A stretch of DNA of 64,000 nucleotides, from positions 1 through 64,000 of the IMG/VR virus record IMGVR_UViG_3300028844_003294. One strand, 5' to 3'. Shown here piece after piece: positions 1-64,000 of this stretch. The position numbers were made by a program, and so were the translations under genes. Under the pieces are notes generated by a model that was not told where the DNA came from, did no database searches, and was given only the letters and a program-made list of their open reading frames with translations. Origin of the DNA: a virus. The number at the start of each line of letters is the position of its first letter. Positions within the stretch are counted from its first letter, which is position 1.

Positions 1-251
1 GTGTAGTCAAAGTCCTTGTTAGGTAAATGGCTGGTAGGTGCCTTTCCATCATACTGTGGGTCATGTGGTGTAGGTGCCGCAATAAAAACAATGTCTTGTC
101 CCTTTACAGCATCTTCCATATTGTCAACCATTATAAAGTTTTCAGGCTTTACTGGATTGACATCATAACCAACAACATCATGGACCTCGGCGACCATCTC
201 GGCGCAGGCTTGTCCTAACTTGCCTACTCCGATGAATCCGATTGAGGCCAT
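1..251 (-). CDS. UDP-glucose/GDP-mannose dehydrogenase family protein, N-terminal part (runs off the window)
   Basis: Not in the ORF track. Manual translation: MASIGFIGVGKLGQACAEMVAEVHDVVGYDVNP...DIVFIAAPT...KDFDY. Rossmann GxGxxG plus GYD and FIAxPT motifs. AGGAG RBS at 258-262; alternative ATG at 257. Confidence 0.8.
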   Translation of the reverse strand, partial: MASIGFIGVGKLGQACAEMVAEVHDVVGYDVNPVKPENFIMVDNMEDAVKGQDIVFIAAPTPHDPQYDGKAPTSHLPNKDFDY

Positions 252-292
252 TTTCATCTCCTAAATGTTATTGTGTGTATCGAGTACTTGTA

Positions 293-300
293 TATTTATC
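293..300 (-). promoter_or_regulatory. Putative late promoter box GATAAATA
   Basis: Intergenic copy of the motif that recurs upstream of structural genes; resembles the T4 late promoter TATAAATA. Confidence 0.55.
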
Positions 301-337
301 AATAGAATTTTACAAAAACTCTATATATTGACTTATA

Positions 338-1687
338 TTATTTGAAAACTTTATCTTGGTACTCAGAAAATGTAGGGAATTTTTCTAGGTAGTTATTTTT
401 ATTACGATTAGTATAATCATAAAACCGCATATATGGATCGTTTTTAACCATTTGAATAAACTGTTGTTTGTTATGTTGTAGTTTGTCTTGTACACTATCA
501 CTATAGTAGAGTTCATGTATTTCTTCTATAGGTGTGCTTGATAACCTATGTATGTTTTGTTTTATTATATCAAATCTCTCACCGTAGTAAGATATTGAAT
601 CGTATGACTCATCATAAAACTCTGGAAAAGTTTCAAACCCTAAGTCTTGTAAAACTTTTAATTGCCCAGGTAAGCCTACAATCATTATAGGTAATTCATA
701 ATACATACTCTTTAAACTTTTTTCTGATATCCAACCGTCAATTGGTATTTCCATGCTCTGCCATTTTTCTTTATCAGTCTTTGAAAAAATAACAGTATCA
801 TATTCATAATCTTGATCATCGTGCCTGCCAAATTTCCAAACTGGATTACAATGTGTTTCTGTTGCAATATAGAGATAAGAATCGTTTACTATATCATGAG
901 AAACAACATCTTGCCATTGCTCAATATTATTCATTTCAAATTTGCCGTCTAGTATTCTTTGCAAAGACTCATCATCTGGTTTTAAATAACTTAAATTAAA
1001 TTTGGATTCAAGCTCAGCATCTATAATATATTTTACAGTATCAGTCCTGTGCGCCTTAGCATAGTTATTCATACATAAGAAATGTTTTGTTCTTGATGTT
1101 GTAGTAGCGGGTGCTTTATAAAATGGTAAGTGATTTTCGTACTGCTTTGCAATCATACGTATTGGATAAATGCTGTAGTACCTTACATCTGCTAATGGAA
1201 AATGTCCTTGTAATTTTTTTACTTCAGCAGTATTTCCTACCCAATAATGTATACGTTCGTTGTCTATGTTTTTAAATGCTTTTTTATGTAAAGCAATTCT
1301 ATCAAATACGCATTGTAATGTTGTATGTGGTTCTACCCAGCCATACACTCTACTGCTGTATAAGTCCCAACCATGTGAGAATAGTAAATGTATGTTTTGT
1401 GTTGATTCAATTGCTTCTGCAAGTTTCCCAACATTAGGACCTCCATCTAAATAATTATTTACACTAAGTCCAAACTCTATGTAGTAATCGGTATTTGGAT
1501 TTAGAGTTGCCGTTGAAACTACATGCTGTAAATTTTCAAATTTAACAATACAACCTTCTAGTCTATTACCATCTAGGTAACCTACCATGCTATGACTTTC
1601 TGTAACAAGGCCTGGCGCTCTATCATTATCCATAGCATCAGCACCATCACCAGGTTCGAATATATGATCTAATGTTACTAGTATCAT
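338..1687 (-). CDS. Glycosyltransferase-like protein (paralogue family A)
   Basis: 449 aa. C-terminal ET...ISEKSLK...P..IVG...L..LGFETF...DESYD, shared with 1684..2967 and 13163..14461 and reminiscent of the GT10 'ITEK' donor-binding motif. Confidence 0.55.
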   Translation of the reverse strand: MILVTLDHIFEPGDGADAMDNDRAPGLVTESHSMVGYLDGNRLEGCIVKFENLQHVVSTATLNPNTDYYIEFGLSVNNYLDGGPNVGKLAEAIESTQNIHLLFSHGWDLYSSRVYGWVEPHTTLQCVFDRIALHKKAFKNIDNERIHYWVGNTAEVKKLQGHFPLADVRYYSIYPIRMIAKQYENHLPFYKAPATTTSRTKHFLCMNNYAKAHRTDTVKYIIDAELESKFNLSYLKPDDESLQRILDGKFEMNNIEQWQDVVSHDIVNDSYLYIATETHCNPVWKFGRHDDQDYEYDTVIFSKTDKEKWQSMEIPIDGWISEKSLKSMYYELPIMIVGLPGQLKVLQDLGFETFPEFYDESYDSISYYGERFDIIKQNIHRLSSTPIEEIHELYYSDSVQDKLQHNKQQFIQMVKNDPYMRFYDYTNRNKNNYLEKFPTFSEYQDKVFK

Positions 1688-2967
1688 TGCTGTAGCATCT
1701 CCGACATGTTTATATCGCTGTTCTGCATGAATAATTTATAGTTATGTTCTAATATAGATTGACACTCGTTAGATATATAATATTCATGTATCTCATCTAA
1801 TGATAAGTTAAGCAGTCTATTTATTTCTGTTTTTAAACTAATCATTCTTTTCTTGCCAGAAATAATATTATCAAAACTGTAATCTATAAAATTATCAAAT
1901 AGTTTGTAACCATATTCTTTTAAAACTTCATGTGTTTTATATGTACCTGCAACTAAAAATATTTGTCTAAAGTAAATAGGCTTTAGTGTTTTTTCAGAAT
2001 GCCACTTAACAATTTTATCTTCTGGTTGCTTTGTAATACCAGTATGCCAATGAGGCTTTTCTGATTCTGATTTTATAAAAGAGTCGTTGTAGTTATAAAA
2101 AAATGTTTCAGATACTAAATTTATATATGAGTCATTATAATATGTATGTGGTAGACTATCTTGCCACGTTGTAATATTATGAGTCCTCATTAGTTTAGTT
2201 TTTTCTTCTAACAATCTAAATCCATTTTCTACTAATGTTTTATATGACTTATCCTCAGGCAGAAAATCATATAGTTCTTTTCTAAAATCTTTTATTCTAT
2301 GATTTAGATTTATAAAATGTTTATTACGTTTATTTTTATTAGGTATATACTCTTCAGGATTGTATGCCCTTATTCTATTGTAGTAGCAGTTATGATTATA
2401 TGCTGTTACGTTTGGCATAATTTCTTTTGTTCTATCTACTATTTCTTTATTGCAACTTAAAATTATAATTCGTTCTTGCGGTATACTTTGTGTTTGTTCT
2501 TTTATATATTCTATTAAATCAAAATCTGTTGTGTGATCTATAGAAGTATACAAATCCCATGTACCACTGAAAAGTAGTTTTACTTCTTTGTAAGGAGCAA
2601 ATGTTTCTGCTATGTCTTTAAGTAAGTTATCTTTTTGAATTGACGAAATATGTACAGGTATAATAATATGCACTATAGGAGTGCTACCTCTTAATCTTCT
2701 TATTTGTTTATCTAATGTGTCGTCCAACGTTAGGTATACAACTTTGTCTTTAGTAGTATCATCACCTATTCTAAAGAACGTATTTGCTTCAGCACCTTTG
2801 TATAGTGTTGCAAAATCTTTTACTTCGTAATTATCAAGCCACTCTTTATTATTAAATCTTGGGCCTATGTATTCTTGTCCTTCTTGAACTTCATAGAATT
2901 GATTTCCTATCTTTAGTTCTCCAATAGGGTGGTTCTTGATTTTGTCAAATCTTATCCAACTAATCAT
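1684..2967 (-). CDS. Glycosyltransferase-like protein (paralogue family A)
   Basis: 427 aa. KHFINLN...SYINLVSET...SEKTLKP...GYKLF...DYSFD; also shares WDLY and WQD motifs with 338..1687. Confidence 0.55.
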   Translation of the reverse strand: MISWIRFDKIKNHPIGELKIGNQFYEVQEGQEYIGPRFNNKEWLDNYEVKDFATLYKGAEANTFFRIGDDTTKDKVVYLTLDDTLDKQIRRLRGSTPIVHIIIPVHISSIQKDNLLKDIAETFAPYKEVKLLFSGTWDLYTSIDHTTDFDLIEYIKEQTQSIPQERIIILSCNKEIVDRTKEIMPNVTAYNHNCYYNRIRAYNPEEYIPNKNKRNKHFINLNHRIKDFRKELYDFLPEDKSYKTLVENGFRLLEEKTKLMRTHNITTWQDSLPHTYYNDSYINLVSETFFYNYNDSFIKSESEKPHWHTGITKQPEDKIVKWHSEKTLKPIYFRQIFLVAGTYKTHEVLKEYGYKLFDNFIDYSFDNIISGKKRMISLKTEINRLLNLSLDEIHEYYISNECQSILEHNYKLFMQNSDINMSEMLQQ

Positions 2968-2969
2968 GC

Positions 2970-4388
2970 TTACCTCGAATTGTGTTTTGGGTCTATTCTA
3001 TTATACCAATTATATAATTCTTCGTCTTCTTTATAAATGTCTTGTATTGTTAGTGCTTCACCTGGTGCGCCATCGTTTCTGATATCAGCAATAGTTTTCT
3101 GCCATTGCCTACCATTAAAGAATTGATCTTCGTGTGTATCAGGAAACTGTTCAGCAAACGTAGGTGTGTTGAGAATTGATTCTAACTGATGTATAACTGT
3201 TTGTTGTTTAGGTGTAATAATAGGTCGCAAGTCATCTAACAAACTGTTTACTATTCTGTCTAATATATGTCTAGGCCAGCTCATAAAACTAAACACAATG
3301 TCTGGATGGAATGCAAACATATTCTTTGTTTCAATTTTTACATCTAAATCTAATGCATAGTTTACAAAATCTCTTAATCCAAATAAGCCTGGTCCTGTTA
3401 GTGTTAAGTCCATTAGCATTTTGTCATTACCACCTGGTAATGCTACACCTTCTCTAAAGTTTTGATCCCATTGTTCCCAATCTAATCCTGTGCGTATAAA
3501 CTCTCCGATCTTGCCTATGCCATCTATACTGGCACACATAGTCCAGTCTTTTGCTTGTGGTAACCAATCATACAAGTAATACTTTCCGTATCTTACTCTA
3601 CTTAAATTACTGTTATAACGTAAGTGTACTTTGTGTAAGTTATTGTCTTCGCTAAGCCTATCCATTGACTTCCAATGTATATCATACATCAATGGCTCGC
3701 CGCCTACCCAGTATATTTCTTCTACTGTGCCTGACTTAATGGCTTCCCAAAATTCTTCCTCTACTACTTCTTTCTGAAACTTCTCGATAATTTCCTTATT
3801 CTCCGGAACCATAAACGGTTGAGACTCGGGAGTCCAGTGACCATGCGTTCTCTTTTCTGTTTCCCATGTTGAACTAAGTTGTTCGCCGCACATACGGCAT
3901 TTAAAATTGCATAAATTACTAACCCTATAATCAAAAGAGATAGGGTCCATTGTAGTGAATCCATTTTCGTCTGTCTCCTCGAAACACTGATCTATTTTGT
4001 TTTGAAATAAAAATCCAGTAAACCATTGTCTATATGTACTCTGACTAAGTATACTTTCATTGCACACATCACATTGAGGTATTTTTTCTCCAGCAAGTAG
4101 TTTAAGACGTATGTCTCTCATGTACTTACTATTCCAATGTTCTTTTAAACTTACTGGTTGATAGTCTGCAATAGTACCTGACTCTTTGAATAAGCCTGTA
4201 CTCTCATCATTACTTGCATCTATATACTGCTTTTGAAATTGATGTTCTTCTCTACTAGCACAGCACATACGCCTTTCGCTTTGTGGAGAAATATATGTGT
4301 GAGTCCATGGAGCAGTACAAAACACTTTATTAGGTGAATCAGGATGTACAGCACCACCTTCCCATATTGGTTTTACTCTGTTGCTCAT
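2970..4388 (-). CDS. Radical SAM protein with N-terminal Cys (twitch/SPASM-like) cluster
   Basis: CNFKCRMC (CxxxCxxC) and GGEPL; N-terminal FCTAPW...MCC...CDVC. Confidence 0.9.
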   Translation of the reverse strand: MSNRVKPIWEGGAVHPDSPNKVFCTAPWTHTYISPQSERRMCCASREEHQFQKQYIDASNDESTGLFKESGTIADYQPVSLKEHWNSKYMRDIRLKLLAGEKIPQCDVCNESILSQSTYRQWFTGFLFQNKIDQCFEETDENGFTTMDPISFDYRVSNLCNFKCRMCGEQLSSTWETEKRTHGHWTPESQPFMVPENKEIIEKFQKEVVEEEFWEAIKSGTVEEIYWVGGEPLMYDIHWKSMDRLSEDNNLHKVHLRYNSNLSRVRYGKYYLYDWLPQAKDWTMCASIDGIGKIGEFIRTGLDWEQWDQNFREGVALPGGNDKMLMDLTLTGPGLFGLRDFVNYALDLDVKIETKNMFAFHPDIVFSFMSWPRHILDRIVNSLLDDLRPIITPKQQTVIHQLESILNTPTFAEQFPDTHEDQFFNGRQWQKTIADIRNDGAPGEALTIQDIYKEDEELYNWYNRIDPKHNSR

Positions 4389-4609
4389 ATTTCTCTTACC
4401 ACAATAACACCGTATTGGTCCATTACTACATTCTCACATTCTATCCTGTTTAATACTGTATTTACTAAATCAATCATCATTTGACTGTTACCACATATAA
4501 TTGTTAAAGGGACTTCGCTTTGATTCATTAGTACAAAATTTTCTACCATGCTATCAACAGCATGATGTCTTGTGCCATGTAAATCAAGTGTATGCATTAG
4601 TCTTCCCAA
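4385..4609 (-). CDS. Small stand-alone Smr-like domain protein
   Basis: 74 aa. TLDLHG motif and a downstream LTIICGNS strand. Confidence 0.55.
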   Translation of the reverse strand: MGRLMHTLDLHGTRHHAVDSMVENFVLMNQSEVPLTIICGNSQMMIDLVNTVLNRIECENVVMDQYGVIVVREI

Positions 4610-5583
4610 ACTTTTATATTACTTATAAAAGGATACTCCTCTATCTTTTGTATCACAGATTCCCATGTTTCGTTTTGCAAATCTCCTAAGTGAGCTCTGC
4701 CTAAATTATTTTGTGGGTCTCGAACATTGATACCATAGTCTTCTACCTTGTGACCGTCAGCCCAATAGTAATACATTTCGTATAAGTCTTTGTCTGCCTG
4801 ACCACTGTACTGTTTAAATGTGTTACCATTTAACCCTATACATGCACTTCCTGTAATTAGTTTTTGAGGTTTTACTTCACCACGTTTTACTAATTCTAAA
4901 TCACCTGTTGAATAAGCATGTCCTAAATCTTTTCCTACTGTATAAAAATCTAAATATAAATCACCTGTATAGTAATGAGGTTTAAATTGTGCATAACCTT
5001 CGTCATCTAGATCTTCATAGTATTGTTCTGCATCTGGACTAAAATGTCTTATCACTATAAAATATTGTTTCTCTTCAATGTCTCTGGCTCTAAACCATTT
5101 GTCCATGTTTGCTTCTATTTCGTGTACAGTTTTATTTAATCGTTCAAGTATTTCAACCTCAGGATGATATTCTTCTGTGTAAACAAAGTCTGGGTCTTCT
5201 TGTAAGTCAACTAATTGTTTTTCAAATACATAATGAACTTCGTTTAATTTATCATGCATTACTACCATTGTGTCGTCGTAGTTTATTAGTAAGTTTTCAT
5301 CTGCACCTTGACGTTTAATATCTTCATTTAATGTATCTATTAAATCATGCATGTTTGCAACTTGATTAGCATTATAAAAATTCCAGTGACACCATCGATA
5401 TGGATCGTTGATTGCTCTGTTGTTTATATAATAAAATTGATTTGCTATTGCAGTATCGTCAAGTAACCACGTGATTGTTGTGTCGGTATCATTAAAACTT
5501 TTTTTGCCAAGCACATTAGTACCGCTGTCATCAACAACACCGTTTTGTGTTTTGCTTAAATGTATTGTGTAATACTTACTCAT
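4597..5583 (-). CDS. Hypothetical protein
   Basis: 328-aa ORF overlapping both neighbours; no motif recognised. Confidence 0.75.
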   Translation of the reverse strand: MSKYYTIHLSKTQNGVVDDSGTNVLGKKSFNDTDTTITWLLDDTAIANQFYYINNRAINDPYRWCHWNFYNANQVANMHDLIDTLNEDIKRQGADENLLINYDDTMVVMHDKLNEVHYVFEKQLVDLQEDPDFVYTEEYHPEVEILERLNKTVHEIEANMDKWFRARDIEEKQYFIVIRHFSPDAEQYYEDLDDEGYAQFKPHYYTGDLYLDFYTVGKDLGHAYSTGDLELVKRGEVKPQKLITGSACIGLNGNTFKQYSGQADKDLYEMYYYWADGHKVEDYGINVRDPQNNLGRAHLGDLQNETWESVIQKIEEYPFISNIKVWED

Positions 5584-7237
5584 CTACAGCACCGCCGAGA
5601 CCATCAACTTCTGTGTCCCAACCGATACTGCTACCTACACGTTTATTTTTTGCTTCGTCGTCTAAATATTTTGCGTCGTCATAGTCATCTTGGCTTTCAC
5701 CAGTTTGTCTTCCACGTACTTTCATTTCGACTACTTTAACTTCACCATCTTCAGTAACAATACGTTTAGCATATAATGTATTAGTTACACCAACACTATC
5801 TGGTGCTTGTATATCAGTATCATCTGATATATCTAATACGTCTATGCTGTTGTACCATTCTGCAAGTCTTGGAAAAGTTTCTTTAAAATTAAAACCACGT
5901 CTAGCATCATACTGTTCATAAAATACTTTAAAGTCGTGATGTAATAAATGTTGTTCTGCAGTATTTCTGTGTGGGGTCTTTACAACATCAAGGTACTCAA
6001 TCAATCTACTAATTTGATCTTGCTCCCATGGTTGTAATAGTTCTACTCCGTTTTTGTCTTTCTCGCCTTTCTCTCTAACATTGTTTAACCATTCACTTAT
6101 CTCATCATGATACATTTTACGCAAACTATCTGGCAATGTTAGTGGAGATTGGAAACTAGGGAAACGTAATATGTTTACACTGATACCAGGAACGTGATGT
6201 CCATATTTACGTTTCATTGATAAACACCAATCCCAAAATTCTGTAATTGTGTCTAGACATAATGCATTGATAGTCATCATCATATGCACTCCTTCATATC
6301 TTGCCTCTGTGGCAAAACGTTCAAACTGACTAGTCCATATTTCCCATTCTAATCCGTCTCTGATATATTCTGCTTGTTTACCATATGCCTCACAACTTGT
6401 ATACACATGAAAGTGATCAATATGTTGTGTTGCATCAATAAACTTGTTAAGCAATACTTCTTTAGCCATCAAGTTACTGTTGATTGCTAGACGCATTTTA
6501 TGTTTGTTTGGATCGTCTGTTTCTTTAAACCAATCGAATAGTTTGTATATACTTGGCGTCATTAGTGGCTCACCACCAGTCACTCGTATCTCTTCTAATT
6601 CACTACTGAGTTCAGGCCACCATCTCCAAAAGGCTTCTACATAAGGATTGTCTTCGCCTTGATCAAATGGTTCGGCGTAAGGTGCATCGTCAATAAAATG
6701 ACCTCTTGCATCACTTTTAATTCCTTGGTATCCGCCGTTTGTTCTAATGTCTTTTACCCATGTACTGCTGAATGCAGGGTTACAATAACTACATGCAAGT
6801 TGACATGTTCTGTCAAATGCTATCTCTAATGTTTTTAAATTTATATCAAACTGAGGGTCTAGGGTGGCAATTTTATTTAAATCGCTATCCTCATAGATAA
6901 CTGTTTTGTATGTTCTATCTGATACAGGTTCGTTGCCGTCTGAATCTTTGCCCATGTCTTCAATCTTCCAGCAGTATTCACACTCTTTAGGTCTTGTGCC
7001 TTCTTGCATCATTTGACGCATTTTCTTCTTGTGCCTAGTGTTGTGAATAGCACTTGGGTTTGTTTTTATTTCTTCTAAATCAATTTGGTGTGCTGGAGGG
7101 TGATGACAACTGGTTGTTCCACCGTGCCCTAACCATATAGTAGCATTGAGCCACTTAGCACCGCAGAATGATTCTGATACTGGATCAATCATTCTTGCTT
7201 TAAATTCTCTATGGCTTTCGCCTACTTTTCTACCCAT
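5576..7237 (-). CDS. Radical SAM protein with N-terminal Cys cluster and acidic C-terminal tail
   Basis: CQLACSYC and TGGEPL; N-terminal FCGAKW...SCHHP...CEYCW. Confidence 0.9.
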   Translation of the reverse strand: MGRKVGESHREFKARMIDPVSESFCGAKWLNATIWLGHGGTTSCHHPPAHQIDLEEIKTNPSAIHNTRHKKKMRQMMQEGTRPKECEYCWKIEDMGKDSDGNEPVSDRTYKTVIYEDSDLNKIATLDPQFDINLKTLEIAFDRTCQLACSYCNPAFSSTWVKDIRTNGGYQGIKSDARGHFIDDAPYAEPFDQGEDNPYVEAFWRWWPELSSELEEIRVTGGEPLMTPSIYKLFDWFKETDDPNKHKMRLAINSNLMAKEVLLNKFIDATQHIDHFHVYTSCEAYGKQAEYIRDGLEWEIWTSQFERFATEARYEGVHMMMTINALCLDTITEFWDWCLSMKRKYGHHVPGISVNILRFPSFQSPLTLPDSLRKMYHDEISEWLNNVREKGEKDKNGVELLQPWEQDQISRLIEYLDVVKTPHRNTAEQHLLHHDFKVFYEQYDARRGFNFKETFPRLAEWYNSIDVLDISDDTDIQAPDSVGVTNTLYAKRIVTEDGEVKVVEMKVRGRQTGESQDDYDDAKYLDDEAKNKRVGSSIGWDTEVDGLGGAVDE

Positions 7238-7833
7238 TAAAAATTACCTACATCAAAACTTATGTTTCTTACTTGAACTTCTTTGCCCAAGTCGATAAGC
7301 CACTCTAATTGTTCTGCTACACTATCTGCTGTCATCATATAATCTTCAGCAAAATCTTTAAACATAGCAGTACTGTCCGTATCTACAAAGCCTGGTTTTA
7401 CTAAACTGACTCTGCATTTACCTTTTTTATACATATTTGCAAGTTGTAAACTTGCCCAATCTAATCTTGCTTTGTCACTAACATATGGTGTCCAATCGGG
7501 ATTGTAACCCATTTGACTAAAGTTAGTTATACTATCACTACTAGTAGCACTTAAATTTACAATAAGTCTAGGCCTATCTTGCCATTGCTCATACATCAAG
7601 TATAGTAATCTCACTTGATTATCTGGAACATACGCATTATTTATAAAGACATCTGCGTTCCATTCGCTGATTTCCCTAACAACTTTTTTACATGTACTTG
7701 TCTTTAATAAGTTGTAGCCATTACTCCTACTAAAACCTTTTAATTCAAATCCACGATCTTCTAACCTATTCCAAAGTTGTTCGCCTATACCTTTTGTGTG
7801 TCCTGTTATTGCTATTCGCTTTATGTGTGGCAT
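7237..7833 (-). CDS. Short-chain dehydrogenase/reductase
   Basis: ITGHTKGIG, FINNA, YVSDK (YxxxK) and PGFVDT motifs. Confidence 0.85.
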   Translation of the reverse strand: MPHIKRIAITGHTKGIGEQLWNRLEDRGFELKGFSRSNGYNLLKTSTCKKVVREISEWNADVFINNAYVPDNQVRLLYLMYEQWQDRPRLIVNLSATSSDSITNFSQMGYNPDWTPYVSDKARLDWASLQLANMYKKGKCRVSLVKPGFVDTDSTAMFKDFAEDYMMTADSVAEQLEWLIDLGKEVQVRNISFDVGNF

Positions 7834-7861
7834 GTATGTATTTACTCAAATTTTATTATAT

Positions 7862-8962
7862 TTAGAACAAATCTAGGTGCTCCCATGGTAAGTCTGGTTT
7901 ACCAAAGTGCCCGTAGTTTGTTGTTTTTGTTAAGTCAAGTTTAAACAAGTCGAAACGTTCTATTATTCCCAGTGGTGTTAAGTCTACAAGTTGTTGTATC
8001 TCATGTGCCAAGTCTGGTCTAACTTCACCGTCTGCATAAACATACACACTAGTTGGCTCTTTAACGCCAATAGCATAACTTAGTTGTACTGTACAGTTAT
8101 CTGCTTTACCAAATGCTACAATGTTCTTTGCCAAATATCTAGCCATATATGCCGCTGATCTGTCGACTTTAGTGCAGTCCTTACCTGAGAAAGCACCACC
8201 GCCATGTGGAGCATACCCACCATAAGTATCAACAACAATTTTTCGTCCAGTAAGTCCTGTATCTCCATCTGGTCCTCCTATTACAAATTTACCCGTAGGG
8301 TTGATTAAGTATTCAGTATTATCATCAATTGGTGCATTACACTCCTTTAGTGCTTTTACTACTAGTTGTCTAATAGCATCACGAGTATGTTCTAAAGGAT
8401 ATCTATCATCATGTTGATGACTGCACACTACTCTAGCAACTCTAATTGGTGTGTTTATATCTGTATATTCCATTGTTACCTGTGCTTTGCCATCTGGTCC
8501 TAACCAAGTACTTGCTTTCTTTCTTTCAGTTTCAATAAATTGTAAAATCTTATGACTATAGTAAATAGCACTTGGCATATAGTCTTCTGTTTCTTTACAA
8601 GCATATCCAAACATAAGTCCTTGGTCACCGGCTCCAAAATTGTCTGTGCCTAATGCAATGTCTGGTGATTGTCCGTGTAACTCGTTATACACTTTAACTT
8701 TTGCCCAGTGAAAACCGTCTTGTTCGTAACCAATATTTCTAATTACTGCTCTAACAAGTTTTTCAATATATATTTTATCAAACTTATCGCTTTTATATTC
8801 TCCAGCAAGTGTAACCATATTTGTAGTAACCAAAGTTTCTACAGCCGCTCTGTGATTATCTTTGCCGTCTATTAAGTACGTTGCGACAGCATCTGATATA
8901 CTATCAGATATTTTGTCAGGGTGTCCTGCACTTACACTTTCGCTTGTGAATTCATATTTCAT
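7862..8962 (-). CDS. metK: S-adenosylmethionine synthetase
   Basis: FTSESVSAGHPDK, GAGDQG, GGGAFSGKD, KVDRSAAY. Start moved to ATG 8962 (MKYEF) after a GAGG RBS. Confidence 0.97.
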   Translation of the reverse strand: MKYEFTSESVSAGHPDKISDSISDAVATYLIDGKDNHRAAVETLVTTNMVTLAGEYKSDKFDKIYIEKLVRAVIRNIGYEQDGFHWAKVKVYNELHGQSPDIALGTDNFGAGDQGLMFGYACKETEDYMPSAIYYSHKILQFIETERKKASTWLGPDGKAQVTMEYTDINTPIRVARVVCSHQHDDRYPLEHTRDAIRQLVVKALKECNAPIDDNTEYLINPTGKFVIGGPDGDTGLTGRKIVVDTYGGYAPHGGGAFSGKDCTKVDRSAAYMARYLAKNIVAFGKADNCTVQLSYAIGVKEPTSVYVYADGEVRPDLAHEIQQLVDLTPLGIIERFDLFKLDLTKTTNYGHFGKPDLPWEHLDLF

Positions 8963-8966
8963 ATTT

Positions 8967-9179
8967 TTACCTCTGTGTGTTTGAAGGTTTGTGCTCCTCA
9001 TACAAAGCATTTGCTTCGTTGCTTAATCCTAGGCCACAACATATATCCATTTGTCTTCGAATATCGTCTGCCTGATTTTGTCCTTTAGTCCATGCTCTAT
9101 GATCATCGCTGTACATATATGTCCAGTCGTAACTTTGAAGCAATGTTTTTAATTGTAAGAGATCCGGGTGGTTACTCAT
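8967..9179 (-). CDS. Small hypothetical phage protein
   Basis: 70 aa with DWTYMYSDD motif; packed in the operon. Confidence 0.7.
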   Translation of the reverse strand: MSNHPDLLQLKTLLQSYDWTYMYSDDHRAWTKGQNQADDIRRQMDICCGLGLSNEANALYEEHKPSNTQR

Positions 9180-9499
9180 TTTACAAATAATCCTTTTAGT
9201 GATTTACCTTTGGCCATATCACCATTAAAGGTCATTTGTCCGCCCATTACTAATCCCATAGGATTAGCACCATTTACAAACATGTCAATCATGACATTTT
9301 TGTTTGCAAAGCCTACTGTAATATCTGCTGTATCCAAGTAGCCTTCTTCAAGTGCAACTGTGGAATTATGCACTCGTACATTAAATTTTCCATTACTTAC
9401 ACCTAATACATTTACGTTGATATCAACATCAACATCTTTTGATTTATCTTCGTTTAGATTTGTTGTAAGTGTATTTCTTATACTATCTATGTCTAACAT
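9176..9499 (-). CDS. SCP2 (sterol carrier/lipid-binding) domain protein
   Basis: ADITV...G.NPM.LVM.GQMTFNGDM pattern typical of SCP2. Start moved to ATG 9499 after AAGGAG. Confidence 0.7.
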   Translation of the reverse strand: MLDIDSIRNTLTTNLNEDKSKDVDVDINVNVLGVSNGKFNVRVHNSTVALEEGYLDTADITVGFANKNVMIDMFVNGANPMGLVMGGQMTFNGDMAKGKSLKGLFVK

Positions 9500-9747
9500 T
9501 ATGTCTCCTTTGGGTAGCCTTCGTACCACTCTTTGATTGTGTTTACTCTTACATCACGCCATGCATTTTTATCTAATGCATACATAATAATTGTGTCGCT
9601 CATACTGTCATACTTTTTAATTTCGAGTGTGAAGTCGCCAAGTGCTGGATTAAGTGTACACGGCATTGTTCGAATTTCGCCTGTGCCTATTTTTTCAAAA
9701 ACTATTGTTACCACACCTGACTTTAATGCTTGTAGTAATTTATCCAT
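9499..9747 (-). CDS. Small SH3/WYL-like beta-barrel phage protein
   Basis: 82 aa. V.IVFEK..GEIRTM.CTL...ALDKNAWR pattern, common in T4-like phages. Confidence 0.65.
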   Translation of the reverse strand: MDKLLQALKSGVVTIVFEKIGTGEIRTMPCTLNPALGDFTLEIKKYDSMSDTIIMYALDKNAWRDVRVNTIKEWYEGYPKET

Positions 9748-11383
9748 TTAATGCATCTGCCTCCTCACAGATAAACCAGAAGTCGTGCATCTCTGGAAAT
9801 GTTGCTAAAAAGTTTGTGTGTCTGCGTCTATCATGTTCTGTAAAAAATTTATAAAAGTCTGCTCTGTTTCTAATAAGTTCTTCATGTGGTAATTCTTTTT
9901 TCATTAAATCTAAATTACGTTTTGCTTTTGCTATTTCAAAATCTTTAAATCCTCTGTAGTCTACATAGTCTTCGTTTGCCTTGTGTGATTCCATAAACTG
10001 TATTGCTTCTTCCAAATAACTTTGATATTCGCTTGGTAGCACTTGTATTGTTTGCCATGCAGGATTTCTTAATACAGGAATATCAAACCATATACGTTGT
10101 TCTGGTACTTCCCACCCCATTGCATATTGATTTTCCTTACTCCACTTTTCTCTAAGTTCTAGTATGCCTTCTAAGAATTCTTTAAAACTTGTTACACTTA
10201 AACAATTGAATGTATTGATAAAATTTATACTTGTGAATCTAGTTTCGTCTAAAAATCTATGACAGTTATTCCATACTGTATCAAACTTCATGCCATTACG
10301 CATATACTCTGCTTGTTCTCCCCAACCATCAAGACTACAGAATACACTAAAGTTATGATATGCTTTATCGTTGTATTCATATATGTATGTAAAACTATTG
10401 TTGTCTTGCTCTTCGCATTGACCTACTTGTAAAAATGTTTGCGGTATCTCATGCCTTTCTATAACAGGTAATTCACTATCATGATAACGTTTAGCATCTT
10501 CACCTATAATATAATGTTGCCATGTTTGCCAATCAGTACCGTCTAGAGGATCTTTAACATACACTTCTGCACCATGTTGTACGTCATCTAATTTTTTAAC
10601 ACTTGTTAAAAATCTTTCAAACAATGCATCGTTGACTGGGCACATATTTGATGTAATGCTTAATTCTAAATCTTTATTTGGATTATCATATACATAGTCT
10701 AATACCAAGAATGTATTTTTATCCATGAGTGGCTCGCCACCTGTCATACGAAACACTCTTAATGTTTTGTACATTTCAGGCCACCATTTCCAAAATGCAG
10801 TAACGTATGGATTGTCATCTTGTCTTACTTTAAGTGGCATAAGACCTTTGCTGTTTAAACTTTGTATATTATTGTGTGGAGCAGTTGTAGGATATTCTCC
10901 ATGCTCGTCTATCTCTTCTTGCCATGCTGTACTTAAATGTGGACTGCAATAACTACACTTAAAGTTACATGCTTGGTTAAAGTTTACTTCTACATAACGT
11001 GGGTTGATGTTGCCACTGGCACCAGCATCCATGATATCTTCTTTGCTTTCTTGTGCCCAGTACTCTCCACTACGATATACTCTATCACTTCTTGCACCTG
11101 TATCTTCTATGTTCCAGCAGTAACTACAACCATCGGGCCTTTCGCCTTTGAGCATTTGTCTACGTTGCTCTTTTTTCTCTTCTGTGTTGTGTAATGCCGT
11201 AATATTTTTATCTAGTTCTTCTAATGGAATTTTATGTGTAGGTGGGTGATAACAACTATGTGTCATGCCGTTTGTTAAATGCATAGACACTTGACTCCAC
11301 TTTGCATAACACATCGTAGGACTTATTGTGTCTAGTTGTTGTTTGGCCTTATCTGCGGCCTGATCGTATATACTCATTACCAA
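9740..11383 (-). CDS. Radical SAM protein with N-terminal Cys cluster (paralogue of 5576..7237)
   Basis: CNFKCSYC and TGGEPL; N-terminal MCYAKW...SCYHP...CSYCW; shared DNPYV.AFW.WWPE. Confidence 0.9.
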   Translation of the reverse strand: MVMSIYDQAADKAKQQLDTISPTMCYAKWSQVSMHLTNGMTHSCYHPPTHKIPLEELDKNITALHNTEEKKEQRRQMLKGERPDGCSYCWNIEDTGARSDRVYRSGEYWAQESKEDIMDAGASGNINPRYVEVNFNQACNFKCSYCSPHLSTAWQEEIDEHGEYPTTAPHNNIQSLNSKGLMPLKVRQDDNPYVTAFWKWWPEMYKTLRVFRMTGGEPLMDKNTFLVLDYVYDNPNKDLELSITSNMCPVNDALFERFLTSVKKLDDVQHGAEVYVKDPLDGTDWQTWQHYIIGEDAKRYHDSELPVIERHEIPQTFLQVGQCEEQDNNSFTYIYEYNDKAYHNFSVFCSLDGWGEQAEYMRNGMKFDTVWNNCHRFLDETRFTSINFINTFNCLSVTSFKEFLEGILELREKWSKENQYAMGWEVPEQRIWFDIPVLRNPAWQTIQVLPSEYQSYLEEAIQFMESHKANEDYVDYRGFKDFEIAKAKRNLDLMKKELPHEELIRNRADFYKFFTEHDRRRHTNFLATFPEMHDFWFICEEADALNG

Positions 11384-11538
11384 TTATGAATTATGTTTGC
11401 CATAATAAAAAATGCACACACTACATTCACTGTAACAACAAAAGTTCTTATAATTGCTACATGATTATCGTAGTCAGCAGTTTTGTCATCTGAAAAACTA
11501 CCTATTGCATATTTCCATATGGTCCAAACTTTTTTCAT
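11377..11538 (-). CDS. Small membrane protein
   Basis: Likely start MKKVWTIWKYAIGSFSD at 11538; one hydrophobic C-terminal helix. Confidence 0.6.
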   Translation of the reverse strand: MKKVWTIWKYAIGSFSDDKTADYDNHVAIIRTFVVTVNVVCAFFIMANIIHNW

Positions 11539-12539
11539 TGAATTAAACCGTTTTCTAATAGTTCTTGTATTTGTTTTTCTCTTACCATGGCACCCCAACG
11601 TCTTGGATTTACAAATGTCTTTTTAAAGAATTTACTCATTTGTACATCTGGGTCAAACAACATCATTTCATTTATGTCATCATTAAGTCTGCGTCCTAGA
11701 ACACATACTTCTTTAAATAGCATATTACTATCCCAATCTAATTTTGTATAGCGACATGTTTTATCGTTCATACCATCGAACTTTGGTGCTACTTCATTAT
11801 AGAAGAAATCTTTAAACCATTCAAAGTCAGATATTTGATTAGTGTCCCAATCACTTAGTACTGCCATCTCACAACCAAGTCTTGCTCCGTAGATAGCCCA
11901 CAAGCCATTCTCTACATCACTGCCAATGTTACACCATGTCTGCAGTCTGTTATAATTACCATACCAAATTTTTTGTATAAACTCATCTGGTTTTACTCTT
12001 ACACCTTGATCCAAACTCATTTTAACTCCTTCCCTAAAACCTGCTCTAAAGGCCTGGAAAGGTGAAGCAGTTTGATGTACTTCACTAAAGGTATCGTTAA
12101 GTTGTATGTAATTTAACTTCCAACAAAACTCCATGCCCTCGCCGTCTGTTGCGGCTTCATGTGTATTGATTGTTTTAGTATATTCTGTAGGCCAGCATTT
12201 AAGTCCGCCATTGCCGTATACTAAACCATTTAAAATATTTTTAGCATTCCAACTGAAGATACTTTCTGATATGTTATTGCCATCGTGATCGGTATCTGGT
12301 ACATCTAATACTTGCTCGAAAAAGTCATCCATAACAATATTGTCACCATCAACTGTGATAAAACGATCTGTTTCAGATTGATTTGCGGCGGCCTTATGTG
12401 CGGCATCGAAACCTTTGACTCCGTGTACACGTTTAGCCCACGGTACTTTGTTAAGTAAGTCTGCCCAATGTTCTTCTGCATTAGGTTCATCATATGAGAT
12501 ATAAAAAATGTCTAATTCTGTTACGTCTATTTTTGCCAT
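11535..12539 (-). CDS. GT-A fold glycosyltransferase-like protein
   Basis: DIFYISYDE...GVKGFDAAH...FITVDGDN (DxD); later AFRAGFREG. Confidence 0.65.
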   Translation of the reverse strand: MAKIDVTELDIFYISYDEPNAEEHWADLLNKVPWAKRVHGVKGFDAAHKAAANQSETDRFITVDGDNIVMDDFFEQVLDVPDTDHDGNNISESIFSWNAKNILNGLVYGNGGLKCWPTEYTKTINTHEAATDGEGMEFCWKLNYIQLNDTFSEVHQTASPFQAFRAGFREGVKMSLDQGVRVKPDEFIQKIWYGNYNRLQTWCNIGSDVENGLWAIYGARLGCEMAVLSDWDTNQISDFEWFKDFFYNEVAPKFDGMNDKTCRYTKLDWDSNMLFKEVCVLGRRLNDDINEMMLFDPDVQMSKFFKKTFVNPRRWGAMVREKQIQELLENGLIQ

Positions 12540-12549
12540 TTGTGTGTCC

Positions 12550-13161
12550 TTATGTTCTCACATATTTATCATATATTTTTGTGGTATATATACTAACGTC
12601 GATATTATCAATATTGTGGAACTTTTCTATTTGTTTTTCTTTATACAATTCTGCTAAGTTTATTGTAAACGTCTCTATAACAAAATGAGGGTCACCTTTT
12701 TCTGTTATATAAAATGATACCAAGCCATTCTTGGGTTTCTTGCTTATCACATTGCTATGTAATTTTACAATAAACGATTTATTGTTTAAGGAAACTTTAA
12801 CATCATATGAGTTAGCATTTCCTTTTAAAATCTCTGTGAGGAATTCTTTTTCTGTTTTTACTGTAGAGGTTTCAAATGTTTTTAGTTTTATATGACAAAC
12901 ATCATGTTCATCTTCTTCAATAGAAAACTGGGCAACACTTTTACCTTTATCTTCAAGTATTTTTACATCTCTTGTATTAAATTTATAGACCTTTAGTTTA
13001 GCATATTTAGGATCATGTGTCAAGTCTTCATATGACTTTGCATGTATATCACCTGCATTATCGTATGCAATGTATGTAAATTCTGTTTGTGATTTTACCA
13101 CCTCTGCTAACGAACCTTGTTCTGCTTTTAGTTGTGCTAGTCTTTCTCCTGGTGTTGTCAT
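12550..13161 (-). CDS. Hypothetical protein
   Basis: 203-aa ORF with AGGAG RBS; no motif recognised. Confidence 0.75.
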   Translation of the reverse strand: MTTPGERLAQLKAEQGSLAEVVKSQTEFTYIAYDNAGDIHAKSYEDLTHDPKYAKLKVYKFNTRDVKILEDKGKSVAQFSIEEDEHDVCHIKLKTFETSTVKTEKEFLTEILKGNANSYDVKVSLNNKSFIVKLHSNVISKKPKNGLVSFYITEKGDPHFVIETFTINLAELYKEKQIEKFHNIDNIDVSIYTTKIYDKYVRT

Positions 13162-13162
13162 A

Positions 13163-14461
13163 TTATGCTCCTAACCATTTTTGTATGTTCTTAGAATTTA
13201 GTTGAGATGTTTCTATAATGTTACTTGGTTGTAGTATTAAATCTTTGTCCATAAGTTCAATAAACTTTGTGAGTCTCATATAATTTCTATATAGTCTTTC
13301 ATGCAATGTTGCTTCATGCTTTTTCCAATGATTCAATACTTCGTCAAAGTTTTTTATAACTGAATTATATATTACATGTGTTTGCTTAATTGCTCTTTCT
13401 ACAGGATCGTCTATTTGATCGTATAAGTCGTAATCAATAATATCTTTAAACATATCGAATCCTAATGACTCCATATATGCATTTATGCCTTTCTGCCCCA
13501 TAATATTTACTGGTTGTAAGTTTAGAATAGGTAATATAGTTTTTTCTGTAATAAACATAGAGTCACCATGGATTTCAGATTCAGCACTCATTATAAAAAA
13601 TGATGATTGATATGTCTTAGTTGCAAATGGCATCCTCATGCCCAACTCTGGAGGATAGTTCTTTTCAATATCCATGTGCATCTCTGCTGGTGCTAATTCT
13701 TGTTTTCTGTTCTTAAAACTTTTTATTATATCTATTGCAAATTCATCGTTTTGATATGCTTTGGGTATTATAATTTCTCTAGCAACTTCATCAGATTGCC
13801 CAAAATCATTTATTGTACAGTTAGGATTATTGTCCCAAAAGCCTATCCTTTTTGCTTCAATGTAAAATGCTAATCTATTATCTTTTGCTCTAGACATTAA
13901 ATTACAAATAGGATATTCCACATATCTTAAATCTGTTAGTACATGTTTTCTGTCGTGCAATTCTCCAAAGCGATCATATCTTACCCATTCGTCTATGTCC
14001 AAAGGGTGTTTTTTACATGATACTAACCATGTATTAGCAACAAACTTTTCAAACTTTGTTTTATAAGTTTTATCGAGATTAAAATTAAATCCGGCATCAA
14101 TTAAATAAAATTTTTCTATCCCTACGTCTATACATATTTCATCTAACAGTTCTAAAATATTATATATTATCATATGATTTTCATGTGCTGTATATTTAAT
14201 AGTTTCATGGTTTACATATAATATTGGTTTAAGATTATTTTGCTTTGCACATACTAATGCTTCTTTAAGCCATGAAATATCTGCTAATTTTATATCGTAT
14301 GAGTCCTCTAAATTCTTATTAAATACTACCCAAGTACCATCTTTAAGCAGTCCTATTTCTAATTGCCCAATGGTTGTTTTCCAGTCACCTTCAAATTCTT
14401 CTAGTAGAGCTTTAGCACTACTCTTAAACATACATATTGTAAGTGATTTACCTTCTAGCAT
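13163..14461 (-). CDS. Glycosyltransferase-like protein (paralogue family A)
   Basis: AES...FITEKTILP...QP..IMG...LGFDMF.DIIDY..YD. Confidence 0.55.
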   Translation of the reverse strand: MLEGKSLTICMFKSSAKALLEEFEGDWKTTIGQLEIGLLKDGTWVVFNKNLEDSYDIKLADISWLKEALVCAKQNNLKPILYVNHETIKYTAHENHMIIYNILELLDEICIDVGIEKFYLIDAGFNFNLDKTYKTKFEKFVANTWLVSCKKHPLDIDEWVRYDRFGELHDRKHVLTDLRYVEYPICNLMSRAKDNRLAFYIEAKRIGFWDNNPNCTINDFGQSDEVAREIIIPKAYQNDEFAIDIIKSFKNRKQELAPAEMHMDIEKNYPPELGMRMPFATKTYQSSFFIMSAESEIHGDSMFITEKTILPILNLQPVNIMGQKGINAYMESLGFDMFKDIIDYDLYDQIDDPVERAIKQTHVIYNSVIKNFDEVLNHWKKHEATLHERLYRNYMRLTKFIELMDKDLILQPSNIIETSQLNSKNIQKWLGA

Positions 14462-15314
14462 AATTCTCTTCTAATTGTTTTATCATATCTTTTGTAAGCC
14501 ATGTTTTTTCTACATAGTGAAATGGATATGTAATTTGAAAGTTACCAATTTTAAAATTTTTATAATCTTTGTAATATGTAGGTAATGTTTTTGTCCAGTC
14601 GTCTTCTATTATACTAGTAGGTATGTTTTGTACTTTGCTTTTCATATGTATAAATGTTGGTAACTCTGTCATGTGATCTGCGGTACATTCGTCTTCAATT
14701 CCTAATATCTTCATTGCTAAACTAAATGCCACATCGCCACTTAATTTATCTGGTTTACCTTTTGGCATATATTTAAAATAAAATCTTTCCCAATTTTCAA
14801 ATATAATTTGTACCATTTTAAAAAATTCTGTAGCCATATCGCTTTTTTTAAAATAGAAAAATGCTGTATATACATTAGCCATTTTATTTGCTTTTAAATC
14901 TTTTCTATGGAACGTATCGTATATAAGTTCGTTTCTATAAGTGTGTACATTAGTACATGCCCATATATCTTTATCACTTAGTGTGTCCCACCAATGGCTA
15001 ACATCAGTTGGAAACAGCATATCAGTATCTAGTATTACTGTTTCATCATAAGGTGTCATGTAGTAATATTTCCACTTGTTGTTTATCTTCCATTGTGAAT
15101 CTTGTGCTTCATCTGTCCATGGTATATCTACTATGTGATCAAACACCTTCTTGTGTTTTGCAGTTACTAGTTTCTTAGTCTTGTTGTCAACACATACTGT
15201 TAGATTGCACACAGTCGTCTGTGTTAGTTTTAAATTAAGTGCGAGTGCATACGCCTGCTCTAAGTAATCAACTGTGTCGTTGTTTTGTGCTATTACTATA
15301 TAACCTTTAGACAT
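14448..15314 (-). CDS. GT-A glycosyltransferase (GT8/mannosyltransferase-like, paralogue family B)
   Basis: KGYIVIAQN...TPYDETVILDTD (DxD), FYFKKS, C-terminal FHY. Confidence 0.7.
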   Translation of the reverse strand: MSKGYIVIAQNNDTVDYLEQAYALALNLKLTQTTVCNLTVCVDNKTKKLVTAKHKKVFDHIVDIPWTDEAQDSQWKINNKWKYYYMTPYDETVILDTDMLFPTDVSHWWDTLSDKDIWACTNVHTYRNELIYDTFHRKDLKANKMANVYTAFFYFKKSDMATEFFKMVQIIFENWERFYFKYMPKGKPDKLSGDVAFSLAMKILGIEDECTADHMTELPTFIHMKSKVQNIPTSIIEDDWTKTLPTYYKDYKNFKIGNFQITYPFHYVEKTWLTKDMIKQLEENYARR

Positions 15315-15483
15315 CTATCTTTTTCCATGTTTCTTTAAACAAACAAAAACGGTCTTGTCCATCATCTGTTTTGTATATAAACTGCATTCCTAACATTTGT
15401 ATTACAATACCTTCAAACTTACCGTTTAAACTGCATGTATGCTCTATGCGGTCTCCTAATTCTGGTCTCTTTTGTTTACCCAA
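15307..15483 (-). CDS. Small hypothetical protein (58 aa, TTG start)
   Basis: Not in the track. MGKQKRPELGDRIEHTC...WKKIDV fills the gap, overlaps both neighbours and has GAGG upstream. Confidence 0.55.
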   Translation of the reverse strand: MGKQKRPELGDRIEHTCSLNGKFEGIVIQMLGMQFIYKTDDGQDRFCLFKETWKKIDV

Positions 15484-15703
15484 TTGTAACCTCTGCTTCT
15501 GTTTCTATTACAACTCTAGCACCACATGGTAGCAATGGCTTGTCGTTACCACCATAAACAATTTTACTAGGCCCGTGTATTTCTACACTATGTCCGTATG
15601 TATTACTACGTCCTTCCTTGACTGTAATCACAGGCTCGTTAGTTCCGTGTTTTTTATTTGCACGAATCTTGTGCATGTTTACATGTATATATTTCTTTGC
15701 CAT
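15476..15703 (-). CDS. Small hypothetical phage protein
   Basis: 75 aa. IHVN...EPVITVK...CGARV.IET pattern; AGGAG RBS. Confidence 0.75.
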   Translation of the reverse strand: MAKKYIHVNMHKIRANKKHGTNEPVITVKEGRSNTYGHSVEIHGPSKIVYGGNDKPLLPCGARVVIETEAEVTIG

Positions 15704-16473
15704 TATATAATGCTCCTTGCATTTAAATGCGGTTCTATAAATTGTTCTGTATATTTTTTATGTCCTTCTTCCGACGGATGTTTATCGTCGTGTTCTTGCA
15801 ATAAATTTTCCTCTTTACACCACTCATACATTCCTGTGCTTATAAATTTATCCCAATTGATTAGTTCGTATAACCATTTTATATTTTCATTATTGATGTT
15901 AAAGGTTAGACTATCGTCAGTGAACCCACTCATAAAATAATCTATATTATGTAATTCTAAAAAGTTTTGTGTCCATAATATATTTTCTAATGTTGTTATT
16001 TCGCTAAATGTTCTGTTATTAAAATTTTTATACCAGGCAGTATTTAAATGTTGATATGGAAAATTTTCAATAGTGCTTGTTCCAGGCGATAAATTTATCC
16101 AACCACCCATATCTGTATATTGTGTATTAGGATGCAAAACATCTATTGGAGTTCTAATAAAATTTCTAGGTCCTATAGGTATATTAAATTTTGCAGGACG
16201 CCTAGCATCCTCACTATAAAAAGCATGCCTGTCTTGACCACTCCACATAACACCAACAATTAAATCTTTGCTTTCTTTTAAAAACTCTGATACACCATAT
16301 ATCAAAGTTCTTACTATCATAGAGTTGCCGGTTGCAAAAAACCCATAGTTGATTAAGTTTAAATTATACTTTGTTGCTAGTTGCTGTGGCCAAGCATTAA
16401 ATTTTTTATCTATACAAGGCAACTCGGTTTGTGTAAAAGAGCAACCAGATGTAATAAGAGTTTTATGTGACAT
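15703..16473 (-). CDS. SGNH/GDSL hydrolase-like protein (possible O-acyl esterase/transferase)
   Basis: N-terminal GCSFT block and C-terminal D.HP...GH block. Confidence 0.7.
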   Translation of the reverse strand: MSHKTLITSGCSFTQTELPCIDKKFNAWPQQLATKYNLNLINYGFFATGNSMIVRTLIYGVSEFLKESKDLIVGVMWSGQDRHAFYSEDARRPAKFNIPIGPRNFIRTPIDVLHPNTQYTDMGGWINLSPGTSTIENFPYQHLNTAWYKNFNNRTFSEITTLENILWTQNFLELHNIDYFMSGFTDDSLTFNINNENIKWLYELINWDKFISTGMYEWCKEENLLQEHDDKHPSEEGHKKYTEQFIEPHLNARSII

Positions 16474-17359
16474 GATTTATCAACTCCTCACTTACTCTGT
16501 TTATTGCCCATTTATTCATAACATGAATATCCATCTCCCTCCACTTACATAAGACGAAGTCGCCTAAACTCTTTGGCTTTTCTAAATAGAAAAGGATTTC
16601 ATTCTTTCGTGGTGACGAATGAATGTCATCGGTATCAAAGGTCTTATATAAGGAAGGGATAGGAAGTTGTGGTATAGCCTTATCTACAAACCCACCTAAC
16701 ATGTGAGCGGCTACACTAAAACTGTAATCATTTCTATACAGGCTCCCTGGCCATCTGTATAGATCTTGATAGTAATTGTTATTATCTCTAACGTGTTTTA
16801 CTGTGTTAAAAAATTGTTCTGCGTAATTAGATTTCTTAAAGTATACTACTGTTGCCCAATACATTTTGATGCCAAAAGGTGATAGCCTTTTTAATGATGG
16901 GTCATTTCTATCAGACATGATGTCTTCATAATGCCAATTCATCATTAGTTCATTTTCGTGACCCCAACAGTTATTTAATGTATTACTTAGTATTAAGTAA
17001 TCAGCATCAATTAGTATGGTTTCATCATACGGACTTAAATCGTATGCATCACATCTGTCTACATTGTAAAATGGCAATGTTTTATTTGTGTGGCTAGTAT
17101 CTTTGTATAATCTTCTGTTTGCATTCTTAAATGCTTTATCTTTTTCTGTAAATACAATATTAGATACTGCATTATCAATAAATTCTTTACCTACATTTTT
17201 TACATTGTAATCATAACTAAATTTATTAGTTACCACAGTTATATCATGTATACCTAAATTCTCTTTGATATAGTATGCGTTGATTACTGCTAACTTGAAA
17301 TAATCTATTTCTTCGTTATTGTGTGCAAATATTAAAATGCCTTTAGTTGTTGTCATCAA
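16463..17359 (-). CDS. GT-A glycosyltransferase (paralogue family B)
   Basis: KGILIFAHN...SPYDETILIDAD, VYFKKS; aligns by eye with 14448..15314. Confidence 0.7.
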   Translation of the reverse strand: MMTTTKGILIFAHNNEEIDYFKLAVINAYYIKENLGIHDITVVTNKFSYDYNVKNVGKEFIDNAVSNIVFTEKDKAFKNANRRLYKDTSHTNKTLPFYNVDRCDAYDLSPYDETILIDADYLILSNTLNNCWGHENELMMNWHYEDIMSDRNDPSLKRLSPFGIKMYWATVVYFKKSNYAEQFFNTVKHVRDNNNYYQDLYRWPGSLYRNDYSFSVAAHMLGGFVDKAIPQLPIPSLYKTFDTDDIHSSPRKNEILFYLEKPKSLGDFVLCKWREMDIHVMNKWAINRVSEELINHVT

Positions 17360-17708
17360 GTTCTAAATCTATCAACTTATGAACTTTTCTACTTTTCTTT
17401 AATTTTGAATATTCTGCATGATATTCATTAGTTGCTTCAAAGTAACGTGATAGAATTTCCTCTAAAAAATCTTCTAGATCAGTGATCTCTATAGGGTTAT
17501 TATACACGTCTAATAGTACGACACTATCTTCCTTTCTTTTGATTAGCATTTCAATGAATGTTATTAAGGAATGATCAACAATGAAACTTCCACCATTGAT
17601 ACTGTAGGTCAATAAGGTTTGAACTTTTGACTTTAAATTGTTGTGTTGTATGTTTAGAGTTTGTCTGTAATTAGCAAACTCTAATGCTTTTGTGAGTTTA
17701 GACGTCAT
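17343..17708 (-). CDS. Hypothetical protein, first gene of the modification cluster
   Basis: 121 aa; ATG lies 5 nt after a GATAAATA box. Confidence 0.75.
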   Translation of the reverse strand: MTSKLTKALEFANYRQTLNIQHNNLKSKVQTLLTYSINGGSFIVDHSLITFIEMLIKRKEDSVVLLDVYNNPIEITDLEDFLEEILSRYFEATNEYHAEYSKLKKSRKVHKLIDLELDDNN

Positions 17709-17713
17709 ATCAA

Positions 17714-17721
17714 TATTTATC
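17714..17721 (-). promoter_or_regulatory. Putative late promoter box GATAAATA
   Basis: GATAAATATTGATATG at 17706-17721 is identical to 43341-43356. Confidence 0.7.
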
Positions 17722-17726
17722 CGGTC

Positions 17727-17756
17727 AAAAAAAAGCCAGTTACTAGAACTGGCTTT
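17727..17756 (-). terminator. Rho-independent terminator
   Basis: Perfect stem AAAGCCAGTT/AACTGGCTTT with a 5-nt loop, ending in a T8 run on the minus strand just after 17775..18821. Confidence 0.85.
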
Positions 17757-17774
17757 AAGATTTGTTTATTATTT

Positions 17775-18821
17775 TTATAGTTCGTTTGTTGTTGCTGTAG
17801 TTGGTGCAGATATAACAACACCGTTATTTGCACGTTTAGTTTGGATAGTACTTGATATTGTACCGTCTACACTATCAACGTATCCAACACTATCGTCACT
17901 GTTACCGTCAACCCCGTCAGGACCAAGACCATCACCTAATGCGTGGTCATCTCTCATTGTAACTGTGAAAGTTAGCACTGTTGGGTTAGTTGTGCTGTTC
18001 ACTTTCCCTTCTATTCTATAATAGTTACTTGCATACGCACCTGAACCATACTTAATATATAGTTGCTGATTACTTGTGGACAATTCATAAAAACCTTTAC
18101 CTGCACTTGTTCCTGTTGAACCTGAGCTTGTTAAGTTGTTTAAGTTAAATGTCAATGTTCCCATTGCACTTAATAGTGATGTCCAGTTTGCATTCTGGGA
18201 ACCAATTGTTCCTGCGGTACTACCTGATGTACCACCACTTCTTGCACCTGTGAATAATACTTCTCCACCTGCATTAAAGAATGCTCTACAGTGTGCTTCA
18301 CTACTGAATGTCATTGTAAATATATGATCTATTGCAGGAGTACCTGAACTACCCCAAGCACTTGTTCTTGTACTTGTATCTGCGGCATCTGTTGTTAAAC
18401 TTCCTGAAGGAACACTAAGTCTTGCATCATATACATCTTTGACATCATCCATTAAGTTACTCCAGTCAGTTGCTGTGATACTACCACCTGCAACTTCGTC
18501 TGAACTACTTGAACTATTTAATGAATGGCCTAAGAATGTCGCTAAAGCCTGTACTTCGTCCTGTAAGTTTTTGTAACCGTTATCAGTGCTACTTGCTCTT
18601 ACAAGTTCTCCTGTTGCGGCATCTAAACTACCGATTGATTGGTTGTAGCCATATATGCTACCTGCACTATATGTTCCTATTGTGTGGTCTGCTGGTGTGC
18701 CTAATTGACGATAGACATTGTTTTTCATGTTATCGTAATCTGCGTTACCTATAACATCTCCGGCAACAACCTGTGTCATTGTATATCCGCCTGTTACTGA
18801 TAATGTACTTCCGCTAGCCAT
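17775..18821 (-). CDS. Virion structural protein (Ser/Thr/Gly-rich)
   Basis: 348 aa with FFNAGG motif. Has its own GATAAATA box (18844-18851), AGGAG RBS and terminator, suggesting high expression. Confidence 0.65.
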   Translation of the reverse strand: MASGSTLSVTGGYTMTQVVAGDVIGNADYDNMKNNVYRQLGTPADHTIGTYSAGSIYGYNQSIGSLDAATGELVRASSTDNGYKNLQDEVQALATFLGHSLNSSSSSDEVAGGSITATDWSNLMDDVKDVYDARLSVPSGSLTTDAADTSTRTSAWGSSGTPAIDHIFTMTFSSEAHCRAFFNAGGEVLFTGARSGGTSGSTAGTIGSQNANWTSLLSAMGTLTFNLNNLTSSGSTGTSAGKGFYELSTSNQQLYIKYGSGAYASNYYRIEGKVNSTTNPTVLTFTVTMRDDHALGDGLGPDGVDGNSDDSVGYVDSVDGTISSTIQTKRANNGVVISAPTTATTNEL

Positions 18822-18850
18822 ATTGTCTCCTACGTATTACTTATATTTAT

Positions 18851-21235
18851 CTATTTAATTCCTATTACGGCTTCAACGGTACCCATACCGCCGTCTTCTT
18901 TATCTTCGAGACTTCTACCAATAATAGATCTTGCATCGTAATTGTCTGAACCTAAAGCCCAAGCATATCCAGGCTCATCACTTGAAATAAGTCTTTCACC
19001 TTTCTTAACTTTGCCAATTACTTTAACAGGACATCTTCCTGCTAGTGCTACTGGTACACCTTCTGCTTCGCTGTTCATTAAATAAGCAGGAGCAGTAGAT
19101 ACTACACCAAACACATCTCTATCTGCATGTGTTGTGGTTTGGGTTACCTCTGCATCTCCACCAATCTTAACGATTGTGCCTGCTTCATATTCTGAGTCTG
19201 AGGAATATATCTCAGCCAAGTCAGCATATTGAGCCTGTGTTGCTGTACCATTAAAAGTTGTTGCGTAAACGGTATTCCATTTGCTACCACTTGCGCCTAA
19301 ATTTAAATTATTGTTTGTTGCTGGTAATATTTCACCAAATGAACCACCTGATATTTTGCCACTTGCTGTTACGTTAGTTGCACCTGTAATAGCACCACTA
19401 CTTGCAGTTAAAGTACCGTCAGTTAAACTTCCACCAGTTACTGCTCCTGAGAACGTACCAGTAGTTGCTCCACTTAATGCACCTGAACTTAAAGTTGCTG
19501 TACCATCTGTAAATGAACCACCTGATATTTGGCCACTTGCTGTAACACTACCTGTATCAACTGTTGATGCGTAAACAGTATTCCATCTGTTACCACCTGC
19601 ACCAATGTTATAATTGTTGTTTGAAACTGAACTTATATTACCTGCTGTTACTGTACCACTAGTTGTTGTAAATGTTCCGTCTGATACTGTACCACCTGAT
19701 ACTGTACCACTGAATGATCCAGTTGTACCACTAATAGTACCACTAAATGATGCACCAACACCGGCTGTAATACTACCACCGGTAATAGTCAATGTGCCAT
19801 CAGTTAAACCACTGCTATGTGTTGTTTCAGCACTAAACGTTTTAGAACCTGCAATACTTTGTGTACCACTTGTTCTAACTACTGTACTGTCAACTGCAAC
19901 TGTTTTAGGTGCTGACCCATCGTAAGTAAATGTATCTATACCATCACCATCTGTGATAGCATTTGCAAGTGCAATGTTTTGCAAAGTACCTGTACTTGCA
20001 TCAAATATTACTACACCACTGGTGTCTTTAATATCAAGTCCACGCATACCAGTTGAATCAATTCTCTGGTTAGCACCATTATCAATAATTACATTTGAAC
20101 TGAATACTTGTTCTAGTGGATTAGTGTTACTACCGAGGCTTTCTACACTACCTAGACTAAAACCTGCAAGGTTGCCACCTAAAACAATATCTTCAACATA
20201 TAATGTTGTTACTGGTAAAGCATTTGAACCTAGTGTTAGGTGTGCATTACCATCAACTGGTAAAACACTGTGAACAATGTTAGATGTTGATGTTGGATCA
20301 CCAAATACAATGTCACTACCTAGATATAAGTTATTAAATCTGTTTGAAGTATTACCTAAGTCAACATCATCTGTTGAACTTGGTATAATATCTGTACTTC
20401 CTGTGTGGTATACGTTTGCGGCTGTTACATTAGAACCACCAATTAAAAGTGAGTTGGCTGTATCTGCCCAGTATGCCACGTTTGCTAATGGTACTGCTGT
20501 TTCTGAATATGCTTGTCTTAAGTTAAGACCTTTTCTAATTGTTAAACCAATACCATCGCTATCGTTAAATTCTGCTGTTAAATCTCTTGTGCTAACGCCA
20601 TCAATGTCTGTGTTCTGTAATGATGTATTACTCAATGTAAATGAGTAATCACTGAATACAGCCATTATAGTTTCATTTTCTGTATAACCTGTATCAGTAC
20701 CATCGTTTACATAAACGAATGCCAATACAGCACGTTTAACACCTAAGTTATCTTCTAAATAAACTGTTCTTGTTCTAGTACCATAATTCGAACCACCCTT
20801 AGATGCTGAATACTTACTAGATACTGTTCCTGGATAAGATGTTTCTTTCCAGTTTGATCCATCAAAAATTCTTAACTTGTTGTCAGTTGTGTTAAAGTAT
20901 TGAGTTGCAGATGCAACATCGGTTGATGGTTGAGAAGAACTAATTAGAGGAGTTAGTCTTGCCCATACCAAAGTACCGTCTTCATCTTTGTACACTCTCA
21001 TGGTATTGTCACCTGTACTATACCAAAGTTGTCCTTCTAAACCGGTTTTACCTCTTGCTACTGGAGATGTAGAACTTGCAAAGTTCTCCAACATCCATAA
21101 TGTATTTTCTACGAAAAACTGTCCATACCCTGAAACGTTTCTACCAACAAGTGCTACACCATACTTAGTGTTTACTTCACCGGTAGCAACTGTAATAGTT
21201 GTATTTAGGTCAGTTGTTTTAACTGAATAAGTCAT
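18851..21235 (-). CDS. Tail fibre-like protein with C-terminal chaperone/autocleavage-like domain
   Basis: N-terminal LVGRN..GYG...EN...LENFA...GQLWY anchor; TDGT/SGG repeats; RWNTVYA/KWNTVYA repeats; C-terminal YADLAEIY...GVVS..PAYLMN...VALAGR.PVKV. Confidence 0.75.
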   Translation of the reverse strand: MTYSVKTTDLNTTITVATGEVNTKYGVALVGRNVSGYGQFFVENTLWMLENFASSTSPVARGKTGLEGQLWYSTGDNTMRVYKDEDGTLVWARLTPLISSSQPSTDVASATQYFNTTDNKLRIFDGSNWKETSYPGTVSSKYSASKGGSNYGTRTRTVYLEDNLGVKRAVLAFVYVNDGTDTGYTENETIMAVFSDYSFTLSNTSLQNTDIDGVSTRDLTAEFNDSDGIGLTIRKGLNLRQAYSETAVPLANVAYWADTANSLLIGGSNVTAANVYHTGSTDIIPSSTDDVDLGNTSNRFNNLYLGSDIVFGDPTSTSNIVHSVLPVDGNAHLTLGSNALPVTTLYVEDIVLGGNLAGFSLGSVESLGSNTNPLEQVFSSNVIIDNGANQRIDSTGMRGLDIKDTSGVVIFDASTGTLQNIALANAITDGDGIDTFTYDGSAPKTVAVDSTVVRTSGTQSIAGSKTFSAETTHSSGLTDGTLTITGGSITAGVGASFSGTISGTTGSFSGTVSGGTVSDGTFTTTSGTVTAGNISSVSNNNYNIGAGGNRWNTVYASTVDTGSVTASGQISGGSFTDGTATLSSGALSGATTGTFSGAVTGGSLTDGTLTASSGAITGATNVTASGKISGGSFGEILPATNNNLNLGASGSKWNTVYATTFNGTATQAQYADLAEIYSSDSEYEAGTIVKIGGDAEVTQTTTHADRDVFGVVSTAPAYLMNSEAEGVPVALAGRCPVKVIGKVKKGERLISSDEPGYAWALGSDNYDARSIIGRSLEDKEDGGMGTVEAVIGIK

Positions 21236-21247
21236 TTACCATTTCCT

Positions 21248-21865
21248 CTAATTTAATTGTATCCTGACAGTATAAACAATTTCTATTTCTCTATTTTTAC
21301 TTTTTTGAACTGGGTGAAACACCACATGCGTAAGCATAATACTGTCATTTATGTCATTCGCAAAGGATAATAATCCCAATTCATCGAAAACGTACAAACC
21401 ATCGTTTGTGGTACTTGTATCAAATGCATCAGCATCACTAGGTTCGTTGTAACCTAATGTACAAGTAATCTTTAAGTCTGTGTAACTGGCACCAGGAATA
21501 ACTTCAATTTTATCTGTTTCAGTACTGTTACTAATAACTTTTTGATATGTTCTACTATATAAAGAACCACTCGATTCGTAACTTTCGCTAACTCTTGGCG
21601 ACTTGTAAATTACTTTACCTGCTGAATCAACACTAGTTGCACCATTACCAAATGCCATAAAGTGAATGTAACTATCACCTAGTTTGTCATTTAATGCTTT
21701 AGCAATAAAGTTTGCCATATTACCGTAGTGAATAGCATTCCTTTTGTTTACTAATTCTTCCCCTGATTCTTTATCACGTATTAAAATATGCCCTGATACT
21801 TTTATACCCATTTGATCATCTGCAGGTTTTTGAGTTTCTTTTTTATTTTTACTTAAATCGCTCAT
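21248..21865 (-). CDS. Virion structural/baseplate-associated protein
   Basis: GHILIRD...NKRNAIH...FDELGL...THVVFHPVQKS. Start moved to ATG 21865, 5 nt after the GATAAATA box at 21871-21878. Confidence 0.65.
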   Translation of the reverse strand: MSDLSKNKKETQKPADDQMGIKVSGHILIRDKESGEELVNKRNAIHYGNMANFIAKALNDKLGDSYIHFMAFGNGATSVDSAGKVIYKSPRVSESYESSGSLYSRTYQKVISNSTETDKIEVIPGASYTDLKITCTLGYNEPSDADAFDTSTTNDGLYVFDELGLLSFANDINDSIMLTHVVFHPVQKSKNREIEIVYTVRIQLN

Positions 21866-21902
21866 GCTGTTATTTATCACTTTTTGTTAAAAATAGTTTT
21901 AA

Positions 21903-24900
21903 TTATACGTTTTGTATAAATCCTATAATTGTGTCCGTTGTTGGACTGTTTGTGGTATCCGTTATACTTACACCATCTTGCCCCAACCAGTTTGCTATTT
22001 GTGGATCACGTGCGCCTTGCAATGCAATATTTTGTGACTCTTCGCCGTTAAATATTTGTGCGCCACTTTCTATCAATGGTTGTGCTGTTGTTCCTCTTGT
22101 TCCTCTTACAACACCTAATAACTTATTATTTGCAGTATCAACACCTGTATATTCTATTCTTTCTGCACCAATCCAAATAATACCTTTATTAGACTCGTTT
22201 CCATCTGGTAGTACTGAAACATCTGCTACACTTATCTCATTTTCCCAAATGTTTACATTTGCACTAACTGTTGTAAGTCCTGTTAAAGTTTGTCTATAAA
22301 AATCTGTTTTACCAAATAAATCCATAAACATTCTATATCTTATTGATTTAGAAGTTGATACACCTGGTAAAGTTTCAATATCTGCATTTGATGTATGTAC
22401 ATTTATTACCAATGTTTCTAGTGGTTGTACTACTGCAAGTTCTTCTGGTCTATCAGGACCATGTCTTGATTTTAAGAATGTTACAGCATCAAAACCGTAT
22501 ACAGTTTCGTTATCAACTCTGTAATTTACATTACCTTGTGTTTCTTCATTTAATATTCCAATAAAGTTTTCAACGTCTACTTCTCTGTCCCAAACTTCGC
22601 TATCCCATGAATAAAAATCAAATCCTCTTGTATTTGTGTAATAAGTGGTTGGATGTGTTCCAGGAACTATATCAGTAAACACACTTGCATCTAATTGTCT
22701 ACCTTGGAAGTCACCGCCTATCTTAGTTTTTACAAGAGAGAATGTGTTATCTAAATTACCAGAATCAACCATGCTAGTAATTGTGTTTACATTTGTCATT
22801 ACAGTTGCATTTGTAAGTACACCTTCTCCAAATGTTGATTCCATATCATGTGTAAACTGTGAAATAATTTCTGGATCAAACTTAAACAGTCTATCACTTG
22901 CTGTCCAACTTAATTGTGTATTACTAATATTTGCATTGCTGTTTTGCATAATGCTTACAATATTTTTTGCAATACTGACATTTATTGTTTCTTTAGTTGG
23001 GTCAAAACCATCTATTACACTAACTTCTATAACATCACCTGCACTTACTGTTTGGAATTCTGAATTACCTGTCTTGTTTAATACTATAACATTGTTTGCA
23101 CTATCAAACGTGTAGTTAGTTGTTGAAATATTACCACCGGGTGATGTTATTATATTACCATCCGGTGCAATTCCAATACTTGAATTTAAGTTAGTTGAGA
23201 TAGTAGGAACAACTTCATCATTTCTTTTAACTACAATTCTATCTGCTTCAGAAGGTACGAAGTTAAGTGACAACGCATCAATATCTGTTGACGCCACAAA
23301 TGTTTGTGTTTGCATACCGCTTGAGTTTTCAAATAGGTCTGCTTTTACTCTATCAAATACAATCTTAGTATCTACACTTCTAATTGGTGCATTACTGCTT
23401 ACAAATCCTGCATAAGTTGAATCTGTTGCTAAAATATTTGCATCAGCACTTACACTATCATCAAGTACTCGAACATCTATTGTTTCGCTATCAAAATAAG
23501 GAGGTCTATCAAAGTCTGTGCTTGTTCCACTTACTATTTCTGTTGCAGGTTTTTTAATATCACTGTAGTTTTGTATCTTACTGCTGTACGGTTTTACTTC
23601 GTTAAAGTAATCAATTGCTTTATCAAAGTTATCAACTTTAAATCCTTTTAGTGGAACTAGGTCTGTTTCTTCTTTAACAATATTTAGATAAGTTGTTTTG
23701 AATGCCCAGTTTAATTCTGTTTGTTCTGAATATGCATACTTGACCATATCAAAAAAGAATCTATTCCAATATACTCTACTACTACCAACAAACACGTTGT
23801 TATATAATGCTAATAGTACGCTTCTAATTTCTTCTGCAATAGGATTAGACTGTTGCTCTTTGTAAACTTTTTCGTTCCATTCAACTGTCTCATCTTCTAT
23901 AGCGATCAACTTAAATGTATCTGTTGACTTACTGTATTCGTAAAGTGAATACTTGCTGTTTGAGTTACTTTGTACTTGTATAACTGATCTATCTAGAACA
24001 TTTTTTAATAATTCTAGTTGTTTTGTAGTGGCTACTTTTCTTAAAGGTTTGTAATCACTATTATAATAAATTTTAGAGTTAGTAACTTTGTCTGTTCTTA
24101 GTTCTTCAAACCAGTTTACTGTGTCTAAATAATTTAATGTTGTAGGTAAACTATTTCTCCAGTCATCAAAAGTTGAATCCATTTTTAATTCTTTAAATAT
24201 AGAATTCAAAGAATTAAACATTTGCTTTCTTGCTTCTTTGATATATTTAAACATGGTTTGTCTAGGTCTATAAGATGAACCATAACGTTCGGCTTCACTT
24301 AAACCTTTAGCCGGAACATCTTCGCCCAACCCATTTATACCTGCTAAACTATCAATAAGTTTTACACTTAATTCACTAGGTATGCTACTGTTCTTATCAC
24401 CTTCACTTGCTAATTGCCATGAAGTATGTTGTTGTGAATGCTTTTCAGGGCGTCTAGTATAATTTAAACTCAAAATACTATTTTCAGTTTTAATTAAATC
24501 GCCTAGCATGTTTATACCCATTGCTTCTGGAGATACCATAGCAAAGTATGGTAATCGTTGTCCTTCAGGATTACTTAATAGGTTTACAAGTTCAACTGTG
24601 CTTCTTTCTCTACCATAATGTGCAAATGCCTTAGCATCAACCGTGGTCTTACCTTCAACCCAGAAGTAATAGTAGTCTGTTAGTTTACCTTTATCATTTG
24701 CTCTAGTTTCTAATATAAAGTTAGGTGCTGAACCATCACTGGGTGTAAGTGCTTGAACACCATTACTGATGTTTTGTAAATTAAATTCTTCTGGTGTTAG
24801 TAAACTTTCTATCCATTCAACAATCTCAATCTTACTATTGGGGAACATGCTACCCCAATTTCTTATTCTTTCTTCGTTATTATATCCGTATATATCATAT

Positions 24901-27900
24901 GTACCAGCACCTTGCTCGTACCATTCGTATTTAACTTTGCTGGTATTCCACCATGTGGCACCAACTTGTTCTTTACCAAATTTGGTATATGCAGGATTAT
25001 ATACCACAGGGTCGTTTTCAGACTTGAATATTATTTCTTTATCAATAAACCCAGGTATAATTCCTTTAAATGGATCATATAAATTTAACTCAAATTCTTT
25101 TTGTGCGGTATCTTCGTCATATGTGAATACATCTTTAACAAATTTAATATCTGCTAATTTTTCCTGTTGTCTAATAACTGTATTGCTTTCCAAGTATGCC
25201 CAGCCACCTGTTGTTCCGTAACTGTCAATCCATGCATTACTAATATTTGCTAAATCTAATCCTGACTCAGTATCATGTCTCATGCTTTCTAATACTAATG
25301 GTTTAACATATTGTCTATCAACATCATCACGTGTAAATTGTATAGCATCGCCAGTGATTGTAGTAATATCGTATTTAAACATATCTTGAGACTGTGTTAT
25401 GTTACCCAAGTTCATATTAAAGTTCCAACCATTTTGCCATGGTTTGTTTCTTACGCCTCTTCCGGCTGCTCCATTAAATGGAAAACCATCAGCCATTTGT
25501 TGTACTGAAATTGCTGGGTTTACACCGGAACCATCGTTGTTTGTAACTTCAATTCCTGGTCCACAATAATATGTTCCTGGTAAAACACCTAGGATGTCTA
25601 GCAAACCTGGATTTAAATTATCATCAATTTCGATGCCCATTAGTGTTGGAGAACTTAATACTAACTCACCAATCATTGCACCATTAGGTACACCACCTCT
25701 ACCTAAACCACTATTACCGAGACCATCATCACCTAAGTTAGCATCACTTGGAATAATATTACCATCAGCATCTCTGTATACAACATCAGCCGCAAATAGA
25801 GGATTACCATTCTCATCTAATTCAGAGAATAAAGAAATATCATCTGCTAATTGTTGTTCAGGAGTTGTTGCATAAATTACTCCATTTGGTAAACCTAAGT
25901 CTGTTAAAGCATTACCTTTCTCTGAGCAACTTGGAATTTCTCTTGCTGTTAAGAATATTCTAGCACCAAATCCTGCGCCTTTGTTAGCGGCGTCTCCGTA
26001 TGCATTATCTATATGACCACTGCTACCAAGTATCTCACTATCTGGAGTTCCTGATTGTGGTCGTTTAATATCATACTCTAATGGTACACCACTATCCAAA
26101 TCACTTGGGAATATTTTATATATACCTCTAGTGATAATTTGTATATCTGTAATTTCACCATCTGGCCCAACGCCGTTTACAACAAATCTTGCAGGTTTTT
26201 CTACTGCTGGGTGTTCTACTTTAGTTTTTGCTGATACACTTGCATTTCTACCGGTACCAATTATTGTAATTGTTGGAGGATTATCCATGCTATAACCATC
26301 TCCTCCGGAGGCCAATGGAATTTTTGTAATTGCACCAGAACCATCAACTTCGATGCCACTATAATCAACTAGTGCGCCTGTTCCAGGTTCACCGGTTTGT
26401 CCAATTACAACTCGTATGCTGTCTTTAACATACCCAAATCCGCCATTGTTTACTGTTATTGATTGTAATTCACTAGACGGTAATCCAACTACAGGTGTAC
26501 CGCCCATAACTCTCAGTACATCACCTACAGCATATCCACTGCCTTTAGTTAAGCAAATACTTTGCTTATCATTGTTAGCCAATCTTTCTTCTGGTGTAAT
26601 TGTGTCAGTAGTAAATGATGCCACACTAGTACCAACAATAGTAGCATTGCCACTACCACTTGCTGTATTTGTAAGTGTTGTTGGTCCTTGCACAACTTCT
26701 TTGTTGAAACACATTTGTTGATCTTTTTGTAATGTGTAATCTAATACTTCTTTGTACACACCACCAGCACAACCATTTCTAACTACCATTGGGTCTGCGG
26801 TTTTGTTTCTAATGGTCAAACATTTATCGCCTAATCCATCTGGTGTTACATGTACTGTTACTGATGTTACTTGACTTCTAATTTCGTTTGCTATTGCATC
26901 TATACTGGTAGCACCGCTTAGTGTTACTGATGTGCCATTTATATAAAATGTATCACCTTGCCCTACTGATTTAGTTTGTCCACAAACTTTAATTCTAGGT
27001 TTAGGTGTACAAACCGGTATCTGACTTGTATTTGTAGTACCACCTGTAGGAGTATGTCCTGTTAGTCCAATATGATTTGTATTACCTTGTCCTTGGTTTC
27101 CTGGGTTGGTATTAGTAAGTTGTGCTTGTGGACCACTAATCAGTGTACCACTCCAAGCATTACCATTTATATCTACCCAACCCAATGTTGGGCTCCATCC
27201 AGCCGTGTTTGCATTATATGAAGGATAACCATTAGTTAGTCCTGCTTGATACTGAGTATTATAACTGAAAGTACCGGCACCTATACCTGCGATGTTTACG
27301 CCACTAAAGTTAAAGGTAGTGTTGACTCCGTTAAAACCTGAACCATAACCACCACCAATTTGTAAACCACCTGGTGGGATAAAGCCATTGCCCCAAGGAC
27401 CGGCTCCGTTTGCTATTACACCTGGATTTGCATTGTTACTAGGATTACCTACACTAGCCACACTACCTTGTAAAGGTACCCCATCGTCTGATGGATATTC
27501 TATTGCAAAATTGTATGCAGTACTTGTACTGCCATCTTTTTCTAATTTGATTGTTATGTATTGTCCGTTAGCAGGATAATATGTAAAACTTAACTTACCA
27601 TTTTCTTTCACAAAGCCGTTGCCGTGTGTGGTATAATCTTGTATACCACCACTAAATTGAGTGTTATTTGAACCAGTTCGTATTCTATTATACTCTGTTT
27701 TATCTGTATCAGTTAGTTGGCTTAATGTACCTGCTACACCTGTGCCTGCAAGAGTTCTACCTGTACTACCTGCTGTTGTGCCTTGATAAACAGTCATTTT
27801 GTCTTTAGCACTATACATGTCGAATAATATTTTAATAGGCCATCCTGCACCGTTGTTATCATCAGTAGCAAATTTAAATCTAGTTGTCTCTGTTACACCC

Positions 27901-30900
27901 CTACCTTTTGTGTTACTAATAAATTGTGTGACCATTTTTACAGGTGGTACCGGTGGCGTAGGTGGTACCGGTGGCGGAGGTGGACAAGGTGTATCATTTT
28001 GAGTAATATCTATGATAGGACTAAAATCAGCAAATGATGTACCATTAGTACCTGCTGACGCATAGTTACCACTACTACCTGGTGCCTGTATTGTATTGAC
28101 TACAGTAGTAGGCGGCGGAGGCGGATTATAAGTTGGTGACTGGGTCGGTGGTGTAGATGATCCTCCTCCGAATGTTAGTCCACCACCACTTAGCGGAACC
28201 GGAACCGGTGCGGATGGTCCTGAAGTAGTAACATTACCCGAGTTACCAGGATTTGGATCTACGAAACTATGCTGACCACCATTTAGTACTCTTTGAGCTA
28301 ATCCGGCATAGTTATAACTATTTCTTAATGTATGTTGTTTACCTTGCAGTTTTGGATTTATTGTTCCTGCAGGTACTTGACCTAATCCAGCAAAATTTTG
28401 TAATCCGGTTCGATTGGCGGCATTCAATGCCGCGGCTCTTGCCGCCGCCTTTAGTGCTGGTGTTATAAAAGGAATACTAATTTGTATAGAGCCACAAAAT
28501 GCTACTGCACCTTGTTTAATTTGTAATTGATAATTTATATCATCAACATACTGTTGTGAAGAATACATTGGGAAAGCAGTTGCAACTGGCATTCCATTTA
28601 TGAAAATCTTACCTTTATGTGTTGAGGACAGGTACGCATTTCCTTCTGGGTTGCCTACTGTGAGTTGTGCAGAATTACCATATTCTAAATATTGTTTTTC
28701 TGAGACTGCATTAGCACTAAATGTTATACTGTTATTTGCACTACTGTCAGCATTGCCGTCTAATATTACAGTTGTGCCATCTACAGAAACTACTTTAGTT
28801 CCTGAAGCAACATCTCCACCAGACACCGAAACAAATTTTTGTACAAAATCGTTTTCACTAGCAATCACAATAGAGTTGCCTGTTCCAGTAAAGGTTGTTG
28901 TATATGTTACAGGTACTGGATGATCGTATCCGTATCCTTGTACTAATAATGTATTTGCAGTAGGAACACCTTTTGCTCTCCAGGCCCAGTTATAGTATCC
29001 AGGCTCTGCATAACCAATGTTTACTACATGCTCGAGTATTGTATCTTGTCCTGCAGAATCTATTGTTAAATCATGATCTTCTGTAAATGTTACTGTTACA
29101 TAATTGTCTACAAGTGTTGCATTACCAAATCTATCTTCTGTGAATGTAATTGAAGAATTTGCACTACTATCAGCATTAGAAGATAATATAATATTTCCTC
29201 CTGCATCTATGTATAGTACTTTACAATTTGCCGCAACATTACCACCAGTTACCAACATACCATCTGTAATTGAACTGTTTGCTGTTGCTAATTGAATGTT
29301 AGCAGTATCTACACCTGTAAAAGTGCTTGTAATACTTAGAGGTGCAACATAATCGCCTGGTATAGAAATAGTGTTAGCAACACCATTTACTGTGATATCT
29401 TTGATTCTATGTACACCTTCGAACAGTCCAGCATTTTGTATTTTAACATCATCACCACGTGTTAGTGTTGTTGTATCAAAATCAGTTGTAACTATTAAAC
29501 CGTCTGTTTTACCTATTGTTAAATTTGCAGTTGATACATTACTACTTACTGTGGCATCTTCAATTGTAAATGTTGTTGTTGAAGATTCTGTTGTTGTGTA
29601 TATTACACTTTGGCTTACAAATGTAATATTAGCACCACTTGATATGTTTGCATTTTGTGAAAGTGTAATTGTTGTACCAGATATTTGATTGACCTTGGTA
29701 TTATTTTCTACACCAGTTCCAAGTACTGACATTCCATTTCTAATGTCTGTGTTAGCCTCAAGTAATGTTACTGTTTTACTATTAGTTACAGTACCCGATA
29801 CTTCAGAAATAACTGGTACACTAGTATTTGCTGTACTTGACTGTGTTCCGTTAGTTGTAAATGCAGTAACATTTAGGTTGCTTATCTCGTAATTATTTCC
29901 GTTTAAGTTGCCACCTGAAGTATCAACAAAGTTTACATATGAACCATTTGTTAGTCCAGAAAATTGATTACTAAATGAAACTGTGCCATCTACAGTTTCC
30001 TGTGTTGTTACTATCGAAATTTCAACAATGTTATTACCTACTATGTTTGCGTTTGCAACAATACCTTCATTGAATAAAGCATGTGGCTGAATATTTAAAA
30101 CATTACCACTAACATTAGGTTCTATTTTTTCTATACCAAGCACCATAGGTCTTGTGTAAGTGATATCTGTAACATCAAAAGAGTTTTTAACAACTTGCTC
30201 TTCGTTAAAGAATAATCCAACCGGTGTAGTCAGATCCATTATTGTATCGTCAAAGATTTTTTCACCGTCAGCATAACTCATTTTATCGTAGTATGCATTA
30301 TAAATATTTTTATCACGTTTAAATGCAACAACATTATCATAGTATTTGTTTATGTTGTTTGCAGTATTTTCTCTGTTTCCATCTGTAAATTGCATTAAAC
30401 TTTTGTTTGTAAAAAGTGATATAGATTGACTGTTTAAGTCGCCTTCCACGTATGCAACATTACAATTAGTATCAACTAGTTGATAAGCATTAAAATCGCT
30501 ATGCTCATCGATAGCGAAATGTATTAAATCATTTGCTTGTGGAATTTTACTTGCTTTTCTAGTTGCTCTATCGAATAATTGTTCAAAGTTTTGCAAGTCC
30601 ATTGCCTGATAATTTACATTGTATTTTGAAATATATCCTGCATTAGGTAATGGTGTATACTTACTGTCTACTATACCTAAGTGGCTTACACTAGACGTTG
30701 TTGGCCATAAGTCGTTAGTTGCCATATCAGTTGGTCTATGTATCATTCTAGTACCATCGTCAACGTCTATTAAAATTGTTGAATCTGTTTTAACATCTGG
30801 TGTAATTTCAAATGTTCTTATTTGCTTTAGTTTGGCCGCTAAGGCGTCATTTGCTGTGACTTTAATATTTAGAACACTACCGGGTAAATCACCTTGATAT

Positions 30901-33900
30901 GTATCCTCAAAATCTAGAGTACCATACTCGACAACTTCAATTACTGAATTCTCATTTAATTCACCACCTGGTAATTTTGACACATCATAGAATGTAATAA
31001 TATTATTACTACCTGACTCGCTTACAATATAACCTGCAACACTACTAGTTTCTAGTGCATCGTCTAATTTCTGTCCGTCAATGAAAACATCTAAATGCGG
31101 ATATATTCCGTTTATAACTGTTCTGTTATCAATATCAATTAAATTAGTATTTGATACTCCGTCACTGACTGATGTTGGTACAAAATTAAATGATATATTA
31201 CCTCCTGTTGTTCTACTGGTAGGTCTTATAGTTGTTCTACTACCTTCATCGAACACCCAATCATTGCCTGCTGAAGTTATGTTGCCGTCAACTGTTGCTA
31301 TAATATCACTTTGTGCAGTACTGTTAGCAGTTTCAAAACTATATCGTTGCCTTGGTTGATATCTTCTTTCTTCTAATAAGAACTTGTTTGTGATATCATC
31401 AACAATAGCACTATTGCCCTGTCCAGAAAGTTGAAAATCATTACCTTGTATTTCTAGCAAATAATTGGTTGATGTAGATGTTGTAATTTCAACTGCTCTT
31501 GCTACAATATTAGCATTAGTGTTTGCAGTACTGTTGATTGCATTTGCAACACCAGTAAGTGTTGTAACACCCGATAAATCAATAAATGTATTTGCATTAC
31601 CGCTAGGTGCAAAATGGTCTGTGATATGGATACCTGTTAAGGCATTTGCAAATGTACCTGAACCAGATACATAATCACTTGATATTGCATAAGGCTTACT
31701 AAAATATGTTGTAAGGTTTGCTGTAAGCAACTGTGCCGCAACTACTGTTACAGATGGGTTTATAGTATAGCCATAACCTTTTTCTGTAACTGTGACGTTG
31801 CTAATTGTTCCATCAGTGGATAAATTCACTATGGCTTCAGCAGTAGTACCTCCACCGTATGAGAAACTTCCTGGAATCTCTGCAGGTGGTGGTTCTATTT
31901 CAAGTATTGGTTTTGTATAGAATTTTGTATTTCTACTTAATACTTCTACATCATCAACAATACTAACTATATTTTCTGGGTATACAATTTGTACTAATGT
32001 TTTTTCACTTTTAATCTCGTCTTCATCAATTTTAACATCCAGTCTCTGTTTATTACCAGTGTCACCAAAATCACCAATTTTTAATGCCCATTGATCAAAT
32101 ATACTTACGTTACCAGGAATAAACACTTTGTCACTGTTTAACAAGATTTCTAAACTGTCTTTTGTACCTTTGTTTCTGATCATACCTTGATAGAAATCAA
32201 ACTGGTTATCATCTACTAATTCAAATTCTCTAAGATATTTTCTTTCTTGATAACCATATTGTCTTCTACTTGCATCATAAACTTGTTTTTCTACTGGCAT
32301 ATAACCTATTTCGTTATATCTGCCAATGTCACTTGCAAGTGTATCAAAGTTTGGTTTTAATCCATTGTCAGTGATTATGAAACCTTCACTTGATAATGTT
32401 CCGTTCCAATTAGCAGTTCTCTTGCCTTTAATTTTTAAACGTTTTTGTCTTTGATTAAATACTGGATCATAAATTGTATCGCCAAATTGCGATTTGTTGT
32501 TTACAAGCATACTATGTTCTAATTCATTAGTATGTAATGTAATACCATAAATTTGTACTTCTCTATCAATTGTTGCGATCGTAATAGAATTACTTTCTCT
32601 AACAATTTCACAATCCCGAGGAGAAACCATTTTTCCTTCTTGATCTAATATACTAAATTGTCCTTTATAAGATTCTTGAATTCGATTTATTCTACCTGTA
32701 GTAGTAGCAAACGATACTTTGTTTGCCATAGGACTAAGATTTAATGTATTACCTGTTGACCATTTACCAATGCTCCAGAATAAGAACTGCTTACCTGAAT
32801 ATAACCAATCGTTTATATCATTTATTTCTGTGCTAAATTCACCAAAATCAAATCCTATTGATTTTTGATATCTGCCTAAACTGGTTAAGAAATCAAATAA
32901 GTCATTTACATTATAATAAACAGTACCGTATTCTACTCTTTCAACATTACCAGTTCCATCTAGATAAAATGTTGCTTCTGCTCCGCCTACGTTTGGCAAT
33001 GCACTCATTCTTTGCCATACTGTTGTATCGGTCACTGCCGTACCTGCAGAAGCAAATGCTACTGCTCGATAATAATTGTAACCTGATTTAACTATGTTAC
33101 CTTCGTTGTATTGTTTAGTTGTATCGTAATTACTAAAGTTTGCAGGTTCGCCGCCTACTGATACTTCTGTTTTTCTGCCTTGTTTATCACTAGGAATAAT
33201 ATCAAAGTATCTTTTTAAACTGCTGTATCCAGAAACTTTATATCCATTATTTGAAACTTTTTCTATAAGCACACCTGTATAATTGTTTGTTGTTGATACA
33301 GGACCTTCATGGATATCAATTTGTAAATCTTCTTGAGGTAATATTAAACTTGAACTATTACCTGTTGTACTATATGTATCACTGAATACAGTCATTGTAT
33401 CTTTATCAATAAATCCAGCAAACTTATGTCCTAGTTTACCGTTGACAGATCTAAATGGTTTTGCAAATATAGATGTATTATTAAGGCCCTGGAATCTCAA
33501 ATAAGAGTCTATGAATTGTGTATAACCAGTGTTAGTACATAATGTTTTACCGTCTGCCTTTATGTCGCCGTGTACAATAGCATTTTTGACTTTATATCTT
33601 TTGTTTGTATTTTTATCAACTAATTGGTTGGTGTTTGCAGAAACTCGAATAAGTTTTTCCGGTTCTGCAAACACACTGGCAAACTTACCTGGCTTGGTAA
33701 GAAATAGTGATTCTATAATTGCAAATGGATAATATTCAGAAATTTTCCATGCATTCTCTACTGGAGCACCGTCACTAAATTTCCAATTGCTACTTGCTAA
33801 TGTTGAGTTAGCACTATATACTGTTGACTCTGAGTTGTCTAACGAATATGATAGGGTACCGTTTGTATTTAGAGTTTGTGTACCAATTAAATTGTTTGCT

Positions 33901-36900
33901 AAGTCTGGTGTATCTATAAACTTGCCACCAACTGTATAAGGATATGCTGGTTTGCTGTTTGCATCTATTGTTGCAACATAATAGTATGTTCCTGCAGGAT
34001 ATTCTGGTGTAACACCAAAACGTCCATTAAACTGATCAAGATCACCACTGCCTGGGTTATACGCATAATCTTCAATAAATTCACCTGTTGGTAAACCTGT
34101 TGCACCACTGGCTATATCAGATCTTACATCACTTCTTAGTTCGTAACTGCTTTCTATTCTTTTAATAGCACTACTGGCATTTGCACCATCAGTGTAGCCG
34201 TATGGACCATAAATTGGTAATCCGTCAAATGCCCATCCAACAATTGGTGAATGACTGTCAGTTGCCCAACTAGTCAATCCAACTGTTTGAGGACTAGGTT
34301 GTACATATCCGTAAATATTATTACTGTCTGGTGAACCACCAGCAGTATCTCTGTCAACATCATTTCTAAACATTGCATTGTAGTGCCAGTTACTACTATC
34401 TTCAAAGATAATACCTGTATTACTGTTTGTAATCATTGCACCGTTTACTGCTATACCTATTGCAGTATTGCTTGTTGATGTTGCATTTGCATAATCATTA
34501 TAATATGCTAAATTTCCTGTTGCTATACCTGTAGCAAATTGGAAACTGTAATTGAATTCTGAGTCTACAATTTCATTTGTATTATTTGTAGACGGGAATG
34601 TTCCAGTGTCGTGTCCTGGAATATTATTTGTTGTAACATTTATAAATGTGTTACCTGAATTATTGTATTCACTTATTGATAAACCGTCAGTAGCAATAAA
34701 TGTATTTGCATTTGCACTAGGTGTTCCTGTAACACTCTGTGACCAAGAAATACTTTTTGTTGTTGATGTAGTACTAATAATATTAGCAGGTGGTATTAGG
34801 TTGCCTTGTGCATCTACAGGTATTTCATATTTTAATCCAATTCTTCTAAAAGGATTTTTTCTAGTTTTATATCTATCATTTTCAATATTGGCTCTAGTGC
34901 CTTGTCTAATAATACCTTCCTCTAAATCTTTCCATAAGTCAGTGTTAGTTGAACCATAGTCTGTACCATACTGTTCTTCCCACCATGTTGGTTTTTTAGT
35001 GAAGCCTAGCATTTCCCATGGGTGTGTATGAGGTTTTTCTGTATCGTAACAACTTTCAAAAATACCTCTCCAATAAGCAGGTTTTACAGTATTGCTATTG
35101 TAATTCCATGTCCAAAAATCATCTTCTTTATAATATTCATTTGTAACAAAGTCTACTTCGTTTCTTGTAACAAATTTATTAAAACTTTCTCTTAAAATAT
35201 TATAAAAGTCGTTTCTTGAAAATCCTGTTGTTCTGAATCTACCTGGTCTAATGTCAAATACATTTAAGTCAGGATGTGATTCCTTATCTTTATAAACTTG
35301 TAATATTGTATTGTAAACTCTTCTTTCAAACTCTAATAATATTTCATCTTCTTTGTCGTTTACTGCTACATGCTTACTACCATCATGTCCAAGTACTACA
35401 TTTATTGGCTCATTGAAAGTAGTATCCTTAAATATTTCTGGTTTTGTTACAGGATACAGACCCATTGCACTTGGTGTGGGCGGACATTGAGCACTTTCTC
35501 TGTTTGTATTAAAGAATCTTGCTTTTATTGTACTACCTAACGATAAAGTATAATTATCAGTAAATGTTAAAGTAACAATGCTGTTATCACTGTTTATGCT
35601 ATAGTCAGTATCAATCAAAAGCATTTGATCTTTACCTTCGCTATCTGTTTCGTAAATGTAAACTACATTTTCTACTTTAGTCAAATCGCTATATCTAGAT
35701 AAGGCATATTCTTTTTGATTTACGTTATTGATTACAATAGTTTCTTCGTCGTATCTATCACCAATTGCTAACATGTAACTATAGTCAAATACTAGTTTGC
35801 CTGGATTGTATGCTATAACATTTTGTATTACAAGTTCTAATATATCGCTGTTTGTTAAACCAATTATATCGTTGCCATCAATGTAACGTTTAATCTCTTT
35901 TCTTAATCTGTTTTTATACTTAATATACTCTTCTGCATTATATCTTATTGCATCGATAATATTAAAGTTATCATTGCTAACTAGGAAAGCCGCAGTTTGC
36001 AAGTCATCGTCTGACTGTACAATTTTGTCTGCATATTTTATTTCTTTTGTTAGATTACTAAAGTTATTACTTCCAAGAGGCTCACCTTCAATGTGCTCTT
36101 GGTTGTTTATTAAATTTTTAAAATGTTCGATGTATTGTGGTTCACTGATTTCAGATATATCTACTTTATCAGTGTTCGAATCCCAACTTAGAGGTATTTC
36201 ATATCTACCAGTTCTGTTTTCACCTAATATATGCCCAGTACTTGTTTTTGTTTTAATATCAATTACATCATTTAATTTTAACTCAAAACTTGCAAACTGA
36301 ATAGCAGTCAATACACTATTATATGTGAACGCCTTAGTACGTTTACCATTGATATAAACTCTTATGTCATTGCTATCTGTGGGTGTTGCTGATATATTAT
36401 AAATTACAGTTTTTGCATCTACAAGATCTTGAGATATTTGATATCTATCTTCGACTACTTGTTCGAAAGGAGTGTTTTGTCCTCTCCACATAGTTCTATA
36501 TTCTATGTTACCGTTGCTTAATCTTTGCTTGTAATACAAGTATCCATTTATGTAAGAGTTTGTTGTGCCACCAAAGGGCACATAACTAATTACGTCAGAA
36601 CTTAAATTGTTGTTAAAAACAATTTCGCTGAAGTTATTAAAGTTTTTATACTCTAGAGGAAATCCTAAAACACTATCATTCTGTGTATTTGACGTTGCAT
36701 CTTTATAAGAAAATAATTTTGTTCCTTTAAAAGATGATTTTGGGTATACCAAATCATCATCGACAATATTTCTATTACCGTCATATGCTTTAAACAATAT
36801 AGGACTGTTTACCCTAGTTTTCTTTTGACCTAATATCCATTTTTTTCCATTCCAAAAATATTCTGTACCTTGATTTTGAGAACCAAACAGAATAGAAATA

Positions 36901-38537
36901 CTATTACCAACTTCAGGAACAAACGGTATAAAATTACTATCGCCGTCTACTGCACCTACAGGGTTATTGTCTGCTGGTTTTCTTTTAAGTATAACTCTAT
37001 CACCAAATGTAATGCTTTGCTGATCTGTAAGTGTTACATTTGCACTAGTTGTAATTATTTTAGAGCTAGTATCAATATCTTCAACTTGCACAGTAGTACT
37101 AATGCCATTGCCTGTAATAGTTGAATATAGATAAATGTCTGATATGTCGTCAACAATAAAGGTTGAACTATTTGATACACCACCTACAACTGTTTTAGTT
37201 GTTGATGCTTTTACAACATAAACATATTTTGCATTATCTTCTGTATCATCTGGTATTAAAACTAAATTTTCTTCTTTGATGCCCTGACTGTCAATTGGTG
37301 CTGATATTGGCCGGCCTTCTATTTCAGCCTTAGTATAACCTGCGGCAGATAAATCAGCATTAAAGTTTAGACCTAGATTACCAAAATTGTATACTTCTAT
37401 ATCTCTATCAAATTCTAAAATAGGTCTTTTTGCTCTGAATTCTTTACCTGGTAATTCAGAGCCCGAATCTATGAAATTGTTTTTATGATGCCAAAAGTTT
37501 ATTCTACTCCAAATATTTTTATCTTGTGCACCACGTTGCATAAGAATGTAATCTGGTGTTTCCTGAGTGTTACCACCATCCCATGGTTCATTGTCGAATC
37601 CATATAATCCATCGTTTATATAAACCAAGAAGCCGTCTGCTTCTGAAACGTAGCCTTCCCAAAAAGGATTACCGTTTAAGTCTATATCTTGTAATGAATT
37701 GACTTGTACTGTGGACTGCTCACCTTCTGCATCAAAGTAGTAATATAAACCTGTACTAGTATCAAGATAACCATGTGTTGTAATAATACTTTCTGATACT
37801 GCACCTTGAGGTATGTCGGTTAAAATTAAGTTAGATTCACCTGTTATTATTTCTTGATCCCATGGAGAAAAAGAAGGAGTTGAAAAACTTGCTGAAAAAT
37901 TTTGTTCCTTATTATGTAAAATAATACTGTCGCCAACACCTTCAACAATGTATCTATCGTCTTTGTATGTTTGAGGAATCACATAGTCACCTGCAAATTC
38001 CACCACTGCACCATTTTTAAATGTATAACCTGATGGATCAGTAAATGTTTTTTTACCAATAATATCTTTTAAAATGTTTATAGGTTGACTTGCTGTACCA
38101 CTAACTACTATTGCTTGTGGTCCTTCTGGACTCCAAAAATATTCTTGGAAATTTACAAATTTATCTTCATCAATGGGAGGTAACAAACTGTAAAAGTTTG
38201 AACTGAATAAATTGTTTTGGTTTTGTGTATCGACACCATAACTTTTTAAAACATTTAAAAAGTCATCGTAGAACATTAAATTAGTACTTAATCCTGTTAG
38301 TTGATCTACACTATTGACTACTGGTTCTAAACTATATTTTTCTCTGTTAGGTGTGCTCTGAGGAACATATACATCTGTATCTGGGTTATAGTCGTCGAAC
38401 TCTTTTCTTCCAATATATGCAGACAAGTTTTCAACATTTGCTTTGCTGAATAACTGTTCTACTGTACTTTCGAAAAAGTTTTTAACAGTAGTTGTCTGAA
38501 TATTCGTTGGTAAGTCTTTATACTTTTTATCAGCCAT
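21903..38537 (-). CDS. Giant (5544 aa) virion structural protein, probable baseplate wedge/fibre, with YHYH domain
   Basis: Uninterrupted 16.6-kb ORF directly downstream of gp6. Contains a YHYH-type block, THPWEMLGF..KP.WW, beta-rich repeats and a Pro-rich linker. Confidence 0.8.
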   Translation of the reverse strand: MADKKYKDLPTNIQTTTVKNFFESTVEQLFSKANVENLSAYIGRKEFDDYNPDTDVYVPQSTPNREKYSLEPVVNSVDQLTGLSTNLMFYDDFLNVLKSYGVDTQNQNNLFSSNFYSLLPPIDEDKFVNFQEYFWSPEGPQAIVVSGTASQPINILKDIIGKKTFTDPSGYTFKNGAVVEFAGDYVIPQTYKDDRYIVEGVGDSIILHNKEQNFSASFSTPSFSPWDQEIITGESNLILTDIPQGAVSESIITTHGYLDTSTGLYYYFDAEGEQSTVQVNSLQDIDLNGNPFWEGYVSEADGFLVYINDGLYGFDNEPWDGGNTQETPDYILMQRGAQDKNIWSRINFWHHKNNFIDSGSELPGKEFRAKRPILEFDRDIEVYNFGNLGLNFNADLSAAGYTKAEIEGRPISAPIDSQGIKEENLVLIPDDTEDNAKYVYVVKASTTKTVVGGVSNSSTFIVDDISDIYLYSTITGNGISTTVQVEDIDTSSKIITTSANVTLTDQQSITFGDRVILKRKPADNNPVGAVDGDSNFIPFVPEVGNSISILFGSQNQGTEYFWNGKKWILGQKKTRVNSPILFKAYDGNRNIVDDDLVYPKSSFKGTKLFSYKDATSNTQNDSVLGFPLEYKNFNNFSEIVFNNNLSSDVISYVPFGGTTNSYINGYLYYKQRLSNGNIEYRTMWRGQNTPFEQVVEDRYQISQDLVDAKTVIYNISATPTDSNDIRVYINGKRTKAFTYNSVLTAIQFASFELKLNDVIDIKTKTSTGHILGENRTGRYEIPLSWDSNTDKVDISEISEPQYIEHFKNLINNQEHIEGEPLGSNNFSNLTKEIKYADKIVQSDDDLQTAAFLVSNDNFNIIDAIRYNAEEYIKYKNRLRKEIKRYIDGNDIIGLTNSDILELVIQNVIAYNPGKLVFDYSYMLAIGDRYDEETIVINNVNQKEYALSRYSDLTKVENVVYIYETDSEGKDQMLLIDTDYSINSDNSIVTLTFTDNYTLSLGSTIKARFFNTNRESAQCPPTPSAMGLYPVTKPEIFKDTTFNEPINVVLGHDGSKHVAVNDKEDEILLEFERRVYNTILQVYKDKESHPDLNVFDIRPGRFRTTGFSRNDFYNILRESFNKFVTRNEVDFVTNEYYKEDDFWTWNYNSNTVKPAYWRGIFESCYDTEKPHTHPWEMLGFTKKPTWWEEQYGTDYGSTNTDLWKDLEEGIIRQGTRANIENDRYKTRKNPFRRIGLKYEIPVDAQGNLIPPANIISTTSTTKSISWSQSVTGTPSANANTFIATDGLSISEYNNSGNTFINVTTNNIPGHDTGTFPSTNNTNEIVDSEFNYSFQFATGIATGNLAYYNDYANATSTSNTAIGIAVNGAMITNSNTGIIFEDSSNWHYNAMFRNDVDRDTAGGSPDSNNIYGYVQPSPQTVGLTSWATDSHSPIVGWAFDGLPIYGPYGYTDGANASSAIKRIESSYELRSDVRSDIASGATGLPTGEFIEDYAYNPGSGDLDQFNGRFGVTPEYPAGTYYYVATIDANSKPAYPYTVGGKFIDTPDLANNLIGTQTLNTNGTLSYSLDNSESTVYSANSTLASSNWKFSDGAPVENAWKISEYYPFAIIESLFLTKPGKFASVFAEPEKLIRVSANTNQLVDKNTNKRYKVKNAIVHGDIKADGKTLCTNTGYTQFIDSYLRFQGLNNTSIFAKPFRSVNGKLGHKFAGFIDKDTMTVFSDTYSTTGNSSSLILPQEDLQIDIHEGPVSTTNNYTGVLIEKVSNNGYKVSGYSSLKRYFDIIPSDKQGRKTEVSVGGEPANFSNYDTTKQYNEGNIVKSGYNYYRAVAFASAGTAVTDTTVWQRMSALPNVGGAEATFYLDGTGNVERVEYGTVYYNVNDLFDFLTSLGRYQKSIGFDFGEFSTEINDINDWLYSGKQFLFWSIGKWSTGNTLNLSPMANKVSFATTTGRINRIQESYKGQFSILDQEGKMVSPRDCEIVRESNSITIATIDREVQIYGITLHTNELEHSMLVNNKSQFGDTIYDPVFNQRQKRLKIKGKRTANWNGTLSSEGFIITDNGLKPNFDTLASDIGRYNEIGYMPVEKQVYDASRRQYGYQERKYLREFELVDDNQFDFYQGMIRNKGTKDSLEILLNSDKVFIPGNVSIFDQWALKIGDFGDTGNKQRLDVKIDEDEIKSEKTLVQIVYPENIVSIVDDVEVLSRNTKFYTKPILEIEPPPAEIPGSFSYGGGTTAEAIVNLSTDGTISNVTVTEKGYGYTINPSVTVVAAQLLTANLTTYFSKPYAISSDYVSGSGTFANALTGIHITDHFAPSGNANTFIDLSGVTTLTGVANAINSTANTNANIVARAVEITTSTSTNYLLEIQGNDFQLSGQGNSAIVDDITNKFLLEERRYQPRQRYSFETANSTAQSDIIATVDGNITSAGNDWVFDEGSRTTIRPTSRTTGGNISFNFVPTSVSDGVSNTNLIDIDNRTVINGIYPHLDVFIDGQKLDDALETSSVAGYIVSESGSNNIITFYDVSKLPGGELNENSVIEVVEYGTLDFEDTYQGDLPGSVLNIKVTANDALAAKLKQIRTFEITPDVKTDSTILIDVDDGTRMIHRPTDMATNDLWPTTSSVSHLGIVDSKYTPLPNAGYISKYNVNYQAMDLQNFEQLFDRATRKASKIPQANDLIHFAIDEHSDFNAYQLVDTNCNVAYVEGDLNSQSISLFTNKSLMQFTDGNRENTANNINKYYDNVVAFKRDKNIYNAYYDKMSYADGEKIFDDTIMDLTTPVGLFFNEEQVVKNSFDVTDITYTRPMVLGIEKIEPNVSGNVLNIQPHALFNEGIVANANIVGNNIVEISIVTTQETVDGTVSFSNQFSGLTNGSYVNFVDTSGGNLNGNNYEISNLNVTAFTTNGTQSSTANTSVPVISEVSGTVTNSKTVTLLEANTDIRNGMSVLGTGVENNTKVNQISGTTITLSQNANISSGANITFVSQSVIYTTTESSTTTFTIEDATVSSNVSTANLTIGKTDGLIVTTDFDTTTLTRGDDVKIQNAGLFEGVHRIKDITVNGVANTISIPGDYVAPLSITSTFTGVDTANIQLATANSSITDGMLVTGGNVAANCKVLYIDAGGNIILSSNADSSANSSITFTEDRFGNATLVDNYVTVTFTEDHDLTIDSAGQDTILEHVVNIGYAEPGYYNWAWRAKGVPTANTLLVQGYGYDHPVPVTYTTTFTGTGNSIVIASENDFVQKFVSVSGGDVASGTKVVSVDGTTVILDGNADSSANNSITFSANAVSEKQYLEYGNSAQLTVGNPEGNAYLSSTHKGKIFINGMPVATAFPMYSSQQYVDDINYQLQIKQGAVAFCGSIQISIPFITPALKAAARAAALNAANRTGLQNFAGLGQVPAGTINPKLQGKQHTLRNSYNYAGLAQRVLNGGQHSFVDPNPGNSGNVTTSGPSAPVPVPLSGGGLTFGGGSSTPPTQSPTYNPPPPPTTVVNTIQAPGSSGNYASAGTNGTSFADFSPIIDITQNDTPCPPPPPVPPTPPVPPVKMVTQFISNTKGRGVTETTRFKFATDDNNGAGWPIKILFDMYSAKDKMTVYQGTTAGSTGRTLAGTGVAGTLSQLTDTDKTEYNRIRTGSNNTQFSGGIQDYTTHGNGFVKENGKLSFTYYPANGQYITIKLEKDGSTSTAYNFAIEYPSDDGVPLQGSVASVGNPSNNANPGVIANGAGPWGNGFIPPGGLQIGGGYGSGFNGVNTTFNFSGVNIAGIGAGTFSYNTQYQAGLTNGYPSYNANTAGWSPTLGWVDINGNAWSGTLISGPQAQLTNTNPGNQGQGNTNHIGLTGHTPTGGTTNTSQIPVCTPKPRIKVCGQTKSVGQGDTFYINGTSVTLSGATSIDAIANEIRSQVTSVTVHVTPDGLGDKCLTIRNKTADPMVVRNGCAGGVYKEVLDYTLQKDQQMCFNKEVVQGPTTLTNTASGSGNATIVGTSVASFTTDTITPEERLANNDKQSICLTKGSGYAVGDVLRVMGGTPVVGLPSSELQSITVNNGGFGYVKDSIRVVIGQTGEPGTGALVDYSGIEVDGSGAITKIPLASGGDGYSMDNPPTITIIGTGRNASVSAKTKVEHPAVEKPARFVVNGVGPDGEITDIQIITRGIYKIFPSDLDSGVPLEYDIKRPQSGTPDSEILGSSGHIDNAYGDAANKGAGFGARIFLTAREIPSCSEKGNALTDLGLPNGVIYATTPEQQLADDISLFSELDENGNPLFAADVVYRDADGNIIPSDANLGDDGLGNSGLGRGGVPNGAMIGELVLSSPTLMGIEIDDNLNPGLLDILGVLPGTYYCGPGIEVTNNDGSGVNPAISVQQMADGFPFNGAAGRGVRNKPWQNGWNFNMNLGNITQSQDMFKYDITTITGDAIQFTRDDVDRQYVKPLVLESMRHDTESGLDLANISNAWIDSYGTTGGWAYLESNTVIRQQEKLADIKFVKDVFTYDEDTAQKEFELNLYDPFKGIIPGFIDKEIIFKSENDPVVYNPAYTKFGKEQVGATWWNTSKVKYEWYEQGAGTYDIYGYNNEERIRNWGSMFPNSKIEIVEWIESLLTPEEFNLQNISNGVQALTPSDGSAPNFILETRANDKGKLTDYYYFWVEGKTTVDAKAFAHYGRERSTVELVNLLSNPEGQRLPYFAMVSPEAMGINMLGDLIKTENSILSLNYTRRPEKHSQQHTSWQLASEGDKNSSIPSELSVKLIDSLAGINGLGEDVPAKGLSEAERYGSSYRPRQTMFKYIKEARKQMFNSLNSIFKELKMDSTFDDWRNSLPTTLNYLDTVNWFEELRTDKVTNSKIYYNSDYKPLRKVATTKQLELLKNVLDRSVIQVQSNSNSKYSLYEYSKSTDTFKLIAIEDETVEWNEKVYKEQQSNPIAEEIRSVLLALYNNVFVGSSRVYWNRFFFDMVKYAYSEQTELNWAFKTTYLNIVKEETDLVPLKGFKVDNFDKAIDYFNEVKPYSSKIQNYSDIKKPATEIVSGTSTDFDRPPYFDSETIDVRVLDDSVSADANILATDSTYAGFVSSNAPIRSVDTKIVFDRVKADLFENSSGMQTQTFVASTDIDALSLNFVPSEADRIVVKRNDEVVPTISTNLNSSIGIAPDGNIITSPGGNISTTNYTFDSANNVIVLNKTGNSEFQTVSAGDVIEVSVIDGFDPTKETINVSIAKNIVSIMQNSNANISNTQLSWTASDRLFKFDPEIISQFTHDMESTFGEGVLTNATVMTNVNTITSMVDSGNLDNTFSLVKTKIGGDFQGRQLDASVFTDIVPGTHPTTYYTNTRGFDFYSWDSEVWDREVDVENFIGILNEETQGNVNYRVDNETVYGFDAVTFLKSRHGPDRPEELAVVQPLETLVINVHTSNADIETLPGVSTSKSIRYRMFMDLFGKTDFYRQTLTGLTTVSANVNIWENEISVADVSVLPDGNESNKGIIWIGAERIEYTGVDTANNKLLGVVRGTRGTTAQPLIESGAQIFNGEESQNIALQGARDPQIANWLGQDGVSITDTTNSPTTDTIIGFIQNV

Positions 38538-38542
38538 TTATT

Positions 38543-41500
38543 TTAATATCCATTGCCTGATGAACCACCTGTGTTATCTGCTGAATTAGTAGACAACGTG
38601 TTGTTCAATGTAATTGTATTTCCTGTAGCATTTGTGGCTACACTTTGATCTAATACATAAGTTCCATGATAATGCATTATGCCATTTGGCATGTAAAATA
38701 CTTTACCAAAGAATTCATGTGTATGACTAGTTCCATCTCCTGCAAAATCAGCCGCTTCTTTTGTTGCATATAATGGATAATATCCATTGATAGCATATGG
38801 TCCTACTTGACTTGTAGCACCGTCATATGTTGTTAAAAGTCCTGTTGACGATTTGTCTGGTCTAATATTAGATTGTGTAAGTTTGTCTACAACATCGATA
38901 TCTAATATATTTGCAGTACTTATAAATAGTTCATCAGCATCTGATTTAACCTGGAATAAATCTCCAAATACACCACTAGCAGTTTTTGGTACTATAACAA
39001 TACTTCCTATTGCATTACCTACTTGCTGATGTATGTAACTACTTAATTCTGTAAAGTAGAATGTATCACCAAAGTCCCAATTTTCAATATTAAAATATCT
39101 ATTGACTGCGGCAATAACTTGTGTTCTTATTTCGTTGTCACTTAGACTTGTTCCTGGAAGCCTAACAACTTTAAATCTTGCTTGTAATTCTGGTTCTGCA
39201 TCGTCACCAAATAATAATTTAAATTTGCCACTTCTAAAAACTAGTTGATCACTTGCTGATTTTAAATCATTTAAATGCATAAACTCTGTTTCTAATTCTG
39301 ACGGAGTTGGTGGTGTAGGATAATCTGTACCTGGCACATTTAAATATGATTGCATTTTGTTGTAATATGTTGTTGTTAAAATAAACATTTCGTGTATATT
39401 ACTAATACTAGGATCTATTCTTACACTATTGTCTGCAATGTGAGTCCATTTAAATACAACTGGTTGTTGTCTTTTTGCATTTGTGTTTTGTGTAAAACTT
39501 CTTCCTTTTTTAGCAAAATGAGATGATGATTCATAATGAGACACTCTCTGTAAATTTGTACTACTTTTTGACATTTGATAAACTTTACCATCTGCTTTTG
39601 CATAAACTTTTTTGTTATGCAATTTACCAATAGTGTTATCAAATGATGTATTAGGGTTTCCAGAACCTTCTATGACTGATTTACTTTTAACCAAGTAGTA
39701 ATCATAATCGTTAGTAGAATGTACAGTACCTGTATTATTTTCTGCATCACCAATACTGTTTCCGGCAATTCTTGAATAGTCTGAACTAAAGTTTACGCCG
39801 CTTTCTTTTCTTAAATCTAGTATGCCTGCTTTAACAGGTCTTGTATATGAATAACCATCAAATTCTTCGTATTCTTCAAATAGTACTATATCATCGCGAC
39901 CTACAAAATCCGCAAATTGAATAGGATTGTTAGGTGCATCTCCACCTTCAGTGTTTGTAGGTGTTACTTTTACTTTTTTAGGATCAGTGAACCCATCTGG
40001 ATATGTAAAGTTTCCAATAGCACTATAAATGATTGGATTTTCTAACCTTGTTGTATCGGTTACATATCTAACTTCTATAGTATCACTTCTATTTTGTCTT
40101 GCAGTACTATCAACGCCATAGTGTTGTCTTTCATCTAATCTAATTTGTAGGTTACCTGATTGTGTTGTTACATTACTATCGAGTAAATATAATCCAAAAC
40201 CGTCGCCGGCGGCACCTGGTCCTAATGTTCTATTATTGTTAAAAGACGTACCTTCTTTATTATATGAATAAGCAATATTACCGTTATTGTCTAGGATGTT
40301 TACTCCAAATGTAGCATTTGTAAACGCCACATTCACAATTGGTAAACTATCAATTAAACCTGAGTTTTTTACTACAACAACATTTGCATCGTCTGTTGTG
40401 TTTGGACTTGTGCCTAATTGCAATGTGATTTCGTCTACAAATTCTCCACTTGATGCTGAACCTTCTTTCCATAGTCCAAAGTTAGATGTAATACTGATTT
40501 CTAAATCACTGTATTCTATGTTTCTAGAAATAAGAGGTATGTTATCAAACGTATCACCTGTACTTACAAGATACCACTTATCACCAATGTTATTATCGTT
40601 TGTATCTCTCCATTCAAACACTTCGCTAAAACTTGGTCTTACATTTAATGTTGTAAGTTCTACCGTATCATATAGTGCTAAACCTGTTGCACTATCTTGT
40701 ATTCTATTTGTGTTTACATTATAAAATCTAACTTCTTCTAGGCTTTCAAAAATAAATTGTGTTCCTCTGATTTCTATATTGTATCTATATGCTGTAGAAT
40801 CAATTGGTACATAAGTGAATTTTAAGATCCAACTTGCATCTGCTTGTCCGCCTGTTTCGTCTCCAGCATTTGCAATGTTAAACTCGACTTGATCAGATAA
40901 GTTATTATTTTCTATAATGTAATATCTATTGTCAGCAGGATCAAATCTCAATCCAAATGTTCTTTTACTTGCTAAAGCAGTTTGTAATTCAGTTTTTTCT
41001 AATGCAAACAATGTTTTTCTTAAAACAGTAATAATTTGATCTGATTTCCAACCATTTGGTATTTCTCTATCTAATGTGATAGGACCATCTACATTAGTTC
41101 CACTAGCAGTTCTAATTGCATTGTTTGTAATGCTTACTATCTTGGCCCATTTGTAATCACCTACGTTAGCAGGGTCATAAAATTTCATTACTGAGCCAGC
41201 CTGTATAATTTTAAATAAATTATTTGCTGTGTTTAAATCTATAGCATTATTAGTTGTATATGTTTCTGTTAGGAAACCTTTACTACCTGTATCTTTTTTA
41301 GGTAATGTATTCCATGCAATATTGAAAAGTTCTAAATTAAATGTATCTTTGTAAGATGCAGTATTTAAAAAAGAATCTCTAAAATCACTGTATATAAAAT
41401 CATTTAATTTTTGATTTTTAAGTATAGTTGGTATTTTTGTATTCACAAAATCCAACGGTGTATTTACATTGTCAAAATTAAAGTAATCAGATGAGTTTGA

Positions 41501-42970
41501 TTTCTCTGAATACAATGCACCATCTTCTGCGATCGAAGTTGTAGTTTGAAAGGTGCTTGTTGGATCTGTGATATCAATATATCTACTATGTCCAGCATGT
41601 GTTTTATTTGTTACTTTAAGTTTTGAAATATTAGTACTCTTTGCTAAAGGGAGTACTTGGTAATCTTGGGCACTTATCATTCTATCTTGTGAGTAGTATG
41701 ATTGTGGTGCTCTTTCTTTAATACCTGCTATAGTTTCTGCAGGCAAACTGTTGTTTACAGCATTTTCTAATCTTGTTGTAATTGTAAGTTCGTAGTTTTT
41801 ACCATCACCATTTACATAAGGTATAGATGTTGTTACAACACCAAAGTCATCTGGCTGTACACTAAATCTTTCGTTATCACTTGTTCTGTAATACACTCTA
41901 TAGTTTCCAACAGGAACATTAGCAAAGTTGCCATCTGCAAATTGCATGTTGATACCACCGGTTCCTAAGTTTTGTACAGCATAAAGTAATGGTGTTTGTT
42001 TTGCCTTCACATTGTACATTAGTGTTTGTCCAATTGTGTTAGGCACTTTTTCCCATTTTGCTAATACACTTCTATCTGAATCTATTTGTTGCAAGTAAAC
42101 ATCAGTTTCGTTGATGTTGTCAACGCCAATTGTTTGTTGTCTATTTTCTACTGGTTGTGCAAAATTAAATTCTTGGTTTGCTAATGTTCCTTGTTTGAAC
42201 ATCATAAAGAAACCAGTATTGTTACTGGATAATCCTAATCCATCGTTTCTGTGTACTATAGAAAAATCGTTTTTTGGGTCTGGGTGCTTTTCATAAAAGA
42301 ACCCTGCATCATCAAAATCTACGTTTACAAAGTCAAATGCTCTACTAACACCGTTTATGTCTCTTTTAAAGTTAAAAGTCAAAGGAGCATTTGTAGGAGT
42401 TTTTACATCGTACTTGTCGGTAGCAATGCCTCCAACTGTGCCTGATTTAACAGGCTTACTAAATCTATTCACGTTACCGAACGCACTATTTAATATAGTA
42501 ATAAATTGTTCATAACTGTCTGGGTTGTTTGCATCATCCCAACTTACTGTTCTATTGTTAAGAGGTGTACTAGAACTATCTGTTAGAGGTTCTGATGTTG
42601 CGACACTTACAATTTTTGCTAATCCACTAGCCGCAATGTTTCTTTTAGGATTATATCCTAACTGTCTTGCAAGTTTAAATACTGAATCTCGTCTTTCTGC
42701 TGTTTCTAAAAAGTTCTCTCTAGTATTGACATCCATTCTAAATGCAATACTTTGAGCAAGGTATGCCAGCAATTCTATAATTGCTATGAATTCTGAACTT
42801 TCTATGTAGTCGTTAAAGTTTTCAGGAAAATTAGTTTTGATGTATTCGACCATTGCTGTACGAATAGTATCAAAGTCATATGCTTGAAAGTCTACCTGAC
42901 TGTATGCTTGGTAGGCTACTTCCCAGTCTTCAGCCGCGAATAGATTATTTTGTCTGCTGTTTATTGCCAT
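38543..42970 (-). CDS. Baseplate wedge protein (T4 gp6-like)
   Basis: DF.AYDFDTIR...E.FLETAERRDSV.KLA..LGYNP, FADG.F..VP, QDRMISAQDY. Start MAINSRQ lies 1 nt after the gp25 stop. Confidence 0.85.
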   Translation of the reverse strand: MAINSRQNNLFAAEDWEVAYQAYSQVDFQAYDFDTIRTAMVEYIKTNFPENFNDYIESSEFIAIIELLAYLAQSIAFRMDVNTRENFLETAERRDSVFKLARQLGYNPKRNIAASGLAKIVSVATSEPLTDSSSTPLNNRTVSWDDANNPDSYEQFITILNSAFGNVNRFSKPVKSGTVGGIATDKYDVKTPTNAPLTFNFKRDINGVSRAFDFVNVDFDDAGFFYEKHPDPKNDFSIVHRNDGLGLSSNNTGFFMMFKQGTLANQEFNFAQPVENRQQTIGVDNINETDVYLQQIDSDRSVLAKWEKVPNTIGQTLMYNVKAKQTPLLYAVQNLGTGGINMQFADGNFANVPVGNYRVYYRTSDNERFSVQPDDFGVVTTSIPYVNGDGKNYELTITTRLENAVNNSLPAETIAGIKERAPQSYYSQDRMISAQDYQVLPLAKSTNISKLKVTNKTHAGHSRYIDITDPTSTFQTTTSIAEDGALYSEKSNSSDYFNFDNVNTPLDFVNTKIPTILKNQKLNDFIYSDFRDSFLNTASYKDTFNLELFNIAWNTLPKKDTGSKGFLTETYTTNNAIDLNTANNLFKIIQAGSVMKFYDPANVGDYKWAKIVSITNNAIRTASGTNVDGPITLDREIPNGWKSDQIITVLRKTLFALEKTELQTALASKRTFGLRFDPADNRYYIIENNNLSDQVEFNIANAGDETGGQADASWILKFTYVPIDSTAYRYNIEIRGTQFIFESLEEVRFYNVNTNRIQDSATGLALYDTVELTTLNVRPSFSEVFEWRDTNDNNIGDKWYLVSTGDTFDNIPLISRNIEYSDLEISITSNFGLWKEGSASSGEFVDEITLQLGTSPNTTDDANVVVVKNSGLIDSLPIVNVAFTNATFGVNILDNNGNIAYSYNKEGTSFNNNRTLGPGAAGDGFGLYLLDSNVTTQSGNLQIRLDERQHYGVDSTARQNRSDTIEVRYVTDTTRLENPIIYSAIGNFTYPDGFTDPKKVKVTPTNTEGGDAPNNPIQFADFVGRDDIVLFEEYEEFDGYSYTRPVKAGILDLRKESGVNFSSDYSRIAGNSIGDAENNTGTVHSTNDYDYYLVKSKSVIEGSGNPNTSFDNTIGKLHNKKVYAKADGKVYQMSKSSTNLQRVSHYESSSHFAKKGRSFTQNTNAKRQQPVVFKWTHIADNSVRIDPSISNIHEMFILTTTYYNKMQSYLNVPGTDYPTPPTPSELETEFMHLNDLKSASDQLVFRSGKFKLLFGDDAEPELQARFKVVRLPGTSLSDNEIRTQVIAAVNRYFNIENWDFGDTFYFTELSSYIHQQVGNAIGSIVIVPKTASGVFGDLFQVKSDADELFISTANILDIDVVDKLTQSNIRPDKSSTGLLTTYDGATSQVGPYAINGYYPLYATKEAADFAGDGTSHTHEFFGKVFYMPNGIMHYHGTYVLDQSVATNATGNTITLNNTLSTNSADNTGGSSGNGY

Positions 42971-42971
42971 C

Positions 42972-43343
42972 TTAAGTCTCTGTATTATTTCTTGCAAAAT
43001 CTAAATATAATACCTCTTCGTTAAGGAAAGGTAATATTTTAAGATTCACTACAATTTTAACAGTATGATCAAGTGCTTCAGTGAATATGTCCTGTAGTTC
43101 TACTCTAGGATCTTTCAATACTACTCTACGAACCTCATCTTCTACTTCCTGGATAAGGAACTTGTCCAGTGGGTTCATAAGTATGTCTTCAATTCTAGTG
43201 CCAAAGGAAGGTCTCATTACTCTCTCGCCTTTTTTAGCCTTGAGTTCATTGAGTAAGTCAGTTTTAATTAGTTCGCCATCCGTTAGTGTATACGGGGGTC
43301 TAATTCTTTCTTGCGTACTAAAGCCTCGATATATGTTTGCCAT
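42972..43343 (-). CDS. Baseplate wedge subunit (T4 gp25-like)
   Basis: KGERVMRPSFGT...DPRV motif; start MANIYRGF. Confidence 0.9.
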   Translation of the reverse strand: MANIYRGFSTQERIRPPYTLTDGELIKTDLLNELKAKKGERVMRPSFGTRIEDILMNPLDKFLIQEVEDEVRRVVLKDPRVELQDIFTEALDHTVKIVVNLKILPFLNEEVLYLDFARNNTET

Positions 43344-43348
43344 ATCAA

Positions 43349-43356
43349 TATTTATC
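43349..43356 (-). promoter_or_regulatory. Putative late promoter box GATAAATA
   Basis: Lies 5 nt upstream of the gp25 ATG; no RBS in between. Confidence 0.7.
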
Positions 43357-43397
43357 AAGAACCTTTAAAACATGTTTTAAATCAACCAAAAAAACGG

Positions 43398-43426
43398 TTG
43401 ACTTTATTTGTGTTATACTATATATT
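43398..43426 (+). promoter_or_regulatory. Sigma70-type (early) promoter
   Basis: TTGACT-17 nt-TATATT with an upstream A-tract. Confidence 0.65.
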
Positions 43427-43483
43427 ATATGGCGTGTGATGGAAATCACATTTAATTCATATTTTACACATTATAGGAAAAAA

Positions 43484-43759
43484 ATGCGTAACGTTATAGA
43501 ATATTTTGACAATATTTGCAAAAATGCCGAGAAGGCCAACAGAAAGTTAGCCGGCTCGGGTCAATCCACAGGTTATGGTAACCGTTTTCACAAAATGGTA
43601 TCTAAAAAGAAGAACCGTTTTGAGTCTGTAGGAATCTACGATTCCTTTACTAAAAAGTATGTTCTTTTTGAAATGGTCAACTTAGTTGGTCAAAAAGACA
43701 AGATACCACAAGAGTTTAAAGACATGGAGATGCTTATCAAGAATGCCTTCAGAAACTAA
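43484..43759 (+). CDS. Hypothetical protein (basic, 91 aa)
   Basis: Start moved to MRNVIEY after AGGA and the sigma70-type promoter. Confidence 0.65.
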   Translation: MRNVIEYFDNICKNAEKANRKLAGSGQSTGYGNRFHKMVSKKKNRFESVGIYDSFTKKYVLFEMVNLVGQKDKIPQEFKDMEMLIKNAFRN

Positions 43760-44372
43760 GAATATAATTTTTTTACATGGCACTGGGCAATCTGCTCTGA
43801 GTTATGAATATTTTAATTTGTTTCTACCTGAGCATAGTTCTCATTGTTTAGAGTATGATGTTCATGAAGACTTTGATGATATTGTAAATAGATTATACAA
43901 GTACTATGTAGACAACTTAGCAGGTGAACAAGTACACCTTGTATGCCATAGTTATGGTTGTCTACTAGGTATGTATCTTGCTAGTCGCATCGATGCAAAT
44001 GTAGAAAATTTTATTTCTTTAAGTGCTCCTTGGAAAGGTAGCAGAACTGCTAAGTGGTTAAACTTAGTATTTAGGCAAAGTAAACTGTTTCAAAACACAA
44101 GACCAGATAGTGACATAATTCAATCATTATCTAACTTAAACAATAATTTTAAGATAACTAATATTATTACCACAGGTTCATCTGGCGGTGGTAATGTATT
44201 AGCAGGATTTGGTCAAGAAAAAAATGATGGTTTACTAACGGTTCTAACACAAGAATCTTATCCTGATAATTTTAAAAATGTAACTGATATAAAATTTGCA
44301 TTAAGTCATAACGAAGTTTTACTAAGTTACGATGTAGTAAACATTTTAAAAGAAAAAATATTTAATGAGTAA
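43743..44372 (+). CDS. Alpha/beta hydrolase (lipase/esterase-like)
   Basis: IFLHG oxyanion motif, CHSYG nucleophile elbow, NDGLL, SHNEVL (Ser-Asp-His). Confidence 0.85.
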   Translation: MPSETKNIIFLHGTGQSALSYEYFNLFLPEHSSHCLEYDVHEDFDDIVNRLYKYYVDNLAGEQVHLVCHSYGCLLGMYLASRIDANVENFISLSAPWKGSRTAKWLNLVFRQSKLFQNTRPDSDIIQSLSNLNNNFKITNIITTGSSGGGNVLAGFGQEKNDGLLTVLTQESYPDNFKNVTDIKFALSHNEVLLSYDVVNILKEKIFNE

Positions 44373-44559
44373 GCAAAACGTAACTTTAAATAATACCCTA
44401 GAGGAAGAACTCAGAATAATTGTATGTGAGCAAAAGAAACAAATTGTTGAGCTTGAAACACTTGTTAAACTATTGCAACGTAATATCAAAGATCTCGAAG
44501 AGCAAAAATATAATGCTTATAAGAGATTAGCAGAAAAAACCACTACACTAATTGCTTAG
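44365..44559 (+). CDS. Small coiled-coil protein
   Basis: 64 aa with heptad pattern; overlaps the hydrolase stop. Confidence 0.65.
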   Translation: MSKQNVTLNNTLEEELRIIVCEQKKQIVELETLVKLLQRNIKDLEEQKYNAYKRLAEKTTTLIA

Positions 44560-46094
44560 TTGTCGTCTTTGGGACGATATTCCCAAGGTTCTCTAGTAGT
44601 AATCAGACGCAATAAACTTTTTATTGTGTCTCTAACACCATCCCTTTTACCTTGTGTAGGCATTGGATCGGTATTCTCATCTACCTCGTCTGGATTTTCT
44701 GGATATTCCCAAATAGGTTTTTCGATTGGTTGATCCAGGAATTGATTTACAACATGTGGTGTTGCAACTTTGCCTTTTTGTGCCTGTTCCGCAGTACCAC
44801 CATCATTTAAATGTACACTAGAACCAAGTACATTATTTCTACCACTTGCTTGTGAGTTTATAGTTGATCCAGATTTAATATCAACTCCACTAGAACCATA
44901 AACTTTAAGTTTACCATCTGATGTTGTTTCAATGTCACCGATTGCAGTTTGATGTATTTTTGTTTGAGATGTAAGATGAATTGCACCAGTACTATCTGTT
45001 TGTAATACAAAGTCTTTTTTGTTTAACCAGTTTGTTTGATTGCTTATGTTGAGACTAAAGTTTCCTTTTGGATTACCGTCAACGTCTAAAATTTGGTCTG
45101 CACTTTCATATTCTCCGGCTTGTACATATATTGAAGAATTTGCTTCTAAATTTAAATTTTTATCAGATCTAATATTCACATTGCCTTTTGCTCTCATATT
45201 AAAATCTCTTTCAGCATAGACATTTATATCTCCTGCATCTGACATCTCTATCCAAGCAGTTCCTTTTTTGTTTATAATATAAATGTCACCAGATGTATCA
45301 TCAAGTAATATTTGATGTCCTCCTCCAGTTCTAATTCTAACATTCTTGCTTTCACCTTCTATATCACCATCATCTAGAACAATGCTATGTCCTGGTTCTC
45401 TGTGAGTATTATCTTTTTTACTAGTTCTTTTATTTGCTACTTCTGGACCGGGAGTGAGTATTCCAAATACTTGACTTGGTGATTCGCGCCTTGCAGAAGA
45501 TACACTGATTCCTCTAACTGAATCATGTATTAAACCTTGTTCTAAAATTGCTTTTGTTACATAAGGGTTTATAGGTCTTTTTGCATTTATGCTATGACTA
45601 ACAGATTCTTCATTTCTGTTTTTTTCTGCAACCGGAACTTTTATGTCAGTACCGTATGCAGGACCGGCCGCATTACCCGGAACCATATGTTGTAGTTGAT
45701 CAGGATATAGACAACTTATTACAACTGGAAATTTTCTTTTACCATCGGCAAAACATACTAACACAAAGTTACCTGGATCAGGTGGTACCATCCACATACC
45801 ATATGTTTTTTGTGTATCATGAAAACCGTATACTTGTTCATCTTGTCCTATTTTTGCTGAGTGTGTGCTACCAGCAAACGGACTACTCCAATATGCATTG
45901 TAGTATCCGTTAGGATCATCTCTGTCTTTACTTAGCATTGGAATATAAACTGTAAGCCTACCACTATGTGTAGCATCTTTTGGCCTTACAATAATTTCAC
46001 CAATATACACACCAAAGTCCAAGTCAGCATGTCCACGCAACTTGTCTCTAAGTCCTTTATTGGTTACTCTAAATCTATCTGCCTTATAAGCCAT
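44556..46094 (-). CDS. Baseplate central spike (gp5/VgrG-like)
   Basis: OB-fold motif GRL.VYIP...YGMWMVPPD.G..VLV.F, then RT.GGHQILLDD and beta-helix repeats; no lysozyme domain seen. Confidence 0.8.
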   Translation of the reverse strand: MAYKADRFRVTNKGLRDKLRGHADLDFGVYIGEIIVRPKDATHSGRLTVYIPMLSKDRDDPNGYYNAYWSSPFAGSTHSAKIGQDEQVYGFHDTQKTYGMWMVPPDPGNFVLVCFADGKRKFPVVISCLYPDQLQHMVPGNAAGPAYGTDIKVPVAEKNRNEESVSHSINAKRPINPYVTKAILEQGLIHDSVRGISVSSARRESPSQVFGILTPGPEVANKRTSKKDNTHREPGHSIVLDDGDIEGESKNVRIRTGGGHQILLDDTSGDIYIINKKGTAWIEMSDAGDINVYAERDFNMRAKGNVNIRSDKNLNLEANSSIYVQAGEYESADQILDVDGNPKGNFSLNISNQTNWLNKKDFVLQTDSTGAIHLTSQTKIHQTAIGDIETTSDGKLKVYGSSGVDIKSGSTINSQASGRNNVLGSSVHLNDGGTAEQAQKGKVATPHVVNQFLDQPIEKPIWEYPENPDEVDENTDPMPTQGKRDGVRDTIKSLLRLITTREPWEYRPKDDN

Positions 46095-48481
46095 TAGTCA
46101 TCTACTCCGTCATATGAATTCTGTGTCATATCAAGTTTTGCTAAACTTAATGCTGTTTGTTTTTTAGCATTAGTTTCTATTTCAAACATACCACCACTAA
46201 AGTTTGCAGTTATACCGAATATTTGGTACACACCACTTAAAAAGAATGCTGTACCTTGTTGACTCATGTACCCGCTATTTTCGTCTTCATCATCAATATT
46301 AGGATCTCTAACACGTGGTGTTTGCATTGTGAATAAAAAGTAATTATCACTTCTATTGTATACTATGTACTGATCTGTGGAATTTTCTTCTTCCTCATTT
46401 GCTTTTTTGACTAACTTTGGTGACTTTGGTTCTACTTCTGGCGGCCCTAAATACCAAGGATCTCCTCTAACTTTTAATCCAAGGTCTACTAGTATACTTG
46501 CATCGTTTACGTTTTGATACATGTATCCAAACAATGTGCCTTTAGCACCTCCATCACTAGTATTTGAATTATTTACAATAACATTGTGGTCATATACCAT
46601 ACCTGGCAAAGGACCCACATCTGCTTCGTCGCCTTTGAGAGCATTTGCTAATGAGTTAGTGACTTGTTGATCTGTTAGTTCGCCAATGACAGTTGGGCTA
46701 CCACCTGCATCATGCATTAGTTCAGCACTATAAATGAACCCACTTGGTTCTGGTTTATATGTACCATCAAAATCATTTGTAGGTGTGGTATCTGCATTGT
46801 TATCAGAAGCCGCTGTTTGATAATAATCTGTAGGATTCTGTCCACCACTTTGTAAATAGTTTATAGTTTGTGCTAACCTATTTCTTTGTTCTTTGTCTTT
46901 TCTTAAATTATTTCTCTCTTCTTCTGTTAGATTCAATCTATCAGCAATTTTATCAAAGTACTGATCATCGTTTTTTAATTTTTTAGCAATTTGTGTAGGA
47001 TCTTCTACAGCCGCATCTGTTTTTGCTTGTCTTTCTTTTCCTTCATTATCTCCATCTGTTGAAGGACTACCAGGTGCATTTGGACTTGATGAAGCATCAC
47101 CTAGATAACCTCCACCTGGTGCGGCCAATAATACTTGACCTGCTTTATATGATATATCTGCACTAAGTATTTGATCATTAAGACCAGTATACAAATAATG
47201 ATATGCTTTTTTAATTAGTAATTCATTTACACGTTTTGTAACGTTTTCTTTAGACAGTTTAAATTCACTCTGCGATAAATTGTTGTCTTGATCAGCGGTC
47301 TTATATATTATAGGCTTGTATGTAACTCTTCGAGCATAAGCATTACGTCTTGCATCATAACCATTTTCTATATATTCCATATCAGCAGTCATTTTATACC
47401 AATATGTAAATGTTTGATTTAAATCTAAGCCATGCTCGTCAATAACAGGATTGTCTAATCCTCCTTTTTTCCTAGATGATTTATCTAAGAATGCTTCGTT
47501 CATTACTAGCATAGTTGATAATATTCTGTGAAAGTTTGTTCCTTCGGGTACTTGTATTCTATCTCTTCTCCAAAAGCCTCCGGTGGCTTCTATGCCACCA
47601 TCCAAACTTTCTGGTGAGTCTTCTAACATTTTTTCAAATTCTTCACGTGATTTTATGCCATACGATTCTGCATTCATCAACCTGTTTAATTGTTCAGCAT
47701 CTTTGTAGTTACTATATTTGATGCTGTCATCACCTAGCACTTCTTTAAGTTGACTTAAATCAAAAACAACTTCATCACTGACAAGTTCTTCTTTTTTATT
47801 ATTTTTTGTATAGTTTTCGATTGCTTCTGTTAAACTGTCAAAACATTCTGTTATGGTATCACCTGTAAATGATGTATCTGCTGGTAATGTATAATATTTG
47901 TCAGTCCATGCTTCGTCATCACCAATAGTTACAAAAAAGTCATATGTACTGCCGGCATCTGTAATAGAAACATCAACAGTGGCAATATGACATTCGTAAA
48001 TGTATGGACCTGCTATTTGTGTTTCTATTTCACCACCACCTTCTAAATCATCTAAATCTTCTGTATAACCTTTAAAATTTATTTCTAAAAATAAAGGTAC
48101 TGGTGCAAAAACACCTGCTTGAATTCCTAAATGTTTTTTAGCGGCCTGTATTTGGTCTAATAAATCTGCGGCACCAGGTTGTATTAGTGTAAACTGTGCC
48201 GATGTGGCAAAAGCACCACTGGCTCCTTTTTTAATATCAATTGATAAGTCATCAATTTGTACACCTGTTACACTAGTCTGTGCAATGATAACTGTATTTT
48301 GAGGTTCGGCTGATTTTGCTTTTCTGAGATATCCTCCCCCGTCTGATGTGAGGTCGGGAATCATATAAAGTTTTAATGTGTAAGTAGAATTTTGATAAGC
48401 ATCAAGAATATTACCTTGTACTTTGCCAATATATCTATCTTCTTTTTCTACTTTAGATTGATTAGGATTTTTATCTGTCAT
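46094..48481 (-). CDS. Probable baseplate hub protein (gp27-like)
   Basis: Lies between gp53 and gp5; C-terminal V.GDPWYL and SGVY.I....F..G.F motifs. Confidence 0.55.
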   Translation of the reverse strand: MTDKNPNQSKVEKEDRYIGKVQGNILDAYQNSTYTLKLYMIPDLTSDGGGYLRKAKSAEPQNTVIIAQTSVTGVQIDDLSIDIKKGASGAFATSAQFTLIQPGAADLLDQIQAAKKHLGIQAGVFAPVPLFLEINFKGYTEDLDDLEGGGEIETQIAGPYIYECHIATVDVSITDAGSTYDFFVTIGDDEAWTDKYYTLPADTSFTGDTITECFDSLTEAIENYTKNNKKEELVSDEVVFDLSQLKEVLGDDSIKYSNYKDAEQLNRLMNAESYGIKSREEFEKMLEDSPESLDGGIEATGGFWRRDRIQVPEGTNFHRILSTMLVMNEAFLDKSSRKKGGLDNPVIDEHGLDLNQTFTYWYKMTADMEYIENGYDARRNAYARRVTYKPIIYKTADQDNNLSQSEFKLSKENVTKRVNELLIKKAYHYLYTGLNDQILSADISYKAGQVLLAAPGGGYLGDASSSPNAPGSPSTDGDNEGKERQAKTDAAVEDPTQIAKKLKNDDQYFDKIADRLNLTEEERNNLRKDKEQRNRLAQTINYLQSGGQNPTDYYQTAASDNNADTTPTNDFDGTYKPEPSGFIYSAELMHDAGGSPTVIGELTDQQVTNSLANALKGDEADVGPLPGMVYDHNVIVNNSNTSDGGAKGTLFGYMYQNVNDASILVDLGLKVRGDPWYLGPPEVEPKSPKLVKKANEEEENSTDQYIVYNRSDNYFLFTMQTPRVRDPNIDDEDENSGYMSQQGTAFFLSGVYQIFGITANFSGGMFEIETNAKKQTALSLAKLDMTQNSYDGVDD

Positions 48482-48777
48482 TACAATACTCTATCAATAG
48501 TTTCTCTTGGAGGAATATAAATGTTTGTACCGGATGTAAAATCTGTCAAAGGGTCGATGATTACATCTGGGTTTCTTAGTGCAAAAACCCACCACAACTT
48601 TACAGTTCCATATAATTCATGTGCTAATAAATCCGGTCTATTTTCATATCGAGATTCTATTGCATAGAGTCGATCAGCAGTACTTTTTGGAATCTTAGGT
48701 AGATTATTCATCCCTAGATAGAACTTGTTTACGTCTGCTTTTTTCAAAAAACTGTGATTGTCATGAAAACTTGCCAT
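48481..48777 (-). CDS. Baseplate wedge protein (gp53/LysM-like)
   Basis: RPDLLAHELYG...LWWVFA.RN motif. Confidence 0.8.
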   Translation of the reverse strand: MASFHDNHSFLKKADVNKFYLGMNNLPKIPKSTADRLYAIESRYENRPDLLAHELYGTVKLWWVFALRNPDVIIDPLTDFTSGTNIYIPPRETIDRVL

Positions 48778-49508
48778 TAAATAAATCCTTGATTGTACTG
48801 CTTGCCGCTTGTAAATGCATTAAGATCAAACCTTTTTCTTGTTTTTCTGTATGTGTACTGTGGTGCTAATTCAATCATAACACTTGTTTCGGTTGGCATC
48901 ATAGTAGTTGTGCCTTTAAATTTTACTGGAACATAATCAACATCTGCTGGTAATTGGAAGTTGTAGTTTCTAATAATTACTGGCAATTTGTTAAATCCAA
49001 ATTCTCCTAGGTATTCAAATAATAATACTGGAGGTGGTGTTCCGTAGTATCCACCTGTTACAGCCGCATCACCGTAATATGCTTTAGTTACACTTCTTAA
49101 GAAATGAAATACTGCTAACATATATTGTCCTTCTTCTATTGTGTTTGCTGTAAACGTACCTGTGATAGGTAGTGTAGTTGGTCTAGAACTTATAAATGTA
49201 TAAAACGGATAGTTTGAACCGTGTTGTTGTGCTTCGTTATAATCTACTGAGGCTTGCAAAAATATATCTGGTGTAAACGGATAGACTATACCACCTCTAT
49301 CTTGTAAAGGTTTAAGTATGCTGTCTTTTTGTTCTTCGCCTTTTGAATCTACTAATCCATAGGCAAACTTCTCACCGCCACGTTTTGGCCGTATTCTTGC
49401 CCTCCAATCTACGTCTTTAAACGTAGTAGAGTCTGTTCTGCTTATCAACGAGTCAAACGGATTGTCCGGTGTTTGCGTCTCTTGATTAAATTCTGTTTCG
49501 CCTGCCAT
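48777..49508 (-). CDS. Baseplate/tail tube initiator (gp48/gp54-like)
   Basis: PFTP.I...Y...H.NY, G.PPPV, PVII motifs; GGAG RBS. Confidence 0.6.
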   Translation of the reverse strand: MAGETEFNQETQTPDNPFDSLISRTDSTTFKDVDWRARIRPKRGGEKFAYGLVDSKGEEQKDSILKPLQDRGGIVYPFTPDIFLQASVDYNEAQQHGSNYPFYTFISSRPTTLPITGTFTANTIEEGQYMLAVFHFLRSVTKAYYGDAAVTGGYYGTPPPVLLFEYLGEFGFNKLPVIIRNYNFQLPADVDYVPVKFKGTTTMMPTETSVMIELAPQYTYRKTRKRFDLNAFTSGKQYNQGFI

Positions 49509-49524
49509 AATTGCTCCTGTGTTA

Positions 49525-49542
49525 TATTTATCACGATAAATA
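49525..49542. promoter_or_regulatory. Inverted pair of GATAAATA boxes
   Basis: TATTTATC-AC-GATAAATA in the divergent intergenic region. Confidence 0.6.
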
Positions 49543-49571
49543 ATAACGAGTTTTAATTTTTAAAAAAAACG

Positions 49572-49600
49572 TTGACTTTTGCAAAATAATGTATTATAAT
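49572..49600 (+). promoter_or_regulatory. Sigma70-type promoter
   Basis: TTGACT-17 nt-TATAAT with an A-tract upstream; AAGGAG RBS follows. Confidence 0.8.
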
Positions 49601-49623
49601 GCGTTATCAGTAAAGGAGATTAC

Positions 49624-50490
49624 ATGGTACAGGCTAAGAAACAGAATTATTTAAACAATAAAGATCTACTAAAAGAAATACATAAAAGTAAGATGACTTA
49701 TTGCTACATTCAAGATGACAGATACTTAAATGTAGACATCATTGTTGATGATGTTAAAAAAATCAACAAAGCAACAATTAAACAGGCACAATTAAACCGT
49801 GTTTCTAAAATGCAATCAACTGCTTATCAAGAAGCAGTAGCAAAAGGAGACTGGGAGAAAAAGCCAAAACAAAAGGACTTTGCAGTTGATCCTGACACTA
49901 TTCCTGTAGACGAATTAGTGTTTAGGGTAATGACATATGAGCATATTCCTGATGAACCTGGAAGAAAGAAAACTACTAAAACTCTTGCTGACACAAAAGC
50001 AAAAGTAAACTTCCCACCATTCAAGCACTATATACTTGATAGTAATGGTATCAATCCTAGGGAAGTTGCTAGAAGTCATTGGGAAGGTAGTTTAAGTAAC
50101 GGTCAGTTTAATTGTGAACATGGACAGATTACAAATGAACTTGGCAGAATGTTTATGAAACTTGTTGAACGTTACAGTCAAAGAGGTAACTGGAGAGGTT
50201 ACACTTATGTTGATGAAATGCGTGGACAAGCATTAGTACAACTTGCTCAGGTTGGATTGCAGTTCAATGAAGCAAAATCAGATAACCCATTTGCTTATTA
50301 TACTGCAACAGTGAATAACAGTTTTACAAGAGTTCTAAATTTAGAAAAAAGAAATCAATCAATACGTGATGACATTCTTATTGAAAGCGGACACTTACCA
50401 AGTTATGGTAGACAGATTCAGTACGAAAACGAAATAAAGGCCGCTAGAGAAGAAGCACAGACCGAACTAGAAACTTCACCACAAGAGTAA
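49624..50490 (+). CDS. Late transcription sigma factor (T4 gp55-like)
   Basis: NYLNNKDLL, NWRGYTY.DEM, F...KS.NPFAYYT; gp55-gp47-gp46 order as in T4-like phages. Confidence 0.8.
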   Translation: MVQAKKQNYLNNKDLLKEIHKSKMTYCYIQDDRYLNVDIIVDDVKKINKATIKQAQLNRVSKMQSTAYQEAVAKGDWEKKPKQKDFAVDPDTIPVDELVFRVMTYEHIPDEPGRKKTTKTLADTKAKVNFPPFKHYILDSNGINPREVARSHWEGSLSNGQFNCEHGQITNELGRMFMKLVERYSQRGNWRGYTYVDEMRGQALVQLAQVGLQFNEAKSDNPFAYYTATVNNSFTRVLNLEKRNQSIRDDILIESGHLPSYGRQIQYENEIKAAREEAQTELETSPQE

Positions 50491-50496
50491 TCTTAT

Positions 50497-51513
50497 ATGG
50501 CAAACCTTTTTGAAAGGGCCGCATGTTTTACAGATATACATTACGGCTTAAAACAAAATAGTAGACAACATTTAAAAGATTGTCATGACTTTGTTGATTG
50601 GTTTATTGCAGAAGCAAAAGCCAGAGACGCAGAGACATGTATCTTTTTGGGCGACTGGCACCACCATAGAGCAAGTATAAACATTGCTACAATGAATGCC
50701 ACAATTAAAGACCTTAAAAAATTAAATGACAATTTTGAAAAAGTCTATTTTATTACTGGCAACCATGATTTATATTACAGAGAAAAACGTGACTTAAACA
50801 GTATTGAGTTTGCTAGAGATTTACCAAACTTTATAATGATCGACGAGCATTTCTGTGAGGACGGTGTTGCAATTATACCATGGTTAGTTGGCGATGAGCA
50901 CAAACAACTAAACAAACTAGATTGCAAATACATGTTTGGACATTTCGAGTTACCGTACTTTAAAATGAATGCAATGGTAGAAATGCCAGATCATGGTGGT
51001 ATTACTGCAAACGATTTAAGTAACCCCGAATATGTGTTTAGTGGTCACTTTCATAAACGTCAATACAAAAACAATATACATTATATAGGCAATGCTTTCC
51101 CACATAACTATGCAGATGCTGGTGACAATGAACGTGGTGCTATGTTTTTAGATTGGGGTGGCGAACCTGTATATGTAAATTGGCAAGAATGTCCAAAGTA
51201 TGTCATGACAGGTCTTAAAGAGTTACTTGATAAAGCAGATGATATACTTGATGCTCAAACACATGCTAGAGTAAAACTTGATATTGGTATTAGTTACGAA
51301 GAAGCAAACTTTATTAGAGAAACATTTGCAGAAAAATACGGAGTAAGAGAACTACAACTTTTACCTGTTAAGGAAGAAGAAGAAATTTTTGACGGTGTTG
51401 ATATACAGTTTGAAAGTGTAGATCAAATTGTTATACAACAATTAGAAACAATCGAAAGCAACTTAGTTGATACCCAAAAACTTATTACTATTTACAGAGA
51501 GTTAGAAGTATAA
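50497..51513 (+). CDS. Recombination nuclease subunit (gp47/Mre11/SbcD-like)
   Basis: Metallophosphoesterase motifs DIH, GD, GNHD, GHFE, SGHFH. Confidence 0.93.
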   Translation: MANLFERAACFTDIHYGLKQNSRQHLKDCHDFVDWFIAEAKARDAETCIFLGDWHHHRASINIATMNATIKDLKKLNDNFEKVYFITGNHDLYYREKRDLNSIEFARDLPNFIMIDEHFCEDGVAIIPWLVGDEHKQLNKLDCKYMFGHFELPYFKMNAMVEMPDHGGITANDLSNPEYVFSGHFHKRQYKNNIHYIGNAFPHNYADAGDNERGAMFLDWGGEPVYVNWQECPKYVMTGLKELLDKADDILDAQTHARVKLDIGISYEEANFIRETFAEKYGVRELQLLPVKEEEEIFDGVDIQFESVDQIVIQQLETIESNLVDTQKLITIYRELEV

Positions 51514-53285
51514 TGCTTACTATAAAAAATGTGAGTGCAAAGAACTTTATGAGTATTGGTAACAATACTCAAGCAGTAAACTTTGACACAGAATCACTAA
51601 CATTGGTTTTAGGTCACAATCTAGATCTAGGTGGAGACGGTAGCAGAAATGGTACTGGTAAAACCACTATTATCAATGCACTCAGTTATGCATTATATGG
51701 TGATGCACTAACAAACATTCGTAAAGATAATCTCATAAACAAAACAAACGGCAAAGGCATGATTGTTACTGTTGATTTTGAAATCAACGGCACCGAGTAC
51801 AGAATTGAAAGAGGTCGTAGGCCAAATGTATTAAAGTTTTTTGTGAATGGGTCTGAGGCGGCCGATGATGAACAACAGGGTGATAGCAGAGAAACACAAA
51901 AAGACATTGAAAAAATAATTGGTTTCCCTCATAATATGTTTAAGCATTTAATTGCACTAAACACATATACCGAACCTTTCCTCAGCATGAAAACAAATGA
52001 TCAACGTGATATGATTGAGCAGTTGCTAGGAATTACTGAAATTAGTTCAAAAGCAGAAATACTAAAAGAAAAATTAAAGGAAACTCGAGATAGAATTAAA
52101 GAAGAAGAGTTGCGAATACAAGCAGTAAACAATGCCAACGAACGTATTGAAAAAAATATAAAGGACATTGAATTACGTGGTAGAGCATGGGCTAAGAACA
52201 AAGAAGACAAGGTTCAACAATTACAAACTAGTCTAGATGCATTACAACAAACTGATATCGATGCAGAATTAGAAAACCATAGACAAGCAACAGAAATAAA
52301 TCAAAAATATACACAAATACAGAGTGTACAAAATGAGGTTAAACAACTTACAACTAGTTTAAAACGCAATGAAGGTAACCTTGCAACACTTGTTAAAAAT
52401 ATTAAACTTGCTAAAGAAGGTATATGTCCTGCGTGTGAACAAAGTACAGCACATTTAGATACGCACGAAGAATACACAACGGATTTAGAAACTAAACTAG
52501 CAGAAGAAAACTCTTACAGCAAAGAGCTACAAACTAAATTATCAACATGTGAAAAGCAATTGATTGACTTAGGCGAGTTACCAGAAACACCAATTACATT
52601 TTATAACAACATGGAAGATGCATTACAACACATGCATAACGTTGAGACAATAAAATCTCAAATAGATGAAAAAATTAAAGAACAAAACCCATACACTGAA
52701 CAAGTTGAACAACTAAAAGAAAATGGTATGGAAGAAATTAGTTACGACTTAATAAACGAACAAACTTATTTAAAAGAACACCAAGAATTTTTACACAAAT
52801 TGTTGACCAGTAAAGATAGTTTTATTCGTAAGAAAATTATTGATCAGAACTTGCAGTATCTAAACTATAGGCTAGGACACTATTTAGACAAACTAGGCTT
52901 ACCACATGATGTTAAGTTTAGCAGTGATCTGAGTGTAGAAATTACAGAGTATGGCAGAGATTTAGACTTTGATAATTTAAGCAGAGGTGAACGTAACAGA
53001 CTTATATTAGGTATGAGTTGGGCGTTCAGAGATATCTACGAAAGCCTAAATAGACCAATGAATTTGATGTGTATAGATGAACTGGTAGACAGTGGCATGG
53101 ATACCACTGGTGTTGAAAATGCATTGGCAGTTCTTAAGAAGATGGGTCGAGAAGCAAATAAGAACGTCTTCCTTATATCACATAAGGAAGAACTGCAAGG
53201 TCGTGTAAATAACGTCTTGTATGTAATCAAAGAAGGAGGATTCACTAGTTATAGCAATGACATTGAAATCCTCGAAGAGACTTAA
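51513..53285 (+). CDS. Recombination ATPase subunit (gp46/Rad50/SbcC-like)
   Basis: Walker A NGTGKT, coiled coil with CPAC zinc hook, LSRGE signature, IDE Walker B, ISH. Confidence 0.95.
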   Translation: MLTIKNVSAKNFMSIGNNTQAVNFDTESLTLVLGHNLDLGGDGSRNGTGKTTIINALSYALYGDALTNIRKDNLINKTNGKGMIVTVDFEINGTEYRIERGRRPNVLKFFVNGSEAADDEQQGDSRETQKDIEKIIGFPHNMFKHLIALNTYTEPFLSMKTNDQRDMIEQLLGITEISSKAEILKEKLKETRDRIKEEELRIQAVNNANERIEKNIKDIELRGRAWAKNKEDKVQQLQTSLDALQQTDIDAELENHRQATEINQKYTQIQSVQNEVKQLTTSLKRNEGNLATLVKNIKLAKEGICPACEQSTAHLDTHEEYTTDLETKLAEENSYSKELQTKLSTCEKQLIDLGELPETPITFYNNMEDALQHMHNVETIKSQIDEKIKEQNPYTEQVEQLKENGMEEISYDLINEQTYLKEHQEFLHKLLTSKDSFIRKKIIDQNLQYLNYRLGHYLDKLGLPHDVKFSSDLSVEITEYGRDLDFDNLSRGERNRLILGMSWAFRDIYESLNRPMNLMCIDELVDSGMDTTGVENALAVLKKMGREANKNVFLISHKEELQGRVNNVLYVIKEGGFTSYSNDIEILEET

Positions 53286-53710
53286 TGAGTGCATGGTACT
53301 ATAAAGGACAAGTAGTAGACGAATTACCCGAAGGTTGTGAAGCCATTGTTTATCTTATAACCAATAATACAAATGGTAAGAAATATGTTGGTAAAAAATT
53401 AGCAAAGTTCAAAACAACTAAACCTCCCTTAAAAGGAAAAAAGAATAAACGTAGAGGCACTAAAGAAAGTGACTGGCGTACTTATTGGGGTAGTTCTGAT
53501 AATTTAAAAGAAGACGTAGAAAAATTAGGTGAAGATAAATTTACCCGTGAAATACTTTACTATTGTCCTAGTAGAGGAGTTGCTAGTTACATAGAGGCAA
53601 GAGAACAGTTCGAAAGAAAGGTTTTAGAATCAGACGATTATTACAATGGAATTATCAATGTTCGAATAGGCGGTTCAAAAATTTTGCGAGAATCTCTTAA
53701 AGAGTTATAA
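53285..53710 (+). CDS. Short GIY-YIG family nuclease (Seg-like)
   Basis: IVYLITN..NGKKYVG, YWGSS, F.REIL, E and YYN motifs; catalytic domain only, 141 aa. Confidence 0.8.
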   Translation: MSAWYYKGQVVDELPEGCEAIVYLITNNTNGKKYVGKKLAKFKTTKPPLKGKKNKRRGTKESDWRTYWGSSDNLKEDVEKLGEDKFTREILYYCPSRGVASYIEAREQFERKVLESDDYYNGIINVRIGGSKILRESLKEL

Positions 53711-54120
53711 GTATCAGTCAAGGCACATTACAGACACCCAGTCAGACTAACATAGGCACACACATAGGTCCATACACCACCCCATCGAGGCACATAATAT
53801 CGATTTCCTTGACAATCCGTTAAACACGGTGCGAGATTCTGGAATGTATGGCGTAAATGAGATACATACACACGACAACAGTATTAGATGATGCAGGCAA
53901 TGAAAAACAGCAACCTGCAAATTTGTATAACTGAACTCTACAAGGTTATACAGGTTTCCGTAAGTGCGAAAGCAGTGACGGTAGTGTAGGGGAGATAAGG
54001 CTTACCACTTCCCGTTTAAACACCCGAGTTAGAGATGGCGATGCTCATCATGATGACATCATTTTATTCACCCGGCAACGGGTGAATTATGGCTTAACTT
54101 TCATGATAACCTTTAATAAT
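53711..54120 (+). ncRNA. Putative large structured non-coding RNA (family unknown)
   Basis: No ORF in the track. About 44% GC by hand count over 53761-54060. At least 7 stems, including GAAA and GCAA tetraloops that read as GNRA on the plus strand. Boundaries approximate. Confidence 0.6.
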
Positions 54121-54193
54121 AAAAATTCTTCTAACAAAAACTGATATGAACGAAGTGAATGAAGTTTGCAGTTGGAAAGATACGAAGTATCTA

Positions 54194-54712
54194 TTAGAAA
54201 GACTGTAAATAAGTTATAGTGTCAGAATAACTTTTTCTTAAGTTTAAACTGAATAATTTAGTTAGTTCATTTATATTACTATGATCACAACCATGTTTTT
54301 TAGTAACATCTAAAATCATTATTTGTTGAGGGTTTATATATTTGTTATGTGAGGGATCTTCATGAGTTATGTATACAGGAAAATCATTTAGATTAAACAA
54401 CACATTACATTTTCTAGTAAATGGGTTTCTCCAACCTGTTAAAAAATCTTCATGAAGTTGTACTATTTGATTAGGATTTACATTTTCAAATCCTGCACTA
54501 TGTTCGGGTAATACTTCTATAGGACTTACTGCAAGTTTTATTTTATCTGCACAATTTAAATCTTTAACCATTAAAATATCTTGCGTCATGTCAGGCGTGT
54601 CTGCTCTATGCATAAAATACTTTTTATCATCTGGTATAGTAGTAGATATTTCTTCTTCTAAAGACAATAACAAATCTACATCATAATCAAAATTTAATAC
54701 AGTACTAAACAT
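54194..54712 (-). CDS. 2OG-Fe(II) oxygenase/cupin-like protein
   Basis: HED (HxD) plus distal KHG; paralogue of the next gene. Confidence 0.55.
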   Translation of the reverse strand: MFSTVLNFDYDVDLLLSLEEEISTTIPDDKKYFMHRADTPDMTQDILMVKDLNCADKIKLAVSPIEVLPEHSAGFENVNPNQIVQLHEDFLTGWRNPFTRKCNVLFNLNDFPVYITHEDPSHNKYINPQQIMILDVTKKHGCDHSNINELTKLFSLNLRKSYSDTITYLQSF

Positions 54713-55151
54713 TAAACAACTCCTTTGTTTTATCGTAATTAAGTTTTGTATTAAGTGTTAAAAATTTGTAATCATAATCATGTCCATTTGTAGAGCCATG
54801 CATTTTTTGTGTGTTTATTAAAAACATCTCGCCAGGTGCAAATGTGTGTTTTTTAGATTCACCGTTATTGCTGTGAAAAATTACAGCATCGGATTCTGAC
54901 ACATTTATTAGTAAATTAGATTTTCTTATGTGATCAGTGTGTGGATCAAGTGTGCTGTTTGCTGGTATAGTTTCTGCACCAATAAGATAATCGTCGTCTA
55001 GATTAAATTCTTCGACAAATTCTTGTGGTAATATATCCTTTAATCTACCAACAGGAAAAACACACTGAACTATGTTATTATATTCAAATTCCCAACGTCC
55101 GTGACCTTGTAATTGCTGTAGGTTAGTAAAAATATCCTTGTACATTTGCAT
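54705..55151 (-). CDS. 2OG-Fe(II) oxygenase/cupin-like protein (AspH-like)
   Basis: L.PHTD...GE..LINT.KMHGS.N. Confidence 0.65.
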   Translation of the reverse strand: MQMYKDIFTNLQQLQGHGRWEFEYNNIVQCVFPVGRLKDILPQEFVEEFNLDDDYLIGAETIPANSTLDPHTDHIRKSNLLINVSESDAVIFHSNNGESKKHTFAPGEMFLINTQKMHGSTNGHDYDYKFLTLNTKLNYDKTKELFNV

Positions 55152-55191
55152 ATATTTATGGTAAAAATTGCCACTTTTCTTGGTAAAATGG

Positions 55192-55219
55192 TTGACTTTT
55201 CACACTATTTTAGTATAAT
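55192..55219 (+). promoter_or_regulatory. Sigma70-type promoter
   Basis: TTGACT-16 nt-TATAAT; AGGAG RBS downstream. Confidence 0.7.
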
Positions 55220-55247
55220 AGTATGTATTGTTAGGAGTAACAGAAAC

Positions 55248-55556
55248 ATGAAAATAACGGTATTACAAGAAGTAACAGATTGGCCTTATAAGGGTGTGTA
55301 TCACGTGAATGGCTCTAACGAGTTAGTGGCATATCAAGCCAGTTTAAAGGCACCAGAAAAGGTGTTTAAGAACCCAATTAAGCAATTTTCTAAATCTCAT
55401 AGAAAGTTTGAAACTATTAGACAGTATGAGATAGAAAACAATGACCCTAATGTAATTGAGGTTATTGGATCAAATGGCAATGTTTACACTATCAGAGATG
55501 GTAAGTGTAGTTGCCCAGGTTACACATACAGAGGAAACTGTAAACATGTTAAATAA
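55248..55556 (+). CDS. SWIM zinc-finger protein
   Basis: C-terminal GS.G..Y....CSCPG..YRG.CKH; start moved to MKITVLQE. Confidence 0.75.
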   Translation: MKITVLQEVTDWPYKGVYHVNGSNELVAYQASLKAPEKVFKNPIKQFSKSHRKFETIRQYEIENNDPNVIEVIGSNGNVYTIRDGKCSCPGYTYRGNCKHVK

Positions 55557-57915
55557 AATTGTAAAAAATGTTTTGGATTTTGGCGTAATTATTGCAATAG
55601 GTATTGTACTTACATCTTGTGCTAGTGGAGGAGGTAGTGCCGGTGTTGCCATTGAACCTTCTTACACACCACCCCCAACAACAACCACTACCCCAGATGA
55701 TAAAAGACATCAGTTTGAATCATTTTCTGATACATTTACACAATCAGCAAGTTCACTAGGTTACAACAAAGTAACTTATCAAGTAGGTGAGTTTAACGAT
55801 ACACAATGGGTAAATGGAAAATATACTGTAGAAGATTTTTCATTTTTACAAGTTGTTATAGATGGTAATCATCCTGGTAAAGATTTAAACAATCCTGACA
55901 GTGATGAGTATTCTGCAGGTGGTAATTGGATGACCAATGCCAGTTTAGTCATTGAAAATGATGTCAATCTAGATGGTAATAGTGACTTTATTATTTACAT
56001 GCAAACATTTGGTGACAGGAACACATTACCAGGTATGAGAATGTTGCAATTTGTAAATGATGGCAATGGACATTTTCAATTAGATTGTAGTGTTTTTGAA
56101 AACAATGTTTGTCCTATTGTGTTTGGCCAAGGTTCTACTATGAACAATATGGGTTGGTACCACAATGAAGATGCTCCTGTACAAGATTATAACTCAGGTG
56201 TTGCTCATCAATATGATTTGAATGGTGATGGTAACAAAGACATTTTTAATGTCAGTCAGTTATGGCTAACAGACAATGGTAAATTTGTTGATGCACACGA
56301 TAACCTACCTGACTTTATGTTTGAAAACCTAAATGCCGACGGTGTTGATGTTGGTATTTTTGTTCATGACCATGCAGTAGGTGATTTAAATGGTGACGGT
56401 TACAATGATATATTCATGCCTAACACTACACCTATAAGCACACACAACAACGGCTACAAGTTTTTTATGCTAAACGATGGCACAGGTAACTTTAAAGATG
56501 TTAGTTTTAAAGTAGGGCATTCAGCCTACTTTGCTACATCTACAACTATTGCAGATTTTGACAACGATGGATTTGGTGATATTGCATTAGGTTGGAGTGC
56601 TTCTGCTTATAGAGACTTAGGCGGTAATAGTGTTGGTGGGATATATTGGGGCAATACTGATATGGATTACACCAGAGACTATACAGCATTACCTCCGGGT
56701 TATTATGAGAATAATATTGCATATGATATGCAAGTGATAGACTCAAATAATGACGGACTGTTAGACATTGTTATTGCTAACACAAATGCTGACCCTTATT
56801 ATCAAGGTCATGTTTTACAATTGATAATCAATAATGGAAACAGAGATTTTAGTCAATTTTCATTTTTGGACGACGGTGCTACTACAAGTGATTTAGGTGC
56901 AGGACATATTTATGTTTTAGATTTCGACCATGATGGAGATATGGATATTTTTGTAGGTCCTGGACAAGACTCTTATGTACTTTACAATAACGATGGCGAC
57001 TGGAGTTGTAAAAATTGTGAATTTGCCAGACCTGATAATGGTGCAGTAATGAGTTTGTTATTTCCTGTAGAAGTTGATGGCATGTATGAGTACGACTTTA
57101 TTGGCATTGATATTATGAACATGAGTGATACACAGACTGTGAGTAACTTTTACATTAGTTTAGATCCTCCAGCACAATTACAAGAAATGCGTAATGAACT
57201 GTTTGACAAATCCATCGATTATGCCAAGGCAGTTTTTAATAACAAAACTATGTTTCATAATATTAAAAATACTTCATTGTCAAATAGTGTATTTTATGTA
57301 GACAATACACATAATAGTATTGCAGGTTATTCACATAACTTTGACAACTTTGGTATTACACTTGGTCAAACCAATGAAGGCGGATTGTTTTATGTAGATA
57401 GACAGCACGGTACATACCATTATGGTATTGGTTACTTTACTAACAGCATTGATGCACTCAGTTTTGGTAATTGGTATGGCACTGGTTCTGCTGTATTAGA
57501 TTTTGACACATTTAATGCGTATGCAGAAAAGTTTTTACCTTTGTCAACAAATATATTTGTAACTTCAGGTGTAGCATTATATCAGACAGACGTAGCAGGT
57601 TTTGTAGAAGAAAATAGTCAATACAATATTACTGTACAAGATTTTACCATGAATGATTTAGAGATGTACACAGACATTACTGCTGTTTTACCTTCTCAAT
57701 ACGGTACTACTTTGCTTAGTGCAGGAGTAAGTTCTCATTACAGTTTAGGTACAACTGACATTACTTGGGATGGTGGCTTGGTATCTAAATTCAAGCAAGA
57801 CGATCAAGTTGCTAGAGCAACAATCAGTCATACTTATAAAATGTTTTATGCTAAAGCAACGTTTAGCTCTGTGGATAGCGATACATTTGAAGTAGGATTT
57901 AACTTACAGTTTTAA
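55546..57915 (+). CDS. Lipoprotein with FG-GAP/VCBS repeats and probable C-terminal outer-membrane barrel
   Basis: Signal peptide with lipobox LTSC; Pro/Thr linker; repeats DVNLDGNSD, DLNGDGNKD, DLNGDGYND, DFDNDGFGD, DSNNDGLLD, DFDHDGDMD; ends in EVGFNLQF. Confidence 0.75.
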   Translation: MLNKIVKNVLDFGVIIAIGIVLTSCASGGGSAGVAIEPSYTPPPTTTTTPDDKRHQFESFSDTFTQSASSLGYNKVTYQVGEFNDTQWVNGKYTVEDFSFLQVVIDGNHPGKDLNNPDSDEYSAGGNWMTNASLVIENDVNLDGNSDFIIYMQTFGDRNTLPGMRMLQFVNDGNGHFQLDCSVFENNVCPIVFGQGSTMNNMGWYHNEDAPVQDYNSGVAHQYDLNGDGNKDIFNVSQLWLTDNGKFVDAHDNLPDFMFENLNADGVDVGIFVHDHAVGDLNGDGYNDIFMPNTTPISTHNNGYKFFMLNDGTGNFKDVSFKVGHSAYFATSTTIADFDNDGFGDIALGWSASAYRDLGGNSVGGIYWGNTDMDYTRDYTALPPGYYENNIAYDMQVIDSNNDGLLDIVIANTNADPYYQGHVLQLIINNGNRDFSQFSFLDDGATTSDLGAGHIYVLDFDHDGDMDIFVGPGQDSYVLYNNDGDWSCKNCEFARPDNGAVMSLLFPVEVDGMYEYDFIGIDIMNMSDTQTVSNFYISLDPPAQLQEMRNELFDKSIDYAKAVFNNKTMFHNIKNTSLSNSVFYVDNTHNSIAGYSHNFDNFGITLGQTNEGGLFYVDRQHGTYHYGIGYFTNSIDALSFGNWYGTGSAVLDFDTFNAYAEKFLPLSTNIFVTSGVALYQTDVAGFVEENSQYNITVQDFTMNDLEMYTDITAVLPSQYGTTLLSAGVSSHYSLGTTDITWDGGLVSKFKQDDQVARATISHTYKMFYAKATFSSVDSDTFEVGFNLQF

Positions 57916-58157
57916 CCCATCCAATCACCGCTTTTATCACCACTCTTGGCTTTGTTATATTTGTTAAGGGTGGTTATAAGAGTATCTCGTTCAACAGGAC
58001 TGAGGTGCCATGCTTCTGAATAAGACACGGCGCCTTCACTGTATATAGCCAGCTCTGCTACTGTTTTGATAATCTTCTTCTGTTCTGCGTCGAGTTGACC
58101 TAAGTAGCCTGTAATTGCCTCAGGCTCTGCTGTGCCTAGGAACCCGTGAAAAAATTT
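57912..58157 (-). CDS. Start-less ORF, probable -1 frameshift extension of the gp26-like chaperone
   Basis: Not in the track. KFFHGFLGTAEPEAITGYLGQLDAEQKKIIKTVAELAIYSEGAVSYSEAWHLSPVERDTLITTLNKYNKAKSGDKSGDWMG*, in the -1 frame of 58136..59002. Confidence 0.65.
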   Translation of the reverse strand, partial: KFFHGFLGTAEPEAITGYLGQLDAEQKKIIKTVAELAIYSEGAVSYSEAWHLSPVERDTLITTLNKYNKAKSGDKSGDWMG

Positions 58158-59002
58158 ACAGGATCAAAGTTGATGGGTGCCATAAACTCTTCTCCACATT
58201 CTTCGTTGCTACATGTAACGGCAATATCTTGTTTAACACCTTTGGTGTTTATGCCATTTACTAGTTCTTCGATTTCTTTACCAGTACGATTATCTGTGTT
58301 TTCTAAAAACTCTCTGATAGTTGCTTTGTCTTTAACACTAACATTTTCACCATCTTCGTTTGCATACGTTATTGATGATATGCTTTCAATTAAAAGTTCA
58401 AAATTAAGATCTGCAAGTGTTACAAAACTTTCGTTAAATGCTTTTAATCTTTCCATATCGTCTTTCATTTCTGAAATACTTTGCATACTTCTTGTACTTT
58501 GGAAACTGGCAACACCAGCCTTAATAGTACTACTATAGTCAAACGGTAATGCTTTTATTTGCAATCCATTTGATAATGTAATAGAATATTCTTCGTTGAG
58601 TTCTTCCATTGTGAGTAAAGATTGTTCAACACTAACTGTAAGATCAGTTGTGGTCTCACATTTAGGGCATTTAGCCGCAACATCTACGTCATCTCCGGAA
58701 CTTGCTCCTCTGATAGCAATTAGTAATGCGTCTACGTCAGCACTATAAAGTTTTTTAGGTTTCTTTATTTGCGGTACGCAACTTTTTATTAAACTAGATA
58801 CTGCTTCACCATTTAAAAGTGCATCAGGGTTTTTCAGCAATAATTCATCCTTTGTTGTCATAGGGTAAATTGCCAATTCCTCGTTTACAGCATCTGCATC
58901 GATTATTCCTTCATCATAAAACTGACCACCACTTGGTAATTTTGTGTATAATTTAGGTGCCCTAAAATAGGCACTTAAAGGATTCTGTGTATTTTTGCTC
59001 AT
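58136..59002 (-). CDS. Baseplate hub/tail assembly chaperone (T4 gp26-like)
   Basis: LPSGG.FY, PMTTKDE.LL, D.DALLIAIR.AS.G, CPKC, second Cys pair, terminal NFF. Confidence 0.8.
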   Translation of the reverse strand: MSKNTQNPLSAYFRAPKLYTKLPSGGQFYDEGIIDADAVNEELAIYPMTTKDELLLKNPDALLNGEAVSSLIKSCVPQIKKPKKLYSADVDALLIAIRGASSGDDVDVAAKCPKCETTTDLTVSVEQSLLTMEELNEEYSITLSNGLQIKALPFDYSSTIKAGVASFQSTRSMQSISEMKDDMERLKAFNESFVTLADLNFELLIESISSITYANEDGENVSVKDKATIREFLENTDNRTGKEIEELVNGINTKGVKQDIAVTCSNEECGEEFMAPINFDPVNFFTGS

Positions 59003-59025
59003 TAAAACTCCTGTTTATATTTTAT

Positions 59026-59082
59026 GATAAATACAATTAAATTAGTTATATCATTTATGATTTAACAGTTTACTTATTTATC
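59026..59082. promoter_or_regulatory. Two opposed GATAAATA boxes serving the divergent chaperone and tape-measure genes
   Basis: Plus-strand box at 59026-59033; minus-strand box at 59075-59082. Confidence 0.6.
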
Positions 59083-59120
59083 TGAGTTAAAACTAGTTAT
59101 AAAGGATTTTTCGAACTGAA

Positions 59121-62100
59121 ATGATTGAATTTCAAATAGACGGACAAAATTATCGCTTTCCAGATTGGGTAACAGAGACCACTGGCTTGCAAATGAGAGA
59201 TTTGCTTAAAGAATTAGCAAAGAGAGCCGGCGCCTCCGATTCACACTTAACTAGATTGATAAAAGCACATGAAGAAGCAGTTGAAGAATTAAAAGATCAA
59301 AGTAAAGACGGTAAGAAAACTGATGATGACCAAAAGAAACGTGACGAAAAATTAGTAAGAAAAATTGACGACATGGTTGACGGACTCGACGATGTTAGAG
59401 CCGCAACAGAAAAAATAGAACTAGAAGTACCTAAATCTTTCAGAGATAAATTAGCAGACAGTTTAGAAGCAGACGGAGAAGTAATTCTCGGCTCTCTTGG
59501 CGGCGTAGCAGAAAAACTTGTTAAAGTAGGCGGAGTAATGGGCGGTGCCTTATTGGGTGGCGCAGGTTATGTCGGTAGCAAACTAATGGAAGCCGGTGAT
59601 ACTGTAAACGGTTTAGTTAAAAACGGTATAGGTTTTAATCAAACGTTTGCCAGTGTAGGTGGAACAGCCACAACTGCTACAGCACAACTGGGTGCATTAG
59701 GCTTAGGTTTTTCCGAAGCCGCTGAGTTGATGAAAAGAAATTCTAATGTAATTGCTACTCAAGGATTTAAACGTTTCGATGCAACAATGAAATTTGCCGC
59801 TGATACTTCAGAAGAACTAGGTATGAGTTTTTCAGACAGCATAGAAACATTTGCTGAAGCATTATCAACACGTCAACGTTTCTTAGATCTAGGTGGGGTA
59901 AATCAAACTAGATTAAACTCTCAAATTGCAAAAACAACCAAAATACAAACGGTATATGCTACAGCACTTGGTGAAAGTGTAGATAAGATACAGCAGTTTG
60001 TTGATGATTTATTATATAATAACGGCACACTAACAGCATCTATACTGAGATTTAGTAACACAGTAAGAAGTGATTTAGTTGCTGGCCTAGAAGTATTTGC
60101 TGGTGGCCTTAGAGCAATGGGCGGTAAGTCCGGTGAAAATATTGCAGATGCATTCGTCGAAGCAGGTGCCAAGGGTGCTATAGGTTTAAGTGATGCGGCT
60201 ATAGGACTAGTAACAGCATTACCTAATCTTGCTGGTCCAATGAACGAATTTATTAGTGGTGTCCAAAATGGTACATTAAGCCAAGATCAAGCCAACGATA
60301 TGGTACAAGGCCTGACAAGTAATTTAGGTAATTTAAGTAGTACAGAAAAAGAAAGAATTAGATTACTTGCTAGGGCAGGTGATGAGTCTGCACAAATGTT
60401 ATCACAATCGATTGCACAGTTTGAACAATCTGAAAAGAAATTAGAAGAAATAAACAAACAATTAGGTGTTCCATTAAACATGGACCTTGTGCAAAAGGGC
60501 AGAAACGAATTTGCAAAAGTTTTAGCACAGGCAGGTGGAATGGTAGAAAGCACATTCTTTACTTTGTTTGCTGAGCCGGAAGTAACAAAAGCACTAATGG
60601 ATGGCGTTAAAGAAATAATGGGTGTGTTTGGAATTGCCACAGATGATATGTCTGGGTTAAGAGACAATGCAAAAGCATTTGCAGAGAACTTAGCCAAAAA
60701 AGCAATACCAATTATAAAATCAGTTGCCGCAAGTTTAAAAGAATTTGCAGAATATTTAAGAGATACATTTCAAGAAGGTGGTATCAGCGGTGTAATTGGC
60801 GACTTAATGAGTAAAGCCGCAGGTGCAGTAGTTAAAGCATTATTCAAAGGTTTACTAATCTTTGGTACTATGTTGTTTGCGGCAAGTGCCGCCAAAGTTG
60901 CATTTATGACATACGTTATGCCATCAGTAAAAGACTTTGCAGTTAAAATGTTCCAAGGGTCTGCCGGTGCAGGCAAGTTTCTTTTTGATAAAGCAAAAGG
61001 CTGGATGGGCGGTTTGTTTGATCCAAAAAGTTCAGGCAGGTTGGCCAAATTTGCACAAAGCTCAGCAGGCTTTATCAAAGAAAAAGCATCTGGTTTTGCA
61101 GGCAGTGACACTGGAAAAAACATAGCAGGTAAATTAAGTAAGTTCCAAAAAGACGGTGCTAAGATGACAGAAAATTTAAGTAAATCTGTTACAGGCGGCG
61201 GCAAGAGTGGCGGCTTCTTAAAGAGTATAGCAGATGGTGTATCTAAATTTGGTGGCACTAAAGTAATTAAAGGTGCGGCAAGTTTAGCATTGTTAGGTGC
61301 GGCAATAACACTAGCGGCAATAGGATTAAAAACATTTAATGAAGTAGATTTTACTTCTATTATAAAAGGCACAATAGCAGTAGGTGGCTTAGCCATGTTG
61401 GCACAAACACTAGGCAAAGGCTCAACTGCAATGATAAAAGGTGCGGCGGCAGTTGCAATTTTAGGTGCATCAGTTATTCCATTAGCAGTTGGTCTTAACA
61501 TAATGAAAGATGTTGGCATTGGCACTATTGGTGTATTAGCGGCAGGCTTAATCACATTAGGTGTAGCGGCCGCGGCAATGGGTAGTTTCTTACCACTTAT
61601 ACTAATGGGTGCAGTAGCCATAGGTGCTTTGGGTGTAGCAATTATACCATTTGCATTAGCGGCAAACTTGTTAGGTGGTGCAATGGAATCTATTTCCGCA
61701 GGTTTACAAACAATCGCCGACTTACCAATTTTAGAAGTAGCAGGTTCGTTATTAGTACTGGGTGCAACATTTACTATGATGTTACCATTTATTCCTGGCT
61801 TATTGCTTACTGGCGTAGCATTAGGACTTATGGGTATTGCTTTAGTACCATTTGCCATAGGTGCGGCATTGGCCGCAAAAGCATCTCAAGGATTACCAGA
61901 ATTGTTTGAAGCATTATCTCAAGTAAATTGGTTAAATCTTTTAATGGCCGCTCCAGCATTATTAAGTTTAGCGGCAGGTATGATGGCATTAAGTGCCGGT
62001 GGTTTAGTAAGTGGGTTACTAGATGGTTTAGGTAAACTGTTTGGCAGTGAATCACCATTTGACAAATTAGCAACACTTTCTCAAAATGCAAAACACATTG

Positions 62101-62777
62101 TTGAAATGTCCAAAGAAATGCGTAATATGAGTTCTACAATGGGACAATTTGAAAGTGCATTAGAGGCCATAGATGCAAATAAAATAAACGACAAGTTTGT
62201 GGTTATTGCAGATGGTATCTATGTAATGGTTAAAGCATTAGAATCATTAGGCATGGGTTCAATGGCAAAACTTGTATTGTTAAAATCAATGGGAGTAATG
62301 CCACAAGCACAAGCACCAGCAAAACAGAAAAGTCCAGCACCGATTGGATTTGGTATGAATAACGAAGAAGATCCATTTGCTGATATGCAAGGTGCAAAAC
62401 AAATTAGGAAAGAAGGTGGCGTAGTTACAATGCGTGACGGCAAGCCAGTTGAACTTTCTCCAGAGCAACAACAAAGAGTACAAGCCGCAAGAAATATTAA
62501 ACAAATAATGTCTGGTTCTGCAAAGATGCCAGACAGACAAAGCCAATCAGTTGATCCTAAAGCAGTTCCTGTAACAGGACAACGTGAACTTATTGGACCA
62601 GAAATACCAAGTGCAACAGGACCAACACAAACTAATGCTGATATGGTAGGTCCTAAAAAACCAGACGCACCACAAGATATGTCACAACATTACTTAGAAC
62701 AAATGGTTGCGTTACAACACGAACAAATTAAACTTCTCAAGAAACAAGTTAAAGCAACTGGTGAAATAGACATCTAA
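59121..62777 (+). CDS. Tape-measure-like protein
   Basis: 1218 aa, Ala/Gly-rich and helical, with repeated hydrophobic units (e.g. IKGAASLALLGAAI / IKGAAAVAILGASV); next to the chaperone and the portal. Confidence 0.7.
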   Translation: MIEFQIDGQNYRFPDWVTETTGLQMRDLLKELAKRAGASDSHLTRLIKAHEEAVEELKDQSKDGKKTDDDQKKRDEKLVRKIDDMVDGLDDVRAATEKIELEVPKSFRDKLADSLEADGEVILGSLGGVAEKLVKVGGVMGGALLGGAGYVGSKLMEAGDTVNGLVKNGIGFNQTFASVGGTATTATAQLGALGLGFSEAAELMKRNSNVIATQGFKRFDATMKFAADTSEELGMSFSDSIETFAEALSTRQRFLDLGGVNQTRLNSQIAKTTKIQTVYATALGESVDKIQQFVDDLLYNNGTLTASILRFSNTVRSDLVAGLEVFAGGLRAMGGKSGENIADAFVEAGAKGAIGLSDAAIGLVTALPNLAGPMNEFISGVQNGTLSQDQANDMVQGLTSNLGNLSSTEKERIRLLARAGDESAQMLSQSIAQFEQSEKKLEEINKQLGVPLNMDLVQKGRNEFAKVLAQAGGMVESTFFTLFAEPEVTKALMDGVKEIMGVFGIATDDMSGLRDNAKAFAENLAKKAIPIIKSVAASLKEFAEYLRDTFQEGGISGVIGDLMSKAAGAVVKALFKGLLIFGTMLFAASAAKVAFMTYVMPSVKDFAVKMFQGSAGAGKFLFDKAKGWMGGLFDPKSSGRLAKFAQSSAGFIKEKASGFAGSDTGKNIAGKLSKFQKDGAKMTENLSKSVTGGGKSGGFLKSIADGVSKFGGTKVIKGAASLALLGAAITLAAIGLKTFNEVDFTSIIKGTIAVGGLAMLAQTLGKGSTAMIKGAAAVAILGASVIPLAVGLNIMKDVGIGTIGVLAAGLITLGVAAAAMGSFLPLILMGAVAIGALGVAIIPFALAANLLGGAMESISAGLQTIADLPILEVAGSLLVLGATFTMMLPFIPGLLLTGVALGLMGIALVPFAIGAALAAKASQGLPELFEALSQVNWLNLLMAAPALLSLAAGMMALSAGGLVSGLLDGLGKLFGSESPFDKLATLSQNAKHIVEMSKEMRNMSSTMGQFESALEAIDANKINDKFVVIADGIYVMVKALESLGMGSMAKLVLLKSMGVMPQAQAPAKQKSPAPIGFGMNNEEDPFADMQGAKQIRKEGGVVTMRDGKPVELSPEQQQRVQAARNIKQIMSGSAKMPDRQSQSVDPKAVPVTGQRELIGPEIPSATGPTQTNADMVGPKKPDAPQDMSQHYLEQMVALQHEQIKLLKKQVKATGEIDI

Positions 62778-62807
62778 TCAAAAAAAATTCCATATTTTCC
62801 AAAAAGT

Positions 62808-62815
62808 GATAAATA
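62808..62815 (+). promoter_or_regulatory. Putative late promoter box GATAAATA
   Basis: Upstream of the AAGGA RBS and ATG of the portal gene. Confidence 0.65.
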
Positions 62816-62836
62816 TATGCAAGACAAAGGAAACTT

Positions 62837-64000
62837 ATGGCAACTTGGCGAAAATATTTTAACAGTTCAAACAGCGGACTACCTAGCAATGTATCAGACT
62901 CTAGTTCTAGTACAGGACAATTTGGTGCCGCACGTTTTAGCAGTTGGTTACCCGAAGTATATGCAGGAAGTCCTAATAGACTTATGCGTTATATTCAGTA
63001 CGATCAAATGGACAATGATCTAGAGATCAATGCGGCATTAGATATACTAGCAGAATTTTCTACACAAGACGATGAATATACTGAACAACCTTTTGTGCTA
63101 AAATTCAAAGAAGATCCTAGTGAAACTGAGATGAGTATTCTTAGTAAAACATTAGAGCAATGGCATAAACTTAATGACTTTAGACGTAGATCATTTAAAA
63201 TGTTCCGTAGTACTATTAAGTATGGTGATCAATTCTTTATCAGAGACCCAGAAACATATAAACTATTTTGGGTAGATCCTGCTAACGTAGAGAAAGTAGT
63301 TGTAAATGAGAGTGAAGGTAAGAAAATTGAAACTTACTTTATTAAAAACTTAGATGCAAACTTTGAACAGTTAGCCGCAACTAATACTGCACCAATACAT
63401 GCAAGACCATATGGTAGTGGACAAGGTTTAACAGGCATGTACGCACCAGTTGGACCTAGTGTTACTAATTATGGAACACAAACAGGTGATGCAGGAGCCA
63501 CATACGGTACACCAGTAGATGCACAACATGTGGTACATGTTAGTTTAACAGAAGGTATGGATCACAACTGGCCTTTTGGTATCAGCATACTAGAACCAGT
63601 ATTTAAAGTTTTCAAACAAAAAGAATTATTAGAAGACTCTATACTAATATATAGGGTCCACAGAGCACCTGAAAGACGTGTGTTCTTTATTGATGTAGGT
63701 AATATGCCACCACACAAAGCACAACAGTACTTAGAACGTGTTAAGTATGAAGTGCAACAAAAACGTGTACCTAACAAAAACAAAGATGGTGGTAACGTAG
63801 CCGATGCGGCATACAATCCAATGAGCATGTTGGAAGATTACTTCTTTGCTCAAACGGCAGATGGTAGAGGTTCAAAAGTTGACACACTACCAGGTGGTGA
63901 TAACTTAGGTCAAATAGATGACTTAAGATACTTTAACAACAAACTGCTTAGAGGTTTAAGAGTACCAAGTTCATACTTACCAACTGGACCAGACGATGGA
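62837..64000 (+). CDS. Portal protein (T4 gp20-like), truncated by the window end
   Basis: Not in the track. MATWRKYF...LLEDSILIYRVHRAPERRVFFIDVGNMP...MLEDYFF...LPGG.NLG.IDDL.YF, the gp20 signature motifs. Confidence 0.93.
   Translation, partial: MATWRKYFNSSNSGLPSNVSDSSSSTGQFGAARFSSWLPEVYAGSPNRLMRYIQYDQMDNDLEINAALDILAEFSTQDDEYTEQPFVLKFKEDPSETEMSILSKTLEQWHKLNDFRRRSFKMFRSTIKYGDQFFIRDPETYKLFWVDPANVEKVVVNESEGKKIETYFIKNLDANFEQLAATNTAPIHARPYGSGQGLTGMYAPVGPSVTNYGTQTGDAGATYGTPVDAQHVVHVSLTEGMDHNWPFGISILEPVFKVFKQKELLEDSILIYRVHRAPERRVFFIDVGNMPPHKAQQYLERVKYEVQQKRVPNKNKDGGNVADAAYNPMSMLEDYFFAQTADGRGSKVDTLPGGDNLGQIDDLRYFNNKLLRGLRVPSSYLPTGPDDG

What the first reader, a model, noticed from the sequence alone, without database searches (positions are those of the whole stretch)
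53285..54192. Large structured non-coding element directly behind a minimal GIY-YIG nuclease: candidate nuclease-RNA system
Seen: this is the only long gap (~480 nt) in a tightly packed window. It is about 44% GC by hand count, whereas the other gaps are very AT-rich. Stems: GTCAAGG 53717-23 with CCTTGAC 53807-13; ATCGA 53784-88 with TCGAT 53800-04; CCGT-taaac-ACGG 53817-29; ATGTAT 53844-49 with ATACAT 53862-67; TGCAGG 53892-97 with CCTGCA 53914-19; TGTATAAC 53924-31 with GTTATACA 53945-52; CCGT..TGC-GAAA-GCA..ACGG 53958-81; ATTCACCCG-GCAA-CGGGTGAAT 54066-87. The loop CTCTA 53936-40 could pseudoknot with TAGAG 54030-34. No terminator is visible after the GIY-YIG stop, so it is probably co-transcribed. 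Known: GNRA loops are typical of large tertiary-folded RNAs, and GIY-YIG homing nucleases normally carry extra DNA-binding modules, which this 141-aa protein lacks. Inference: an undescribed phage ncRNA that may be a ribozyme-like RNA, a scaffold or specificity partner for the nuclease and gp46/47, or a replication primer RNA. I do not recognise it as tRNA, tmRNA, RNase P or a complete intron.
Basis: partly seen in the sequence, partly recalled or inferred. Interest (0 to 1): 0.85.

Follow-up and report, generated by a model that had tools for sequence, protein, structure and literature searches.

The report
Twin-box knotted RNA beside phage nuclease
The gene-free stretch behind a small nuclease gene of this uncultured marine phage encodes a real, roughly 450-base, knotted non-coding RNA that matches no catalogued family; it carries two short words that differ between phages yet always match each other, and its job is unknown.

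Summary
Window 53711-54193 is the longest ORF-free stretch in the window. It encodes a plus-strand structured RNA of about 430-480 nt.

- Structure: on 22 copies, 97% of cells pair and 37 of 70 pairs carry compensatory changes, against 15.5±2 in shuffles.
- Catalogue: no Rfam family matches the window or its relatives.
- Spread: iterated nhmmer hit 105 of 196 fetched loci, and a distant copy sits in a Sphingomonadaceae MAG.
- Expression: metatranscriptome contigs from four studies lie on the element.
- Twin boxes: two direct-repeat boxes flank hairpin 54066-87 and change between phages, yet stay identical to each other. No complementary partner lies nearby.
- Link to the nuclease: it is tight but not obligate. 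Of 55 informative copies, 48 have the GIY-YIG gene within 200 nt upstream and 3 have it further upstream. Four lack it, and two of those carry a PD-(D/E)XK nuclease gene instead.

I read it as an autonomous RNA gene with a Seg-type nuclease gene settled beside it, as segB sits among T4's stable-RNA genes. Function is unknown. Earlier agents of this scan found the same family on other genomes.

The parts
50497..51513 (+). gp47/SbcD-like phosphoesterase gene (context; first gene of the co-oriented block)
   Evidence: ORF. Pfam Metallophos, E 2.1e-5.
51513..53285 (+). gp46/SbcC-like recombination nuclease ATPase gene (context). It is complete, so the element is not an intron inside it.
   Evidence: ORF. 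Pfam AAA_23. 52% identical over residues 1-581 of 590 to the Pseudomonas phage PA5oct homologue.
53285..53710 (+). 141-aa stand-alone GIY-YIG nuclease-domain protein (SegE_GIY-YIG, phrog_447) without a DNA-binding extension
   Evidence: PF19835, E 3.4e-33, covering profile positions 1-123 of 123. phrog_447, E 2.2e-36. Aligns only to the N-terminal 88 residues of the 221-aa T4 SegB. Hallmark residues are at least 98% conserved in 111 distinct homologues.
53711..54193 (+). Twin-box RNA gene, full extent. The 3' end is set by the terminal hairpin. The 5' end is not mapped; the conserved core starts near 53757.
   Evidence: Homologues. Covariation. Many G-U pairs on the plus strand. RNA-library contigs.
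53720..53794 (+). C/A-rich 5' region with three AGGCACA words (53721-27, 53754-60, 53788-94). Word number and spacing vary between copies.
   Evidence: Read. One to four AAGGCACA-like words appear in the 5' part of the alignments. No consensus structure was predicted there.
53770..53851 (+). 5' domain. Long-range helix 53770-76/53845-51 encloses hairpins 53785-88/53800-03, 53808-11/53832-35 and 53817-20/53826-29.
   Evidence: helices 2-5, are 94-100% paired. Helices 3 and 5 have double changes in all 4 pairs each. Coordinates.
53861..53885 (+). Hairpin 53861-65/53881-85
   Evidence: helix 6: 100% paired, 2 of 5 pairs with double changes.
53893..53918 (+). Hairpin 53893-97/53914-18 with the most conserved loop of the family (the GAGAAAAAGCAAC-type word used to fish relatives)
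   Evidence: helix 7: 100% paired, 4 of 5 pairs with double changes. The top mutual-information pairs lie here. Pattern scan.
53919..53957 (+). Long hairpin 53919-32/53944-57; its loop 53936-40 makes the pseudoknot
   Evidence: helix 9: 11 of 13 pairs with double changes.
53936..54034 (+). Pseudoknot: loop 53936-40 pairs with 54030-34
   Evidence: helix 10: 97.3% paired, 4 of 5 pairs with double changes. Also recovered on 66 copies.
53958..54025 (+). Hairpin 53958-61/53978-81, then nested helices 53984-87/54020-23 and 53989-94/54008-13. GTGA 53975-78 can also pair with TCAC 54068-71.
   Evidence: helices 11-13. The alternative pairing: 53976 is complementary to 54070 in 94% of copies and identical to 54083 in 95%.
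54035..54057 (+). Twin box A (5' word ATGGC 54035-39; 3' word TCATGAT 54048-54)
54066..54087 (+). Hairpin with a GCAA loop between the twin boxes
   Evidence: Strongest helix on 66 copies: 8 pairs, 6 of them covarying. helix 14.
54089..54111 (+). Twin box B (5' word ATGGC 54089-93; 3' word TCATGAT 54101-07)
54128..54192 (+). 3' domain: helix 54128-35/54171-77 and terminal hairpin 54178-83/54187-92
   Evidence: Helix 3 is 97.8% paired with 7 of 8 pairs double-changed. Helix 4 is 98.9% paired with 4 of 6. Coordinates.
54194..54712 (-). Convergent 172-aa ORF whose stop codon abuts the RNA's terminal hairpin (context; this neighbour differs between relatives)
   Evidence: Only a weak DUF7209 hit and no PHROG.

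Best explanation
The gap is a gene for a stable, multi-domain, pseudoknotted non-coding RNA of about 430-480 nt. Earlier notes of this scan call the family the 'twin-box' RNA. It is made from the plus strand as the last unit of the gp47-gp46-GIY-YIG block and ends at a conserved terminal hairpin.

I read it as a gene in its own right that acts in trans during infection. The folded core presents two single-stranded, near-identical boxes on either side of a hairpin. These would be two docking sites for one sequence-specific partner, protein or RNA, whose specificity drifts with the phage lineage.

On this reading the small GIY-YIG gene is not its guide-dependent enzyme. It is a Seg-type free-standing nuclease gene that has settled next to a slowly evolving RNA gene, as segB sits among the tRNA and stable-RNA genes of T4.

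Shown: the conserved RNA structure, the strand, presence in RNA libraries, concerted change of the boxes, and a tight but breakable linkage to the nuclease gene. Inferred: action in trans, the docking role of the boxes, and the homing-type relation of the nuclease to the RNA gene. What the RNA does for the phage is not known.
For: Conservation. 22 of 80 loci fetched with the GIY-YIG protein match the element over 133-500 nt at 69-86% identity. Iterated nhmmer hits 105 of 196 loci. 66 non-identical copies cover the core.

Structure.
- RNAalifold on 22 copies gives 65 pairs, 33 of them with compensatory changes.
- Counting 70 pairs: 97.0% paired, 37 pairs with double changes against 15.5±2.0 in shuffles (0 of 500 reach it) and 7-13 in slid controls.
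- On 29 full-length copies, 38 of 58 pairs have double changes.
- The 3' helix and the terminal hairpin are 98-99% paired.

Strand. Several pairs are mostly G-U on the plus strand, for example GU in 22 of 22 copies at columns 257/275.

Not coding. No conserved ORF, and 1-2-nt indels between copies.

RNA libraries. Contigs from four metatranscriptome runs of four studies lie on the element. One 303-nt contig covers 53853-54154 with 2 differences. One 257-nt contig bridges the GIY-YIG stop.

Twin boxes.
- In 48 distinct A/B pairs the longest shared word averages 7.1 nt against 4.66±0.16 when B is shuffled among copies (0 of 2000 reach it). There are 23 different words.
- The distant Sphingomonadaceae copy carries its own matching pair.
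- No complementary word occurs in the RNA or within 3-4 kb of it.

Autonomy.
- Among 60 distinct copies found through an RNA word alone, 48 have the GIY-YIG gene within 200 nt upstream. Three have it 591-1517 nt upstream with other genes between. Four have none. Five have too little flank to tell.
- Two of the four without it carry a PF24608 PD-(D/E)XK nuclease gene in that place.
- The MAG copy lies about 1 kb from an integrase gene, with no GIY-YIG.

Precedent.
- T4 has segB followed by tRNA-Arg, rnaD and rnaC.
- SegB homologues are enriched near tRNA genes, and T6 SegB cuts inside them and drives their amplification (PMC13096335; abstract and sections 9 and 10 read).
Against: - No function is demonstrated, and no partner for the boxes has been found. 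The docking idea is an inference from concerted change alone.
- The nuclease gene is far more faithful to the RNA than homing endonuclease genes usually are to a site. It is present in 51 of 55 informative copies, across nuclease divergence down to about 50% identity. That would also fit a functional partnership.
- The protein lacks any DNA-binding extension, so how it would find a DNA target alone is unexplained.
- The contigs come from RNA libraries that may hold DNA, and contigs show neither strand nor ends.
- I did not run R-scape or build a covariance model.
Confidence: 0.45

Rival explanations
1. Nuclease-RNA system. The RNA is the specificity or scaffold partner of the GIY-YIG protein, which has no DNA-binding domain. 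The twin boxes would dock two nuclease monomers or guide them to a target.
For: The nuclease gene lies within 200 nt upstream in 48 of 55 informative copies and within 1.6 kb in 3 more. The protein is a bare catalytic domain with conserved active-site residues. Box words that change with lineage are what a co-evolving protein-RNA or guide-target pair would give.
Against: The RNA occurs without the gene in 4 of 55 copies and in a bacterial MAG element. In two of those an unrelated PD-(D/E)XK nuclease gene holds the place. An opposite-strand 2OG-Fe(II) oxygenase gene, or one to two plus-strand genes, can separate the pair. The same protein family at 71% identity in Melnitz, and its cyanophage homologues, have no such RNA behind them. 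No complement of the box word lies nearby.
Confidence: 0.13
2. Replication-origin element. The transcript would act as a structured pre-primer or R-loop RNA, in the manner of ColE1 RNA II or the T4 origin transcripts. The twin boxes would be iteron-like DNA sites for an initiator whose specificity co-evolves.
For: The element sits at the end of the recombination and replication gene block. Directly repeated words that change in concert between lineages are how iterons behave (the comparison itself is recalled). Earlier notes of this scan raised the same idea.
Against: There are only two boxes, with fixed differences between A and B kept across the family. The whole 450 nt shows RNA-type covariation, including a pseudoknot, which a DNA site would not need. 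I saw no AT-rich unwinding region or initiator gene. GC skew shows no switch in 50-58 kb.
Confidence: 0.12
3. Cis-acting 3' end of the operon. It would be a long structured 3' UTR, transcription stop or insulator at a convergent gene junction that protects the gp47-gp46-GIY-YIG mRNA, with no role as a separate RNA.
For: The element lies at a convergent junction in the window and in many relatives. It ends in a very stable hairpin. No separate promoter was predicted. One contig bridges from the nuclease gene into it.
Against: A 3' protective element needs a hairpin, not about 16 conserved helices, a pseudoknot and twin boxes. In several relatives the next gene is co-oriented (L006, L001, L030, L025), and in others extra genes precede the element. 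So the junction context is not conserved while the RNA is.
Confidence: 0.08
4. Translation-linked device. The hairpin 54066-87 would hide a Shine-Dalgarno-like purine run placed 4 nt before the ATG of box B. The boxes would be 'sense codon plus two stop codons'. The RNA would then carry a mini-ORF, or act as a ribosome trap or bypass signal.
For: The 3' strand of the hairpin is GGTGA/GGAGA-like and sits just before ATG, GTG or TTG in the two main subfamilies. Box B reads as a 6-codon ORF ending in TGA TAA in many copies. The boxes lie 46-72 nt apart, mostly 50-59 (reading). The likeness to the 50-nt T4 gene 60 bypass is recalled from memory.
Against: By my reading of the listing, a 1-nt indel breaks the frame of the box B mini-ORF in about 9 of 29 near copies. 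In the window itself the ORF stops after two codons. Box A has no in-frame start. The third subfamily has no ATG in the 5' word. Identity extends well beyond one codon.
Confidence: 0.05

Closest known systems
T4 segB with its neighbouring tRNA genes and the stable RNAs rnaC and rnaD; SegB-tRNA association in phages generally (PMC13096335; PMC2330249 seen as a search listing only)
   Same: A free-standing GIY-YIG nuclease gene lies directly upstream of, and co-oriented with, stable-RNA genes; two of the T4 RNAs have no function annotated in the record. Our protein aligns to the SegB catalytic domain at 27% identity, E 2e-4. SegB homologues are statistically enriched near RNA genes.
   Different: The neighbour here is one large 450-nt knotted RNA, not tRNAs. 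ARAGORN found no tRNA in the window and none inside the element in 58 loci. The protein is 141 aa and lacks SegB's roughly 130-aa C-terminal region. Cleavage, homing and amplification are untested here.
GOLLD, ROOL and OLE: large 'ornate' RNAs, of which GOLLD and ROOL are often carried by phages and prophages (PMC12286853, search listing and start of the abstract only; the phage and prophage association is partly recalled)
   Same: A large, intricately folded RNA with no known biochemical job, carried by phages, with a distant copy in an integrase-linked bacterial element.
   Different: No match to any Rfam model, these included, in the window or in relatives. It is smaller. No adjacent tRNA genes. 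Twin boxes are not a described feature of those RNAs, to my knowledge. Oligomeric assembly is untested.
'Twin-box knotted RNA' in earlier, unpublished AI notes of this scan (for example e1-5796360, e1-5973060)
   Same: Same family by shared words and by every feature I derived before reading the notes: about 450 nt, pseudoknotted, behind a small GIY-YIG gene next to gp46/47, with two boxes that change together, and also present in bacterial mobile elements.
   Different: These are notes, not publications. One says the RNA is never found without the nuclease gene, which my count contradicts. Several name the Polynucleobacter-1 motif as closest known, which I could not reproduce.
ColE1 RNA II and the T4 origin transcripts (recalled from memory; no call)
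   Same: A structured transcript of a few hundred nucleotides next to replication functions.
   Different: No origin features, antisense partner or RNase H site were identified here. There is no sequence relation.

Membership tests
Any Rfam 15 family (GOLLD RF01998, ROOL RF03087, tmRNA, RNase P and group I intron models included) | Match to the family's covariance model | tested here: not met
   0 matches at gathering score in the 64-kb window, in 20 relatives and at the element in 16 genome loci. At E up to 10 on 53600-54300 there were only four chance-level snoRNA matches, E 2.6-8.7. 0 matches at E up to 1 in 9 diverse members.
Polynucleobacter-1 motif (RF01718), named as closest known in earlier notes of this scan | Match to the RF01718 covariance model | tested here: not met
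   No match at E up to 10 in the window's own 72-kb record. None at E up to 1 in 9 diverse family members.
tmRNA | tRNA-like domain (acceptor stem, T arm) plus a tag reading frame | tested here: not met
   ARAGORN finds no tmRNA in the window or in 58 relatives' loci. No Rfam tmRNA model matches.
Group I intron carrying a GIY-YIG homing endonuclease | Interrupts a host gene, with exons on both sides | tested here: not met
   gp46 is complete upstream, aligning over 1-581 of 590 residues to PA5oct. The next gene is on the opposite strand. No Intron_gpI match.
Seg-type free-standing GIY-YIG homing endonuclease (for the protein) | GIY-YIG catalytic domain with conserved catalytic residues | tested here: met
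   PF19835, E 3.4e-33. Weaker matches to homing-endonuclease PHROGs. Hallmark Tyr, Arg, Glu and Asn positions are at least 98% conserved in 111 homologues.
Seg-type free-standing GIY-YIG homing endonuclease (for the protein) | C-terminal DNA-binding region | tested here: not met
   The protein is 141 aa. Its alignment with the 221-aa T4 SegB covers only SegB residues 5-88. Its best PHROG profile is 148 positions long.
Seg-type free-standing GIY-YIG homing endonuclease (for the protein) | Sporadic presence among close relatives; site-specific cleavage of alleles that lack the gene | tested here: inconclusive
   The gene is present in 51 of 55 informative RNA loci, so it is not sporadic here. 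But it turns up in other genomic places in Melnitz and in cyanophages. Cleavage cannot be tested with these tools.
CRISPR mini-array or solitary-repeat mimic | Near-identical direct repeats flanking a variable spacer | tested here: not met
   The dimensions fit: boxes of about 23 nt, 31 nt apart. But A and B keep fixed differences across the family, and the 'spacer' is a conserved covarying hairpin.
Large ornate phage and prophage RNAs (GOLLD/ROOL kind, by analogy and not by homology) | Homo-oligomeric RNA-only assembly | not testable with these tools
   No RNA 3D or complex prediction is available here. It would need cryo-EM or native gels.
Twin-box RNA family (this scan's own working name) | Two boxes around a hairpin that vary between copies but match within a copy, in a pseudoknotted core | tested here: met
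   Window boxes at 54035-57 and 54089-111.

The most novel reading that the evidence does not exclude
The twin boxes are a programmable address. Two identical lineage-specific words on a rigid knotted scaffold would recruit two copies of the GIY-YIG domain, which has no DNA-binding region, or of another nuclease such as the PD-(D/E)XK protein that replaces it. They might instead pair with a matching nucleic-acid target. Either way this would be an RNA-specified homing or anti-defence nuclease system unrelated to CRISPR and OMEGA. A softer form: the RNA is a decoy that soaks up a sequence-specific host defence factor, and the neighbouring Seg-type nuclease keeps or amplifies the locus, as SegB does for tRNA genes.
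Probability: 0.12. Interest if true: 0.95.

Novelty: new variant of a known kind. Interest (0 to 1): 0.72.

Why it matters
Large, intricately folded RNAs with no known job are rare. Past examples such as OLE, GOLLD and ROOL have each opened new biology. This one is common in uncultured aquatic phages: more than 100 contigs in one capped scan. It is present in metatranscriptomes and reaches a bacterial mobile element, yet no isolate among 50,697 phage records carries it at blastn sensitivity.

Its two boxes evolve in concert without being complementary to anything nearby. That is an unusual evolutionary signature and points to a specific, still unseen partner. Its near-constant company of a bare GIY-YIG domain also extends the recently described SegB-tRNA association to a new kind of RNA gene. 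It raises a testable question: does such a minimal nuclease work with, on, or merely beside the RNA gene?

Tried and rejected
Led nowhere or rejected:
1. Single-sequence folding. z = -1.51 on the plus strand and 0.05 on the minus strand, so it is not informative alone.
2. blastn ('distant' mode) of the element against 50,697 phage records gave no match. No cultured carrier is known.
3. Cis partner for the twin word. The reverse complement of the word is absent from the RNA. Within 3-4 kb it appears only at scattered, inconsistent places. The palindromic words are the exception, since they match themselves.
4. Coding reading. There is no conserved ORF. The mini-ORF at box B is broken by a 1-nt indel in about 9 of 29 near copies (my reading).
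5. tRNA-like content. ARAGORN found none in the element in 58 loci. Five gp46-less loci have a tRNA-Thr 1.5-2.2 kb further on.
6. A second phage group (L002, L012, L022 and similar). The conserved stretch behind the nuclease gene there is a late-promoter-like word plus a small ORF, not this RNA.
7. Genome scan. Of 16 genome-contig hits to the 20-nt core word, 13 reached nhmmer E 1e-3. Two of these (L212, L209), and perhaps L215, are real copies. The rest match only about 25-55 nt and overlap no Rfam family.
8. Polynucleobacter-1 lead from earlier notes: not reproduced.
9. A pairwise column scan with loose criteria was useless noise. I replaced it with corrected mutual information.
10. Cover in RNA libraries. 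In runs X2 and X3 only the element and the 3' end of the nuclease gene are covered, and the flanks are not. The tool warns that holes in contig cover prove nothing, so I draw no expression ranking from this.
11. Not attempted: covariance model (the element exceeds the practical size limit), R-scape, protein structure or complex prediction, a metagenome-contig scan.
12. Literature. Searches found no description of this RNA. The 2023 catalogue of viral candidate structured RNAs (PMC10690425, passages read) lists motifs of 29-151 nt from IMG/VR. Single hairpins of this RNA may be among them.

Full report
What is there. The window comes from a 72-kb virus record estimated at 20% complete. Its gp46 homologue is closest to those of jumbo phages: Pseudomonas PA5oct at 52%, then Sinorhizobium Phosso and Agrobacterium Atu_ph07. 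A co-oriented block runs gp47-like (50497-51513), gp46-like (51513-53285) and a 141-aa GIY-YIG-only protein (53285-53710; PF19835, E 3.4e-33). Then comes 483 nt without an ORF, up to a convergent gene that ends at 54194. With ORFs of 75 aa or more masked, this is the longest open stretch of the window; the next is 220 nt. Its GC is 40.6%, or 43% in the core, against 34.6% overall. Rfam gives nothing at gathering score in the window and only chance-level snoRNA matches at E 2.6-8.7. ARAGORN gives nothing. The single-sequence fold is unremarkable (z -1.51 and 0.05).

Is it real? I fetched 80 loci through the nuclease protein; 597 confirmed relatives existed and the best 80 were kept. Of these, 22 match the element over 133-500 nt at 69-86% identity. 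The element is thus about as conserved as the neighbouring protein. Iterated nhmmer then hit 105 of 196 loci, and 66 non-identical copies cover the core. The alignments show indels of 1-2 nt and no shared ORF. RNAalifold on 22 copies predicts 65 pairs, 33 with compensatory changes. The result is 97.0% of 1520 cells paired and 37 of 70 pairs with changes on both sides. Shuffles give 15.5±2.0 (0 of 500 reach the observed value) and slid controls give 7-13. On 29 full-length copies, 38 of 58 pairs show double changes. The 3' helix 54128-35/54171-77 and the terminal hairpin 54178-83/54187-92 are 98-99% paired. Several pairs are predominantly G-U on the plus strand, so the folded strand is the plus strand, the same as the upstream genes.

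Six of eight stems hold. Four of them, and the pseudoknot, have double changes in most of their pairs. The hairpin 54066-87 is best supported on 66 copies. CCGT/ACGG 53958-81 is conserved but hardly varies. GTCAAGG/CCTTGAC is weak (80.5% paired) and overlaps a better helix. ATGTAT/ATACAT (82%) competes with the long-range helix 53770-76/53845-51. In three copies (L143, L098, L038) the middle strand and both possible partners changed together. The RNA may therefore switch between two pairings there. A second such triple exists: GTGA 53975-78 and the 3' strand of hairpin 54066-87 are both complementary to 54068-71 and change together.

Twin boxes. On either side of hairpin 54066-87 lie two direct repeats, A (54035-57) and B (54089-111). 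Each has a 5' word (ATGGC in the window) and a 3' word (TCATGAT). Both words differ between copies but agree within a copy. Over 48 distinct A/B pairs the longest common word in the 3' halves averages 7.1 nt (minimum 6). When B is shuffled among copies it averages 4.66±0.16, and 0 of 2000 shuffles reach the observed value. There are 23 different words. A and B also keep fixed differences throughout the family, so this is not simple homogenisation by gene conversion. The words are not complementary to each other. Their reverse complement occurs neither in the RNA nor at any consistent place within 3-4 kb. Seven of eleven nuclease-linked gaps that nhmmer had missed still show a 7-nt word repeated 49-60 nt apart. 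The four I printed in context show the same CTC.../TCT... flanks and a hairpin in between. So a third, more distant subfamily exists. I have no proven explanation. The reading I favour is two docking sites for one partner whose specificity drifts with the lineage. Alternative pairing with an unseen strand, or donor and acceptor sites for a template switch, are not excluded.

Is it transcribed? Twenty metatranscriptome runs of 13 studies hold 9-25% of the sampled words of 53285-54400. I laid four runs from four studies, all kept as contigs. A 303-nt contig covers 53853-54154 with 2 differences (X2). A 257-nt contig covers 53573-53829 with 1 difference and bridges the nuclease stop codon, and a 164-nt contig covers 53851-54014 (both X3). 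Small contigs lie on the nuclease gene, the element and the downstream gene (X4). A relative's 379-nt contig runs from 54025 into the downstream gene (X1). This shows presence in RNA libraries and fits read-through from the nuclease gene. Contigs give no strand, ends or level, and DNA carry-over cannot be ruled out. No sigma-70-like promoter or intrinsic terminator is predicted on the plus strand between the nuclease gene and the element.

Relation to the nuclease. I counted only copies found through the RNA word, which gives 60 distinct copies. The GIY-YIG gene lies within 200 nt upstream on the same strand in 48. It lies 591-1517 nt upstream with other genes between in 3. It is absent in 4, and the flank is too short in 5. 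In two of the four without it (L112, L189), a PF24608 PD-(D/E)XK nuclease gene sits between gp46 and the RNA. In the other two (L127, L130) the RNA lies between an unrelated 375-380-aa ORF and a T4-baseplate-family gene. In L006 and L001 an opposite-strand 2OG-Fe(II) oxygenase gene separates nuclease gene and RNA.

Among genome assemblies, a 23-kb MAG contig carries both nuclease gene and RNA (L212). A 587-kb Sphingomonadaceae MAG contig carries a distant but unmistakable copy. That copy has the core hairpin, the hairpin flanked by its own matching words, about 1 kb from an integrase gene and with no GIY-YIG. Conversely, 775 phage records encode homologues of the protein, which is often mis-annotated as 'NAD synthetase'. 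The closest isolate is the Methylophilales phage Melnitz at 71%. There the gene sits after the ribonucleotide reductase genes, with no such element. PA5oct has gp47-gp46 followed directly by opposite-strand genes, with neither nuclease gene nor RNA. The two genes are therefore tightly linked in this phage clade but separable. An obligate nuclease-RNA machine is not the best reading.

What the pairing resembles. In T4, segB (GIY-YIG) lies among tRNA genes and is followed by tRNA-Arg and the small stable RNAs rnaD and rnaC. A 2026 study shows three things about SegB. Its homologues are significantly enriched within 1 kb of tRNA genes. T6 SegB cuts inside tRNA genes. It also drives recombination-dependent amplification of the locus to escape defence (PMC13096335; abstract and sections 9 and 10 read). 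In three of the five cyanophage records I looked at, tRNA clusters lie 0.2-1.6 kb downstream of the homologue. Our protein aligns to the SegB catalytic domain only (27% identity, E 2e-4) and lacks its C-terminal half. Its catalytic hallmarks are at least 98% conserved in 111 homologues. The most economical picture is a Seg-type nuclease gene living beside a slowly evolving RNA gene. Two different nuclease families holding the same slot fits that picture. The unusual fidelity of the GIY-YIG gene to the RNA, and its lack of a DNA-binding part, keep the partnership reading alive at about one in eight.

Known or new. No Rfam 15 family matches the window, 20 plus 9 relatives, or the genome copies. 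The Polynucleobacter-1 lead from earlier notes failed here. Seven literature searches found no description. Pieces of this RNA may be listed there. After my own analysis I found that this scan has met the same family on several other genomes and reached much the same conclusions. I treat those as unpublished leads. I confirm the twin boxes and the bacterial copies. I contradict the note that the RNA never occurs without the nuclease gene. I could not reproduce the Rfam lead.

Verdict. This is a real, expressed-looking, uncatalogued large structured RNA family with an unexplained concerted-evolution signature. Function is unknown. My confidence that it is a genuine structured RNA gene is about 0.95. 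My confidence in the autonomous, partner-docking reading as a whole is about 0.45.

Noticed in passing
L112:3298-3867 (+) and L189:2272-2862 (-): In two loci whose RNA copy has no GIY-YIG gene, a 'phage putative PDDEXK endonuclease' (PF24608, E 3e-26 and 2.7e-25) lies between gp46 and the RNA. Two unrelated nuclease families thus hold the same slot beside the RNA gene.
   Followed up: partly
L209:1280-1566 (Sphingomonadaceae MAG, 587-kb contig): A distant, higher-GC copy of the RNA with its own matching twin words. It lies about 1 kb from a phage-integrase-family gene, among hypothetical ORFs, with no GIY-YIG gene. It looks like a prophage or integrative element.
   Followed up: partly
L016, L020, L042, L051, L054, L055, L063 (500-800-nt gaps behind the GIY-YIG gene): A third, more distant subfamily. 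It keeps a hairpin flanked by matching CTC.../TCT... words 49-60 nt apart but lacks the GAGAAAAAGCAAC-type hairpin, so nhmmer scores it weakly or misses it.
   Followed up: partly
window 53770-53776, 53845-53851, 53861-53867: TGTAT (53846-50) can pair with either of two ATACA words. In three relatives all three segments changed together (to TGCA). This suggests two alternative conformations of the 5' domain.
   Followed up: partly
window 57916-58135: The second-longest ORF-free stretch of the window (220 nt) is also GC-rich (45.5% against 34.6%). Another first-reader note reads it as a possible frameshift site. I did not examine it.
   Followed up: no
phage records MT408532.1, PV340853.1, PQ898602.1, KJ019152.1 and others: Homologues of this 141-aa GIY-YIG protein are annotated 'NAD synthetase' in many cyanophage and FelixO1-like records (phrog_447 carries that name). 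The Pfam match and the conserved residues say GIY-YIG nuclease, so the name looks like a propagated mis-annotation.
   Followed up: partly
L022, L023, L026, L027, L039, L041 (about 30-120 nt after the GIY-YIG stop): In a gp46-less group of marine contigs, the nuclease gene is followed by a conserved TTTGTCTAAATA word (late-promoter-like) and then a small conserved ORF that begins ATGGCT. This is not the RNA.
   Followed up: partly
L212 (23-kb contig of a MAG labelled Legionellales): The contig carries both the GIY-YIG gene (62% identity) and the RNA (nhmmer E 4e-36). It is probably a phage contig binned into a bacterial MAG.
   Followed up: no
L006:3424-3942 and L001:1402-1923 (minus strand): A 2OG-Fe(II) oxygenase-family gene (PF13640, tested on the L006 ORF) is inserted on the opposite strand between the nuclease gene and the RNA. 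L001 has a like-sized ORF in the same position. In these phages the RNA probably cannot be made by simple read-through from the nuclease gene.
   Followed up: no
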